The notes under the pieces are model-generated. The model saw nothing but the letters and a program-made list of their open reading frames with translations, ran no database searches and was not told the DNA's origin. DNA of 64,000 nucleotides, taken from NCBI GenBank assembly GCA_014905635.1, contig JABVCE010000002.1, positions 2,046,001 to 2,110,000 on the forward strand, read 5' to 3'. Each line of letters begins with the position of its first letter. Within the stretch, counting starts at the first letter, position 1. The position numbers and the translations under genes were made by a program. Of the stretch, positions 1 through 64,000 are shown in pieces. This stretch comes from Scenedesmus sp. PABB004 (Eukaryota).

Positions 1-955
1 TGGCCTTCTTGGCGCCGCCGCCGCCCGCCGCGCGCCGCGCCACGTCGGCCTTGACCGCCTGCACGGCGCCGCCCGGCGGCCCGCCTCGGCCGCCCTGCTC
101 CTGCTGCGCCTGCTCCTCCTGCTGCGCCTCCTGCTCCTCCTGCTCCAGCAGCGCCTTCTGCAGCAGCCCCAGACCCATCACGCCCTCCTCGCTCTGCATC
201 GCCACAAACGGCGTGCCGCGCCGGCGCGCGGGCGCTGCGGCGGCGGCGCCGGCGGCGGCGGGGGCGGCGCGTCGGCGCGCAGCGGGCAGGGCCGACCGCG
301 GAGCCGCGCCGAGCGCGGGGCAGCGGCGGTGACCGCGGTGGCGGCCGCTGCGCGCCGCACCAGCCTTGTTCTTGGCCGCCGCCGGCCGCTGCGGCGGGGG
401 CGGCGGCGCGGCGGGCGGCGGCGCCGCGCCAGGCGCCGCGCCGACGTCCACGCCCCAGCCGTCGTCGTCGGCGAGCTCGTACAGCTGCGCGTTGCGCTTG
501 CTGTCGCCGGGCTGCTGCTTGGCCGCGGTTGCCGCGACGGCGCCTGCGCAGCGCCAGCGTGTGGCGGCGGCGGGGCGGGGCGTCGGCGGCGCGGCCGGCC
601 AGCCGGCGGCGCGGCCGGCCAGCCGGCGGCGCGGCGTGGGGCGCGTCCAAGCTGGGCTGCTGCTGCTGGAGCACCAGCAGCAGCACCACCACCAGCGCAG
701 TGCGCCGCGGCAGCGGCGGCGGCGGCGCCGGCCGCCGCCGCCGCTTGGCGGGCTATTTGGCGCGCCAGCCGGCGCCGCCGCCCCGGCGCAGCGCCCCGAC
801 CGTCCCTGCGCGCGTGCGGCCGGACGCCCACGCGGGCGCAGCGCCTGCCGCGGCCCACCTCGCGCGGGGCGCCGGCGGCCGCGCGCCGCCGGCGCCGCCG
901 GCCGGCCGCTGGTGGACGGCGCGCACAGCGCGGCGCGGGAGTGGCTGGCCAGCAT
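1..955 (-). CDS. Hypothetical protein, 5' part only (runs off the window); N-terminus resembles a transit peptide
   Basis: ATG at 955 (MLASHSRAALCAPSTS...). Coding-like segments KRNAQLYELADDDGWGVDVG (~362-520) and FVAMQSEEGVMGLGLLQKALLEQEEQ (~1-208). No family recognised. Confidence 0.4.
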   Translation of the reverse strand, partial: MLASHSRAALCAPSTSGRPAAPAARGRRRPARGGPRQALRPRGRPAARAQGRSGRCAGAAAPAGAPNSPPSGGGGRRRRRRCRGALRWWWCCCWCSSSSSPAWTRPTPRRRLAGRAAGWPAAPPTPRPAAATRWRCAGAVAATAAKQQPGDSKRNAQLYELADDDGWGVDVGAAPGAAPPPAAPPPPPQRPAAAKNKAGAARSGRHRGHRRCPALGAAPRSALPAARRRAAPAAAGAAAAAPARRRGTPFVAMQSEEGVMGLGLLQKALLEQEEQEAQQEEQAQQEQGGRGGPPGGAVQAVKADVARRAAGGGGAKKA

Positions 956-1075
956 GTTGCCGGCTCGGCGGCGACCCCCGCGCTCGCAGCGCCGCGGCGC
1001 GACGACGCTCCGAGCGAGCGGCGCGCTCTCGCGAGCGGGCGCGCGCGGGTGGCGACCTGGGTGCGTCGCGTGTGA

Positions 1076-4021
<2,946 letters not shown>

Positions 4022-4437
4022 GCGCGCGGCGCGGCGCAGCGCGGCGGCTGCCGCGGATGGCGGCCGCCGCGCGCGCGCGCGGCGGGGCGGGCGGGCGGGC
4101 GCTGCTGCGCGGCGGCGCGCGGCGAGGGGCGGGGGCCGGGGCGGGGCGATCGCATCGCTTCGCGGGCGGCACGGGCGGGGGCGCAGTGAGGACGGCTTGG
4201 TGAGCAGCTGTGCGGCGGAGACGCGCGAGCGCTCGCGGGGCGGCGCGGCGGCTGTTGGCCCCGGCATGTGTCGCAGCGCGCGCGGTGCCGGGGCGTGCAA
4301 CAGGCTTGTCACACCCGTCCGTGTCCTGGCCGCGCCGCGCGCTACGGCAGGCCGCACAGCAGCTCCGCCGCCGCCGGCAGCCAGCGAGGCAGGCACGCCG
4401 CCGCCTCGCCCGGCCGCGCTCCGCGCTCACAGCCATC

Positions 4438-6330
4438 TCACAGCTCGTCCTTGCTGCCGGCGCCGCCGCGGTCCCCGCCGCCGGTGGCGCGCGCGGCGCG
4501 CAGCGCGGGGCCGAGGTCGTGGCCGAGCGCGGCGAGGTAGCGCACCCACGCGGCGCGGCCGGTGTGGAACATCGACGCGAGCAGGCGCTCATTGGGCGCG
4601 TGGATGTGGTCGCCCAGGCCAAACGCAAAGACCGTGCTGTCCACGCCGAGGATCGACTTGAAGTAGGCGAGCGCGGGGATCGTGCCGCCGTCGCGGTAAA
4701 ACACAGGCGGCGCGCCCATGACCTCCTCCAGCACGCGCGCGGCGATCGCGTTGCCCGGCGCGCCGCGCGGCGAGGTCCAGGGGTCGGCCCGGAACCCCGC
4801 GATGCGCGCGCTCACATTGGCGAGCGGCGGCGCGGACGCGAGCAGGTGGTCGCGCACCAGCGCCGCGACGTCCTCGGGCCGCTGGTGCGGGACGAGGCGG
4901 CAGCTGATCTTGGCGTGCGCGGCGCGGGGGATGACCGTTTTCATGCCCTTCCCTGCGCGCGCAGCGCGCGCAGCGTGCGCAGCGCGCGCAGCGGGCGCAG
5001 CGGGCGCAGCGGGCGCAGCGGGCGCAGCGGGCGCAGCGGTCGCCGGGCGCCAGTGAGCGGGCGCGGGGCCGCCCCGGGCGCCGGTGACTGGGCGCCGGCC
5101 AGTGGGCGGGGCGCGTGCGCCGTGCGCCGTGCGCCGTGCGCCGTGCGCCGCGCGCCGCGCGCCGCGCGCCGCGCCCCCGCCCACCCCAGCAGCACCTGTG
5201 AAGCCGCCCCACATGCCCACCACCTCGAGCGTGGGGCGGAGCCAGCGGCGCTCGAGCGTGCCAAAGCCCGCCTCGCCGGTGAAGCCCTTGACCCCGAGCG
5301 CGGCCGCCTCTGCCTCGGCGTCAAACGGGAACGCCGCGATCGCCGCGCGGTCCTCCGCGCTGAGCGGCGCGACGTCGTCGTAGAAGCCCGGCACGGTGAC
5401 GCGGCCGCCGCCGTCCCGCAGCCCCGCGAGCAGCGCCGCGAGGACGTGGTTGGCGTTGGCCACGCTCCCGCCCTTCACGCCCGAGTGCAGGTCCGCGCCC
5501 GCGGTCGTGACGTCGACCTCGAGCGCGACGGCGCCGCGCAGGCCGGTGGTGATGCCCGGCGTCGCCGGCCCCACCTGCCCGCCGTCGGCGGAGAGCGCGA
5601 GGTCGACGCCGGCGAGCAGCCCGTCCCTGTGCTTGGCCAGGAAGGCCGCGAGGTTGGGGCTGCCGATCTCCTCCTGGCCCTCGAGCAGGAGCTTCACGTT
5701 GAGCGGCAGCACGCCCGTGGCGGCGAGGTGCGCCTCGAGCGCGTGCACCGCCTGCAGCAGGCCGCCCTTGTCGTCGTCCACGCCGCGGCCGTAGAAGTAG
5801 CGCTCGCCGCCGCCGCCGACGGCGCGCACCTCGGGCTCAAACGGCGGCGATGCCCAGAGCTCCAGCGGGTCGGCGGGCTGGACGTCAAAGTGGCCGTAGA
5901 TCAGGACCGTGGGCTGGCCCGCGCCCGCGTGCAGCCAGTCGGCGTAGACCGCGGGGTGGCTCGTCTCGGGCCCCTCCGTCGGCAGCACCGCCACGTTGTC
6001 CAGCCCGGCCGCGTCGAGCTTGGAGGCCAGCCACGCCGCGGCGCGGCCGACGTCGGCGGCGTGCGCGGGCAGGGCCGACACCGACGCGATCGCCGCCAGG
6101 GCCAGCAGGTCGGCCTCCGCCGCCTCGGCGGCGGCCTCGGCGTGCGCCAGCGCCGCGCGCAGCCGCGCGTCGGCGTCGGCGGCGTCGGGGTGCGCGGCAG
6201 CAGCGCGTGCCTGCTGACCGGCGCCTGTCGCCCCTGAGCCGACGGCGGGCTCGCTCGCAGCGGGCTCAGCGCTCGCGGCCAGCAGCGCCAGCAGGCCCAA
6301 CACCAGCGCCACAGCGCGGCGGCGCCGCAT
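4438..6330 (-). CDS. M20 family metallopeptidase (dipeptidase-like) with signal peptide and C-terminal KDEL
   Basis: Motifs YGHFDVQP, GRGVDDDKGG, EGQEEIGS, DLHSG and IHAPNE. N-terminus MRRRRAVALVLGLLALLAASA; C-terminus ...GSKDEL*. One in-frame intron at 4953-5195 (GGFTG|KGMKTVIP). Confidence 0.92.
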   Translation of the reverse strand: MRRRRAVALVLGLLALLAASAEPAASEPAVGSGATGAGQQARAAAAHPDAADADARLRAALAHAEAAAEAAEADLLALAAIASVSALPAHAADVGRAAAWLASKLDAAGLDNVAVLPTEGPETSHPAVYADWLHAGAGQPTVLIYGHFDVQPADPLELWASPPFEPEVRAVGGGGERYFYGRGVDDDKGGLLQAVHALEAHLAATGVLPLNVKLLLEGQEEIGSPNLAAFLAKHRDGLLAGVDLALSADGGQVGPATPGITTGLRGAVALEVDVTTAGADLHSGVKGGSVANANHVLAALLAGLRDGGGRVTVPGFYDDVAPLSAEDRAAIAAFPFDAEAEAAALGVKGFTGEAGFGTLERRWLRPTLEVVGMWGGFTGAAGVGGGAARGARRAAHGARRTAHGARAPPTGRRPVTGARGGPAPAHWRPATAAPAAPAAPAAPAAPAARAAHAARAARAGKGMKTVIPRAAHAKISCRLVPHQRPEDVAALVRDHLLASAPPLANVSARIAGFRADPWTSPRGAPGNAIAARVLEEVMGAPPVFYRDGGTIPALAYFKSILGVDSTVFAFGLGDHIHAPNERLLASMFHTGRAAWVRYLAALGHDLGPALRAARATGGGDRGGAGSKDEL

Positions 6331-7288
6331 GGCCAAGCGCCGCTGCTGCCGCTGCTCGCGCTGCGCTGCTGGCGCTGCTCGCGCTGCTGGCGGGTTGCGG
6401 GGACGCTCTGATGCCTCGTGCGCAAGCAGGCGTCGCGTGGGCGTGAAAGGGCGCGCAGCCGGGCTGTGCGGCGGCGGGCACGCAAGGGCTCGAGCGCGTC
6501 CGCAGCGCTGTCGTCAGGCGCTGATCGCACGGGCTGAATGGAGGGGTGAGGGCCGCTGGAGGGAGCCAGGGAGCACCCTGTCAGCCTTGCCGGCGTCGCG
6601 GCGGCACAAAGGCGTCACCCGTCCCGCGCGTGTCACCCGCGCGGCCTCGAGCGTCCGCGTTTACAACTCCGCGCGGCCGCGTCCCGCTCAACCCCTCCTC
6701 CTTGGGCGGGCGTGGAATGTGAGGCCCGCTATTGTACACCCAGTGGGCCTAATTGCGTTAGGGTAGCAGCGTGGTTTGGACGTGCGTGCATCGTCACAGC
6801 GGCACAGGCGTGCAACAGGGGTGGAGCAAGGGGGAGGGTTGGCGGAGGGCGGCCGCCCGCGCGCCACGCGGTGGCGCCGGCCGCCCAAAGTGAAAGTGCG
6901 TCACAGGGCGCGTGCACAGGCAGTGCTTCCAGCCGCCGGCCAGCGCGCCGTCCCCCTGCCCGCCGCCGGGGCAGGGCTCATGTGCGCACGAAGACGGGAG
7001 CGCTGAGCCCGAGACAGGCTCAAATCGAGGCACACGCGCGTTGGTCCCACGCGGTCAGGGGTGTGCGTCGATTGATGCGGGCTCCCCGTGCACCCCCCAG
7101 GCGGGCGGCAGCGCTCCGCACACACACACACACACACACACCGGGTCACCACGCATGGCAAGGCTCAGCACACACCAAGTTCCAGTGAGGGCTGACAGCT
7201 AGCTCGTCTCCCGCGCCCCGGCGCTCCCCGGCGCCGGCGTGCGGCTGCCCGCGCGCCCCGCGCGCCCCGCGCGCCCCGCGGCCCCGCC

Positions 7289-10200
7289 TCACACGGGGTG
7301 CGCGGAGTCGTCGCCGCCACGCGGCACGCCCGAGGGCGCGGGCGGCTTGCCGCCGCCCGGCGCGGCGCCGCCGCCGCTCGCGCCCGCGCACGCGCCGGCG
7401 CCGGCGCCCGCGGCCATGCCGGCGGCCTTTGCGGCGCGGCGCTTCCTCATCGCCTTGACAATGGTTATGATCGAGAGGTCCTGGTCCTCCTCCGACACGC
7501 TCGCGAGGCGGTTGCCCTCGGCGTCGACGTTCCACCCGGGGATGCTGGTAAACATCGGGGAGTAGCTCGACCAGCGCTTGTACACGGCAACGCCTGGCGG
7601 GCAGGGAGCGCGGCGCGCGTTGAGCGCGGCGCGTGGAGCGTGGCGCCCGCGGCACGCCCGCCCGCGGGCGTGGAGCGCGGCGGGCGCGGCGTGCAGCAGC
7701 GCGGGCGTGGCCGCAGGTGCGTCGCCGCACCCGGCCAGCGCTGCTGCGCGGCGCAGAGCTGGTAGGAGAAGGCCTTGGCCACGACGTGCATGATGAGGCC
7801 GGCGATCACGCCGTACGCGATCTGCGGTCCGCGGCCGGGCGCCCGCCCGGGGTCGGCGCGCGGGGCAAGCGGCGGGTCAGCCCGCGCGGGCCGGCCGCCA
7901 CGCGGCGGGCGGGCGGCTCTGTGGCGGCGGCGGCGGCCTTGCGGCCCCGCTCGCTGTCTCACGTTGTGCGTGAAGGGCATGGCGATGATGGTGGTGAACG
8001 CCGGCAGCGCGTCTGCGGGTCAGGGTTCAGGGTCGGGGCCAGGGGTGGGGCGTGCCGTCAGGGTGCGGGCTTCAGCCGAAGTGTGGGGCGCGGCGCGGCG
8101 CGGCGCCGGCGGCGCACCGGTCATGTCTGTCCATTCGATCTCCATGATGGATTCCATGAAGATCATGGCGCCGATGAGGCAGAGGATGGGCCCCGTGGCG
8201 ATGGCGGGGATCGAGCTGAACAGCGGCCTGCGAGGTTTGGGGGGGGGGGGGGGCGGCGGCGGGCTTAGGGTGTGGCACGCGCGGCCGGCGACGCGGCGCG
8301 CGCCGCCGGGGCGCCCAGCGCGGCGGGCCCGGGCGGCGGGCGGCGCGCGGGCGGTGTTTGGGCGGCGGCCGGGGCGGCTCACCAGAGGGCGATGGACGCC
8401 AGGAAGAAGGCGGAGCACACGATGGCGGTAAAGCCGGTGCGCCCGCCCTCGCGCCTGCGCGCACGCGGCGGCGGGCGCGCGCGCGTGGGCGCCCGCGCGG
8501 CAGCGCAGACTCCCGAGGGCGGCCGGGGGCGCCGGCGGCGGTGTTTGTGTGTGTGTGTGTGCGCGCGCGCTCACATGGCGGACGCGCTCTCCACGTAGGT
8601 GGTCAGCGCGGACGAGCCGAGCAGGCCGCCGAGCGTCGTGCCAAACGCGTCGGCCAGGAACGCGATGTTGCTGCGGGGGCGGCGGGCGGGGCGGGGGCTC
8701 AATGATCAATTATGTCAGTGCGCGGGCGAGCTAGAGCGAGGCAGGGCACGGGGGAGGGGGAGCTGAGCGGGCTGCGCGCCGCCACGCGGGCGCCGCCGCG
8801 CCGCGCCTGCGCGGCATGTCGCCCGAGTCGTTCAGCACGCCCGCCATCTGGCCGAGCGACACAAACCTGCGGCGCCCCGCGCGGCGCGGCGCGGCGGGGT
8901 TGGCAAGGCGCGCAGGCGGGCGCGCGGCGGCGCGCCTCGCGCCTTGCGCCTTGCGTCTGCTGCTGCTGCTGAGGTTGGCAGCGAGCCGCCGTCAGGTCAA
9001 ACCACTGTCAAACCAAACCACTGTCAAACCAAACCACGGTCAAACCATTGTCAAACCACGGTCAAACCGCGCACGTGATGCTGCTGCCGATGAGGTCGAG
9101 GTAGAGGAACATGAAGAACGCGCCGACCAGCGTGCCTGGTGGAAACAGCGGCGGCGGCAGCGGCAGCAGCGGCGGCAGCGGCGGCGGCGCGTGATTGGTG
9201 TGTGCATTCGCGTGTGCATTTGCGCGTGGGTGGGGGAGGCGAGGGCGGGCGCGGCGGCACTGCATGCATGCAGCGCGCGCGCGGCGCGCGCCGGGAGCGC
9301 GTGGCGTGGCGCGCACCCGCGTTTTCGCCCCAGTGGAAGTCGAGCGCGCCGGCGGTCGACGTGAAGCGCGCGACGTCAATGATCTGCCGGCCGGGCGGGC
9401 GGGCGGCGGCGGCAGGCGCGGCGCGGTCAGCTCGGCCGCGGCGCTGCTCCCGCCGCCACACACGCCGCGCGCGGGCGCTGGCCATGGCGCTGCTCCCGCC
9501 GTGGCCGCGTGCGTGCCTTGTCGGGCACGAGGCCGCCGGCGCTCTGCTTGGCGGGGAACTTGATCCAGGAGATGAACACTGCGGGGTGGCAATGAAGCGC
9601 GGCAGCAGTCGGGCGGCAGTCAGGCGGCAGCGCCGCGCGAGCGGCCAGCGGCGGCCCGCGGCGGTCCGCGGCGGCCAGCAGCCTGCGGCGGTCAGCGGTC
9701 CGGCGCACTCGTGAAAAAGATGCCCTGCGGTGGCGGCAGCGGGGCGCGGACGGCCAATGGTGAGCGTGCGCTCCGTCCCGGCCGGCCGGCGGCGCCGCGC
9801 AGGCGCCGGCCAGCGCCCAGCGCATGCAGCCAGTGCCAGCGCTGGCCAGCGCCGACGGCGGCGCTGGCCAGCGCCCAGCGCCCAGCGCCCAGAGCCCAGC
9901 GCCGTGCAGCGCCGGCAGCAGCGCGGCGCGGCCGCACCATGATCATCGCGCCGTTGACGTTCCAGATCATGAGGATCGCGGTAAACAGCAGGCCGCCCAC
10001 GGCCAGCCAGGGGCAGACGCAGGAGTAGGGAGGGCCGTCCTGCAAGCGCGCGCGGGCGGCCGCGGTCAGCGCGCGCTGCCGCGGGCGGCGGCGCGGCGGC
10101 GCCGGCGGCGCCGGCCGCACCATGTACATCGCGCAGCTGTTGAAGCCGACGCCGCTGTGGTACCCGGGTGCGCCCCAGCCGCCGTGCTTGTAAGGTACGT

Positions 10201-11775
10201 CCACGTTCAATCCGAGAAGCGTCGGAAAGGGCTGCAGCGTGCGCGCGCAGCGCCGGGCGGTCGGGGCGCGGCGCGGCGCGGCTGGACGGCGGCGGCCGCC
10301 GCCGGCGCACGTGCGCCGCACCTGGGCGACGATGAAGCCGCTGTCCTTCATGCCCACGAAGGCGATGAAGACGCCGATGCCTGCGGCGGAGGGCGCAAGC
10401 GCGCGGCGTGAGCCGGCGGGCGCGGCGCAGGCTCCAGCTACAGCCGAGGTGGCCGCCGCGCCGCACGCGCGCCCACTCACCCGCCGCGCCGGCCATGAGC
10501 ACGGACTTGGGGAAGGCTTTGATGATGACGCTCCGCAGCCCTGCGCGGAGGTGGCGGGGGGCGTCAGCCCGGCCGCAAGTGCCCGCGCATGCGCGACCCG
10601 CCCGCGCCCCCAGCAGCGGGCGCGGCAGGGGGCGGCAGCTGGTGCAGCAGCGGGGTGGCACTGCCGCACCGGTGAAGCAGATGAGCATGAAGACCAGGCC
10701 CTCCAGGAAGGTGGCGGCGAGCGCCTGCTCGTACGGGATGGCGGTGCCCATGCACGTGTTGGGCGTGTCCGCGGCGCACGCACCGCTCAGGATCGCGTCC
10801 GGGACAAGCGTCGCGTTGCCCGGGCTCGCGGGCACACAGGAGCAGGGCATGCTGCAGGTCTTGTCGGGCCCCTGCGCGGCGAGTGCGGCGCGCGCGGCGG
10901 CCGCGGGGTCGGCGGGCGGCACGCGGCGCCGGTGCGGCGCGGCGGGCCCGCGGCGTTTGATGGCGGGCGGCGGCGTGCGCTGCCTGCGCCCGCGCGCTGC
11001 GCGCGCACGCGCCTGCATCGTCGCGTGCGCGCCGCACTCCTTGACGCCCAGCACGCTGCTCACGAAGAACGAGTTGGTCCCGAGCTGCACGCTCACGACC
11101 CAGGGGAAGTTGGCCGCCAGGCCTGGGCGCGCGCGCGCGCGCGGGCGGGCGGGGGCGCGGGCGCGTCAGCGGCGCGGCGGCGGCCGCCGCGCGCGCCACC
11201 GGCCTGCGCGCGCTGCCTGCCCCCGCACCCACCCATGGTCGCGGTCGCGACGGCGGTGGAGATGGCGGTCGCGAGCACGATGTCCTGCTTGGGCATGCCC
11301 GTGTTGAAGCCGCTCGCCGCGCCGGACAGGATCTGCGGCGCGCGGCACGGCGCGGCGCGGCGGCCGGCGGTGCGCTCGGGCGCTGTGCAAAGCGCGGCCG
11401 GGCGCGCGCTGTGCCGGCCCCGCTGAGTCCTCAGCCCTGCAAGGGTTCAGGTTCAGCTAAAACCATGATGATTCAACACACCAGGGGGTTGAGGAAGAGG
11501 ATGTAGGCGGAGCACATGAAGAGGACGCAGCCGGCCCTGGGCGCGCAGCGGGGCGGGGCGCGTGGAGCGCCGCGTGGCGCGGCGCGTGCCGTGCGGGCGT
11601 GCCCAGGCGCGCGCGTGCGGCGGCGGCGGCGCGCGCACCGAATCTCGCCGAGCCACGTCGAGCCGCGCTCGTGAACGTTGAAGAGGCGCTCGCCCATGCG
11701 CGCCACGGCGTTGGACGGCGGCGGGCGGCGCGGCGGCGCGGCCGCGGGCAGCTCCATCGCGTCCTTGCTCGCCAT
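7289..11775 (-). CDS. AzgA/NCS2-family nucleobase permease (AZG-like), multi-exon
   Basis: Exons encode FNVHERGSTWLGEIR|AG...SAYILFLNP, QALAATFLEG, GIGVFIAFVGMK, TTYVESAS...EGGRTG, PAFTTIIAMPFTHN|IAYGVIAG. These are typical AzgA motifs with many hydrophobic segments. The 3' end is slightly uncertain. Confidence 0.9.
8996..9068. repeat. Degenerate tandem GTCAAACC(A) repeat inside a permease intron
   Basis: Six GTCAAACC cores are visible, with lower GC than the flanks. Confidence 0.8.
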
Positions 11776-12316
11776 GTCTGCGGTAAGTGGTGGTGGCGGT
11801 GGGTGGGCGTCAGCGGTCCGGGGGCAAGAGAGCCGGCAGCGGCGGCGCGCGGGCGGTGCGGGCGCAGTGCCCGGAGCGCGGGGATCTCAGAGCGAGAGGA
11901 CCGCGCCGGCAGCTTAGCGGCATCGTTGGTAATGGCCGGCAATGGGGCCGCAGCGCGCAGGGCCTGCGGCCAGCGCAGGAGGGCGCACCCGGCAGCTCGC
12001 CTTTGAGCTCGGCTCGCGCGCCCGAGGATTGACGCTAGGCGCTCCGGGCGCAGCTCTCCTGGCCTCGGGTGTGGACGGGTGTGAGCCTGGACGGGCGCGC
12101 AGCCTGCGAAGGGCACAGCGCGCGTGGCGTTTGCCACTAGGTTTTTCCTCGACGCTGGCGACGCCGCCGCGGCCAGCTCGAGCGTCCGATTCCGCCGCTC
12201 GGCACTGCTGCAGCTACCTCCGCCGGTTCTCCACCCCAAAGCGCGTGCGGCAGGCCATTTGCCGCGCGCCGCTCGCGCGCCCGCCACTTTTTTCGCCGCC
12301 GCTGCGCGGCGCCGCG

Positions 12317-14709
12317 ATGGAGGGCTCCAGGCCGTACGCGTGGCCCTTTGACGGCGACCTGCGCGCCGACAACACGGCGCTGATCATCATCGACATGCAG
12401 GTCGACTTCTGCGGCGTCGGCGGATACGTCGACGCGATGGGTGCGCGCCGCACCGAGCGGGCGGCGCCGGCGCGCGCAGCCTGGCGCCCGGGCGCGCGCG
12501 GCCGAGCCGCCCGCCCGCGCCGCCGGCGCCGCCGCCCCGCAGGCTACGACCTGAGCCTCACGCGCGCGCCCATCGCGCCCATCCAGTGAGGCGCTGCGCC
12601 TCAGTCGCCCGCCCGCCGCGCGCACGCGTGCGCTCGCCCCCTCGCCCCCGAGCGCCGCGCCGCCGCGCAGGCGCGTGCTTGCGGCGTGCCGCGCCGGCGG
12701 CTTCACCATCATTCACACGCGCGAGGGCCACCGCCCCGACCTCTCCGACCTCCCAGCCAACAAGGCCTGGCGCTCCAAGCAGATCGGTGCGCGGCCCGGC
12801 CTGCGCGCGCCCCGTGCGCCCCGCACCGCCAGCCGCCGACCGCCGACCGCCGCCGCCCGGGCCCGCGCGCCGCAGGCGCGGGCATCGGCGAGCCCGGCCC
12901 GTCCGGCAGCCGCGTGCTGGTGCGCGGCGAGCCTGGCTGGGACATCATCCCCGAGCTCGCGCCCGCCCCCGGCGAGGTGGTGCTCGACAAGCCCGGCAAG
13001 GGCTGCTTCTGCGCCACGGGTGAGGCCGTCCGCTGGCGAGCCGCGCCCGCTCGCCAGCCCGCCAGCCCCGCCGCGGCCGCGCCGGGCCCGCGCACGCTCG
13101 CGCGCGCCGCGCCGACGCCGCCACGCGCGCCACGCGCGTCCACCCGCCCGCCAGACCTGCAGCTCGTGCTGTCCTGCCGCGGCGTGCGCAACATCATCCT
13201 CACCGGCGTGACCACCGGTGCGGTGCGCGCGCGGCGCGGCCGCCCCGCGCCGCGCGCGCACGCGCCGCCTGACAGCCCCCCGCCGCCGCCGCCCTGCGCC
13301 CGCGCTGCCGCCAGACGTGTGCGTGCACACGACGATGCGCGAGGCCAACGACCGGGGCTTTGAGTGCCTCCTGCTGACGGACGCGACGGGCGCGACCGAC
13401 CCCGCCAACCACGCCGCCGCGATCAGCATGGTCACCAAGCAGGGCGGCGTGTTCGGCGCCGTCGCCGACTCGGCGGCGCTGCTCGCCGCGTTCGCAGCGC
13501 GCGGGCTCGCGCCCGCGCTTCCGCCGGCGCCGGCGCCCGGTGGCGGCCGGCTCGCGCGCGTGGCGGCGGCGCCGTACGAGTACGAGCTGCCGCCCGGGCG
13601 CGCAGCACTGATCATGATTGACTTTCAAAAGGACTTCATGTGCGCCGGCGGCTTTGGCGCGGCGCTCGGCAACGACGTCACCCTGCTGCAGGCGCGTGCG
13701 CCGCTGCCGTGCCCGCGCCCGCGCCAGCGCCGCGCGTGCCGCGCGCCCAGGCCGCCGGCGCCGCCACGTCCGCCGCGTCCGCCAGGGCTGCCTGCCGGGC
13801 GCGGCCAAGCTGCTCGCGGCGTGCCGGTCCGCGGGCGTGGCAGTCGTGCACACGCTCGAGGCGCACCTGCCCGACCTGTCCGACCTCCACGCCTCCAAGG
13901 CGGCGCGGGGGCGGCTGCCCCCGGAGCTCCGCATCGGCGCGCCGGGCGGGCCGGGCATGGGTCGCATCCTCGTGCGCGGCGAGCCGGGCAACGGCATCGT
14001 GGATGAGGTCGCGCCCGTGCCGGTGCGGGCCGCGGCGGGGCCGCTGGGCCGGCGCCGGCGCCGGCGCCGGCCGGCGCGCGCGGGCGCCGCTGCCGCCCGG
14101 GGCGCGGCGGGGGCGGCCCGCACGCGCGCGCGGGGCTGAGGGAAGCAGCCGACCGGGCAGCCTGCTCAGCGCGCGCCGCACCTGCGCACGCGCGCGCCCA
14201 GGGCGAGAAGCTGCTGCACAAGCCAGGCAAGGGTGCCTTCTATGCGACCGACCTCGAGCCCTGGCTGCGCGGGCGCGGCGTCACGCACCTGCTCTTTGCC
14301 GGCGTGACGACCGAGGTCTGCGTGCAGACGAGCATGCGCGAGGCCAACGACCGCGGCTTTGAGTGCCTCCTGGTCAGCGACGCAACGGCGAGCTACTTCC
14401 CGGCCTTCAAGGTGTGACTTTGTGTGTGGCCTTGTGTGTGGCCTTGTGTGTGGCCTTGTGTGTGGCCTTGTGTGTGGCCTTGTGTGTGGCAAGCTTTGGG
14501 CCCTTGCGACAAAGACAGCCGGGCCTGCTGACGGCAGACAAGGGCCCTGCCGTGCCGCCGCCAGCGCACGCGGCAGACCCCGACCCCGCCGCCGCTGCCG
14601 CACCGCCGCCGCGCAGGCGGCGACGCTCGAGATGGTCGTGGCGCAGGGCGGCATCGTCGGCTGGGTCGCGGACGCCGACGCGGTGGCGGCTGCGCTCGCG
14701 GCCTGCTGA
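12317..14709 (+). CDS. Two-domain isochorismatase-family cysteine hydrolase: N-terminal biuret hydrolase (BiuH-like) fused to C-terminal triuret hydrolase (TrtA-like)
   Basis: Domain 1: [39 protein letters not shown]...[17 protein letters not shown]...DKPGKG...[17 protein letters not shown]...GATD...QGGVFG. Domain 2: [11 protein letters not shown]...[10 protein letters not shown]...[12 protein letters not shown]...[17 protein letters not shown]...ASYFP...QGGIVG. The linker lies within one exon (~13315-13691) and has no stop. Confidence 0.9.
14420..14490. repeat. Intronic 12-bp tandem repeat (TTGTGTGTGGCC) x about 6
   Basis: Directly visible in the last intron of the BiuH-TrtA gene. Confidence 0.9.
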
Positions 14710-15081
14710 CGGCCCTGTGCCGGGCGCCACAGCTGGGACTTCAACTCAAGGGGGCTCGCGCGCGTGTCTGGGCTCTGTCTGCCTAATGGATGCTGACTTA
14801 CCACGCGCGTGCTGGGTCTTGCTGCTGCCACCTGCACCTGCACTTGCACTCACGCGCCCTCGCTGTCGCCCTGCGCGCCCTCCTCCTGCCTGGATCCCCC
14901 CGCACGCACTGCCGCTGCCGCCATCGCTGCGAGACTTGCCTCTGCTGTGCGCATGCCCCGGCCCCGCCTGGGGCCTGTGGCTGGTCGCTGCCGCGCAAGA
15001 GTGGGTTTTAACAGGGTTGACGACCCCCGCGCGTGCGGCCTCAACGCCCAACTTGACAGCCACCGCGCCGCCGCAACCGGC

Positions 15082-15699
15082 TCACTCCAGGTGCAGCGCG
15101 ACGCCCACGCTCGGCGCGGCGCGGCCCAGCGCGAGCGCGTCGAGCTGGCAGCTGAGGCCGAGCTTGCCGACGCCCGGCACCGCCTGCTGGTAGAGCAGAC
15201 CCAGCCCGCCTGCAGCGGGCGGTGGACAGCGTGACGCGCACGCACACGGCGGCGAGCGGGGACGCGGCGGTTAGCGGCCGCAGGCGGCTTAAGCTTAAGC
15301 TTGCGCTGCCTGCCGCGTGCGCCGCTGCACGCCGGTGACTGCGCCTGCGCACCCGCGTGGTCCAGCCGCGCCTTGACCACGCCGCCGCTGTCGAGGCGGC
15401 GCGACGCGCCGAGGCTGAGCGCGTAGCCCTCGTCCTTGCCGCCCGCTGCGCGCGGCCGTGCGGCGCGGCGCGGTCGTCGGCGGCGCCGGCCAGCGACGTG
15501 ACAGCGCCTGCACCGCGGGTACCCCGCCGCCCGCGCGGGCACCCACCGGCCGGGTGGAGCGGCAGGCTGTACTCTGCCGCCACGCTGGCGCCGCCCTCAA
15601 ACACCTGGTGCAGGCTGAGCGTCGCGGAGCGCCTGGGGCCTCCGAGCGGCGTGCTGCCGGGCGCGCCGGGCGCGGTGTCGGTCAGGAACAGCCCCCACT

Positions 15700-15730
<31 letters not shown>

Positions 15731-16718
15731 TGGCAGCTGCAGTCAGGCGGCGGGTTGGTCCGCGCGCGCGCCGGGGTCGGCCCGCCGCAGCGGCCGCGCC
15801 GCCGCGCGCCGCACCTGCTGCCCCGACAGCGCGGCATCGCCGTCCTTGCCCTCCGCCGCAGCCATGCGCGTCCAGGTCGCGCCGACGCTCCACGACGCGA
15901 GCCGCCCGCCCGCGTCCAGCGCCGCGCGTGCGCCCACCACGCCCGCCGCGCCGAGGCCGGTGGTCGCGGACACCTCCGCCTGCGGCGGGCCGCGCAGCGG
16001 GCGCGCCGGGTCGCCGGGCGACAGCACGCCCCTGCGCGCGGCGCCGCGCCGGCGGCGCTGGTTGGTCTCGAGCTCGCGGCGCGCGCTGCGGCCGCGCGCT
16101 GCGCCCCTGCGCCAGCGCACCGCAGGCGCGCGCGGGCGTCGCTGTGGTCCAGGGTCAGCGACGCCGGGGCCGCGCCGCCCGTGAGCGTGGCCTGCAGACC
16201 CGGCACGCCCAGCGCGCCGCTCAGCGTCGCCAAGCCTGCGCCGGCGGTCAGCTCAGCGCGCGCGTGCGCGACTGCCGTGTGGCGCAGGCGGCGCGCGCGC
16301 GGCGCTGCCGCGCACCCGTCACGCTGCCGCCGGGTCCGATGATCGCCAGCGCGAGCAGGCGCGGCAGCGGCGAGTACAGTAGGGTCAGGCTCGACGCCAC
16401 GCCGCCGTGCTGCACAGCCGCGCTCGCGTTGAGCACGACGCCGTCGGCCGTCACGGAGCTCGCGGCGACCTTGGCCGTGCCTGAGGTGGGCGGATCCGGA
16501 GAGCGCGTGGGCCAAAAGCGGCCACCAGCGGCTACCAGGGCCAACCGCGTGCCCAGTGGGAGAGCGCGTGCAGCGCGCGCGCAGCGGCAGCGGCGCCGCC
16601 GGCGCGCACCCGGCGCGATGGCGCCCTCGCCCGTGGCCGTGTCGCCAAAGAGCAGCGTGCGGGTGGGCTTCGTGAGGTCGGCGAACAGCGGCAGCGCCGC
16701 CGCCGCCGCCGCTGGCAT
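15082..16718 (-). CDS. Divergent eukaryotic porin (VDAC-like)
   Basis: N-terminal LPLFADLTKPTRTLL resembles the VDAC helix, followed by amphipathic beta segments. C-terminus RRLDSGGVVKARLDHAG|GLGLLYQQAVPGVGKLGLSCQLDAL...SVGVALHLE* parallels plant VDAC C-termini. Confidence 0.7.
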
Positions 16719-16902
16719 CGCGACGTCGCCGCGGCCGCGCGCGGGCAGCGAGGCCTCGGGGCTGCGCAGCTGCGGGGGCACTGTGCGGGTAGAGCCCTGC
16801 TCGTGACTGGCCGCGGCGGCGCGAGCGCCCGAGGCGAGCGGCGTGAGCTCACAAAACCGCGGCCACTCGAGCGGCCGCGGTTCTCCAAAAACCCGCCGCC
16901 AC

Positions 16903-22306
<5,404 letters not shown>

Positions 22307-22566
22307 GTCCGCGGCGGCGGTCGCGGCACGCCTGCGGCGTGCGCGTGCGTCAGTGAGTGCGCGTCGGTAGGTGCGGGCGCGGGATGGCTGGCGGAGCGTG
22401 CGGGGCTGGCGCGCACTGCACTGCGCCGCCGCGTGGCGACGGTCGCCGCTTGGTCCCAGCCGAAGCGGCGGCGCAACGCGCATTGCGTCCCAATTGCGCT
22501 CACGCGATCCCGGCGGTCTCACGGCATCGGGCAGCACACCGGGGCGCGCGCAGGGGCGGGGGCGCG

Positions 22567-25465
22567 ATGCTGGTCCGCACGCTCATGTCCAGCGGCGCCG
22601 TGGGACGCGCCGGCCGCGCCAGCGCGCTGTGCGGCATGCGGTGCCTGCAGAGCGCCGCGCGAAGCGTCAGGTGCGCCGCGCTGCCGCGTGTCAGCCCGCC
22701 AGGGGCGCGGCAGCAGCGGCGCCGCTGCCCGTGGCCGCTGCTCGCCGCGCCGCCGCCGCCGCCGCCGCGCGCGGGCCGCCCACCCGCCCGCCGCCTCCGC
22801 TGCCGCCGCGTCAGGCCCGTGTCCAGGCCGCCGCAGCAGGGCGCATGCGGCGCCGCGGTGGGCGCGCGCGAGCAGCAGCAGCGGCGCCTGGCGACCAGCC
22901 CCGCGGCCGCGGCGGCGGAGGTCGAGGCGCCGGCCTGCGCGGCAGCGGCCGCGGGCGGCGCGCAGCAGCAGCCGGTGGCCAACCTGGTGACGGTGCTGCG
23001 CAGCAGGGGGCTGCTGCAGGACGTGACCTCGGAGGAGCTCGAAAAGGTGGGAGGGCCGCCCCGCGGCGACGGCACCCACGCAACAGCTGCGGCCAGGCGG
23101 CAAATGTGAATGGTTGGGCGCGCCGTGTCGCGCCCACGCTCGCGCCTCCCCGCCTGGCTCGCCGCAGGCCGCTGCCAGCAGCTGCCTGCCCATCTATTGC
23201 GGCTTTGACCCCACGGCCGACAGCTTGCACCTCGGTGCGCGCCCGCGCCGGCGGTCTGCGTCGCGGCGGCGGCGGCGGCAGCTGTCCAGGCGCGGCGGCG
23301 GCCGCTGGGCCACGCCGCTCACGCGCCGCTGCGCTGCGCGCTGCCCCCGCCCGCCGGCAGGCAATCTCCTGGGTATCATCGTCCTGGCCTGGGCGGGCGC
23401 GTGCGGGCACACGCCCATCGCGCTGCTCGGCGGCGCCACGGGCCGCGTCGGCGACCCCAGCGGCCGCAGCACGGAGCGACCTGTGATGAGCGAGGATGAG
23501 ATCCAGGGCAATGTGGAGGGTGAGCCGCAGCGGCAGGGGCTGGCGGGCCGTGTGCCGCCGGCGGCGGCAGGGGCTGGCGGGCCGCGCCCGAGCCGCGGAT
23601 GCGCTCATGGCTCAGCGCCGCGCCGCGCCGCGCGCCGCCGCAGCCATCGGCGCCACGCTGCGCACCATCCTCGGCCGCGCGGCGAGCCAGCTCTCGGTCG
23701 GGCCCGACGGCCGGGTCGCGTACGGCGCCGCCGCCGGCGCCGCCAGCGGCAGCGGCAGCGTGACCGTGCTGAACAACCTGGACTGGTTCGGGCCGATGAG
23801 CTTCCTGGGCTTCCTGCGCGACGTCGGCAAGTACGCGCGCGTGGGCCAGATGCTCGCCAAGGACTCGGTGCGAACGCGCAAACGCCGCAAACGCCCGCCA
23901 AGCACCCGCCCGCCCGCCGGCCGGCGCGGCCGCGCGCGAGACTCGCGCGCACGCGCGACGCTGCGCGGCCGCGGCGCTGCCGACGCCCCTGCCCGTCGCG
24001 CTGCGCGGCAGGTGCGGTCGCGCATGGAGAGCGAGAGCGGCATCAGCTTCACAGAGTTCACCTACCAGCTGCTCCAAGGCTACGACTTTGCCCACCTCGC
24101 GCGCGAGCACGGCGTGCGCGTGCAGGTGCGCCGCGGCGCGGCGCGGCGCGGCGCGGCCGCGTCAGCGCGGGCAGCACGCGCGCCGCGGCGCCGCGCCCGG
24201 GCGCCGAGGCCCCGTGCGCGCCGCAGGTCGGCGGCAGCGACCAGTGGGGCAACATCACCGCCGGCACCGACCTCATCCGCAAGCTGCTCGGCGGCGAGGG
24301 CGAGGAGCCGCCGCAGTGCTTCGGCCTCACCTTCCCGCTGCTGGTGCGCCGCGCCGCGCCGCGCCGCGTGCACGCGCGTGCGCTCGCGCGCCGCAGCGGC
24401 CCCGGCGCGCCGGCGCGAGCGCCCGCGCCCGCGCCCCGCCGCCGGCAGGTGGACAGCGAGGGCCGCAAGTTTGGAAAGTCCACCGGCGGCGCCGTCTGGC
24501 TGAGCGCGGAGCGGCTGTCGCCCTACAAGTTCTATCAGTACCTCTTCCAGGTGGGTGCCGGCCGAGGCGGGCCCCGCGCCGAGCGGCGCCCCGGCGCCAG
24601 CGGCCGCGCCCGCCCGCGCGCCCGCTGCCGCCGACGCCACGCCCGCCGCTCGTGCCGCTGACGCCTCCGCGCACGCCGCCGGTGTGTCGGACAACCTAAC
24701 AAACGAACAAACTAACAGGTGACTGACGCTGACGTCATCAAGTTCCTGCGCATGCTCACCTTCCTGCCGCTGCACGAGATCGACGCGCTCGAGGCGGCCA
24801 TGGCCGGCCCCGGCTACGCGCCCAACACCGCGCAGCGCCTGCTCGCCGAGGCGGTCACGCGGTGCGCGCGCGCGCGCGCGCGCGCGGCGGGGAGGGGGCG
24901 GGAAGGCAGAGGCAGGGGCGTGGCGTGCGCTGGCACCAGCGCGCGCGAGCAGCCCGCCCACGCGTGCCGCCGCCACCGCCGCCGCATGCCGCCGCCGCCG
25001 CCGCGGCGCAGGTTTGTGCACGGCGAGGAGGGCCTCGCGCAGGCGGTCAAGGCGACCGAGGCGCTGCGCCCGGGCGCCGCAACGGCGCTGGACGCGGCGA
25101 CGCTGGAGGCGATCGCGGGTGCGCGCGGCGACCGCGCGCGCGCTGTGCGACACCTGCTGCCCCCGCCGCCGACCCCGGCCCCGCGCCCGCGCGCGTGCGC
25201 GCGCGCAGGCGACGCGCCGAGCTGCGCGCTGCCGTCGTCGGCGCTCGTGGGCGCGCCGCTGACGGAGGTCATGGTGGCGTCGGGCATGCTGAAGAGCAAG
25301 GGCGAGGTGCGGCGGCTCATCCGCGGCGGCGGCGTGTACCTGAACAACGCCAAGGTGTCGGACGAGCTCGCGAGCGTGGGCCCGGCTGACCTCATCGACG
25401 GCCGCCTGCTGCTCCTCGCGGCGGGCAAGAAGAACAAGATGCTCGTGCGCGTGAGCGACGCGTGA
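22567..25465 (+). CDS. tyrS: Organellar (bacterial-type) tyrosyl-tRNA synthetase
   Basis: [54 protein letters not shown] and a C-terminal S4-like domain ([17 protein letters not shown]...AGKKN). N-terminal transit-like extension. Confidence 0.97.
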
Positions 25466-25798
25466 GGGGGTCGGGGTGTGCCGCCGCGCCGCCGCGGCTG
25501 CAACGAGCGCCGGCGCGAGCGAGCGCAGCGCGAACATCGCAGTGCCGTGGGCCAGTCCCCGGCCAGCGGTCCCAGCAGCGGTCTGCCGGCGCCCCCACTC
25601 GCCACCTCGCGTCAGCCACGTGGCCGTGAGGAGTAGACGCCCGCAATCTCCAGGAGGCCAGAGCGCGCGAGGCGCACACGCAGCGGCCGGGCAGCAGCGG
25701 CCGCGCCATCCCCGCAACGTCCCGCGGCGCGAGCCCGCTTCGCTGCCCGACAGGTGCCGGGCCAGGGTGCTGCTAGGTGCCCAACTGACCGGAAAGCT

Positions 25799-28016
25799 AT
25801 GGCGTCGTGGGCCCTGGTGGCCGTGTTGCTCGCGTCGGCGCTCGGCGGCGCGGCTGCCGGCCTGGCCGCGCCCGACGCCTGCTCTGGCGTGGTCCCGGGC
25901 CTCTGCGAGCGAGTGATCGCGGTGCCCACAGGTCGGCCGCAGCCTCTGGCGGCGGCGGCTGGCGTCACCGCCGCGCCGCCGCGCTGCGTCTCACCCGCCC
26001 CTGCTGCCTGCCGCATTGCGGCTCACCCGCTGCCTGCCGCCTGTCGCGTCGCCGCCGCGCGCACGCTCAGGCTACAGCCTCACGCTCTGCGGCAACAACA
26101 AGACCTGCGGCATGGTCATCACCAGCACGCCCCAGCCCGCGTGCTCGCTCGCGCCGGCCGGCGTGAGCGCGGCGGCCCTCGAGCGCGCGGCGGGCGTGTG
26201 CAACGCCAGCGACGCGCTCGCCGTCCTCGTGGCCCGCGCGCCGGCGCTGATGCAGGCGGGCACCCCCGCGGCGGCGGTGCCGTTCCGGCGCGCGACGGTC
26301 GACCTGCTGTCAGCCGTCGCGGCGCAGGAGGCGGCGCTGACCGCCGCGGCGGGCGCCGCGGGCGTCGGCGTGAATGATGTACCGTTGCAGGACCAGCTCG
26401 AGGAGCAGCTCGCGCTGCGCACGCTGGCCGGCACCCGCGGCCTGCAGTACGTCTACGCGCCGCCGCTCACGCCCGCCGGCCTCCGCGACGCGGCGAGCCG
26501 CCTCGAGCCCTGCGTCGCGGCGGCGCCCGACGACGCCGACAGCTGCGCGCCCTTCGTCGACTGGTTTGCAGCGTACGCGGAGACCGCGTTCCAGTCGGCG
26601 TCGGGCGACCTGGGCAGCGTGCTGGCGCTCGTCGTCACTGTGCTGGACGACCTCGCGGCCGCGGCGGAGGAGGTGCGCCGCCGCGTGGCCGACATGCTGT
26701 CGGTGGCGTCGTACGCCGGCTTCCTGGATGGCGCGGGCGGCGCGGCGGAGAGCCAGGGCTGCCTCGACCCGCACGAGTGCTTCGACGGCCTGCTGAACGC
26801 GACCTGGATGCAGCTGCAGCACGAGGTGCCGGCGACGCTCAACGCGGCGCACCCCGTGCTGGACGCCGCCGAGGCGCTCGTGGCCGCGATCAACGCCTCC
26901 CGCGCCGACGCGGCGGCGGCCGCCGCCGCTAGCGCGTCGGCACGCGACGACCCGGCCGCGCGCCGCGCCGCGCTCGAGCGCGCGCTGCTGGCGCTGATGC
27001 GCGGCGACGCGGGCGCCGGCTCGGCGCGGGCGGCGCTGGAGGCCGGGCCCGCGCTGCTGGCTCGCCTGCTGGCTGGCTACGCCGGCCTGCCCCTCCTCGC
27101 GGGCTGGGAGGCGCCCGCAGCGGCGCTCGCGGGCCTCGCGGACGCGCTGGGCGGCGCGTTCGGCGAGGCGTCCGCCCAATACGCCGCGCGCCTGCAGCTC
27201 GCGCTCAAGACGATCGCGGAGAGCCAGCACGAGATCATGGAGCTGCTCCCCGGCGTGACAACACACATGAGCACCTGCCCCGACGGCTCCCTGCACGCGC
27301 GCTGCGACGGCGTCGACGCGTGCGCGCTGGCGGCGCCGGACGCCAACGGCACGGCCGTGGCGGCGCCGACGGGCTGCGGTGAGGGGCTGCGCTGCGTCAC
27401 CGACGCGTGCAGGGGCTGCGCCGCGTCGTGCGTGCGCAGCACGACCACCGCGTCGGCGCTGGCCACGCTCGCCGTGCTCAAGGACTGGCTCGGCCGCCTC
27501 CGCACCGACACGACGCTCACGAGCGCGTCGAGCAGCGTGAAGGCCCAGCTCCCGCGCCTGCGCGACGCGCTGGCCTACCTCAAGTCCGCCGCGTCGGCGC
27601 CGAGTGCGGGAGGGAGCCGCGCCGCGCCGCATGCATGGCCGCGCGGCCCGCCGTCAGCTGTCGCTGACCCGGCCGCCGCCGCCTGCCGCCGCACCCGCGC
27701 TCGCGCAGCGGTGGGCGACCGCGGCCTGCTCTGGCGCGCCGGCGTGCTGGCGTTCAACCGCCAGCTTGCCATCGCGCAGCTGCCCGCCTTCCCCTGCCCC
27801 GCCGGAAGCACAAAACGCTGCTTCACCGCCGGCAAGTGGAAGCGCTGCGCGACGGTTGCCAAGGTCGGCAGCTGCAGCCTCGGCACGGAGCCCGTCGCGC
27901 TGCCCAACGGTCACATCCCCTGGGTCGCCACTCACCTGGGGCTGCAGGACGCGCTCTGGCGCTCGCTCGACCTGCTCGCCGGCCCCGCCCGCGCAGCCGC
28001 GCGGGGCAGCGGGTGA
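25799..28016 (+). CDS. Secreted hypothetical protein with Cys-rich modules and a long Ala-rich helical region
   Basis: Signal peptide MASWALVAVLLASALGGAAA. Intron at ~25932-26070. Long exon with coding-like codon usage. Cys motif CPDG...CDGVDAC...C...C...C..C...C. Confidence 0.7.
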
Positions 28017-28597
28017 CCTGCGCGGGCACGGAGCCTTTTGCGGGCAGCCCTTCGGGTGGCGGCGCTGACACTTCACGCAAATTGAGTTTTGTTCGTCCAT
28101 TCAGGCTTGCGCAGCCTCTGGGCTCCGGCCCGCCCCTCCTCTCGTTGCAAGCGCCCCATCTCTTAATGAACTGCGCCTTCTCACCCGCGCGTCCATCCCT
28201 TGCATCTCTTCAAGGTGTCGTCAGAGCCGGCGACCTAGCCCCTGCGAGGGGGTGCATTGAGCACTGAACCGGCCGGCACAACGCGTGCTGTGCTGGCAGG
28301 CCAGGTGACCCGGCTGTTGCACGCCGTCGTGCACGCATCACTGCATGCACTGCGTCGGCTGATCTCGATCTCGTGGTTTGGTTGATTCGCGGCTCAGCCG
28401 CGGCCTGCATATCTTGGGCTGCGGCCCAGTCAAGAAAGGGGGCGGTCATCGTCACAGTCCCCGGTGGACGCTGAGGAGTCTTCCCTGATTCGTGCTCGGC
28501 GCAACGGCTGGTGGCGGGCGACGGAGGGCGTGCGTGCGTGGCACGTTGACGTTACAACGTGACGGCTGGCCGGCCGCGCGCCCGTCTCGCTCGCCGT

Positions 28598-30288
28598 TCA
28601 CTCGCCGCCGGGCGGCGCGCTGCTGCCGCCATCATGCGCGCCCGGGCCCGCGGTCGCCAGCGCATCTGCCAGCCCCTCCAGCGCCTCGCCGCGCGGCCCG
28701 ACCTCCGCCGCGAGCTCCCGCAGCTCCAGCTGCTGCAGCGCGGCGGCCGCCCCCGACGCGGTGGGGCCCGCGGGGCCGCCCTCACCGCTGCTGCGGCTGC
28801 CAGGCACAGCCAGGCCGAGCGCCACGCCCTCGCCGAGGTCGCCCACGGGAAGGTCGATGCTGGCGCCGCGGCTGGGCACGCCGGGCGCCACATTCGCCGG
28901 CAGCGGCACGCCCGTGACGATGCCGCCACCGGCGCCGGCAGCGCCGGCGGCGGGCGCGTCGTCCCACGGGTCTGCCCACGGAGCTGTGCTGGCGGCGGGG
29001 ACGGCGCGCGGCGCGGCGCCGCCCACGGCGCTGCTGCCGCCCACGGCCCCGGCTGCGCCGCCCCAGGCGCTGCTGGCGGGCGCGGCCGGCTCGGTGCCGC
29101 CGTCGCCGGCGTCCCTGCCGGCAGCGACGACCAGCGGCTTGGCCCAGGCCCCTGGCGCCGCCGGCAGCTTGGCCACGATGGGGACGCCGCTCGCCGCATT
29201 CGCCGCGTCCGACGGCAGCGGCATCAGCGGCGCCGCCGCGATGTCGAGCGGCGGCGGCGTTTCGGCCTGGGGCCGGCGCTGCAGCGGGTGCGCCAGCAGC
29301 ATGCCCTGCGCCGGCGGCCGCGTCAGGCGGCGGGGCCCGCGTCAGGCGACGGGGCCCGCGCCGCGCCGGCGCCGCCACGCCGCCGCGCGCCGCGCCGCCG
29401 GCGCCGCACCATGCAGCTCAGCATCTTGCGCGACGCGCCGGCGGAGGCCTCGTAGATGTGGCTCGCGTGCCCCGCCGCGGCCGCCAGGCGCTCGACCGCG
29501 GCCTCCAGGGCCTCGTACACCTCCTGGGGCTGGTTGACCCCCGGGGCGGGCTTGGCGTGGAGGTAGAGGCAGTCCAGGGCCACGCCGTCGCCGACGTCGC
29601 CGCGCAGCACCGGCGCCGGCAGGCAGGAGCGGCCGTACAGGAGCACCACGCGCAGCAGCGGCGCCGCGGCGGGCGCGGCGGCGCGCGCCTGCTGCTGCGC
29701 GGGGCCCGCGCCGGCCGGCACGAGCAGCGCGTGCGCCAGCCGGCGCAGCGGCATGGGCGCCGGCGCCGCGCCGCGCCACGCCGGCGGCGGCGTCGCGAGC
29801 TGCCGGCGCAGCGGCGCGACCGCCGCCACGAGCGCGGCGAGGTCGAGCGGCTCGCCCGGCTCCGCGTCCGCCTCGGCGGCCGCCACGGCGCGCAGGTGGC
29901 CCAGCAGCTCGTCCGCGCTGCTGGTGGGGCTGAACGGCAGCAGCGCCGCGCCGCGCTGCGAGAGCGTGGCGAGCGCGAAGCGGTGCGCGGGGCAGACGCG
30001 GAGCTTGGCGGCGACGAACGCGGCGACCGCGTGCTTCACCGCCTCCAGCCGCGACGCGCTGCGCGCGGCTGCAGAGAGGTGTGTGTGTGTGTGGGTGGGG
30101 GGCGGGGCGGGTGCTGGGTGGGCGTGGGCGGGCAGGTGGGCGCTGCCGCTGCTGCTGCTGGCGCGGCGACCGCTGCCGCACTGCGCTGCCGCCGCCGCAC
30201 GTTCGTCGCCCGTGTCCACCACCGTGTCGATCGCAAACACTATGGTCTCAGGGGCGTGCGCGAAGGCCACGCCGAGCGGCGGCGCCAT
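28598..30288 (-). CDS. BABAM1: BRISC/BRCA1-A complex member 1 (MERIT40/NBA1-like, vWA-like)
   Basis: [53 protein letters not shown] and [13 protein letters not shown] on the - strand (TTACA) at 28552-28556. Confidence 0.8.
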
Positions 30289-30569
30289 CGCGGCGGCGTG
30301 CGCAGCAGCGGCACGGCGCGGCGCGGCCGGGTGCGGGTGTGGAGGCGCTCTCGCGCTGGCCGCGCCGCGGAGACGACGGTGAGGTCGGAGATGCTCTGGG
30401 GCGAGCTGGAGGGCTCCAGGGACAACGAACCGGAGGGCTGCTCACATGACACTCTCGGTCTTGCCGCAACGCGCTGCGCAGCCGGCCAGAAAGTGTTCAT
30501 TTCCTGTACTGTCGCTCGCGCCAGCTCCAGCGCCGTGAAGGGGCCCGCACGCGAGGTCCGCGCAGCTGC

Positions 30570-32853
30570 ATGCTCAGGGCGGCCGCGCTGGCCTCGCGCA
30601 GCATCGTCATGCAGGCCAGCTTCGCCGGCGCGCTCAATGCCGGCGCCCGCGCCCGCCTGGGCCGGGGCGCTGGCGGCCGGGCAGCAGCAGCAGCAGTCCT
30701 CCTGCCGCCGCGCCTGGCGCGCGGCTTCAGGTGCGCCGGCACCCCGGCAGGACCGCCGGGAGGACCTCACCGACCTGCTCGGCGGGGCGCCGCGGCCGGC
30801 GGCGCCGCCGCGCCGCCGCGCGGCGGCGCCCGACGACTGGCTGGCGGCTCGCGCCTCGCCCCGGCTCACCGCCGCGCGCGCGCCGCGCCGCAGGACCACC
30901 ATCGTCAACAGCCTACAAGCGGGCATCGTGGGCCTGCCCAACGTTGGCAAGGTGCGGCGGCGGCGCAGGCGACGGCCCCGGGCCGTGCCGCGCACGCCGC
31001 CGGGGCCTCGCGCACGCACGCGCGCCGCCGCCGCCGCCGCCGCGCAAGTCCACGCTCTTCAACGCCATCGTGGAGAACGGCAAGGCCGCGGCCGCCAACT
31101 TTCCGTTCTGCACGATCGAGCCCAACGTCGGCATCGTGACCGTGCCCGACCCGCGCCTCGCCGAGCTCAGCAGGATCAGCAAGTCGCGGGAAACGGTGCG
31201 CGGGGCGCGGCGCGGCGCGGCGCGGCGCGGCGGGGTGCCGGCGACGACGCCGGCGGCGGCTGCTGGCGCGCGCGCATGAGCGCTCACGCCGGCGGCGGCA
31301 CGCGCGCGCACGCGCAGCTGCCGACGACGGTCGAGTTTGTCGACATCGCCGGCCTCGTGCGCGGCGCGAGCAAGGGCGAGGGCCTGGGCAACAAATTCCT
31401 GGCCAACATCCGTGAGACCGACGCCGTCTGCCAGGCGCGCGCCGCGCCCCGCACGGCGCCGTCCGCCGCGCGCGCCGCACCCGCGCCTGCCGTCCGCCGC
31501 GCCCGCTCGCCGCCGCGGCCTCACCGACTGCTCTCTCTCTCGCCGCCGGCCCGCCGCCTTGCCGCCGCCCCGCCCTAGGTGGTGCGGTGCTTCGAGGACG
31601 ACGACATCGTGCACGTGAGCGGCAAGGTCGACCCGCTGGATGACATCGACGTCATTAACCTCGAGCTCGCGCTCGCCGACCTGGCGCAGATAGAGAAGCG
31701 CCTCGACCGCCTGCGCAAGGGTGCGCGCCAGCGGCGGCGGCGGCGCGCGCGCCGGCGGGCGCAGCGGCGCGCGGCGGCGGCGGTGGTGGGGGCGGCGGCG
31801 GCGCGCAGAGCGGCGGCGGTCGGCGCGCGGCGGTCGGCAGACGCGTGCGCGCGCGCCCGCGGCCCGCGGCGCCGCAGGCAAGAAGAGCAAGGAGGAGGCG
31901 GACAAGGCGGCGGTCGAGGAGGCGGCGCTGGCCAAGATCACGGTCTGCCTCGAGGCGGGCCGCGGCGCGCGCGCGGCCGACCTCACCGACGACGAGGCGC
32001 TGTGCGTGAAGGGCCTGGGCCTGCTGACGCTCAAGCCGCTCATCTATGCGGCCAACGTGAGCGAGGACGACCTCGGCAACCACGGCGCGGACAACGTGCA
32101 CGTGCAGGCACGGCGGCGCCGCGCGCGCGGCGGCAGGGGCGCCGGCGGCGGCAGGGGCGGCGGCGGCAGGGGCGGCGGCTGCGGCGGCAGGGACGCCGGC
32201 AGCTGCACGGTGGCGGCGCGGCGGCGCGGAGCCCCGGGCGCGCGTGCCCCGCTTGACCCGACGGCGGCCCCGCGCGCGCGCAGGCGCTGCGCAAGCGCGC
32301 TGCCGAGGAGGGGTGCGAGGTCGTGGTCGTGAGCGCCAAGGTCGAGGCGGAGCTCAACGGCATGCCGGCCGAGGAGGCGGCCGAGTGGCTGGACATGCTC
32401 GGCGTGCAGCCGGGCGAGGGCGGCGGCCTCGCCGCGCTCATCCGCGCGACGTACAAGACGCTCGGCCTGCAGACGTACTTCACCACCGGTGCGGCGGCGG
32501 TGGAGTTGCTTGCCGTTGCCGCCGGCGCCGGGCTCCGGGCAGAGCGGGCGCGGGGCGCGCCTTGTGCGCCGTGCGCCGGCCGCCGAGTCGCGCGCGCCGC
32601 CCGCCGCGCGGCCGCAGGCGAGAAGGAGACGCGCGCGTGGACCATCCGCGCGGGCATGACGGCCCCGCAGGCGGCGGGCGTCATCCACACCGACTTTGAG
32701 CGCGGCTTCATTCGCGCCGAGACGATCGGCTATGACGACTACCTCAAACACGGCGGCTACGGCGGCGCCAAGGAGGCGGGCGTGCTGCGGCTGGAGGGCA
32801 AGGAGTACGTGGTGAAGGAGGGCGACGTCATGCTGTTCCGCTTCAACGTGTAA
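30570..32853 (+). CDS. ychF: Ribosome-binding ATPase YchF/OLA1 (organellar, bacterial type)
   Basis: [80 protein letters not shown] and [19 protein letters not shown]. Confidence 0.97.
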
Positions 32854-33390
32854 GCGCAGACTCGCCCGCGACCGGCGGCGGCGGCGCGAGCAGCGGCGCG
32901 GGCCGGGTGCCGCACAGCCAGCCCGCCGGCGCGGGCATGTGGTGATTGTCAGGAGCGCGTTAGCGCGCGCCGGCGCCCTGCGTGAAGGCGCGGGCCACCT
33001 CAGCGGAGCTCACTGCGAAGTGGGCCATCTTCGCTCTCCGCGCACACGCAAACCTCACGGAGCGCGCCAGGCCTGCGCGGTCGGCAGGCCTCCCCGCTCG
33101 CGGAGGCCGTTCCCTCGCCCTCCCAGCCGGCGCAGGCCGCAGTGCGCGCGCCCAGCGACGCCCAGCCCAGGCCGCGTCGCCCCGCCCTGCGCCCGCCCGC
33201 CCCCGCCCACCGCCACAAAGACCCGCCGGCCCGATCAGCAGCCGGTGAATCCAAGGCCCGACTCCCTCGCCAGCGCACGCACCGCGACGCCCGTTGCGCG
33301 CGCCATTCCCTCGCGCCGGGACGCGCTCACCCGTGAGAGCCGCTCCCGCGCGGCCCGCACAGCCCCGGGCGAATCGAGCGGCGGCACACA

Positions 33391-36300
33391 ATGCGGCCCG
33401 CGGCGCTTCTGGCGCTGCTGGCGCTGCTGGTCGCCGTGGCGGCGCCCGGCGGCGCGCGCGCGCAGGCGCCGCCGCCGGAGCGCGACGCGGCGGCGTCGAG
33501 CCGGGCCAAGACGTTTTACGTCATGATCGTGCTGCGCTCGTCGTCCAACGTCTGCACCGGGCGCACCGCCACGCCGGCGGTGGTCGAGGCGCTCGTGAGC
33601 GGGCTGTCGGCCGTCGACGGCGTCGACAGCAAGAGCGCGTCCGCGCGCGTCGTGACCTGCTTCAAGACCACGCCGGCCAAGCGCGCGGAGGCCCAGGCCG
33701 CCGCCGGGGCGGCGCAGGCGGGGGCCGCGCCCGACGCGTTCCGGCTCATCCTGGAGCTCTCCTACACCGGCGCCGGCGCGGCGCGCGAGACCGTCATCGC
33801 GACGCTCAACTCCGACCGCCGCGGCGTGTGCGACCTCGGGGTCTGCAAGGCGCTCCGCGACGCGACCGGCGACGCCGCGATCGTCAGCGGCGCGCGCGCG
33901 TCGTACAAGATGTTCGCCCCGACCGGGCTCGACCCGGGTGCGCACAGCGAGCGCGCGCGTACTCAGCGCGTGCGCAGCGCGTGCGCGCGCAGCGGCCGCT
34001 GCCGGCATTCCAGCGGGCGCGGGCCCCGCCCGCGCGAGACGCTGGCCGGCCCGGGCCCCTGACCGCGCCGCGCCCGCCCCGCCCCGCAGCCACCACCTGC
34101 TTGACCGCGCCCGCGCCCCTGCCCAACGCCTTTGCCTGGCCCGACTCGTGCGCGGGCACGGCCAAGGGCGGATCCTGCGCGACGTCGTGCGTGCCCGGTT
34201 TCAGCGGCACCGTGGCCGCCACGTGCGCCGACCTCGGCGAGTGGACGGTGACGGGCTCGTGCGTGCAGGACACCTGCGCCACGCTGCCCGCGGCGAGCGC
34301 CGCGGTGCAGACCACGACGACGGGCTGGTCGCCGACCTGCGTCGGCGCGGTCATTGGCGCCGAGTGCCGCGCCGCCTGCGCGCCCGGCTTCACCGGCGGT
34401 CTCACCATCACCTGCGTGGCCAAGAACACCTGGTCCAACGAGACCGGCACGTGCGCGCCGATCACCTGCCCCGGCGCGCCCACGCCGGCGGCGCCGCTCA
34501 ACTCCGCCGGCTGGAACGCCTCGTGCGCCAACCTGCCGACCGGCCAGGCCTGCGCCGCGCCGTGCGCGGCCAACAGCGCGGGCGCGGGCTACACCGCGAC
34601 CTGCAACCTCGGCACGTGGGTGGTCACCGGCAACTGCACAGGTGAGGAGGGGCGGCGGCGGGGCTGCTGCACGGGCGCCCCTCCGGCGGCCGCGGCCGCG
34701 GCGCGGCGCGGCGCGGCGTGCCCGGGGCGCTCGCCGCCAACCGCGCCCCGCACGGCGCTCCGTGCCGCCCGCAGTCAAGACGTGCGCCTCGGCGCCGTCC
34801 AACGCGCTGGCAGCCAACAGCGCCGGCTTCAACGCCAGCTGCGCGGGCGCGGCGTTTGGCAGCGTGTGCACCGCGCCCTGCGCCGCCAACGCGGTCGGCA
34901 CCGGCTACTCGGCCACCTGCAACGACACCAACTCCTGGGCGCTGAGCGCGGGCGGCAACTGCACGCTCCGGCCGTGCGCCACGCCGCCGCCGCCTGCGCT
35001 GAACGCGCTGCCCTGGGGGAACGCCTCGGCGGGCGCCGCCTGCGCTGATGTGCCGTCCGGCGGCACGTGCACGGCGGCGTGCGTGGCGGCCAACGCAACG
35101 GGCGCGGGCTACACGGCCGTCTGCGTGGCGGGCAACTGGACGGTCGGCGGAAGCTGCTCAGTCAAGACGTGCGCCACGCCCCCCGCCAGCACCACGGCGC
35201 CCAACAGCCTGGGCTGGAACGCGACCGCGTGTACCAACCTCACCGTCGGCGGAGTGTGCCGTGCGTCGTGCAACGCTCGCTCCAACGGCACGGGCTACAA
35301 CGCGACCTGCAGCGACGTTAACACCTGGGCCATCACCGGCGGCTGCGCACGTGAGTTGTGGCGGGCCGCCTCGCCCGCTGCGCGACAGCCCCGCCGGCGG
35401 CCCGCGCTGACCCCGCGCCGTGCCGCCGCCGCCGCCGCCGTCGCCCTCCTTTGCTTGCCTGCGCAGTCAACGTGTGCGGCGGCCTGCCCCCCAACGTCTC
35501 CACGGTGGTGCCGCCGAGCGCTGCCCTGACCTCCGGGTGGAACGCGAGCTGCGCGGGCGCGCTGCCGGGCACGGTGTGCCGCGCGGCCTGCTTTGCCAAC
35601 TCGACGGGGCCCGGCTTTGAGTCAACCTGCGCCGAGACCGGGGCCTGGGCCAACGTCACGGGCTTCTGCCAGAGTGCGCGCGCGCCGGCGGCGCCCCGCG
35701 CGGCGCCGCACCCTCGGCGCCACCGCCCGCCGCCCGCGCTCACGCCGCGCTCGCCGCCGCGCCGCGCGCGACCCGCAGTCAAGCGCTGCGCCGGCCTGCC
35801 GCTCGAGCAGGCGGCCGGCGCGGCCTGGCCCGCCTCGTGCGCCGACGCGCCCGTCGGCGGGACCTGCTCCACCCTCTGCAGCGCCAATGGCACGGGGCCT
35901 GGCTTCCAGGCCGTGTGCGCGGACGGCAACTGGACCGCCGCGGTGCCGGCGGGCAGCAACGTCACCATCGGCGGCGCCACGAACAAGGTCACCGTGGGCG
36001 GCACCGCGGGGTTCACGCTGCAGTGGGGCAACTGGACGGTCACCGGCTCCTGCGGCGGTGAGCCGGCAGCACGCACGGCGCTCTGCCGGCGCTCAGCGAG
36101 CGGCACGCCGCTTGGCGGCAAGCCACCCGCCCCGCCGCGGTGCCCTGAGCGCCACCGCACGCCGCCGCGCCTCTGCCCGCAGTCAAGCAGTGCCCCGGCC
36201 TGCCGCCCGCCCAGCCGCTCACCGACGGCTTCAGCGCGAGCTGCACCAACGCCACCCTGGGCGCGCTGTGCACCGCGCCCTGCGCCGCCAACAGCACTGG

Positions 36301-39300
36301 CCCCGGCTTCTCGGCGCAGTGCGTGAACAACGCCAGCGCAGCGACCGGCAGCTGGACGCTGAGCGGCGCGTGCGAGCGTGAGTGCGCCTGCGCCGCGGCG
36401 CGGCGGCGGCCCTCCCGCTCTAGCCCGGGCGGGCGGCCTCGGCGCTGCCATGCCGCGGCACCCTCACCGCTCGACTGCCGCTCGCCTGGCGCCTCCCGCA
36501 GTCAAGCGCTGCGCTGGCCTGCCCAGCATGACTGGCGTGACGCTTGCCAACAGCACGTGGAGCGCAAACTGCACCGCCAACGCCACGCACGGCAGCAGCT
36601 GCAGCCTCAGCTGCGGCTCGTCCGCCACCGGCGGCTACACCGCGACATGCAGCCAGACCAGCTGGCAGGTGTCCGGAGCGTGCGCACGTGAGCCTGCGGC
36701 GCGGGGGGGGGGGGGGGGGGGCGCTAGCCGGCGGGGCGGCGGGGCCTGCTGCGGCCGTTGGGCGTCGTCGCCCGCTGAACTGCTGCCGTGCTGCTGCGCC
36801 GCTCTCGCAGTCAAGCGCTGCGCGGGGCTGCCGCCGGCCAACCTCACCAACATCCAGCCCAGCGGCTGGAGCACGGCCTGCGCCAATGCCGAGCATGGCG
36901 CCGAGTGCTTCACGGGCTGCTCCACCATTGCCACGGGCGGCTACAGCTCGACGTGCTTTGAGGGCGCCTGGGTCGTGAGCCCCAACGCCACCTGCGCACG
37001 TGGGTGGCGGCCACGCAGGCTGCGCCCCCCAGCCCCGCACTGTGGCCGGCCGCGCTGGCGGCGCTGCCGTGGCTGCCGTGCCGCGAGCGGCCCGCGGCAG
37101 CCGGCTGCCAGGTCTACTCACCGCGCCGCTGCTGCCCCGACGCAGTCAAGACGTGCTTCGGCCTGCCGGCGACTACGACGCTGATGGCCACAGACTGGAC
37201 CGACACCAACTGCTCAGCCAACGTGCCGCACGGCACCCTCTGCGGCATGGCGTGCGCGCCGAGCGCGACCGGCAGCATCTCTGCCCTGTGCTCACAGGGC
37301 GCGTGGGCAGTGTCCAACACCTGCAGGCTCAAGCAGTGCCCGGGCCTGCCGCCCGCCAACCTGGCCAGCATCGACGCCGCCGGCTGGCCCGCCAGCTGCG
37401 CCAACGCGACCCACGGCGCCGCCTGCAGTGCCAACTGCTCGGCCAACGCCACGGGCGGGTACTCCGCAACCTGCTTCGAGGGCGCCTGGCGCGTGGCCAA
37501 CACCACGACCTGCGAGCGTGAGTGCACGCGCCGCGCCACGCGGGCCCGCCCGGCGCGTGTCGCGTGTTGCACGCGCTGCCGGCGGCAAGCCGCGCCCCTC
37601 TGCCGCTGGCTGACCCTGCTGTTGCTGCTCCTGCCGCTGCCGCTGCGCGTGTGCTTGCAGTGCGGCGGTGCACGGGGCTTCCCCCGAGCCAGGCGCTGGC
37701 TGACAGCGCCTGGAACGCCAGCTGCGCCGGGGCGACGCATGGCAGTACGTGCTCCCTGGCCTGCAGCTCGGCTGCGACGGGCATCTACACCGCTGCCTGC
37801 AGCGCTGGCAACTGGACTCTGACGAGCACGTGCCAGCGTGAGTGGCTGAGGCAGAGGAGCAGCCAGCGCTTGGCTGCCCCGCAGTGGGCGCAGGCCGTCG
37901 CCCACCCGCTACGCCCGCTCTCGCAGTCAAGCGCTGCACGGGGCTGCCGCCGGCCAACCTGACCCTGATCCAACCGAGCGGCTGGAACGCCAGCTGCGCC
38001 AACACCACGCACGGCAGCAGCTGCAGCGCTGGCTGCTCCTCTCTCGCCACGGGCGGCTACACCGCAACGTGCTTTGAGGGCGCCTGGATCGTGAGCCCCA
38101 ACGCCACCTGCGAGTGTGAGTGGTCGCTGCTGCTGCGGCTCATCCATGCTGCTGGCCGCGGCGTGCAGCAAGCAGCTGCTGCGACTGACGCGCTCAACCC
38201 ATGCGCGGCCGCCCGCCCTCGCAGTCAAGCGCTGTGTGGGACAGCCGACCGCCAACCTGACCAATGCTCTCGCCAGCGGCTGGAGCGCAGACTGCACCAA
38301 CGCGACACACGGCAGCAACTGCACCCTCGACTGCGCGTCATCGGCGACCGGCGGCTACACCGCGACATGCAGCCAGACCAGCTGGCAGGTGTCCGGAGCG
38401 TGCGCACGTGAGCCTGCGGCGCGGGGGGGGGGGGGGGGGGCGCTAGCCGGCGGGGCGGCGGGGTCTGGTGCGGCCGTTGGGCGTCGTCGCCCGCTGAGCT
38501 GCTGCCGTGCTGCCGCGCCACTCTCGCAGTCAAGCGCTGCGCGGGGCTGCCGCCGGCCAACCTGACCAACATCCAGCCCAGCGGCTGGAACGCGAGCTGC
38601 GCCAACGCCACGCACGGCAGCAGCTGCAGCACTGCCTGCTCCTCCGTTGCCACGGGCGGCTACAGCGCGACGTGCTTCGAGGGCGCCTGGGTCGTGAGCC
38701 CCAACGCCACCTGCGAGTGTGAGTGCCCGGCTGCTGCCGAAGCCATGCTGCTGGCCGCGGCGCGCTAGGACTGCAGCAAGCAGCTGCTGCAACTGACGCG
38801 CTCGACTGGCGGTCGCCCGCCCTCGCAGTCAAGCGCTGCGCGGGGCTGCCGACCACCACCAACCTGACCAACGCTCTCGCCGGCGGCTGGAGCGCAAACT
38901 GCACCAACGCAACGCACGGCAGCAACTGCACCCTCGACTGCGCGCAGAACTCCATCGGACTCTACACAGCGAGCTGCGTGGGGGGCACCTGGAGCGTCAC
39001 CGGCACGTGCCAGCGTGAGTTGTGGGCGCTGGCTTCGGGCGCGGCGCGAACCCGCGGCGCCGCGCGCTGGGCGCGCGCTGACCCGGCGACCGCCTGCCGC
39101 CCGCTGGCCGCCCTGCCCGCGCGCGCGCGCAGTGCGGCGCTGCGTCGGCGCGCCTACGGCCAGCCAGCCGCTCCTCACCGTGTCCAACTGGGCCGCCAAC
39201 TGCACCAACGCCACGGCGGGCAGCACCTGCAGCATCGCCTGCGCGGCCGCCAACGCGACCGGCCCCGGCTACGCTGCTTCCTGCGTCGACGGCAACTGGG

Positions 39301-40984
39301 CAGTCAGCGGCAACTGCTCGCTCAAGACCTGCGCGGGCGCGCCGCCGCTGCAGGACTTCACCACGGGCTGGGGCAGCTGCAGCGACCGCCTCGTGGGCGC
39401 CAGCTGTAGCGCCACCTGCGATGACACCACCGCGTATGGCGGCGGCTTTGTCGCGTCCTGCAACGACGGAAACTGGACCATCGCGGCCGCCCCCGGGGCG
39501 GGCAACGTGACGTGGGGCTGCGCCCGTGAGTCGCGCCGCGCGGCTGCGCAGCGCACGGCCGCGCGCGCGAGCGGGCGCTGGCGCGCGCCCCCGCCCCTCG
39601 CGCCCGCCCACCCACCCGCCGCCGCCGCTCGGCCGCCGCGCTGCGAGCAGGCAAGCGCTGCGGCGCGCTGCCGTCGTCGCCCGCGCTCTCGGCGGGCTGG
39701 CTGTCGACGTGCGTCAACATGACGGTCGGCCAGCAGTGCCGCGCGCTGTGCGACGGCGACTCGTGGGGCAACGGCTTCACCACCGTCTGCACCAACACGC
39801 CCGGCGCGCCCTCGGGCTCCTGGAGCGCGGCCAACGGCACCTGCACGGCGCGCACGTGCAGGGGCACGCCGGCGGCGCAGGCCAACTCGCTGGGCTGGGA
39901 CCCCGAGGCGTGCGCGGGCAACGTGGCCGGCGTGACCTGCTTCTCGCGCTGCACCGACAACGCCACCAACCCGACGTCGGGCTCGGTTGAGGGCTACACC
40001 GCGGAGTGCAAGCAGGAGGCCGGCACCGGCTACTGGGCGGTCTGGGGCAGCTGCACACCCTTCCGCTGCACCACCACGCCCGCGCTGCCCGAGGGCGGCC
40101 TCGGCTGGAACGCGAGCTGCACCACCAACGCGACGCACGGCACCATCTGCGCCGCGCCCTGCAACAGCGCGATCTTTGCAGGCTCCGGCTACTTTGCCGA
40201 GTGCCGATTTGGCTACTGGGCGACCTGGGGCGCGTGCACGGCGCGCAAGTGCCCCGGCCTGCCAGCAAACGGCGTGGCGCCGACCTACTCGGCAGGCTGG
40301 CAGCCCACGTGCGCCGACGCGGCGGTCGGCACGGTGTGCACCGCGCTGTGCGACACGGCGACCACCAACGGTGGCGCCGCAGCGTCGACGTGCCTCGCCG
40401 CCAACACCACGAGCGGCGGCGCCTGGAGCAACGTGACGGGCGTCGGCGGGCTCACCAACGTCACCTCGTGCGACCGTGCGTGACCGCGCGCTGCGCCGCC
40501 CGCCCCGCCCCGCCCCGCGCCGGCCGCGCGGCGCACCGAGCCGCCCCCGCCGCCCCCGTGCGCAGGCAAGCGCTGCAAGGCCGCGCCGCTGCCGGCGTAC
40601 ACGGCGACCGACAGCGAGTTTGGCAACTGGACGGGCTGCGCGGGCCTGCTGCTGAACCAGACCTGCACCGGCAGCTGCGTCGCCAACGCGATCGGCGCCC
40701 CGAGCTACACGGCGCGCTGCATCGACGCCGGCGTCAACGCGACCTACGACGTCTGGGAGACCAGCGGCGCCTGCGTGCTCACCTGCCCCGCGGCGGCGCT
40801 GCCGGCGGCGTCCGCCACGCTGCTGCTCAACACCACGGCGGCGGGCTGGTCCGTCAACTGCGTGCTCACGTCAGCTGGCAGCACCTGCTCCGCGCCCTGC
40901 GCGGCCGGCAAGGTCGGCGGCTATACGATCCAGTGCGGCAGCACAGGCGTGTGGGGGACCCCGACCGGCACGCAGTGCGTCTGA
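33391..40984 (+). CDS. Large secreted glycoprotein with about 26 tandem six-cysteine Sushi/CCP-like modules
   Basis: Signal peptide MRPAALLALLALLVAVAA, then about 17 exons. Module consensus K.C.GLP...W.a.C.n.thG..C...C....tG.y.atC..g.W.v.g.C. Many N-x-S/T sequons; no C-terminal TM segment. Confidence 0.85.
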
Positions 40985-41392
40985 TCGCGCGGCCGGCGAT
41001 CACGCAGCGGCCCGGCCCGGCCCTGCAGCCGCGCGCGGCGCGCCCGTTGCCGGACGCCGCCGCGCCAGCCGAGGAATTCGTGGCGCCTGCAAACTCCACT
41101 GATATCTTCTTCTCTCTTGTTCTTGTGAGCCCTTCACTGGCGCTGGGGGTGGGGCGGGGGCTGGCGCGCAGGGAGTGTAGTGTGAACAGAGCGCGAGCTC
41201 CTGCCTGCCATTGGTGTGCTGCGCGGCCGGCATTCCTTGCCTGCGCCACTGGTGGCCTGGCAGAGCACTGGGTTCAGGCAGAGCACTGCCCGCACGCGCC
41301 GCGCTCATTGCATCGCTGCATTCTTTAAACTCGAACTGCACCGATTTCGTGTCTAACGGCGCGTGTGTAAGACTTACAGTTGGCCCCACGCC

Positions 41393-42500
41393 TCACTGCA
41401 GCATGCGCAGGCCCAGCGGCCCCGCCACCAGGCTGGCCCAGCCCCGCATGTAGGCCAGCAGCGCCGCGTCGGTGGCGCCCGCCGCCTGTGCCATCGCTGG
41501 CGCTGCTGCTGCCGATCCTTCTGCGCCGTCGCCTCCGGCCGCGCCGTCGCCCGCCGCGCACTGCAGGAGCAGCTCCATGCGCGCGGCCGTCTGGCAGGGG
41601 TGCAGCATGAGGCAGGGCGCGCGCAGCAGCGGGTGCTCCTGCAGCGCCGCGGCGGCGGCGGCGGCGGCAGGTTGCGGCGGCGACCAGCCGGGGGCGCGGG
41701 CGCGGGCGCGGCTGCAGCTGCGACACCGCGCGCGCGGCGCGCGCACCACTGGCGTGAGGAAGGTCCAATCCTCCGCCCCCGGGTCCTGATACCGCGCCAG
41801 GCCCGGCAGCGCCGCGAGCAGCTCCCGCGCGCACAGCGCCGCGCCGTCTGCGCGCAGCGGCGCGGCGGGCGGCGGCCCCGCGTGAGCCGGCGGCCGGCGC
41901 GCCGGCCGCCCCCGCCCGGCCCCGCCCTGCGCTCGCCGGGAGAGCGGCGCTCGGCGCGTGGCGGCCCAGGCGCACCTGGCGGGCAGGCCCTGATGTACGC
42001 GGCCGGCACGCGGTAGGTGGGGTGGTGGGCGACGCTGCACTCGAGCAGCAGCAGCTGCTGCTGCGGCGGTGGCGGCGGGAGCAGCGCCGCCTCGTCGTCC
42101 TCCTGCGCCTGCTCTGCCAGCTCCAGCCCGACGGCGCGGGCCGGGGCGACTGCGTGCGCCGCCGCCGCCGCCGCCGCCACCGCCTCGTCGTGGGCGCGGC
42201 CGGGCTGCTGCTGGCCTGCGCGCGGCGCGGCCAGCACGGCGCGCTGCAGCACGGCAAACTCGACTGCCTGCGCAGCCGGCGGCGGCGGCGGCGGCGCGCT
42301 CGGCGGCCGCCGGCGCGGCGCGCCTCGCACGCCGCAGCCCCGGCGCAGCCCGCGCCCGCTGCGCGCCGCACCTCGCCCGTGACCGGCAGCGCCGCCGACC
42401 GCACGCTCCAGGCGGGCAGGTGGGGGCAGGCGTCTGCCCACCACCGCGCCAGCAGGTGCAGGCCGCGGCGAAACTCATCGTAGCTCAGCTGCCCGGCCAT
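41393..42500 (-). CDS. ATG10: Ubiquitin-like conjugating enzyme ATG10
   Basis: LSYDEF, HHPTYRVPAAY, FLTPV|EHPLL...LHPCQTA (catalytic Cys) and YMRGWASLVAGPLGL. Confidence 0.88.
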
Positions 42501-42792
42501 GTGCCCCGCGCCTGGCAGCGCCGATTTTCACGCGCGTCCTAACTCGCCCCCCGCCGCTGCGGCGGGCGCGGCCAAATCCTCGGTGCCGGCAGGGGCAAGC
42601 AAAAGAAGAAGGGCTGCCAGGTTGGTGTCCTTGGGTCGGTCTCAGTCCACGCACGCGCGGCCACACGCACACTCGCTGCTCCGTGAGTCAGACGCCAGGT
42701 CGCTATGATACAGGTCAGCCCAGCCGGCGCAGCCGCGGCGCGCCGGGTGCCGCCGCTTGCGCAGCGGCGGCGGCCGCGCGCCCTGCGCGCGC

Positions 42793-43377
42793 TCACGCCC
42801 AGCCCACGGCCTCGAAGAGCGGGCGCAGGAGCGCCACGCGCTTCACCAGCACGCCCACGACGAGCGTGAGCGCGGCGTCAAAGATGATCCACTTGAGCCA
42901 GGGCGCAAACTCCTGCGCGCGGCGCGCGGTTCGCGTGCACGTCGGCTGCAGCAGCAGCGGTTGCGCGCTGGCAACCGCCACCGCCGGCGGCCGCAGGCCG
43001 GACGCGGCCCGCAGCACCCCCGTTGCCCCGCAGGAGCTGCCGGGCTGGCAGCCGGGGGCGCGCCGGGGGCGTGCCGCTGCCCCTGGGGCGCGCCGCACCT
43101 CGAGGAGCTCCTCGATGGCCGCCCACAGCCAGCGCCGGAGCCGGGCGTACGCGGCCCGCAGCGTGTCCAGGTGCGCCTCGACCGCCTTGCTCGCCTGCAG
43201 GCGCCGCACGGTCTCGCGCGCGTGCTGCACGACGGCCGCCCCCGCGTGCTCCACAACGGCGCGCAGCTGCGGCGGCTCCTCCTGCGCCGCCGGTGGCGAT
43301 GCAGGCTCCGTCTCGCCCGCGACCTGGGCCTTCTCCGGCGCCGCCGCCTGCTCGGGGGCGGCCGCGAGCAGGGCCAT
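42793..43377 (-). CDS. Small hypothetical protein with a C-terminal hydrophobic segment
   Basis: Two exons: MALLAAAPEQ...WLWAAIEELLE|EFAPWLKWIIFDAALTLVVGVLVKRVALLRPLFEAVGWA*. Confidence 0.6.
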   Translation of the reverse strand: MALLAAAPEQAAAPEKAQVAGETEPASPPAAQEEPPQLRAVVEHAGAAVVQHARETVRRLQASKAVEAHLDTLRAAYARLRRWLWAAIEELLEVRRAPGAAARPRRAPGCQPGSSCGATGVLRAASGLRPPAVAVASAQPLLLQPTCTRTARRAQEFAPWLKWIIFDAALTLVVGVLVKRVALLRPLFEAVGWA

Positions 43378-43751
43378 CGAACTGCTGCTGCTGCGAGCGC
43401 TGGCGGCCTGGCGCTGCCTGGGCGTGGGTGTGTGTGCACCCGCTCCCGGCCCGCGCAGACGTGGCGGCGGTTGAGCTGGGCGGCGGCGCAGCGGCGCAGC
43501 CGGCGAGGTTTTTCGGCGGCGGGCAGCAGGCGCTGCCGGCGCGCCCACCTCCGCTCGGCCGTCGCCCTTGGGGGTCACCTCTCGCCGTGCGACACGCCCG
43601 CCGCACCGCCCGCGATCCGCACCGCCGCCGGCAGTTGCTGCTGCCGCTGCACGCTGCCGCCCCGCCCACGCGATCGGCCGCGCCCTGCACCCGGCCGCGC
43701 CCTGCACCCCTCGCTGCAAGCACGCGTCCGCGCCCGCGGCAGGCAGCAGGC

Positions 43752-45604
43752 ATGGACGAGCCGCAGCGCCCGCCGCCGGCGCCGCCGGTGCAGCCGCTGC
43801 TGCCCTTTGACGACCCCTGGTCGCTGCGCACGCGGCCCTGCTCGTTCGAAGTGCGGCGCCCCGGGCCAGCCGCGGCGGCAGCGACGGCGCGAGCAGCGGC
43901 GAGCCCGGCGGCCCTGCCGCGCGGAGCTCGGCGCACCGCGTGCGCGCCGCAGGACCTCGTGACTGCGGGCGAGGTGGTCTCGCTCAACCACATTCGCGAC
44001 ATGTCGGGCCAGAGAAACGTCAGCCTCGTGCGCGAGGGCACCAAGTTTGGCTGCGCGCCGGACCAGGTCGCGGGGTGAGCCGGCGCGGCGCGGCGGTCGC
44101 CGCCGCCGCCGGCTGTGCGCGGGCGCCGCGCGGCCACACAGCCGCGGCGGCGACGGCGCGCAGGTTCAAAAAGTACCTGTCGAACGTCGCCACGCTCATT
44201 GAGCAGGAGGGCGACCGCTTTGACCTGGCGTTCGAGTGGACCAGCCCGCTCAGCGGCCGCCCCGGGCGCTTCTTCCAGCTCCACGGCCTGCGCAAGGAGG
44301 CGGCCATGGTGCGGCGCGCGGCGCACTGGGCTGCCGCGCCGCGCGCGGCAGCCCCCCGCAGCCCGCCGCCGCCGACCGCCGCCGGCCGCCGCCTCGGCAG
44401 GCGACGAGCCTGTACGCCGCGCTGCTGCGCCAGCTCGCGCACCAGGGCGTGGCCGACCTGCTCGGCCTCAGCCCCGGCAGCACCGCGCTGCCGCCGGGCG
44501 GCGACGCGGCCGCGGCGGCGCTCGCGGCGGCGGTCGCGCAGCTGCGCGGCGCGGCGGGCGTGTACGAGCACCTCGCCGAGAGTGTGCTGCCGCCGCTGTT
44601 CGCCGAGCTCAAGGGCGACAGGCGCGCAGCGCCGCGCGGCGTGCACGCCGCGGCGCCGGCGTCTGGCGCGCGGGCGCGCTCGCCGCCGCCCAGCCCGCTC
44701 GCCTGCCCCGCCCGCCTACGGCCGCACGCCCACGGCCACGCACCCGCCGCGCCGCGCCCGCGCCAGGCCCGGCGAGATCATGGCGCGCCTCGCCACGGCG
44801 ATGGCGCAGCTCTGCCTCGCCGAGGCGCAGGCGCTGACCGCGTTCCGCGCCGGCGCGCGCGCCGGCAGCAGCGCGCCCGTGGTCGCGAGCCTCCACGTGG
44901 GCGCGGCGGAGCTCTACGAAAGGGGCGTGAAGACGATCCGAGATTACATCGGTGCGCGCCCGCGCCGCGCGGGCTGGCGGCGCCCCAGCCCGCGGTGGTG
45001 GCACGCAGCAGCGGCGGCCCGGCGCGCCGCCGCCGCCGCCGCCACACCCACCGCGACCGCCGCTTCGACCGCCGCGCGGCCGCGCAGGTGACTACACCAT
45101 CGCGTCGGACCGGCTGCGCCGCTACTTGGCCATTGGGGCGAGCCTCGCCACAGCGCGCGCGCACAAGGCGCGCGCAGCGCCCGCCTCGACCGCCGCGCGC
45201 GCCCGCCCGCGCGCGCGTCAGCCGGCCGGCGCCGCCGTCCGCGCGCCGAGCTCGCCGCCCGACCGCGCGCCGCGCAGGTGATGGCGGGCGAGCACCACGC
45301 GCAGCTGCAGGCCGGCGCCGCCGAGCGCGCGTGCGCCGAGGCGCAGGCGCTGCTCGCGACATGCATGTCGGCTGCCGACTGCGATGCGGCGTGGCGCGGC
45401 GTGCTGTCCGCGGAGCTGGCTGAGGTCGAGCGCATCAAGAAGCCGATCGAGAGCGATCGCCTCGTTGTGTACTGCCAGCCGCTGCCGCGCGAGGCGCCGG
45501 CGCTGCCGGCGGGCAAGGTGCTCGTGTCGCCGCTCGCCTACCAGCCCGAGCGCCTGCCCTCCACGGCGGGCGAGCTGGCGGGCGCCGCCGCCGCGCACTC
45601 GTGA
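43752..45604 (+). CDS. BRO1-like domain protein (BROX/plant endosomal-targeting type)
   Basis: FEWTSPLSG, QLRGAAGVYEHL, D|RPGE, LCLAEAQA and C-terminal VVYCQPLP...PAGK fit the BRO1 pattern. Confidence 0.75.
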
Positions 45605-46076
45605 GCCCTGCGGCGTGAGCCCTTCTGTTTATCTGCGGCAGTCAATCGTGCGTGCCACCGATCGCGAGGGCCTGACCCACCGATCAGCCCCCGCGCTGCA
45701 GCCCCCGCGCCCCTGCGTCCAGCGCCCGCGGGGGCAGGGCGGCCGCGGCCGCCGGGCCGCGGCCTCGCCCGCCGCGCCCCCGCTCGCGGCCCGCTCGCCC
45801 CGGAGGGAGAGGGACAGCCCCAAGACCCAGCCTGACGCCGCTCCGCCGCCGCGCCCGGGCCCGGGGCGCGCGGGGGCGGCCGCCGATCAATCGCAGCAGG
45901 CCCCGGCGCCCTCCCGCGCTCCCTGCGGCTCCCTGCGGGCGGGCGATCCGCCCCGGCGCCCTAGCCAACGATAGTGCGTGCGTGGGCGGCGTGGCACGCG
46001 GTCGCGTGGCGTGTGCGGCCGCCGGCGGTCGCCGGCGGCTCGCGGCGGCTGCTGCTGCTGCTGCGGCCGCGCCGCG

Positions 46077-46161
46077 GGGGCTGATGAGAAACACACACCA
46101 CAGACCTGTTCTGACAGGGTCTCAACCCATGTAGAGACTGTTCATGCACCACTCTGACCCC
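46077..46161 (+). ncRNA. C/D-box snoRNA, predicted double guide for 18S rRNA (sites equivalent to yeast Gm1428 and Gm1271)
   Basis: Terminal GGGG/CCCC stem; C box TGATGA 46082-46087. D' CTGA 46111-46114 is preceded by CACAGACCTGTT (antisense to 18S AACAGGUCUGUG). D CTGA 46154-46157 is preceded by CATGCACCACT (antisense to 18S GUGGUGCAUG). Target numbering is from recalled yeast 18S sequence plus the D+5 rule. Confidence 0.88.
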
Positions 46162-46222
46162 AGAGGCGCGCGCTGCGTGCCGTTGCGTGTGCGCGGGCGT
46201 GCGGGCGCGCTCGCGCGACAAG

Positions 46223-46302
46223 AGGCCGGTGACGACACCTTATCCCAACAGGTTCAGATCCCCCGTGATCGACAACACAACATGCACCACTATCCGAGGC
46301 CT
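46223..46302 (+). ncRNA. C/D-box snoRNA, U33/snR55-like (18S site equivalent to yeast Um1269)
   Basis: Terminal AGGCC/GGCCT stem; variant C box GTGACGA 46229-46235; variant D box CCGA 46294-46297 preceded by CATGCACCACTAT. The D+5 rule points to the U in GGUGGUGCAUG. Confidence 0.78.
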
Positions 46303-46479
46303 GCTGCCCCGTTGTTGTTGTTGCCGCGCGCGCGTGGAGGCTGCCCGCCGCAAAGCGTCGCGCGCCGGCGTCTCACCCGCCGCCCGCCGCCGCCCCGCAG
46401 GCCCACACCGGCCGCGCGCGTCGGCACGAGACGCCGCCGACGCGCCCCGCTGCCGCCGCGACTCCAGCAGAGGTGAGCG

Positions 46480-46775
46480 CAGCACGGAGGGCCACTCCGG
46501 TGGACAGATCGGCAGCCGACGCTCCCCCCGCCCCATGGCGGGGGCCCCACAAGCAGCGCGGCGGGCGCAGCAGCAACCGCGATGGAGACCCACCGGGCGA
46601 AAGTCCCCGGGAAATGAGGCAGAGAGTGCCAGCCCTAGCAGGCAGGACCCCCTCGCGCGGCTCGACCTGAGCGGCCTTGGGGCAGCTGACCGTAGCAACA
46701 GTTATGTGTGCCAGCGGGGGCCGGGGCCCCGGCCCCGCGCCCCCCGCGAACTCAACGGGGCTTACTCCCGTGCTG
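46480..46775 (+). ncRNA. RNase MRP RNA
   Basis: CR-I GAAAGTCCCC 46599-46608 and CR-V ACTCAACGGGGCTTACT 46750-46766 form the P4 pseudoknot. P8 hairpin GGCAGAGAGTGCC 46618-46630 has the MRP-type GAGAG loop. CR-IV-like ACAGTTA at 46698-46704. P3 base CCGGTGG/CCACCGG. P1 CAGCACGGAG (46480-46489) pairs with CTCCCGTGCTG (46765-46775). Confidence 0.92.
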
Positions 46776-46836
46776 ACGCCACCTGCGGGCGCCGCCGCCA
46801 CGTGCCGCCGCGCCCGCAGAGCCAGCGGCGCGACGA

Positions 46837-46899
46837 GCCAACTGACGAGTCCACTGAGCACGGACGAAACCCCGCCCCAATGCGAGCGGCGGTCTTGGC
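46837..46899 (+). ncRNA. Type I hammerhead ribozyme; predicted cleavage after GUC at 46894
   Basis: Stem I GCCAA (46837-41)/TTGGC (46895-99); core CTGACGA 46842-48; stem II GTCC/GGAC with a 9-nt loop; GAAA 46866-69; stem III ACCCCGC pairing with GCGGCGGT (one bulged C); GTC triplet 46892-94. Confidence 0.88.
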
Positions 46900-47029
46900 A
46901 AGCTCATCATCATCATCATCAGCAGCAGCAGCAGCAGGCGCAGGGGCAGCGTGTGCGTGGGCCCGCGGGCGGAGCGCCGCGCGGCGGGCTGCGCGTGGAG
47001 GTCGCAGGCCGGACGTGGACGCAGGCGTG

Positions 47030-47034
47030 TGTAA
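47030..47034 (+). terminator. Putative green-algal polyadenylation signal TGTAA for the ncRNA host transcript
   Basis: TGTAA is the known chlorophyte poly(A) signal. It lies about 135 nt downstream of the hammerhead site. Confidence 0.45.
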
Positions 47035-47068
47035 CACGTGCTTGCCCTCCGCGCGCGCTGACCCGGGG

Positions 47069-50000
47069 TCAGGGCATCTCGTCCCGCAGCGCGCGCTGGC
47101 CCGTGAGCTGCGCCACGTGCCCGCGCAGCGTGAGCTGTGGCCCCGCCGCCGGCCCGCGCGCGCCGCCGGGCGGCTGGAAGCGGGCCCGCCCGCCGCGCGC
47201 GGCGCGCCCGCCGGCGAGCCGCGCCGCCTCGGCCGCCGCCGCAGCGCGCTCCTCTGCCTCGTCGCGCTGGTTGGCCTCCAGCACGAGCGCCTTGATGGCC
47301 GATCGCTCGGCCGCCTCGCTGCGCTGCTTGGCCATCAGCCGCACCGCCATTGCCGCGTCGGCCGGCACCTGCAGCCAGCGGGAGGTGTAGCGGCGGCGGC
47401 GGCGGAGCGCGGTCGGCGAGCGGTCGACCGCGGCGCGCGGCGGGCGGCGCTGCGGCGCGGCGGGGCGGCGGCGCGCGCACGTGGATCTCGCGCGAGCGGT
47501 CGTCCTTGCCGCCGCGCCGCATCAGCAGCTTGAAGGTGATTGCGCCGCCGCCCTCGCCCTCGCCGTCCCCGCCGTACGACGGCCCGGCGGTGTGCAGCTG
47601 CAGCTGCGGCTGCTGCTGCGGCCGCAGCTGCTCCGGCGGCGCCGCAGCCGCGGCCTCGCCGCTGCTGCTCGCGGCCGCCGCCGCGGCCGGCGCGCCGGCC
47701 GCTGCCGACGGCGCCGCGGCTCGGCCCTGGCACTCCTGCGGGCGGCGGCGCGGCGGGCGGGCGGGCTGTCAGGTGGCGCCGCGGGCGCGGGGCGCCGCGC
47801 CGCCAGCCCTCGGCCGCTTGCTCCCACCGTCCCGAACCGCGGCGCGGCGCCGCGCCCGCTCCGCGCCGCGGGCGCGGCCCACCTGCAGCAGCGCCGCGTA
47901 CTCCGCCTCAAACTCGGCGTCCGCCTCGCCGCCGGCGCCGCGGTCGTACGCGTCGCCGTCGTCGTCGTCGCTGCTGCCGCCGCCGCCGCCGCCGCCGCTG
48001 CCGCCGCCACCCGAACCGCCGCCGCCGGCGCCGCCGCGGGCGGCGTCGTCAGACTCCGACTCTTCGTCGTCGTCCTCATCAATCGGCGCCAGCCCGCTCG
48101 CGCTCGCGGCCGCCTCCTTGGCCAGCAGCGCGCCCACCGCCGTCGCCGCGTCGGCGTAGCTCGCAAACCGCGGCAGCCCCGGCCGCAGCTGGTCGTACGT
48201 GTCCTGAATGGCGGCGTGGGCGGGGCGGGCGTGCACGCGCGCGTGGGCGCGCGGCGCGCCGGTCGCCGCGGCCGACCCTCCGCCCACCGCATGCGCGGCG
48301 GTCGCGCGCGCGCGCGCGCGCCCCGCGCAGCCCCGCGCCTGCAGGTCCGCGTCCACGTCGAGCGGCAGCGGCTGCTTGGCCAGCACGTACGCCTGCGCGC
48401 GCGCGTGCGCGAGCCGTCGGCGCGGGGGCGCGCGGCGCGCGGAGGACGGCCGCGCGCGGCGGGCCCGCGCCGCGCGGACGGCGCCCGCCCGCTGCCGCGC
48501 CGCACAGCCGCGGTGCCAGCCCGCCGCCGCCGCCGCACAGCCGCGGTGCCAGCCCGCTGCCGCGCGCAGCCTGCGCCCACCTGCATGAAGACCAGGAAGC
48601 GGTCCAGGCGGCGCCGCGCGGCGCCCTTGGAAAAGTACGACCCGCACGTCGCCAGCAGCGCGATCACCTGGCGCCGCGGCGGCGCGTGCGCTCGAGCGCT
48701 CGGGGCCCGAGCGGCCGCGCACAAAAGCGGCGGCGGCGCCGCGCCGCGGCGCCGCCGCCGCCGCCGTCGTGCCCTCTCGCCCGCCGCCGCCGCGCGCCGC
48801 CGCGACCGCACGCACCAGGCGCACGCGGAAAAAGTCGTCGGGCGGGTCCAGGCGGAGCGCGGCCTCCTCGCTCTCGTGGCCGTGGCCGATGAGGAGGTAC
48901 AGCACGTCAAACACGGCCCTGGAGTCCAGCAGCATGTAGTTGTAGCACTCGCCCAGCAGCCGCACCTGTGCGCCGCGCGGCGGCGGGGCACAGCGGCCGG
49001 CGCCGGGGTGGGCGGGGCGGCGGGCGGCGCCGCATGCCCCGCGGGGCGCGCGCCGCGCGCGCCGCGCGCCTGCGCGAGGCGCTGCTGGTAGTTGCCGGCG
49101 GCGGGGTGGTCCAGCCCCCAGCGCACGTCCTCGAGCGCCAGGTCGACCAGGGCGACGCCGAGGCTGTCGTGGTACTGCGCGAGCCCGCCGGCGAGCGAGG
49201 CGACGAGCCCGATGTGCGACACGCGCAGCCGCGACACCTGCGCGCGCGTCGCGGGCGGCGGCGGCGGCCTCGGCGGCGGCGGCGGGCGCGACGGCCTCGG
49301 CGGCGCGGCCGGGCGGCGGCGCGCAGGGCTTGCTCGGTCTGCACGAAGGCGTTCCGACGGCGGCGGCGGCGGCGGTGCTGCTGGCTCGCGCCTTGAGCAG
49401 GCACTTGAGCAGGTAGGGCTCCGCCTCGGCCCATGGCAGCTTGAGGAGCTTCTTGAGCACCACCACGACTGCGCCGTCGGCGAGGCGGTCAAAGACCAGG
49501 TGCCGCACGTACTCCTGCACGCACACAGCGGGCGTGGAGATGTGAGTGTGTGCGCGTGTGTGTGTGTGTGTGTGGGTGTGGGTGGGTGGGTGGAGGGGGG
49601 GGGGCTGAGTGCGCGCTGATCGCGCATCGAGCGGGCGCTGCGCGCGGCGCGCGGCGCGCGCGCCTGCATCGGCGGCCGGCGGCGGCGCTGCGTGGCCTTG
49701 TCGGGCGGGCGGCAGGCGTAGTAGGCGCTGTCGACGGCGTTGCTCTGCCGGCTGTCGAGGTTGCGCGCGTTGCGCAGCCGCATCATCACCGCCAGCAGGT
49801 TCTCCATGCGCACGCGCGACTCTGTGGCGCGGCGGGGCGGTTCGAGCCCGTGGGTCAGCGGCGTCGAGCGCGCGCGCGCGCCACCGCCGGTGGGGCCGCC
49901 CCGCGGCGCGCGGCCCGCCCGGCGGCGCACCCGGCAGGCGCAGCAGGAAGCGGCCCGCGCTCTCCACGAGCGCCGCGGCGGCGTCGACCGCGGGGCCGCT

Positions 50001-52960
50001 GAAGTCGTCCAGCAGCGCCTTGAGCCGCGCCAGCGCCGCGCTCGGGGGCGCGAGCCGGAACTTGGCGAGCTCGGCGAGGTACCTGCGGCACGGGAGCGGC
50101 AAGGCGGCGCGGGGTAAGCGCGGGCGTGAGTGTGTGAGCTTGAGTGTGGTGTGCGCGGGAGGCGGGCGGAGGTGGCGGGCGGCGCGGCCGCGGCGGCGGC
50201 GGCGCGCCGCCCGGGCGCACCGCGCGACGCGCAGGCGCGGCTCCTCGCCCGCGCGCGTGAGGTCCTTCTTGGACGCCAGCGCGTCAAACTCAGCCTCAAC
50301 CGCCGCCTGCACGCCTGCGCGGCAGCGGCCGGCCCGCACGCGTCGGCGCGCGGACCGCACCCGCGCACCCGCGGGGCAGGCGCGCGCGCGCGCAGCGCGA
50401 GAGGGCGGGGTGGGGCGGGGCGCGGCGTGCCGGTTCGTTGTGCGCCGCGCCGGCCGTGCCGCGCACCTGCGCCGACCTCTGGGTATGCCTGGCTGACCGT
50501 CGCCGCCACGCGGGCGTAGTAGGGCAGCAGCTGCAGGTTGCCGCGCGGCACGTCGACGAGCGCGCGCACGAGCTTCTTGCGCGCCCTGCCCCGGCGCGTT
50601 GGCAGGCGGGCGGGCGGTGTGGGCGCGCGGCACGCACGCACAAAGCGCACGCAGGCACACAAAGACACACGCACGCGCAGGCGCGCGCGAACACACAGGC
50701 AGGCGCACCCTTTGCTGTTGCTGTAGCAAAAGTTGACCGCCAGCTCGTCGCAGAGGTCGCGGCTGACGCTGCTCGGCAGGCGCGCCAGGATGACGTCCAC
50801 GGCGCTCGGGTGCTCCGCGACCGCCGCCGCGGCGCCGCCGTCCGGCTCCGCCGGCGCGGCGTCGCCGCCCGGGGCCGCCGCCGCCGCGCCGCCCGGGGCC
50901 GCGGCGGCCGCACCGGCGTCCGCCGCCGCGCCGCCGCCGTCGGCGGCCGGCTCGTCGCCGTCGCCCGCCGCCGCCGGCGCAGCCGCCGGCTGCGGCCGCG
51001 TCGCGTCGCGCAGCAGCACGGTCGGCACGAGGGACCACAGGTCGGGCAGCTGCTCGTAGAAGGCCCGGGTCTCGGGGTCCTCAAACACGTGCTCCGGCGC
51101 CTCGCCGCCCGCGCCGGCGCCGCCGCCGGCGCTCCCGCCGGCGCCGCCGGCGCTGCCGTCGTCCGCGCCGATGCGCGAGAACGCGTCCTCTGCCAGCTCC
51201 GGCAGCGGCTTGCGCAGCGCCTCGGCCATCACCGCGGTCGCGCGGTGCAGCAACTCGTACGCCTTGCGTGACGCCTCGTACTCCGCGGCTGCGCCCTCGG
51301 GCAGCTCGCCCCTGCGCGTGCAGGCGCGCGGTTTGCGGCTGGCGCGCCGCGGCGCGCGGCGGCCGTGCCACGCATCGCGCGCGGCGAGCGGCGGCGGTGC
51401 GCGCCGCGCGCGGCGCACTTGGTGGCGTACGCCTTGGCGTTGTCGCGGTCCAAGGTCAGCAGCGCCTGGTGCGCCTCCACGAGCGCGGCGGAGCAGGCCT
51501 CGAACGCGCGGTCGACGGCGCGGCCCAGCAGCTGCTTCTGCTCGGGCGGGAGCTGGTACCTGAGGCGGCAGCGCCCGGCGGCCGCGCGGCCGCGTGAGCG
51601 CGCGGCCGCGTGAGCGCGCGGCGCGTGAGCGCGCGGCGCGTGAGCGCGTGGGCGGGCCGTGGCCCGCACGGTGCGCCCGCAGGGCAAGACGGCAGCTGAC
51701 GGGGGCGGCGCCGCCTGCGGCGCCGGGCCCCCCGCGGCCGGCCGCACCGCTGCTTGCTCTCCTCCTCCAGCAGCGCCTGCTGCGCCTGCAGCTCCGCGAC
51801 CGCCGCCGCCAGCTCCGGCGGCAGCGACGAGACGTCCTGCGGCGGCCGGGCGCACGCCTGTCAGCGTGGGCCGCCGGCGGCGGCGCCCCGGGCTGCGCCG
51901 CGCCCGCGCGGGCGCACCTCGGCCTTTGCCAGCTCGGCCGGCAGGCCGGCGCTGCCGGGGCCCAGCCCCTCGGGCGGCGCGCCCAGCAGCAGCGGCGCGG
52001 CGGACTTGATGAAGCCACCCAGCAGCGACGCGGCGTGCAGCGAGCCGTCGCGGTCGCCGCCAAAGTCGAGGCCCGCCACCTGCGCGGCGAGGGCACCGGC
52101 GGCGGCGCGACATCAAGTCCGACCCGCCTGCCCTGGGCCGCCGCGTGCGCGCGGTCAGAGACGCCCCCGGCGCCGCGCACCAGCGCGCGGATCGCGCCCA
52201 GCAGGCCGCCGGCGTCGCTGACGATGCCGGCGGCGATCAGCTCGGGCAGCAGGCGCAGCGCGCCGCGCTGCCGCCGTGCGACGAGCCGCTCGTCCTCTGC
52301 TGCTGCTGCACGGACGGAGGCGGCGGCGCAGAGGGGAGCTTGGGCGCGGCGCGGCGGCGCGCGGGCCCGGCGCCCAGCGGCGGCCCGCCAAGCCGCCAAG
52401 CGGCGCGCACCGGCGCCGCCGCCCTTGGCGCCCAGCGCCGCCTTGGCGACCGCGGGGCCCAGGGCGCTGGCAAAATCGGGGTAGCTTCAGAGGGAGTGCG
52501 GAGGCGAGCGCGGGGCGAGCGCGGGGCGGCGGGGCGGCGCCGTCAGTTGCGGGCAGCGGGGGCAGGCACCGCGCGCGCCGCGCGCACCGCGCGTGCAGCG
52601 CCGCCGCCATGTCGAGCGCCGCCGGCACGTCCGCGGCCTTCAGCGGCGCCTCTGCTAGCGCCGCGACCGCCTCGCTCACATACTGCGGGCGCAGCACGGC
52701 AGCAGCGCGGCGCGGTCAGCCCGCGCCTCCCCCGCGCTCCATGCTGTGCGCTGCGCTGCGTGCTGCGCGCCACACCCGGCTGAGGTTGAGCTTGGCGGCC
52801 TCGGCCAGCAGCTGCGCCGCGCCGTCGGCGGAGAGGCCCCGGAGCTTGCGGATGAACGCGCCGTTCTTCTTGATGCTGCTGTCCAGCCGCCCCAGCTCGC
52901 CCTCGGCTGCGCGCGCGCGGCGCGGGCAGCGCGGGCGGCGCGGTCGGCGCGGTCGGCGCA

Positions 52961-53042
<82 letters not shown>

Positions 53043-53211
53043 GGCGGGCAGGCCGGCCCTCGCACGCACCCGGCCGCGCCGGCGAGAGGTTGGACGCCCG
53101 CGCCTCGCGCTGCGCGCGCAGCGCCGCCGTCGCCGCCGCGAGCTGCGCGGTGTGGGCGCTGATGGCCTCCACCGACACGCCCAGCGCCGCGTCGCCGCCG
53201 ACGTCCGCCAT
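47069..53211 (-). CDS. UPF2: Nonsense-mediated decay factor UPF2
   Basis: RLDSSIKKNGAFIRKL, KLNLSR|YVSEAV, VFEDPETRAFYEQLPDL, LLPYYARVAA, YLAELAKF, RLLGECYNY, LDPPDDFFRVRL, an acidic region and the C-terminal ERSAIKALVL segment. Confidence 0.95.
52962..53039. repeat. (GGC)n trinucleotide tract in UPF2 intron 1
   Basis: About 26 consecutive GGC/GCG units are visible. Confidence 0.95.
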
Positions 53212-53679
53212 CCGGGCGCGCAAGCGCCGGGCGGGCCGGCCACCCCCCCACGCGGTGCTTGCAACTGCGGCTGACCGCTGCTACGAGTTACGGGCGGTGG
53301 CGCGGCTGTGCGCAGGCCGCGCCGCGGCCGCGCTGGGCGCCCGGCGCGCTGCTGCTGCCGCCGCCGCCGCGCGCGCGTGGCGGGGTCGGGCGACGCCGCT
53401 CGGTGCCGGGAGGTTGCGGCGAGCGCGCCGGAGCGGAGTGAGGGGGCTGGGGGCGCCCGCTGACGCCTGGAGCTGCTGCGCGGCGCGCCGCAGCGGCGCA
53501 GGCTTAACTTTGTGACAGCCCTGCGCGCAGCCAATGGCGCACACGCCCTCGCCGCTGCGCCACTGTCGTTCAACGCACCCGCCGCGCCTCACCGCCTGCT
53601 TGTGTCAGCGCCTGCGCCGCGGACGCTCGCGGGCCAACAGCAGGCGCCGCACGCAGGGGCCGCGCGCCAGCACCCGGCC

Positions 53680-54861
53680 ATGGGCCGGATAGCGCCCACC
53701 CCGGTGGCGTCAAAGCCGCCACCGCCCAAGCCGGAGGCGCCGCTGCCGGAGAAGATCAACCTGGACGATGCGCACGCCCTCAAGCACCGCCTCGACACGG
53801 CCGCCTCTGAGGTCCGCGGGCGGCGCCGGGGCGCCGGAGCGGCGGCCACGAAGCGGGAGCCCCGCCCGAGCAGCCGCGGCGGCGCGCGCGGGCGGCGCGC
53901 GCGGCGGCGCGGCCCGGCGGTTGCGCGCCGCTGCTGCTGCAACCGCTGCCGCTGCGCGCACCGCGCAGGTCATCCTGCAGTCGGGATATGTGGAGGACCA
54001 CTTGATATCCAACGTCAAGATCGCGCTCGGCCTGGCAGCGTGAGCGACGGGCGACGCCGCCCCGCGCCGTTCGCGGCCGCGCTCGCCGGCGGTGCACGGA
54101 GCAGGGCGGCTGCCGCTGGCACAGGCCCCCGCCCCGCCCCGCCGTGCCGCGCCGCAGCATCGGCGTCGCGGCGCTCTCGCACTTTGGGCCGGGCAAGTTC
54201 CCGGCCAACTGGGGCATGGTCTTTTACTGCGTCGCCGCGTACGTGGTCATCAACGGCGTGCTGCAGATCTTCTGCCACATCAAAGAGGGCGACTCCTTCC
54301 TCGTCACACACCCCAAGGCGGTGCGCGCGCGGCGGCGCCGCGGCGCGCGCGGCGGCGGCGCCGCGGCTGGCGGCCGGCACGCCGGCGGCGGCGCCCAGCA
54401 GCGCCCGACGCGCCGGCGCACCCACCGACGCACGCGGCCGCGCGCCGCCTGCGGCAGGGTGCGGAGTACGGGCTGCGCGTGGCGAGCCACATGGAGCGCT
54501 ACTCGGAGCAGTACGCGCTCATCATCAGCAGCGCCAACAAGTGGCTCGACCGGTGCGCGCCGCGCCGCGCCCGCGCGCGCCCGCACGCGGCGGGCGGCGA
54601 GCAGCGCGCGCCGCGCGGCAGCGGCGGCGGCGCCGGCGCCGCGCGCGCCCAAGGCGCTGCCCCACGGCCCCGCGCCGTGGCCCCAGGGAGATCAAGCTGG
54701 AGACGCCGATCACCGACTACTTCCACGCGGACGGTCACCTCGCCGAGGCGCGGTACAAGAGCCGCGTCGCCAAGCTGCTGTCGCAGTACGAGCGCCTCGA
54801 CGCGAGCAGCGACCCGCGGCCCAAGGCGCTCAACCCGGGCGGCGGCGCAAAGCTCGAATAG
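53680..54861 (+). CDS. SPCS2: Signal peptidase complex subunit 2 (SPC25 family)
   Basis: INLDDAHALKHRLD, GYVEDHLISNVKIALG, two TM segments, KEGDSFL, SHMERYSEQY and ITDYFHADG. Confidence 0.9.
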   Translation: MGRIAPTPVASKPPPPKPEAPLPEKINLDDAHALKHRLDTAASEVRGRRRGAGAAATKREPRPSSRGGARGRRARRRGPAVARRCCCNRCRCAHRAGHPAVGICGGPLDIQRQDRARPGSVSDGRRRPAPFAAALAGGARSRAAAAGTGPRPAPPCRAAASASRRSRTLGRASSRPTGAWSFTASPRTWSSTACCRSSATSKRATPSSSHTPRRCARGGAAARAAAAPRLAAGTPAAAPSSARRAGAPTDARGRAPPAAGCGVRAARGEPHGALLGAVRAHHQQRQQVARPVRAAPRPRAPARGGRRAARAARQRRRRRRRARPRRCPTAPRRGPREIKLETPITDYFHADGHLAEARYKSRVAKLLSQYERLDASSDPRPKALNPGGGAKLE

Positions 54862-55312
54862 CAGCCAGTGCGCGCGCAGGAGTGCTGACGCGTGGTGCGG
54901 CAGCCTCCCGCGCGCGCACGCGGGGAGGCCTGGCGGCGGCGGCACGCGCGGGCGCGCACTGCGGGGGCGCACTGCGGGGGCGGCGCGGCCGCTGCGAGCT
55001 GGGCGGCGGAGCACTGCTGGGGGCGGCGGACGCGGACGACGACGGCTCACACGCGCGCGGGCGATTGCCCGGTAATGCCGCATCGCGCGCCGCACCGCGA
55101 CGGCGCTGGGGGCCGCGCGCGCCAGGCGGCGCGTGGACGTGCTCACCACCACCACATGCATCGAACGCAAAGCAAAGAACACGGGGCGCCCGCGGCTGCT
55201 GCGCGGCCCCGACAAGCTCAAAACTGCGCCGGCGCCCGGCGCGCACAAAGATATGGGCGCGACTCACGCCATGTTGTGTTCATTGCTGCCGCCGGCCGCC
55301 GCCCAGCGCGGC

Positions 55313-56348
55313 TCAGCGCGCGCGCTGCGGGGTCCACGGAAGCTGTGGCGCCAGCTGCTGCTGCTGCCGCAGAGGCGGGCCGGGCGAGCCGCCAGGCAGC
55401 ACGCTGCTAAACATCAGGTGCTGCGCGGGCACGCCCAGCGGCGGCGGCGGCGGCGCCGGCGGGGGCTCCGGCAGCAAGCCCAGCTGCTGCCCCTGCCGCT
55501 CCTGCTGCTGCGCCCACGGCTGCTGCAGCGTCGCCTGCGCGCCGCTCGCCGCCGCTTGGACCCGCGCCTGCTGCGGCTGCTGTGGCTGCTGCGGCTGCTG
55601 CTGCTGCTGCGACTCCTGCTGCTCCTGCAGCTGCAGGTGCGGCTGTTGCTGCTGCTCCAGCGCCCGCGCGCCCCGCTCCCGCTCCGGCGGCTTGCCCCGC
55701 CGCGGCCGCTCGGCTCGCCGCGGCTCGGCCTCCAGCAGCTGCTGCTCCTGCAGCGCCAGCTCCTCCAGAGCGGCGGCGTCCAGCGGCGCCTGCGGCGCGT
55801 CCTGCGCGGCCGCGACCGCGGCCGCGGCCTGCAGGGCCGCCGCGGCGCGCGCGCCCTCGCGCGAGGGCGGCGCGCCGCGCGGCGCCGCCAGCGCCGCGCA
55901 CAGCGACGCCAGCAATTGCTGTGAGAGCGGCGCGGGGAGGGGCGGGGAACGGCGGTGAGCGGGCTGCGGCGCGCGAGCGCCGGCGGCAGCAGTGGCGGCG
56001 GCGGCGGCGGCGGCGCGCCGCCACGGGCCGCACCTGGGAGCCAATCTGCTGCCCGCCGGCAAGCGTGCCGCTGCGACGCGCCACCTCCGCCACGGGGAGG
56101 CCAGGCTCGGCCAGCAGCGCGCGCGTGGGCGACCACGGCGCGGCCTCGAACGCCGGCCGCACGGGCCGGACCGGCGCGCCGCTGGGCGCGGGCGAGCGGG
56201 CGGGATTTCCCTGCAGCTGCGCGCTGGGCGGGCCACTGGGCGGCTGCGGTGGCGCAATGGCGGGCTGAGACGGCGGGCCTCTGCTGCTGCCCGCCCGCCG
56301 CGGCAGCACCGGCCGCTGCGGCGGTCCGGGCAGCGGCAGGGACGCCAT
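55313..56348 (-). CDS. Hypothetical Pro/Gln-rich protein
   Basis: ATG at 56348. A plausible GT-AG intron at ~55920-56033 joins ...QQIGSQ to QLLASLCAAL..., followed by a poly-Q region. No family recognised. Confidence 0.45.
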
Positions 56349-56793
56349 GGCCGATCACGCCTCAGCGCGCCATGCGACGCCCCGGCAGCGCGCGCCGCGG
56401 GGCGCGGCGCGGACGGGTGGCGGCGAGCGAGCGGCGAGCAGCGCCGGCGTGCGGCGGCTGCCGATGCGGCAAACCGTGGGCTGGCCCTGCCGAGCTGTGC
56501 GGGCCGGTGGGCGCCGCGGCGGCAGGGACGGCCCGGCGGCGCGGCGGCGGGGCGCGGTTGGGGGCACAGCCGGCTGCGCCCCGAACAACGCCGCTCGCAT
56601 GTGCGCGGGGCTCGCGCGGGTCAGGCCACGCACGTGCCCCCGGTGCCCGACTCAGTGACGCGACGCGCCTCACGGCCGCGCGACGCAGCGGCGGCAGCGG
56701 AGGGAGAGCGGGCAGCGGCGGCGAGCGGCAGCCGCACCGGCGCCGGGCGGACCCTTGCGCCCGTCGGTCGTCGGGCCGGGCACTCGCCGCGCC

Positions 56794-58988
56794 ATGCTGT
56801 TGCTCCGAGGCCAGCAGCAGGCCGGCGGCGCCCAAGCGGCGCGCGGCAGCAGCGGCGCGGCGCCCGCCCGCCCGCTGCCGCGCGGCGGGGGCCGCAGCGG
56901 GCGAGGGCGATGCAGCATCGCGCGCCCCTCGCGCCCCTCGAACTCCACGGGCGCCCTGCAGGACATGCGCATCGTGCCGCTGGCGCCGGAGCAGCTCGCC
57001 GCAGCGGCGGCGGAGCAGCCGTCGCAGCCGCGCGACGCCGCCGCGCCTGGCCTGGCCGTCCCGCCGCTGGAGCGCTGGGGCGAGGACCCGCTCCTCATGT
57101 CAGGCTGCGAGCCCGGCGCCCGCCCGCTGCGCGTCGCGGTGCTCGTGAGCGGCGGCGTCGACAGCTCGCTCGCGCTGCAGCTCGTGTCGGCGGCGGGGCA
57201 CGCGCCGACGGCCTTCTACCTGCAAATCTGGTTCCAGGAGGACTTTAGGAACTTCTGGGACGCCTGCCCCTGGGAGGAGGACCTGGACTACGCGCGCAAG
57301 GCGCGGCGGCGGCGGCCGCGGCAGCCAGAGCGCCGTCGCACGCAGCGCTCGTAGCACGAGCGCGCTGCCGTGGGGGCGGCGCCCTGCAAGCCACGCGCGT
57401 GCGCGTGCCGCCGAGCCGCCGCCCAGCCGCTGCCCGCCGCTGCCCGCCGCCCGCCGCCTGCTGCCCGCCGCCCAGGTGTGCGACGCGCTGGGCGTGCCGC
57501 TCGTGGTGGTGCCGCTGACGCAGGCCTACTGGGAGCGCGTCGTCGCGCACAGCGTGGCGGAGATCAAGGCGGGGCGCACGCCCAACCCCGACCTGCTCTG
57601 CAACAGCCGGTGCGGCGGCAGCGGCGGCGGCGGCGGCGGCGGTGGCGGTGACGAGGGCTGGCGCTCGCGCCGCGCTCGCGTGACGCCGTGCACTGCGTGC
57701 CGCGCGGCGCGCAGGGTCAAGTTTGGTGCGTTCCTGGAGTACCTGGAGCAGCAGCACGCGGGCGTGTTTGACCGCGTCGCGTCGGGCCACTACGCGCGCG
57801 TCTGCCGCGCGCCGGACGGCGAGGCGGCCGCGGCCGCACGGCCAGGCGAGGAGCGGGCGCAGCTGGACGCGCGGCGCGCGAGCGGCGGCCAGGCCAGCAG
57901 CAGCGGCGGCGGCGGCGCCCCCCGGCTCTGCCTCACGCCCGACCCGTGAAGGACCAGACCTACTTCCTCGCCAGCCTCTCGCCCGCGCAGCTCGCGCGCT
58001 GCATGTTCCCGCTCGGCGGCCTCACCAAGCCGCACGTCCGCGCGCTCGCGGCGGCCGCGGGGCTGGCCACGAGTGCGCGCAAGGACAGCCAGGGCATCTG
58101 CTTCCTGGGCAAGGTCAAGTTTGCCGAGTTTGTGAAGCAGCACCTCGGCGAGTGGGCGGGCCCGCTCGTGGAGGAGGAGAGCGGCCGGGTGCGCGCGCCG
58201 CGGCGGCGCGCCGCGCGCCGCGCGGCGCGGGCCCCCGGCTGCGGCGTGGTGTGCGGCGCGCCGGCATGCAGGCGGCGCGAGCCGCGCCGCGCGTGCGTGG
58301 CGCAGGTAGTGGGCCTGCACGAGGGCTACTGGTTCTACACCGTTGGCCAGCGCGGCGGCATCAAGCTCCCCGGCGGCCCCTGGTGCGCATGCGCCGCCGC
58401 CGCCGCCGCCGCGGCGGCCACGCTGCGAAGCGCGCGCGCCGCCGCGGCCGCCCACGCCCCTGCGTCGGCGCCGCGCCGCGCAGGTACGTGACGGCCAAGG
58501 ACATGACGCGCAACGTCGTGTACGTCAGCCGCGCGTACTACGAGACGGCCAAGCAGCGCGACGCGTTTGTGTGCGGGCCGTTCAGCTGGCTCGGCGACGC
58601 GCGGCCCGCCGACGGCGGCGCGAGCGGCGCGCCGCTGCTGGTCAAGGTGCGGCACGGCCCCACGCTCTACCCCTGCCGCCTGACGCTCGGGCGGCGGACG
58701 GAGATGCTCGCGCGCATCGCAGGCGCGCCGCCGCCGCAGCAGCAACGTGAGCAGGAGCAGCAGCAACAGGAGCAGGAGCAGCAGCAGCAGCAGCAACAGG
58801 AGCAGGAGCAGCAGCGGGCGGCCGACGACGCGGCGGGGGAGCTGTACGGCCTGGTGGAGCTGGGCGAGAACGACCAGGGCCTCGCGCCGGGGCAGTACGC
58901 CGTGTTCTACCACGCCGGCGTCTGCCTCGGCGCCGCGCAGATCCTCGGCGCGCCGCGCGGCGCGCCCGCCGCCGCGGCCGCGCGGTGA
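56794..58988 (+). CDS. mnmA: tRNA-specific 2-thiouridylase MnmA (organellar), with an apparent 1-nt frameshift at ~57945
   Basis: VAVLVSGGVDSS, GRTPNPDLLCN, VASGHYAR, KDQTYFL, RKDSQGICFLG, YTVGQR and QGLAPGQYAVFY. Confidence 0.93.
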
Positions 58989-59257
58989 ACCCTTGAGCCC
59001 TCGGCGACGGCGGCGGCTCAGCATGCGCGCCCGGGTTAATGTGGCGCGCCGCTGCACACGCCGCACCCGCCGCCGCAACAGCAGCATACCAGCCGCCGCA
59101 GCTCGTGTGAGCGCCGACGGCAGCATCAGCAGCAGCAGTGGCAGCAGCAGCAGCGCCCGGGGCAGCGTGCCGCCCGCAGCCGCCGGCCGAGCACAGAGAG
59201 AGCCGCAGAAGCGTCAGCGAGGCCGGGAGCTCGTGATCCGCGCCGGCAGGGGGCGCC

Positions 59258-60402
59258 ATGGCGCTGGACCTGAAGGCGTTCGCGCAGCGGCTGGGCCTGG
59301 ACTGGGAGCTCGCACTCGGCGGCGACGGCGCGCCCGTGCTGGACACGGGGGACGACGAGGCGCTGTCCTGCAGCTACGACGGCGTGGAGCTGGTCGTGGG
59401 GGACGGCGGCGCCAGCGCGGGAGCGGGCAAGCTCTTCATCACCACGCGGTGGGCGGCGCCACGCAGCCCCGATCGCGGCGCCGGGGCATGCGTGATGCGG
59501 CCCAGCATGCACGCCAGCCGTGGCCGGCGCCCCGCCGCAGCGCGGGCGCCGCCGGCGCGAGGCGCGGCCGGCGAGCGCGGCGCCGCAGCAGCGGCGGGCC
59601 GCGGGCCGCGCTGCCGCCCACGCCGCCGCCCCTGGCCGGCCCTGCAGGCGGATCATCTGGCTGGGCGCGGGCGCTGGCGGCGGCTGCCTGGCGGCCGGGT
59701 ATCGGCAGGTGGTCGTGCACGCGGTGTCGCGCGGCGACGGCGGCGGCGCCGCCGGCGCGAGCAGAGCGTGCGTGTACCTGCAGCTGGACGAGGGCAGCGA
59801 CGACATGCCCGGCGACGAGGGCGAGGAGGAGGGCGAGGAGCAGCCGAGCGCGGAGCTGCGGCTCGTGCCCGCCGACGCGGACCAGGGTGGGGCGCGGGGG
59901 CGCGGCCGCTGCGCGCCGCTGCGGCGGCGGCGGCCGCGGCAGCACGCGGCGGCAGTGCGCCGTGGCTGAGCCGGGCCCCGCGCGCCGCCCGCCGCAGTTG
60001 AGGCCATCTTTGCCAAGCTCTGCGAGTGCTCCGCGCTCAACCCGGACTCGGACGCCGAGGAGGAGGGCGGCGCGCAGCTGTTCTTTGACGACGCAGAGGT
60101 GCGTGGCCAGGCCCGGCCGGGGGGCCGGTGGCGGGCCTGGCCCGGCGCGCGCATCTGCGGCGGCAGCAGCGAGGGCTGAGCGCGGCCGCGCGCGCGCGCG
60201 CGCGCCGCAGGTGCTGGCCGGCCTGCCGGACGACCAGCGCGCGGCGCTGCTGGCGGCGCGCGCGGAGGGCGCGCTCGGCGTGGCGGACGACCTGGATGAG
60301 CTCATGGCGGACGACCCCGAGCGCTTTGAGGACGACGACGAGCCGGCCTCCGCGACAGCGGGCGGCGCGGCCAACGGGCACGGCGCCGGCGCCGCGCAGT
60401 GA
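59258..60402 (+). CDS. CLNS1A: pICln / methylosome subunit (Voldacs domain)
   Basis: GAGKLFITTR|RIIWL, VVHAVSR, CVYLQLD, ELRLVP, IFAKLCECSALNPD and an acidic C-terminus ERFEDDDE. Confidence 0.9.
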
Positions 60403-60505
60403 CAGCGAGGCGCGGCGGGGCGTGCGCTCGCCCTGGGGTGACACGGCGTGCCGGTCGTTGCCAGCCGCGTCACAGCACGCCCCACGCATGCGCGCGCACG
60501 GGCGC

Positions 60506-62893
60506 TCAGTCGGCCGGCTCCGGGCGCAGCGCCTCCACGCGGAAGCCCGCCGCCTCGAGCTGCGGCCGCAGCGCGCCCGCGTCGCCGACGACGACGACCA
60601 CCTGCTGCGCGGGGTGGAGGTGCCGCGCCGCGGCCGCCGCGACGTCGTCCGCCGTCACCGCCTCCACGCGGTCGCGATACGTGAACAGAAAGTCCTGCAG
60701 GGTCGACGCGCGGCGCGGGTCGGCGCGGGCGCGGGGTCGGCGCGGGCGCGGGGGTGGGCGCGGACGTGCGTGGCGCGACCCGCGGCGCGCCGCCCGCCGC
60801 CGGCGCCGCACCTGCGGCAGGCCGAGCAGCTCGTACACGAGCGCGCGCTGCAGCTGCGTCTCGGTTGAGGCAAAGTTGAACACAACGGTCTGCAGCAGCC
60901 CCGCCTTGGCCCGCGCGAGCTCGGCCCGCGACGGCGGCGCGCTGCGCGCCTCGGCCAGCACGCGCGCGAGCTCCTGCACGAACCGCGCGGGCTGCGCCGT
61001 CTCCGCGGCCGCGACGAAGAGCCCGCGGTGGTCAACCGGCGAGTCCCACGAGGCTGCGGGGGGACGGCCGCGGCGGGCGGGCGGCGCGCGGTGGGCGGCG
61101 GCGGCGGCGGCATGCCTGGTGCTCGCGGCATGCGCGGCGTGCCGAGCGGCGCCGCGCCACAAAACACGGGCGCGACGGGCGCGCGGCCGGCGCACCTTGC
61201 ACGCTGTACGCGAGTCCCTTGCGCGTGCGCAGCGTGTCAAAGACCAGCCCGCCAAAGCCGTTGAGGCGCGAGGCGAGGACGTCGAGCGCGTAGACGTCCG
61301 GGTCGCCCAGCGACACGCCCCGCTCGCCCGCAAACACCGCGGCCTGCCCCGCGCCCGGCCGGTCGACGAGGCGGACCAGCTGCGGCGCCGCCGCGGCGCC
61401 CTGCGGCGGCGCCGCCGCCGCCTGCGCCGCCGACAGCACGGCCGGCAGGTCCCGCAGCTCCTCGCGCGGCCGCGCGCGCGGCTGCGCCGGCTGGCCGGGC
61501 GCGGGCGCCCAGCCGCCGAGCGCCTGCTCGACCGCTGCCATCATTTCTTCCGGGTCAAAGTCGCCAACCAGGCCCAGCACCGCGGCGTCGGGGCGCTGCC
61601 ACGCCGCGATGTGCGCCGCGACGTCGTCGCGCGTCAGGCCCGCGACGCCGCGCAGCGTGGGCGTGCGGGCGTAGATGGAGTCGGCGCCGTAGATGAGCTT
61701 GGCCAGCTCCCTGCCGCGGGCGCGGCGGTCCAGAGGCGGTCGGCGGGTGGCGGGCGGTGAACCGCAGCGCTGCGTCGTTGCGCGTGGGCCCGGCGCGGCC
61801 GGCGGCTGCGGCGCCAGCGCGGGGGCGGCGCACGCGCGCGCGCACCTGCGCGCGACGCCGGCCGCGCTGTCGTCGCGGTGGCGGATGACGTTGCTCACCT
61901 GGCCCTGCAGCAGCGCGAGCTTGTCGGGCGGCAGCGCGGGCTCGCGCAGCAGCTCCGAGAGCAGGCGCAGCAGCTCGGGCGCGTCGCGCGTCATGCACTG
62001 CGCGCGGCGCGGCGCGCGCAACGCGGCGGGCCGGCGCGGCGGGTGAGCCCGCGGGGCCGCAGCGCGGGCGCCGCGCCCCCGCGCTGGCCGCCGGGGCTCT
62101 CGAACGCGCGCTCTCCCTCCCTCCCTCCCTCCGCGGGCCGCCGCCGCACCTGGAAGTCCAGCGTCGTCGACTGCTGCCCCGCCGAGGCCTCGATCGCCGC
62201 CGCCAGGTCCTCGAGCCGCGCGTCCAGCGCCTCCGCGGGGTGGTCCACGCTGCCGCCGGCGCGCTGCAGCGCGGCCGCGATCGACGCGAGCCCGACCTTG
62301 CCCGCCGGGCTCGACGCCTGCGCGGCGGCGGGCGCGGCGACTGGGCGCGCGCTGCCGCGTGCTCGCGGCGCGGGCCGGGGCGCGCGCGCGCCGCCGCCGC
62401 CGCGCCTCGCCTGGCCGCCGGGTATCAGCAGGCTGCCCCGCGTGAGCGGGACCTCGCGGTCCACGACGAGGAACACCTTGAGCCCGTTCGCCAGCGCCCT
62501 GCTGACGATCGCCGGCTGCGCCAGCCGCGGCAGCGGCGGGAACGTCGCCGGCAGCGGCGGCAGGCGGCGGTAGATGGCCGGGAGGCCGCCGGGGCCCGAG
62601 ATGTCGAGCTCTGGCGCCGGCCGCTGCTGCGGCCGCGCCTGCCGCTGCTGCGCCTGCGGCTGCTGCGCCTGCTGCTGCTGATCCTGCAGCTGCAGCGGGT
62701 GCGGCAGGGCAACGGCTGGGGCGCCAGGCACGGCGAGCAGCTGCAGCGCCGCGAGCAGGCCGGCCGCGGCGCGCTGCTGCGGCAGCGCCGGCGCCGCCGC
62801 TGCGCCGCCACTGCGGCTGGCGGATCGCCGCCGGGATCCCACGCGCAGTGAAGGACCACGCTGTTGGGGGAGGGCGCGCTGGGAGGCCTGCAT
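60506..62893 (-). CDS. M16 (insulinase-family) peptidase-like protein lacking HxxEH, with a predicted plastid/lumen targeting peptide
   Basis: LANGLKVFLVVDREVP, KVGLASIAAALQRAGG, LTRDDV...PDAAVLGLVGDF, LRTRKGLAYSV and VTADDVAAAAARHL. Confidence 0.85.
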
Positions 62894-63955
62894 CACGGCG
62901 GCCGTGGCGCCGCGCTGCGGCACGGCGCTGCTGCCGGCGCGGCCGCGCTCGCAGGGCGGGGCTGTGGCTGTCCCCAGGTGCGAGCAGAGGCGTGTGGATG
63001 GCCACGCACGAGCTGCGGACCGCCCGCGGGGGTGGACACCAGCGGCCGCGTTGCACCGCGAGGGCACAGCGCCGCGTGCGACACGCGTCGCGGCGCCGCT
63101 CAAGCCGGCTCGGCCACCGGGGTGCGCGGCGCATTTGGCGGCGCCCAGCAGCCGACGCGTGCGCGCCGGGACGCCGTCCCACGGCTCGACCCCCCCCCCT
63201 CTTGCAGCGCAGCAGCCCTGCCCCGCCCCTCACCCGCCCGCCCGCCGCCTGCGCTCGGCAGGTGTGCGTCCGCGGCTTCCAGCCCTGCACGCCTGGCCGC
63301 CTGCGCTTCTGCCTCGGGAGCACGTGCGCCGAGGTGCCCAGCACGCCTGGCAGCGACGTCACGCACGCGTGCCAGCCGCTCACGTGTGCCACGGAGATGG
63401 AGGCGTGCGGCTCCTGTGACGGCGGCCTCGCGTGCTGCGACGCGTCATCGCACGTTGCAGCGCGGCCAAGGCAGAAGACCGCGCCAAGAGCCTGCGGAGC
63501 AGGCGGCCCCGCCCGCGCGCACCCCCGTGGGTGCGCGACGACCGACGCTGCCGGCTCACCGCACCCCGGTCGCACGCATGCCCTGGCCAGCGGTGCCCCG
63601 GGACCCACGCCCCAAAGAAGGAGCAGCGAGGCAGCACCAAGCACACGCCCGCGCACACACACAAGGGGGCCTCACGCGCCGGCCTGCCGGAGCGCGACGC
63701 GCTGGGCCCCGCCCGGGCCGGCGGCGCCGGGCACGCTCGAGAGGAATGGGCGCTGCAAGGGGTCGTGCGGGCTTTTTGTTTGTTACAAGGCGGGGCGCGT
63801 GGCGCTCTGGGCGCTGCGGTGGCGCGCGGGGGATTTTTTTGGAATAAATATGAATATTTAATGAAAAAACAATGAATAAACAAATGCCCGAAATTGCCGC
63901 GAGCACTGACTTGGGAGTTGGCGTTTGTATTAGCAATTTGGATTCAGGCGGCGCC

Positions 63956-64000
63956 GGGGACATAGCTCAATTGGTAGAGCGCTCGCTTTGCATGCGAGAG
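63956..64000 (+). tRNA. trnA-UGC: tRNA-Ala (anticodon UGC), truncated by the window end
   Basis: GGGGACATAGCTCAATTGGTAGAGCGCTCGCTTTGCATGCGAGAG shows the acceptor 5' strand, D-arm/A box and anticodon arm CTCGC-TTTGCAT-GCGAG. AT-rich upstream region at 63830-63890. Confidence 0.95.

Follow-up and report, generated by a model that had tools for sequence, protein, structure and literature searches.

RNase MRP RNA of the green alga Scenedesmus sp. PABB004 is probably intron-encoded, with splice-like signals adjoining its P1 helix

The stretch of Scenedesmus sp. PABB004 DNA that we analyzed (64,000 nucleotides, hereafter the window) carries a single RNase MRP RNA, and its probable source is an intron within a snoRNA-host-type transcript of Pol II. 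Plant and vertebrate MRP genes are independent Pol III units. In the window, splice-like signals stand at both ends of the P1 helix of the RNA, and the same bracket is found in all 15 lineages that we compared. Intron-born RNAs of the P/MRP class are known. The original prediction for this locus had proposed an intron-encoded MRP RNA whose P1 lies between the 5' splice site and the branch point. The typical splice signals, the lack of a T run, the same-strand snoRNAs and the bracket in 15/15 lineages all speak for that proposal, splicing itself being read from these features. The coordinates and the basis of each assignment are collected in Table 1.

Table 1. Features assigned at the MRP locus; positions are those of the window, and a slash marks a putative exon–intron border
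Feature	Position	Strand	Score	Basis and remarks
Putative upstream intron (427 nt) with the two box C/D snoRNAs	45974..46400	+		Donor ATA/GTGCGTGCG; CTCAC ~24 nt before ...CCCCGCAG/G; predicted from matrices
Donor	45974	+	7.3 bits	Tied 2nd–3rd of 319
Box C/D snoRNA A, TGATGA...CTGA, GGGG/CCCC end stem	46074..46163	+	SNORD33 26.3 bits (E 0.073); snR56 25.0 bits	Both below gathering score
Box C/D snoRNA B, SNORD33/Z195-like	46222..46303	+	RF00133 41.2 bits (gathering 44), E 1.6e-05	Full model; D box CCGA, not CTGA
Acceptor	46400	+	12.3 bits	Rank 1 of 83
Putative exon, 72 nt	46401..46472	+		Flanked by best acceptor and second-ranked donor
Putative MRP-bearing intron, 347 nt	46473..46819	+		GAG/GTGAGC ... 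CTGAC ... CCCGCAG/AG; local intron matrices, conservation
Donor	46473	+	7.3 bits	Rank 2 of 319
RNase MRP RNA, predicted mature extent with 3-bp P1 extension	46477..46779	+		RF00030 and structure counts in 15 lineages; predicted ends
P1, 5' strand	46480..46489	+		Pairs with 46765–46775; 99.3% of cells paired, 5/10 pairs changed on both sides (15 lineages)
P2, 5' strand, GGCCAC	46490..46495	+		Pairs with GTGtGCC, 46706–46712, one bulged U; helices 100% and 97.8% paired
P3, unusually long	46497..46596	+		Base helix CCGGTGG (46497–503) with CCACCGG (46590–96); 89.2% paired, 3 pairs doubly changed
CR-I, GAAAGTCCCC (RNA form GAAAGUCCCC)	46599..46608	+		Rfam alignment; invariant in 15/15 lineages, partly imposed because the scan pattern itself contains the CR-I/P8 motif
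P8 hairpin, GGCA-GAGAG-TGCC, GARAR-type loop	46618..46630	+		Rfam alignment; invariant in alignment A1, partly imposed as for CR-I
CR-V, AACTCAACGGGGCTTA (RNA form AACUCAACGGGGCUUA; core ..ANGGGGCUUA..)	46749..46764	+		Rfam alignment; GGGGCT conserved in A1, partly imposed by the scripts that defined the 3' end and demanded GGGGCT[TCA]A
Predicted branch site, CTGAC(G)	46772..46777	+		A46776 is the bulge that separates P1 from its extension; the AG follows 43 nt later
Predicted hairpin, GCGGGCGC with GCGCCCGC, between branch site and 3' splice site	46785..46817	+		Minimum-energy and centroid folds
Acceptor	46819	+	9.4 bits	Rank 2 of 83
Putative last exon, TGTAA at 47030–34	46820..47045	+		End coordinate a guess

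An Rfam scan of the window returns one match to RNase MRP RNA, RF00030, at 46551–46777 of the + strand, which covers the full model (1–266) at 53.4 bits against a gathering score of 50 (E 3.3e-12). CR-I and CR-V, which form the two strands of the P4 pseudoknot, are both present, and AGUUAU, another of the hallmark elements of MRP RNA, lies at 46700–05. A GARAR pentaloop on P8 serves as a criterion for MRP RNA (PMC4287351), and in the window this loop is GAGAG (GGCA-GAGAG-UGCC, 46618–30). On these sequence features the RNA is a genuine RNase MRP RNA, as had been predicted, with an extent of about 46477/80 to 46775/79, or ~300 nt, both ends being predicted.

The Rfam alignment and the original prediction differ in the 5' strands of P1 and P2. 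Rfam places P1 at 46552–61 with 46768–77 and the 5' strand of P2 at 46564–69, whereas the original prediction paired 46480–89 with 46765–75. In the latter helix CAGCACGG (46480–87) pairs with CCGTGCTG (46768–75), and the inner end is closed by AG (46488–89) with CT (46765–66), one bulged C lying between. Both CAGCACGG and the near-repeat CAGCGCGG (46554–61) are complementary to the one P1 3' strand, and in alignment A1, which contains the window and 14 distinct relatives, CAGCGCGG sits within a P3 insertion that is specific to the window. The 5' strands chosen by Rfam (46552–69) were rejected, as they are mostly gaps in the relatives and the helix at 46480–95 covaries instead. We regard the originally predicted P1 as correct, and as better than that of Rfam, because the relatives covary there, with compensatory changes in half of its pairs, and have gaps at the Rfam 5' strand. 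The near-repeat within the P3 insertion misled the model. In the relatives, the Rfam match begins 3–6 nt 3' of a GT, at the element GCGCAGNGCGNAGGGCCAC. Taken together over the 15 lineages, P1, P2 and the base of P3 comprise 28 pairs, of which 13 are doubly changed (for P2, double changes are seen in locus L015), and 94.2% of the 416 cells are paired. None of 500 shuffles matches the observed values, and slid controls are 28–50% paired.

These helices also bear on whether the window holds the working gene. The Rfam score of only 53 bits and the large P3 insertion could mean that this copy is decayed or redundant and that MRP is supplied by a working gene elsewhere in the genome. The conserved motifs are all intact, however, and pairing in P1, P2 and at the base of P3 is either perfect or by G-U, in agreement with the covariation in the relatives. 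The low score is an alignment artefact, since Rfam misplaces P1 and P2. We give the idea of a spare copy hardly any credence.

Around this P1, the sequence resembles the borders of an intron. GTGAGC occupies 46473–78 with AG immediately 5' of it, and P1 begins 7 nt after 46473. At the other end, CTGAC abuts the last P1 pair and is followed by a C-rich tract and by a CAG that ends at 46819. The sequence statements of the original prediction (GTGAGC, the P1 strands, A46776 and the CAG end) were rechecked, and all are correct. As a local standard for splice sites we used the UPF2 gene on the − strand (53211–47072), in which 21 exons were mapped exactly to give 20 introns; a 200-residue exon translation is 100% identical to Scenedesmus sp. 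PABB004 UPF2. The 20 introns are 81–188 nt long, 16 having GT donors (mostly GTGCGC) and 4 having GC donors, with acceptors that are mostly GCAG/G. An exact CTGAC lies 26–36 nt 5' of the AG in 4/20, and CTCAC- or CCGAC-like motifs are present in others; the CTGAC at MRP agrees with this branch-like motif. Matrices from the 20 introns were used to score all + strand candidates in 45600–47100, which amount to 319 donors and 83 acceptors. The sites that flank the MRP RNA rank second in each class (Table 1), and all four sites at the locus (45974, 46400, 46473 and 46819) score inside the UPF2 training ranges. Two points weigh against an intron. A GTGAG donor occurs in 0/20 of the UPF2 introns, as the 16 GT introns start with GTG followed by C, T or G. 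The putative MRP intron also has about double the length of the longest UPF2 intron (188 nt), although this is expected if a ~300-nt RNA is carried inside it.

The same arrangement is found in relatives. Metagenome contigs were scanned with the CR-I/P8 motif, which matched 65 times in 58 loci, and in the 19 relative loci submitted to Rfam, MRP was returned in all 19 (51.5–145.9 bits). From these, 36 distinct units with both borders readable were sorted into 15 group C lineages (the window and 14 metagenomic) and 7 group M lineages, the latter having CAG/GT at both borders. At the 5' border of group C, A(−2), G(−1) and G(+1) are each present in 15/15, a count that is partly circular as the anchoring expression required AGG[TC]. 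Free of this circularity, only locus L039 failed AGG[TC] among the loci with enough upstream sequence. Position +2 is T in 13/15 and C in 2/15, and G(+5) is present in 15/15. Upstream, positions −12 to −3 are unconserved, with the top base in at most 8/15; at −3 the lineages have A (8), C (5) or G (2), a composition that fits an exon end better than an acceptor. The group C border is thus the general 5' splice-site consensus, and conservation starts exactly at the presumed exon end.

The 3' side of the bracket is equally regular. CTGAC lies directly 3' of P1 in 14/15 lineages and 25 nt later in L058, and the distance from the branch A to the next AG is 10–65 nt over the 15 group C lineages. 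The pyrimidine content between branch and AG exceeds that of both 40-nt flanks in every lineage (means of 0.77 versus 0.51 and 0.50), and in 13/15 a C or T stands immediately before the AG. In four AT-richer lineages, the adenosine of CTGAC is the sole A at a workable distance from the AG. The splice-like layout is far beyond chance and strongly non-random. It appears to be common to Chlorophyceae and a trebouxiophyte-like line, because the ribosomal protein S3a gene next to locus L017 is closest to that of Picochlorum (93%). An assignment of the lower-GC loci to Mamiellales was rejected on the same match, and locus L019 was discarded as an assembly chimera.

We then consider the transcript in which such an intron would lie. 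The G+C content of the window is ~75–82% throughout. The upstream gene on the + strand is BRO1-like, by a weak Pfam match, and its stop codon is at 45604. From the positions of the snoRNAs and the ranked splice sites, a host transcript is suggested that consists of an exon to 45973, an intron with the two snoRNAs, a 72-nt exon, the MRP intron and a last exon; a Pfam scan of the 72-nt exon, 46401–46472, gave no match. TGTAA, which we take to be the green-algal polyadenylation signal, has 4 copies on the + strand of the 64 kb, with none within 45000–47030 and one 211 nt 3' of the acceptor at 46819. The host transcript may be the 3' UTR of the BRO1-like gene or a separate non-coding RNA of the snoRNA-host type. 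In 17 loci examined for coding continuity across the intron, the upstream "exons" give only short or implausible open frames, and the MRP hosts look non-coding. The guide elements of snoRNA A, CCACAGACCTGTTCTGA (snR56-like) and TTCATGCACCACTCTGA (SNORD33-like), are both identical in the snoRNA beside MRP at L017:1419-1505. More broadly, same-strand snoRNAs accompany MRP in 7/19 loci, with snoZ159/U59 above the gathering score in 4 and SNORD33-like matches at 34–41 bits in 6. Inspection of L017 by eye reveals short exons alternating with introns that bear snoRNAs or MRP. Both the window and L017 resemble snoRNA host genes in having one RNA or a small cluster per intron and short, poorly coding exons.

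A same-strand snoRNA cluster, in the window and in the relatives, would also be expected of an unspliced Pol II polycistron from which MRP and the snoRNAs are cut by endo- and exonucleases, as in plant snoRNA clusters, with the splice-like motifs unused. Two loci point in this direction. L039, with a snoRNA 7 nt 3' of the MRP RNA and no AG/GT border, has the look of a simple polycistron; L036 carries a C/D-like unit, recognized by eye, within the supposed upstream exon. Both intronic and polycistronic snoRNAs are described for Ostreococcus tauri in the accessible text of PMC7671301. A polycistron of this kind leaves unexplained the invariant AG/GT..G(+5), the pyrimidine tract in 15/15, the YAG in 13/15 and the top matrix ranks, and we consider it quite unlikely for the MRP RNA of the window.

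An independent gene, either Pol III type 3 or Pol II snRNA-type, as in land plants and vertebrates, would be the textbook state. The original prediction had noted that neither a TATA box nor a T-run terminator accompanies the RNA. The latter observation is borne out, as no T run of 4 or more occurs in 45600–47100, compared with 13 in the whole 64-kb window. The former is true as stated but says nothing about the promoter, because neither strand of the 64 kb contains a single TATAWA. The Rfam scan of the window found no other snRNA gene that could define a local upstream element, and no shared upstream motif was found across the lineages. Two tRNAs were considered as Pol III controls and set aside: a tRNA-Cys at 37969–38056 (Aragorn) is an odd 88-nt call that is unsupported by Rfam, and a second is truncated at the end of the window. 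In 9/15 lineages, the window included, no TTTT follows the branch site within 100 nt. The other 6/15 have one 10–23 nt 3' of the branch A; it belongs to the pyrimidine tract but could also serve as a Pol III terminator, and these T runs count in favor of an independent gene. So does GCCCACAC at 46401–08, which is loosely like the ACCCAYAW-type upstream elements reported in the accessible text on green algae (PMC8287931). An independent gene, however, gives no role to the conserved 5' splice consensus directly 5' of the RNA, and it is at odds with the lack of a T run in the window and of a conserved upstream motif.

The nearest experimental comparison is with the green alga Ostreococcus tauri. 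By the chemistry of ligation, an RNA that is cloned without pyrophosphatase would be expected to have a 5' monophosphate and hence a processed end. The MRP RNA of O. tauri (Ot-MRP) was cloned in this way, which speaks against an independent gene, although its authors read it as intergenic and transcribed by Pol III on the basis of a T-stretch (PMC7671301). Ot-MRP, from chromosome 15 (387693–387940, − strand), is 246 nt and uncapped, as determined by sequencing and northern blot, and for uncapped snoRNAs in intergenic regions the same authors consider processing from a Pol II precursor to be just as possible (PMC7671301). We know of no other experimental work on an MRP RNA from a green alga. 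The published sequence ends in ...GCGCTGAC, sharing CTGAC with the window, and its CR-I, GAAAATCCCC, does not fit the CR-I/P8 pattern of our scan (PMC7671301). Overall, we hold an independent gene to be very improbable at the locus in the window.

Beyond the bulged A, the P1 helix continues toward the splice signals. Successive positions of this extension pair in 15, 15, 15, 13 and 9 of the 15 lineages; in the window its 3 bp are formed by GCG (46477–79) with CGC (46777–79), and this part is paired in 15/15. The changes are compensatory (GCG/CGC versus GACG/CGUC), and 0/2000 partner shuffles reach the observed sum. The original prediction had gone further, proposing that AGGTG (46471–75) pairs with CACCT (46780–84) so that P1 would cover both splice signals. 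These segments are complementary, and their pairing is present in the minimum-energy fold (−191.5 kcal/mol, z −2.63, with 1/100 shuffles as stable). In several relatives, e.g., L036, L015, L032 and L058, the whole 5' splice site is paired. Over the 15 lineages, however, the distal pairing at positions 4–8 is equaled by 486/2000 shuffles, and the distal duplex energy is −6.4 kcal/mol for cognate as opposed to −5.7 kcal/mol for non-cognate partners, with 359/5000 permutations as good. A donor rich in purines is complementary to any pyrimidine tract, and the distal pairing cannot be told apart from this background. Since shuffles and permutations are non-significant, we rejected the idea that selection maintains a pairing between the 5' splice site and the post-branch tract. 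Of the proposed cover over the splice signals, 3–5 bp that are conserved and covary stand, and the distal pairing over the GU does not.

The extended P1 has a consequence for the order of events. Once formed, P1 would hide the branch A together with part of the donor. Splicing therefore probably comes before P1 formation, or the two compete, although this is speculation. The original prediction had MRP folding compete with or promote the splicing of its own intron, and such regulation by the P1 extension is likewise conjectural.

These observations can be assembled into a route for an intron-encoded MRP RNA. MRP would have no gene of its own, and its Pol II host transcript would also carry the two box C/D snoRNAs in the preceding intron. 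The spliceosome would excise 46473–46819, branching at A46776, and the lariat would then be debranched. A 5'-to-3' exonuclease would trim 4–7 nt and the exosome ~40 nt, protein-bound P1 stopping both. The lariat loop would be nearly the mature RNA, because the donor ends at the start of P1 and the branch A bulges at its end, between P1 and the 3–5 bp extension. Sequence comparison establishes what the RNA is and how it is built, as well as the signals with their local rank and conservation; the use of the sites, the polymerase and the trimming steps we infer. A bolder form of this route, which we consider unlikely, is that in core green algae, or at least in Chlorophyceae and a Picochlorum-like trebouxiophyte line, MRP is always born as its own lariat. 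P1, with the 5' splice site next to the bulged branch A, would then recall a group II intron's domain VI or a built-in "zipper" stem. Host splicing would be gated by the folding of the RNA or by its loading with protein, or the tail-trimmed lariat would be a stable form of the RNA, and group M might release MRP by recursive splicing at zero-length exons.

Intronic snoRNAs are released by splicing, debranching and exonuclease trimming, the classical route that was reportedly laid out by Kiss and Filipowicz in 1995, and they usually lie tens of nucleotides from both splice signals. In the alga, by contrast, the cargo is a ~300-nt ribozyme RNA whose terminal helix bears the branch adenosine. A closer parallel is provided by insects and crustaceans, in which the RNase P RNA is intronic, with a Pol II host and without Pol III signals (accessible parts of PMC4287351 and PMC6797745). 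Its maturation has been demonstrated in Drosophila, where the debranching enzyme, Rat1/Xrn2 and the exosome act on the intron while Pop1 and Rpp20/25 shield the RNA (PMC6797745). The insect and algal cases are alike in that an RNA of the P/MRP ribozyme class lies in an intron of a Pol II gene, and they differ in that the insect RNA is RNase P RNA and the algal one MRP RNA. They differ also in their flanks, which are long in D. virilis, where the available description gives a 701-nt intron for a 353-nt RNA, and in the alga are 4–7 nt and ~40 nt, with the signals touching P1. For MRP RNA itself, PMC4287351 surveyed 26 insects and found Pol III signals in every one, and it states that Pol III transcribes this RNA in all animals examined. 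The nearest case for MRP RNA is Cyanidioschyzon merolae, in which an intron is annotated as RNase MRP RNA among stable intron-encoded RNAs that include 11 box C/D snoRNAs (bioRxiv 10.1101/2025.12.01.691491). This is a red alga, of a different phylum, and the available part of the preprint mentions it briefly and does not give the position of the splice signals relative to P1. Our search of the full-text literature turned up neither a green alga with its MRP RNA in an intron nor any report that splice signals are fused to P1; this preprint and the insect RNase P papers were the nearest that it returned.

If the proposed origin is true, a whole green-algal branch makes an essential rRNA-processing ribozyme from an intron of the snoRNA-host type, and the supply of MRP would be tied to Pol II transcription and splicing. 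Work on animals, in the part of PMC4287351 available, held that MRP RNA, unlike insect RNase P RNA, has never moved to an intron. The Pol III assignment in Ostreococcus would also deserve re-examination. On the practical side, P1 and P2 of this RNA are misplaced by Rfam, and genes of this kind would be overlooked or mislabeled by annotation that relies on Pol III signals. Finally, with a lariat that would be nearly the mature RNA and a branch A that bulges from P1, these loci would offer a compact natural system for studying the interplay of RNA folding and RNP assembly with splice-site use.

Seven of the metagenome loci matching the CR-I/P8 motif of RNase MRP RNA form the second architecture, group M, and in all seven CAG|GT is found at both MRP borders. 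The GT in these loci sits within the closing helix P1, where GTGGGGCACCGCC is paired with GGCGGTGCCCCAC, the distance from P1 to the AG is just 5–13 nt, and CTGAC, the predicted branch-site motif, occurs in none of the group M MRP loci. The upstream flanks resemble acceptor regions in several of them. Taken together, these sequence features suggest back-to-back introns with zero-length exons, as in recursive splicing, or an MRP RNA that is differently bounded. A zero-length exon may also separate two snoRNA-bearing introns at L017:783–800, where an acceptor-like sequence ending in GTCGTCGCAG is followed immediately by GTATGT. Nested and recursive splicing of snoRNA clusters is reported for Candida (PMC5033589).

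Four contigs (L025:2356–3846, L038, L043 and L056) each carry three tandem MRP units at a spacing of ∼460–580 nt. Because the spacers between the units of L038 start with GTGCTG and end with a pyrimidine tract and CAG, they themselves look like introns. The sole clear exception to the intron layout is L039:2441–2720, in which the MRP RNA lacks the AG|GT border and is followed after ∼7 nt by a SNORD33-like snoRNA; this pair looks like a plain dicistron. In the window, snoRNA B (46222–46303) retains an intact SNORD33-type guide but has CCGA in place of the expected D box CTGA; this snoRNA may have arisen by duplication of the 3′ guide of snoRNA A and now be in decay.

The P3 insertion specific to the window contains a stretch that nearly repeats the 5′ strands of P1 and P2 (CAGCGCGG..GGCGCA, 46552–46569), which is able to pair with the 3′ strands of the true P1 and P2 and which captured the Rfam alignment. 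No TTACA (minus-strand TGTAA) is present between 45000 and 47600, so the 3′ end of the facing UPF2 gene may overlap the MRP host transcript. The usual donor in this gene is GTGCGC, not GTGAG, and GC donors (GCGCG..) are found in a high share of its introns (4 of 20).

Two loci contain suspect sequence. L019:1–520, where the 5′ half of MRP RNA is fused to unrelated, bacterial-looking sequence, is likely an assembly chimera, and in L002 (1–105) a contig start resembling a sequencing adaptor runs directly into the P1 5′ strand. The tRNA-Cys call in the window looks doubtful and was not supported by Rfam at the gathering score. The 80 nt preceding the tRNA at the window end are unusually AT-rich.

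Features of the window and of the metagenome loci
Feature	Position	Strand	Remarks
Group M loci	L003, L005, L014, L024, L038, L042, L054		CAG|GT at both MRP borders
Ribosomal protein S3a gene	L017:1657–2469	−	tail-to-tail with snoRNA-MRP cluster
Ribosomal protein S3a gene	L047:855–1595	+	tail-to-tail with snoRNA-MRP cluster
UPF2, 21 exons	window 47072–53211	−	convergent with MRP unit
tRNA-Cys, 88 nt	window 37969–38056	−	Aragorn
tRNA (real)	window 63956–64000	+	cut by window end

Finally, the two lineages with a ribosomal protein S3a gene beside the snoRNA-MRP cluster, L017 and L047, are very unlike in G+C (57% and 42%, respectively). Since the same tail-to-tail order is kept in lineages of such different composition, the adjacency suggests conserved synteny.

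Follow-up and report, generated by a model that had tools for sequence, protein, structure and literature searches.

Outside amniotes, the type I hammerhead ribozymes of eukaryotes have been tied to mobile elements (PMC4918200, PMC4209133, PMC6155905, PMC8557442), and reports place them in retrozymes, satellites and Penelope-like elements (PLEs) (PMC4918200, PMC4209133, PMC6155905). The chlorophycean green alga Chlamydomonas reinhardtii is described as carrying 24 type I hammerheads and six retrozyme-like units of ~2,000 nt, in which the ribozyme recurs in tandem or direct-repeat copies (PMC4918200, PMC5680766). The PLE hammerheads of fungi and protists are likewise reported as type I; their helix III is large, tertiary contacts between helices I and II are not recognisable, and they lie in the terminal repeats of elements that encode a reverse transcriptase (RT) and are often telomere-associated (PMC4209133). 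Metazoan hammerheads of retrozymes and PLEs have a helix III of 1–2 bp and work as dimers (PMC4209133). In amniotes, single type I motifs reside in host transcription units, namely in introns of RECK, CTCL and DTNB and in the 3′ UTR of Clec2; they are conserved in many species and are thought to derive from the hammerheads of retroelements (PMC6155905).

We analysed a 64,000-nt stretch of the nuclear genome of the green alga Scenedesmus sp. PABB004 (contig JABVCE010000002.1, positions 2,046,001 to 2,110,000; hereafter the window), in which the original prediction, made from the letters alone, had placed a complete type I hammerhead at 46837–46899. The published genome measures 39.8 Mb, has a GC content of 78.5% and contains 1.31% repeats (PMC12571836); GC in the window ranges from 74 to 82%. 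All invariant hammerhead core bases are present in the motif (C3, U4, G5, A6, N7, G8 and A9; G12, A13 and A14; the A15.1–U16.1 pair; and an H, not G, at position 17). Helix I is open-ended, as the type I permutation demands, and the three helices comprise 5, 4 and 3 + 4 bp. Helix III begins with an A-U pair (A46869–U46893) followed by two C-G pairs and the bulged C46890. Standard numbering assigns C17 to position 46894, in agreement with the cut that had been predicted after this nucleotide. A search of both strands with our own descriptors returned this motif as the sole type I match in the 64 kb, as the earlier statement that there is no second copy had it, and no type II or type III hammerhead. 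Its core strand, CUGACGA, is one of 14 CTGANGA sites on the two strands. The parts of the motif and the features around it are listed in Table 1.

Table 1 Features of the hammerhead locus, given as positions in the window.
Feature	Position	Strand	Remarks
C/D box snoRNA A, SNORD33-like	46074–46163	+	RF00133, 26.3 bits, below the gathering score of 44
C/D box snoRNA B, SNORD33-like	46222–46303	+	RF00133, 41.2 bits, below the gathering score of 44
RNase MRP RNA gene	46473–46777	+	5′ end approximate (46473–46485); Rfam RF00030 match at 46551–46777
Spacer between MRP RNA and hammerhead	46778–46836	+	59 nt, 85% GC; holds a hairpin at 46783–46819
Type I hammerhead motif, whole	46837–46899	+	63 nt; complete core, three helices
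Helix I, 5′ strand GCCAA (positions 2.5–2.1)	46837–46841	+	Pairs with 46895–46899
Core strand CUGACGA (C3–A9)	46842–46848	+	
Helix II hairpin	46849–46865	+	GUCC (46849–52), 9-nt loop ACUGAGCAC, GGAC (46862–65); stem is the upper-case Rfam consensus
Core GAA (G12 A13 A14)	46866–46868	+	
Helix III hairpin, A15.1 to U16.1	46869–46893	+	3 bp, bulged C46890, 4 bp, 10-nt loop
C17	46894	+	Predicted self-cleavage between 46894 and 46895 (standard hammerhead numbering)
Helix I, 3′ strand UUGGC (positions 1.1–1.5)	46895–46899	+	5 bp with GCCAA
(CAT)5(CAG)6 microsatellite	46905–46937	+	Starts 6 nt after the hammerhead; complementary to (CTG)n at 46042–46063
Last coding ORF of convergent UPF2	47069–47521	−	Stop codon 47069–47071; Pfam Upf2, 27.7 bits

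The Rfam family Hammerhead_1 (RF00163) aligns end to end over 46836–46900 with each upper-case consensus position matched. Family and motif share a complete core, the type I topology, the GUCC/GGAC helix II, the C15.2–G16.2 pair and the GUC triplet. The alignment scores 16.3 bits, below the gathering score of 34, and has an E value of 0.22 for the 181 nt searched. Relative to the model, the motif carries insertions in loop II (9 nt versus 6) and in helix III (21 nt versus 4), to which most of the low score can probably be attributed. As a calibration, we scored 20 phage type I motifs whose helix III spans 22–27 nt. Two reach 34 bits, and the scores read off the table for those under the cutoff run from 16.9 to 32.2 bits. 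Because 18 of these 20 long-helix-III members fail too, failing the Rfam cutoff is weak evidence against membership; at 16.3 bits, the motif nonetheless stands at the bottom of the phage score range, and this counts against it.

Phage and prophage loci also provided a positive control for our descriptors. Among 125 such loci in IMG/VR that contain the canonical core string, the descriptors classify 121, of which 115 are type I and six are type III, and place four in neither class. The window motif has the identical CUGACGAGUCC...GGACGAAAC core, and its 5-bp helix I and 25-nt helix III span fall within the values typical of the phage type I motifs (4–6 bp and 12–27 nt, respectively). It differs from them in its location in a eukaryotic nuclear genome, in the bulge that interrupts helix III, and in a 9-nt loop II that is longer than that of 113 of the 115 phage motifs, only two of which have loops of at least 8 nt.

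Could a hammerhead-like string of this kind arise without shared ancestry or activity? The E value, extended to the whole window and all families, would lie far above 1, and very many windows were scanned. GC-rich DNA pairs readily, and the window contains 188 short-loop inverted repeats. For the isolated 63-mer, the fold of lowest energy is the hammerhead (−17.4 kcal/mol), but this fold is no more stable than those of shuffled sequences (z = −0.17; 78 of 200 shuffles fold at least as well). All of these observations favour a chance match. We estimated its frequency in 1.09 Gb of first-order Markov sequence with the composition of the window (11% A, 11% T). With helices I, II and III of at least 4, 3 and 2 bp, respectively, ten motifs occurred, equivalent to ~1e-3 per window and ~0.7 per 39.8-Mb genome, and this relaxed descriptor likewise leaves room for coincidence. 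Motifs as good as the observed one (at least 5, 4 and 3 bp) occurred only once, or ~1e-4 per window and ~0.07 per genome, and the string that combines the consensus core with helix II (CUGACGAGUCC-N4-14-GGACGAAAC) has an expectation of 4e-7 per window and 2.6e-4 per 39.8-Mb genome. These two rates argue against chance, as do the 121 of 125 viral loci in which the same string forms part of a complete hammerhead under our descriptors, and the position of the motif, which lies on the same strand as the window's only ncRNA cluster and less than 60 nt from its end. We consider a chance match highly improbable. Judged by its sequence, 46837–46899 is probably a genuine type I hammerhead; the core, the helices and the chance estimates all support what had been predicted, while the Rfam gathering score is not reached.

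The prospects for cleavage are more mixed. In the presence of flanking sequence, the hammerhead fold lies 2.4–4.8 kcal/mol above the minimum and accounts for an ensemble share of 2e-4 to 8e-3, which counts against a cutting role. The 96-nt stretch that includes the flanks (z = +0.69) likewise has no thermodynamic support. Folding during transcription would be compatible with more stable competing folds in these models, yet is unsupported by them. Hammerhead activity at cellular Mg2+ requires loop II to contact helix I at a loop or bulge. In the motif, no loop of helix I that could make this contact is evident, which also counts against a cutting role. The sole candidate is a 14/2-nt internal loop closed by four base pairs between GAGC (46819–22) and GCUC (46902–05). 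These had been put forward as an extension of helix I. The pairing does exist, but with 4 bp across a 14/2-nt loop, and forming only within a non-hammerhead fold of the 96-mer, it makes a weak extension. Helix III, by contrast, speaks for the role: at 3 + 4 bp it is long enough for cleavage as a monomer, whereas its metazoan counterparts work as dimers. The hammerhead has a GC content of 67%, the snoRNAs 56–57%, the MRP RNA 73% and the spacers 79–85%, so that in composition the motif looks like the neighbouring constrained RNAs rather than the spacers. All seven A/U positions of the core are intact despite the 78% GC of the genome. Together, the intact A/U-rich core and the RNA-like GC content argue for recency or selection of the hammerhead.

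A different history would make the motif a lone remnant or passenger of a mobile element (a heavily 5′-truncated PLE, a retrozyme-like unit or similar) that landed in a microsatellite beside the snoRNA–MRP cluster, has no host role and is perhaps inactive by now. The published distribution of eukaryotic type I hammerheads fits this history, and the Chlamydomonas motifs place them in a chlorophycean alga. The fungal and protist PLE hammerheads resemble the window motif in their type I topology, large helix III and lack of recognisable tertiary contacts (PMC4209133). PLE hammerheads are reported near the 3′ end of the element, and PLEs are said to prefer microsatellite targets (PMC8557442); here, (CAT)5(CAG)6 begins 6 nt after the motif. 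The absence of the hammerhead from related MRP loci, described below, points in the same direction.

The remainder of an element is nevertheless hard to find. At most about 120 nt separate the MRP RNA from the microsatellite, and no other element sequence is visible there. [quoted passage not shown] The window contains one copy in 64 kb, unlike the tandem or direct-repeat copies of Chlamydomonas as published, and none of the eight direct-repeat families in 45900–47200 includes a repeat of the hammerhead, as expected from the earlier remark that no tandem repeat was seen. A PLE is recognised by an ORF for an RT, with or without a GIY-YIG domain, and by hammerheads in pseudo-LTRs. Pfam detected neither domain in the 60 ORFs with coding-like GC3 that were scanned out of 370 of at least 120 aa, nor among the 15 ORFs around the hammerhead. 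For these 60 ORFs, the earlier observation that the window has no RT ORF stands, and in this the locus differs from the RT-encoding elements of fungi and protists. The PLEs described from green algae (Chlamys), those of Sphaeropleales among them, are reported to be without canonical hammerheads, bar two subclades in Chara and spike mosses (PMC8557442). The low repeat content of the genome and the recency or selection implied by the core and its composition also weigh against an element relic. On balance, we regard an origin as a mobile-element passenger with no host role as possible, though somewhat doubtful.

The hammerhead trails a cluster of small RNA genes. The order on the + strand is snoRNA A, snoRNA B, MRP RNA, hammerhead and (CAT)5(CAG)6, with the MRP RNA as the last gene of the snoRNA cluster, a point missing from the original prediction. 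A whole-window Rfam scan (E ≤ 1) identifies this as the only ncRNA cluster and finds no other ribozyme; at gathering thresholds, Rfam reports only the MRP RNA and a tRNA cut by the window end. The MRP RNA scores 53.4 bits with RF00030, above the cutoff of 50, has the conserved CR-I and CR-V elements and ends at about 46775–46777. The 59-nt spacer that follows places the motif ~60 nt downstream, as originally described. Exact RNA contigs from three metatranscriptome runs cover the MRP RNA over 46485–46643 and 46641–46775; contigs of two studies start at 46485, and a third contig spans 46641–46775. Positions 46467–46502 are 92% identical to the metagenome loci L044 and L027, and CAGCACGG (46481–88), read from the sequence, is able to pair with CCGUGCUG (46768–75). 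The 5′ start of the MRP RNA is probably at about 46473–46485, upstream of the start of the Rfam match at 46551. Of 21 public runs listed for the site, none contains half of the sampled sequence words. The four of these runs that we mapped contain parts of the MRP RNA only, and their zero depth over 46808–46951 is uninformative on expression or cleavage. One RNA contig in run X3 (depth 2.7) joins 46775 back to 46473 with two other letters between, which may reflect misassembly or else an RNA in head-to-tail or circular form.

On the + strand, no TTTT occurs between 43513 and 54222, and no TATA-like element was seen by eye upstream of the MRP RNA. Processing from a common precursor is known for snoRNA clusters of plants and algae. 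Since the MRP RNA closes a snoRNA cluster, a processing role for the hammerhead is plausible.

To place the cluster among its relatives, we used an MRP-anchored pattern representing the conserved MRP core, which yielded 73 metagenome loci and no match in prokaryote genome contigs. The closest locus is 77% identical to the window's MRP RNA over 191 nt. An Rfam scan of the 14 most similar of the 73 loci showed that L044 and L027 each carry a SNORD33-like snoRNA on the MRP strand, ~245 nt ahead of the MRP RNA; in L007, two other snoRNAs lie upstream, also on that strand. In L044, the snoRNA upstream of MRP (1118–1199) matches snoRNA B at 58 of 80 aligned bases, and the one downstream (about 1832–1928) matches snoRNA A at 66 of 87. 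The guide stretches are kept between the window snoRNAs and these orthologues, and the order differs: B-MRP-A in L044 versus A-B-MRP-hammerhead in the window. From these sequences, the MRP RNA seems to lie within a snoRNA-type cluster in more than one lineage, a layout that suggests, by analogy, processing of the MRP RNA from a common precursor.

The hammerhead is not part of what these loci share. It is found downstream of the MRP match in none of the 73 metagenome loci, which also lack type II and type III matches; L069 has one loose type I match, on the strand opposite MRP. The post-MRP spacer of the related cluster in L044 lacks the motif, which puts the hammerhead outside the shared cluster layout. 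Given its absence from L044 and the other MRP loci, any role would be specific to the lineage of the window.

The same search returned four loci, L031, L046, L052 and L070, with two or three MRP core matches on one strand, ~460–580 nt apart. In L031, three complete MRP RNA genes are recognised by Rfam. The four loci resemble tandem arrays of the gene, present in some uncultured eukaryotes.

Downstream of the hammerhead, the transcript of the cluster would run toward UPF2, which is encoded on the opposite strand and has a MIF4G match (32.1 bits) further upstream on that strand. Its stop codon lies 174 nt beyond the predicted cut. The upstream neighbour on the + strand has a weak BRO1-like match (18.2 bits, under the cutoff) and an ORF at 45092–45604 with coding-like GC3. 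Between about 45900 and 47000, codon-position GC gives no coding signal. We examined two further elements near the motif as candidate signals and rejected both: the hairpin in the 59-nt spacer as a dedicated processing signal, which is unremarkable among 188 comparable inverted repeats in the window, and TGTAA at 47030 (+) as a poly(A) signal, which is uninformative with nine sites against 3.6 expected.

Repeats also flank the locus. The (CTG)n tract before the first snoRNA and the (CAG)n tract at 46920–46941 after the hammerhead are 91–95% complementary over 20–22 nt and would bracket the whole cluster in a + strand transcript. Both are common microsatellites, and coincidence is possible. Elsewhere in the window, ARAGORN calls an 88-nt tRNA-Cys at 37969–38056 (−) that the Rfam tRNA model does not match at the gathering threshold or at E ≤ 1; it looks like ordinary GC-rich DNA, and the call is probably false. 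Rfam also gives matches below threshold to mir-3533 (3381–3464, +; 57.2 bits versus 104) and isrG (20524–20603 and 55560–55638, +; 24–27 bits versus 100), the first isrG match overlapping an inverted repeat of CTG repeats; these are probably artefacts of repetitive DNA rich in GC. Of the tRNA gene cut by the window end, only the 5′ part falls inside the window (63956–64000, +); it scores 34.7 bits and has T runs 90–180 nt upstream.

We propose that the hammerhead may cut the transcript of the cluster that it trails. In such a scheme, snoRNA A, snoRNA B and the MRP RNA would be made as one + strand precursor, and if they are, transcription has to continue into the hammerhead. Within that RNA, the 63 nt of the motif would fold and self-cleave after C46894. 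Self-cleavage would set the 3′ end of the precursor at a constant position, 117 nt past the MRP RNA, and would sever any read-through RNA before its antisense run into UPF2. The mature MRP 3′ end would be reached as cellular nucleases shorten the trailer. Because the polymerase would pass the mature 3′ end, an active hammerhead at this site must act on the cluster trailer, whatever its origin. The motif may derive from a mobile element, and the proposal concerns only its action on the cluster transcript. What we infer beyond the motif itself, its fit to the family, its improbability and the layout of the locus is transcription across the motif, its cleavage and a benefit to the cell.

The steps of this proposal differ in how probable they are. 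As far as the sequence goes, we put the chances as roughly even that the motif is genuine and cuts the cluster transcript; that it was selected or co-opted as the built-in 3′-end maker of a polycistronic snoRNA–snoRNA–MRP RNA precursor we consider unlikely, if still worth stating. Hammerhead cleavage leaves a 2′,3′-cyclic phosphate and a 5′-OH, and such ends are poor substrates for 3′ trimming by the exosome and for the Xrn2/Rat1 “torpedo”. These awkward product ends count against a role in trimming or termination.

Among described hammerheads, the co-opted amniote motifs offer a parallel as single type I motifs in a host transcription unit. Their hosts are protein-coding genes, in which they occupy introns or 3′ UTRs, and they are conserved in many species, whereas the window motif trails a snoRNA/MRP cluster. 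In the titles and abstract openings returned by our literature searches, we found no natural hammerhead in 3′-end formation of a non-coding RNA, and no relevant paper that places one next to RNase MRP or within a snoRNA cluster, or that describes one as a natural terminator. Within that literature, the Scenedesmus hammerhead is a further member of a known family in a setting, behind the MRP RNA at the end of a snoRNA cluster, that we did not find described.

An MRP RNA gene that lies among snoRNA genes, and whose strand is free of TTTT for several kilobases to either side, bears on the biogenesis of MRP RNA in green algae. Nearly all hammerheads in eukaryotic genomes belong to mobile elements, with a few co-opted ones in animal introns and 3′ UTRs, and the hammerhead described here would, if functional, represent a new use of this ribozyme. 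If it has been co-opted as a 3′-end maker, the gene of one ribozyme would have behind it a second ribozyme, which cuts the transcript free and keeps read-through out of the convergent UPF2, in a green alga with few repeats. If single-copy, a monomer-type hammerhead on a snoRNA/MRP trailer would provide a simple test case for self-cleavage used by a host, the use in view being to set the 3′ end of an RNA at a point of gene convergence within a compact genome.
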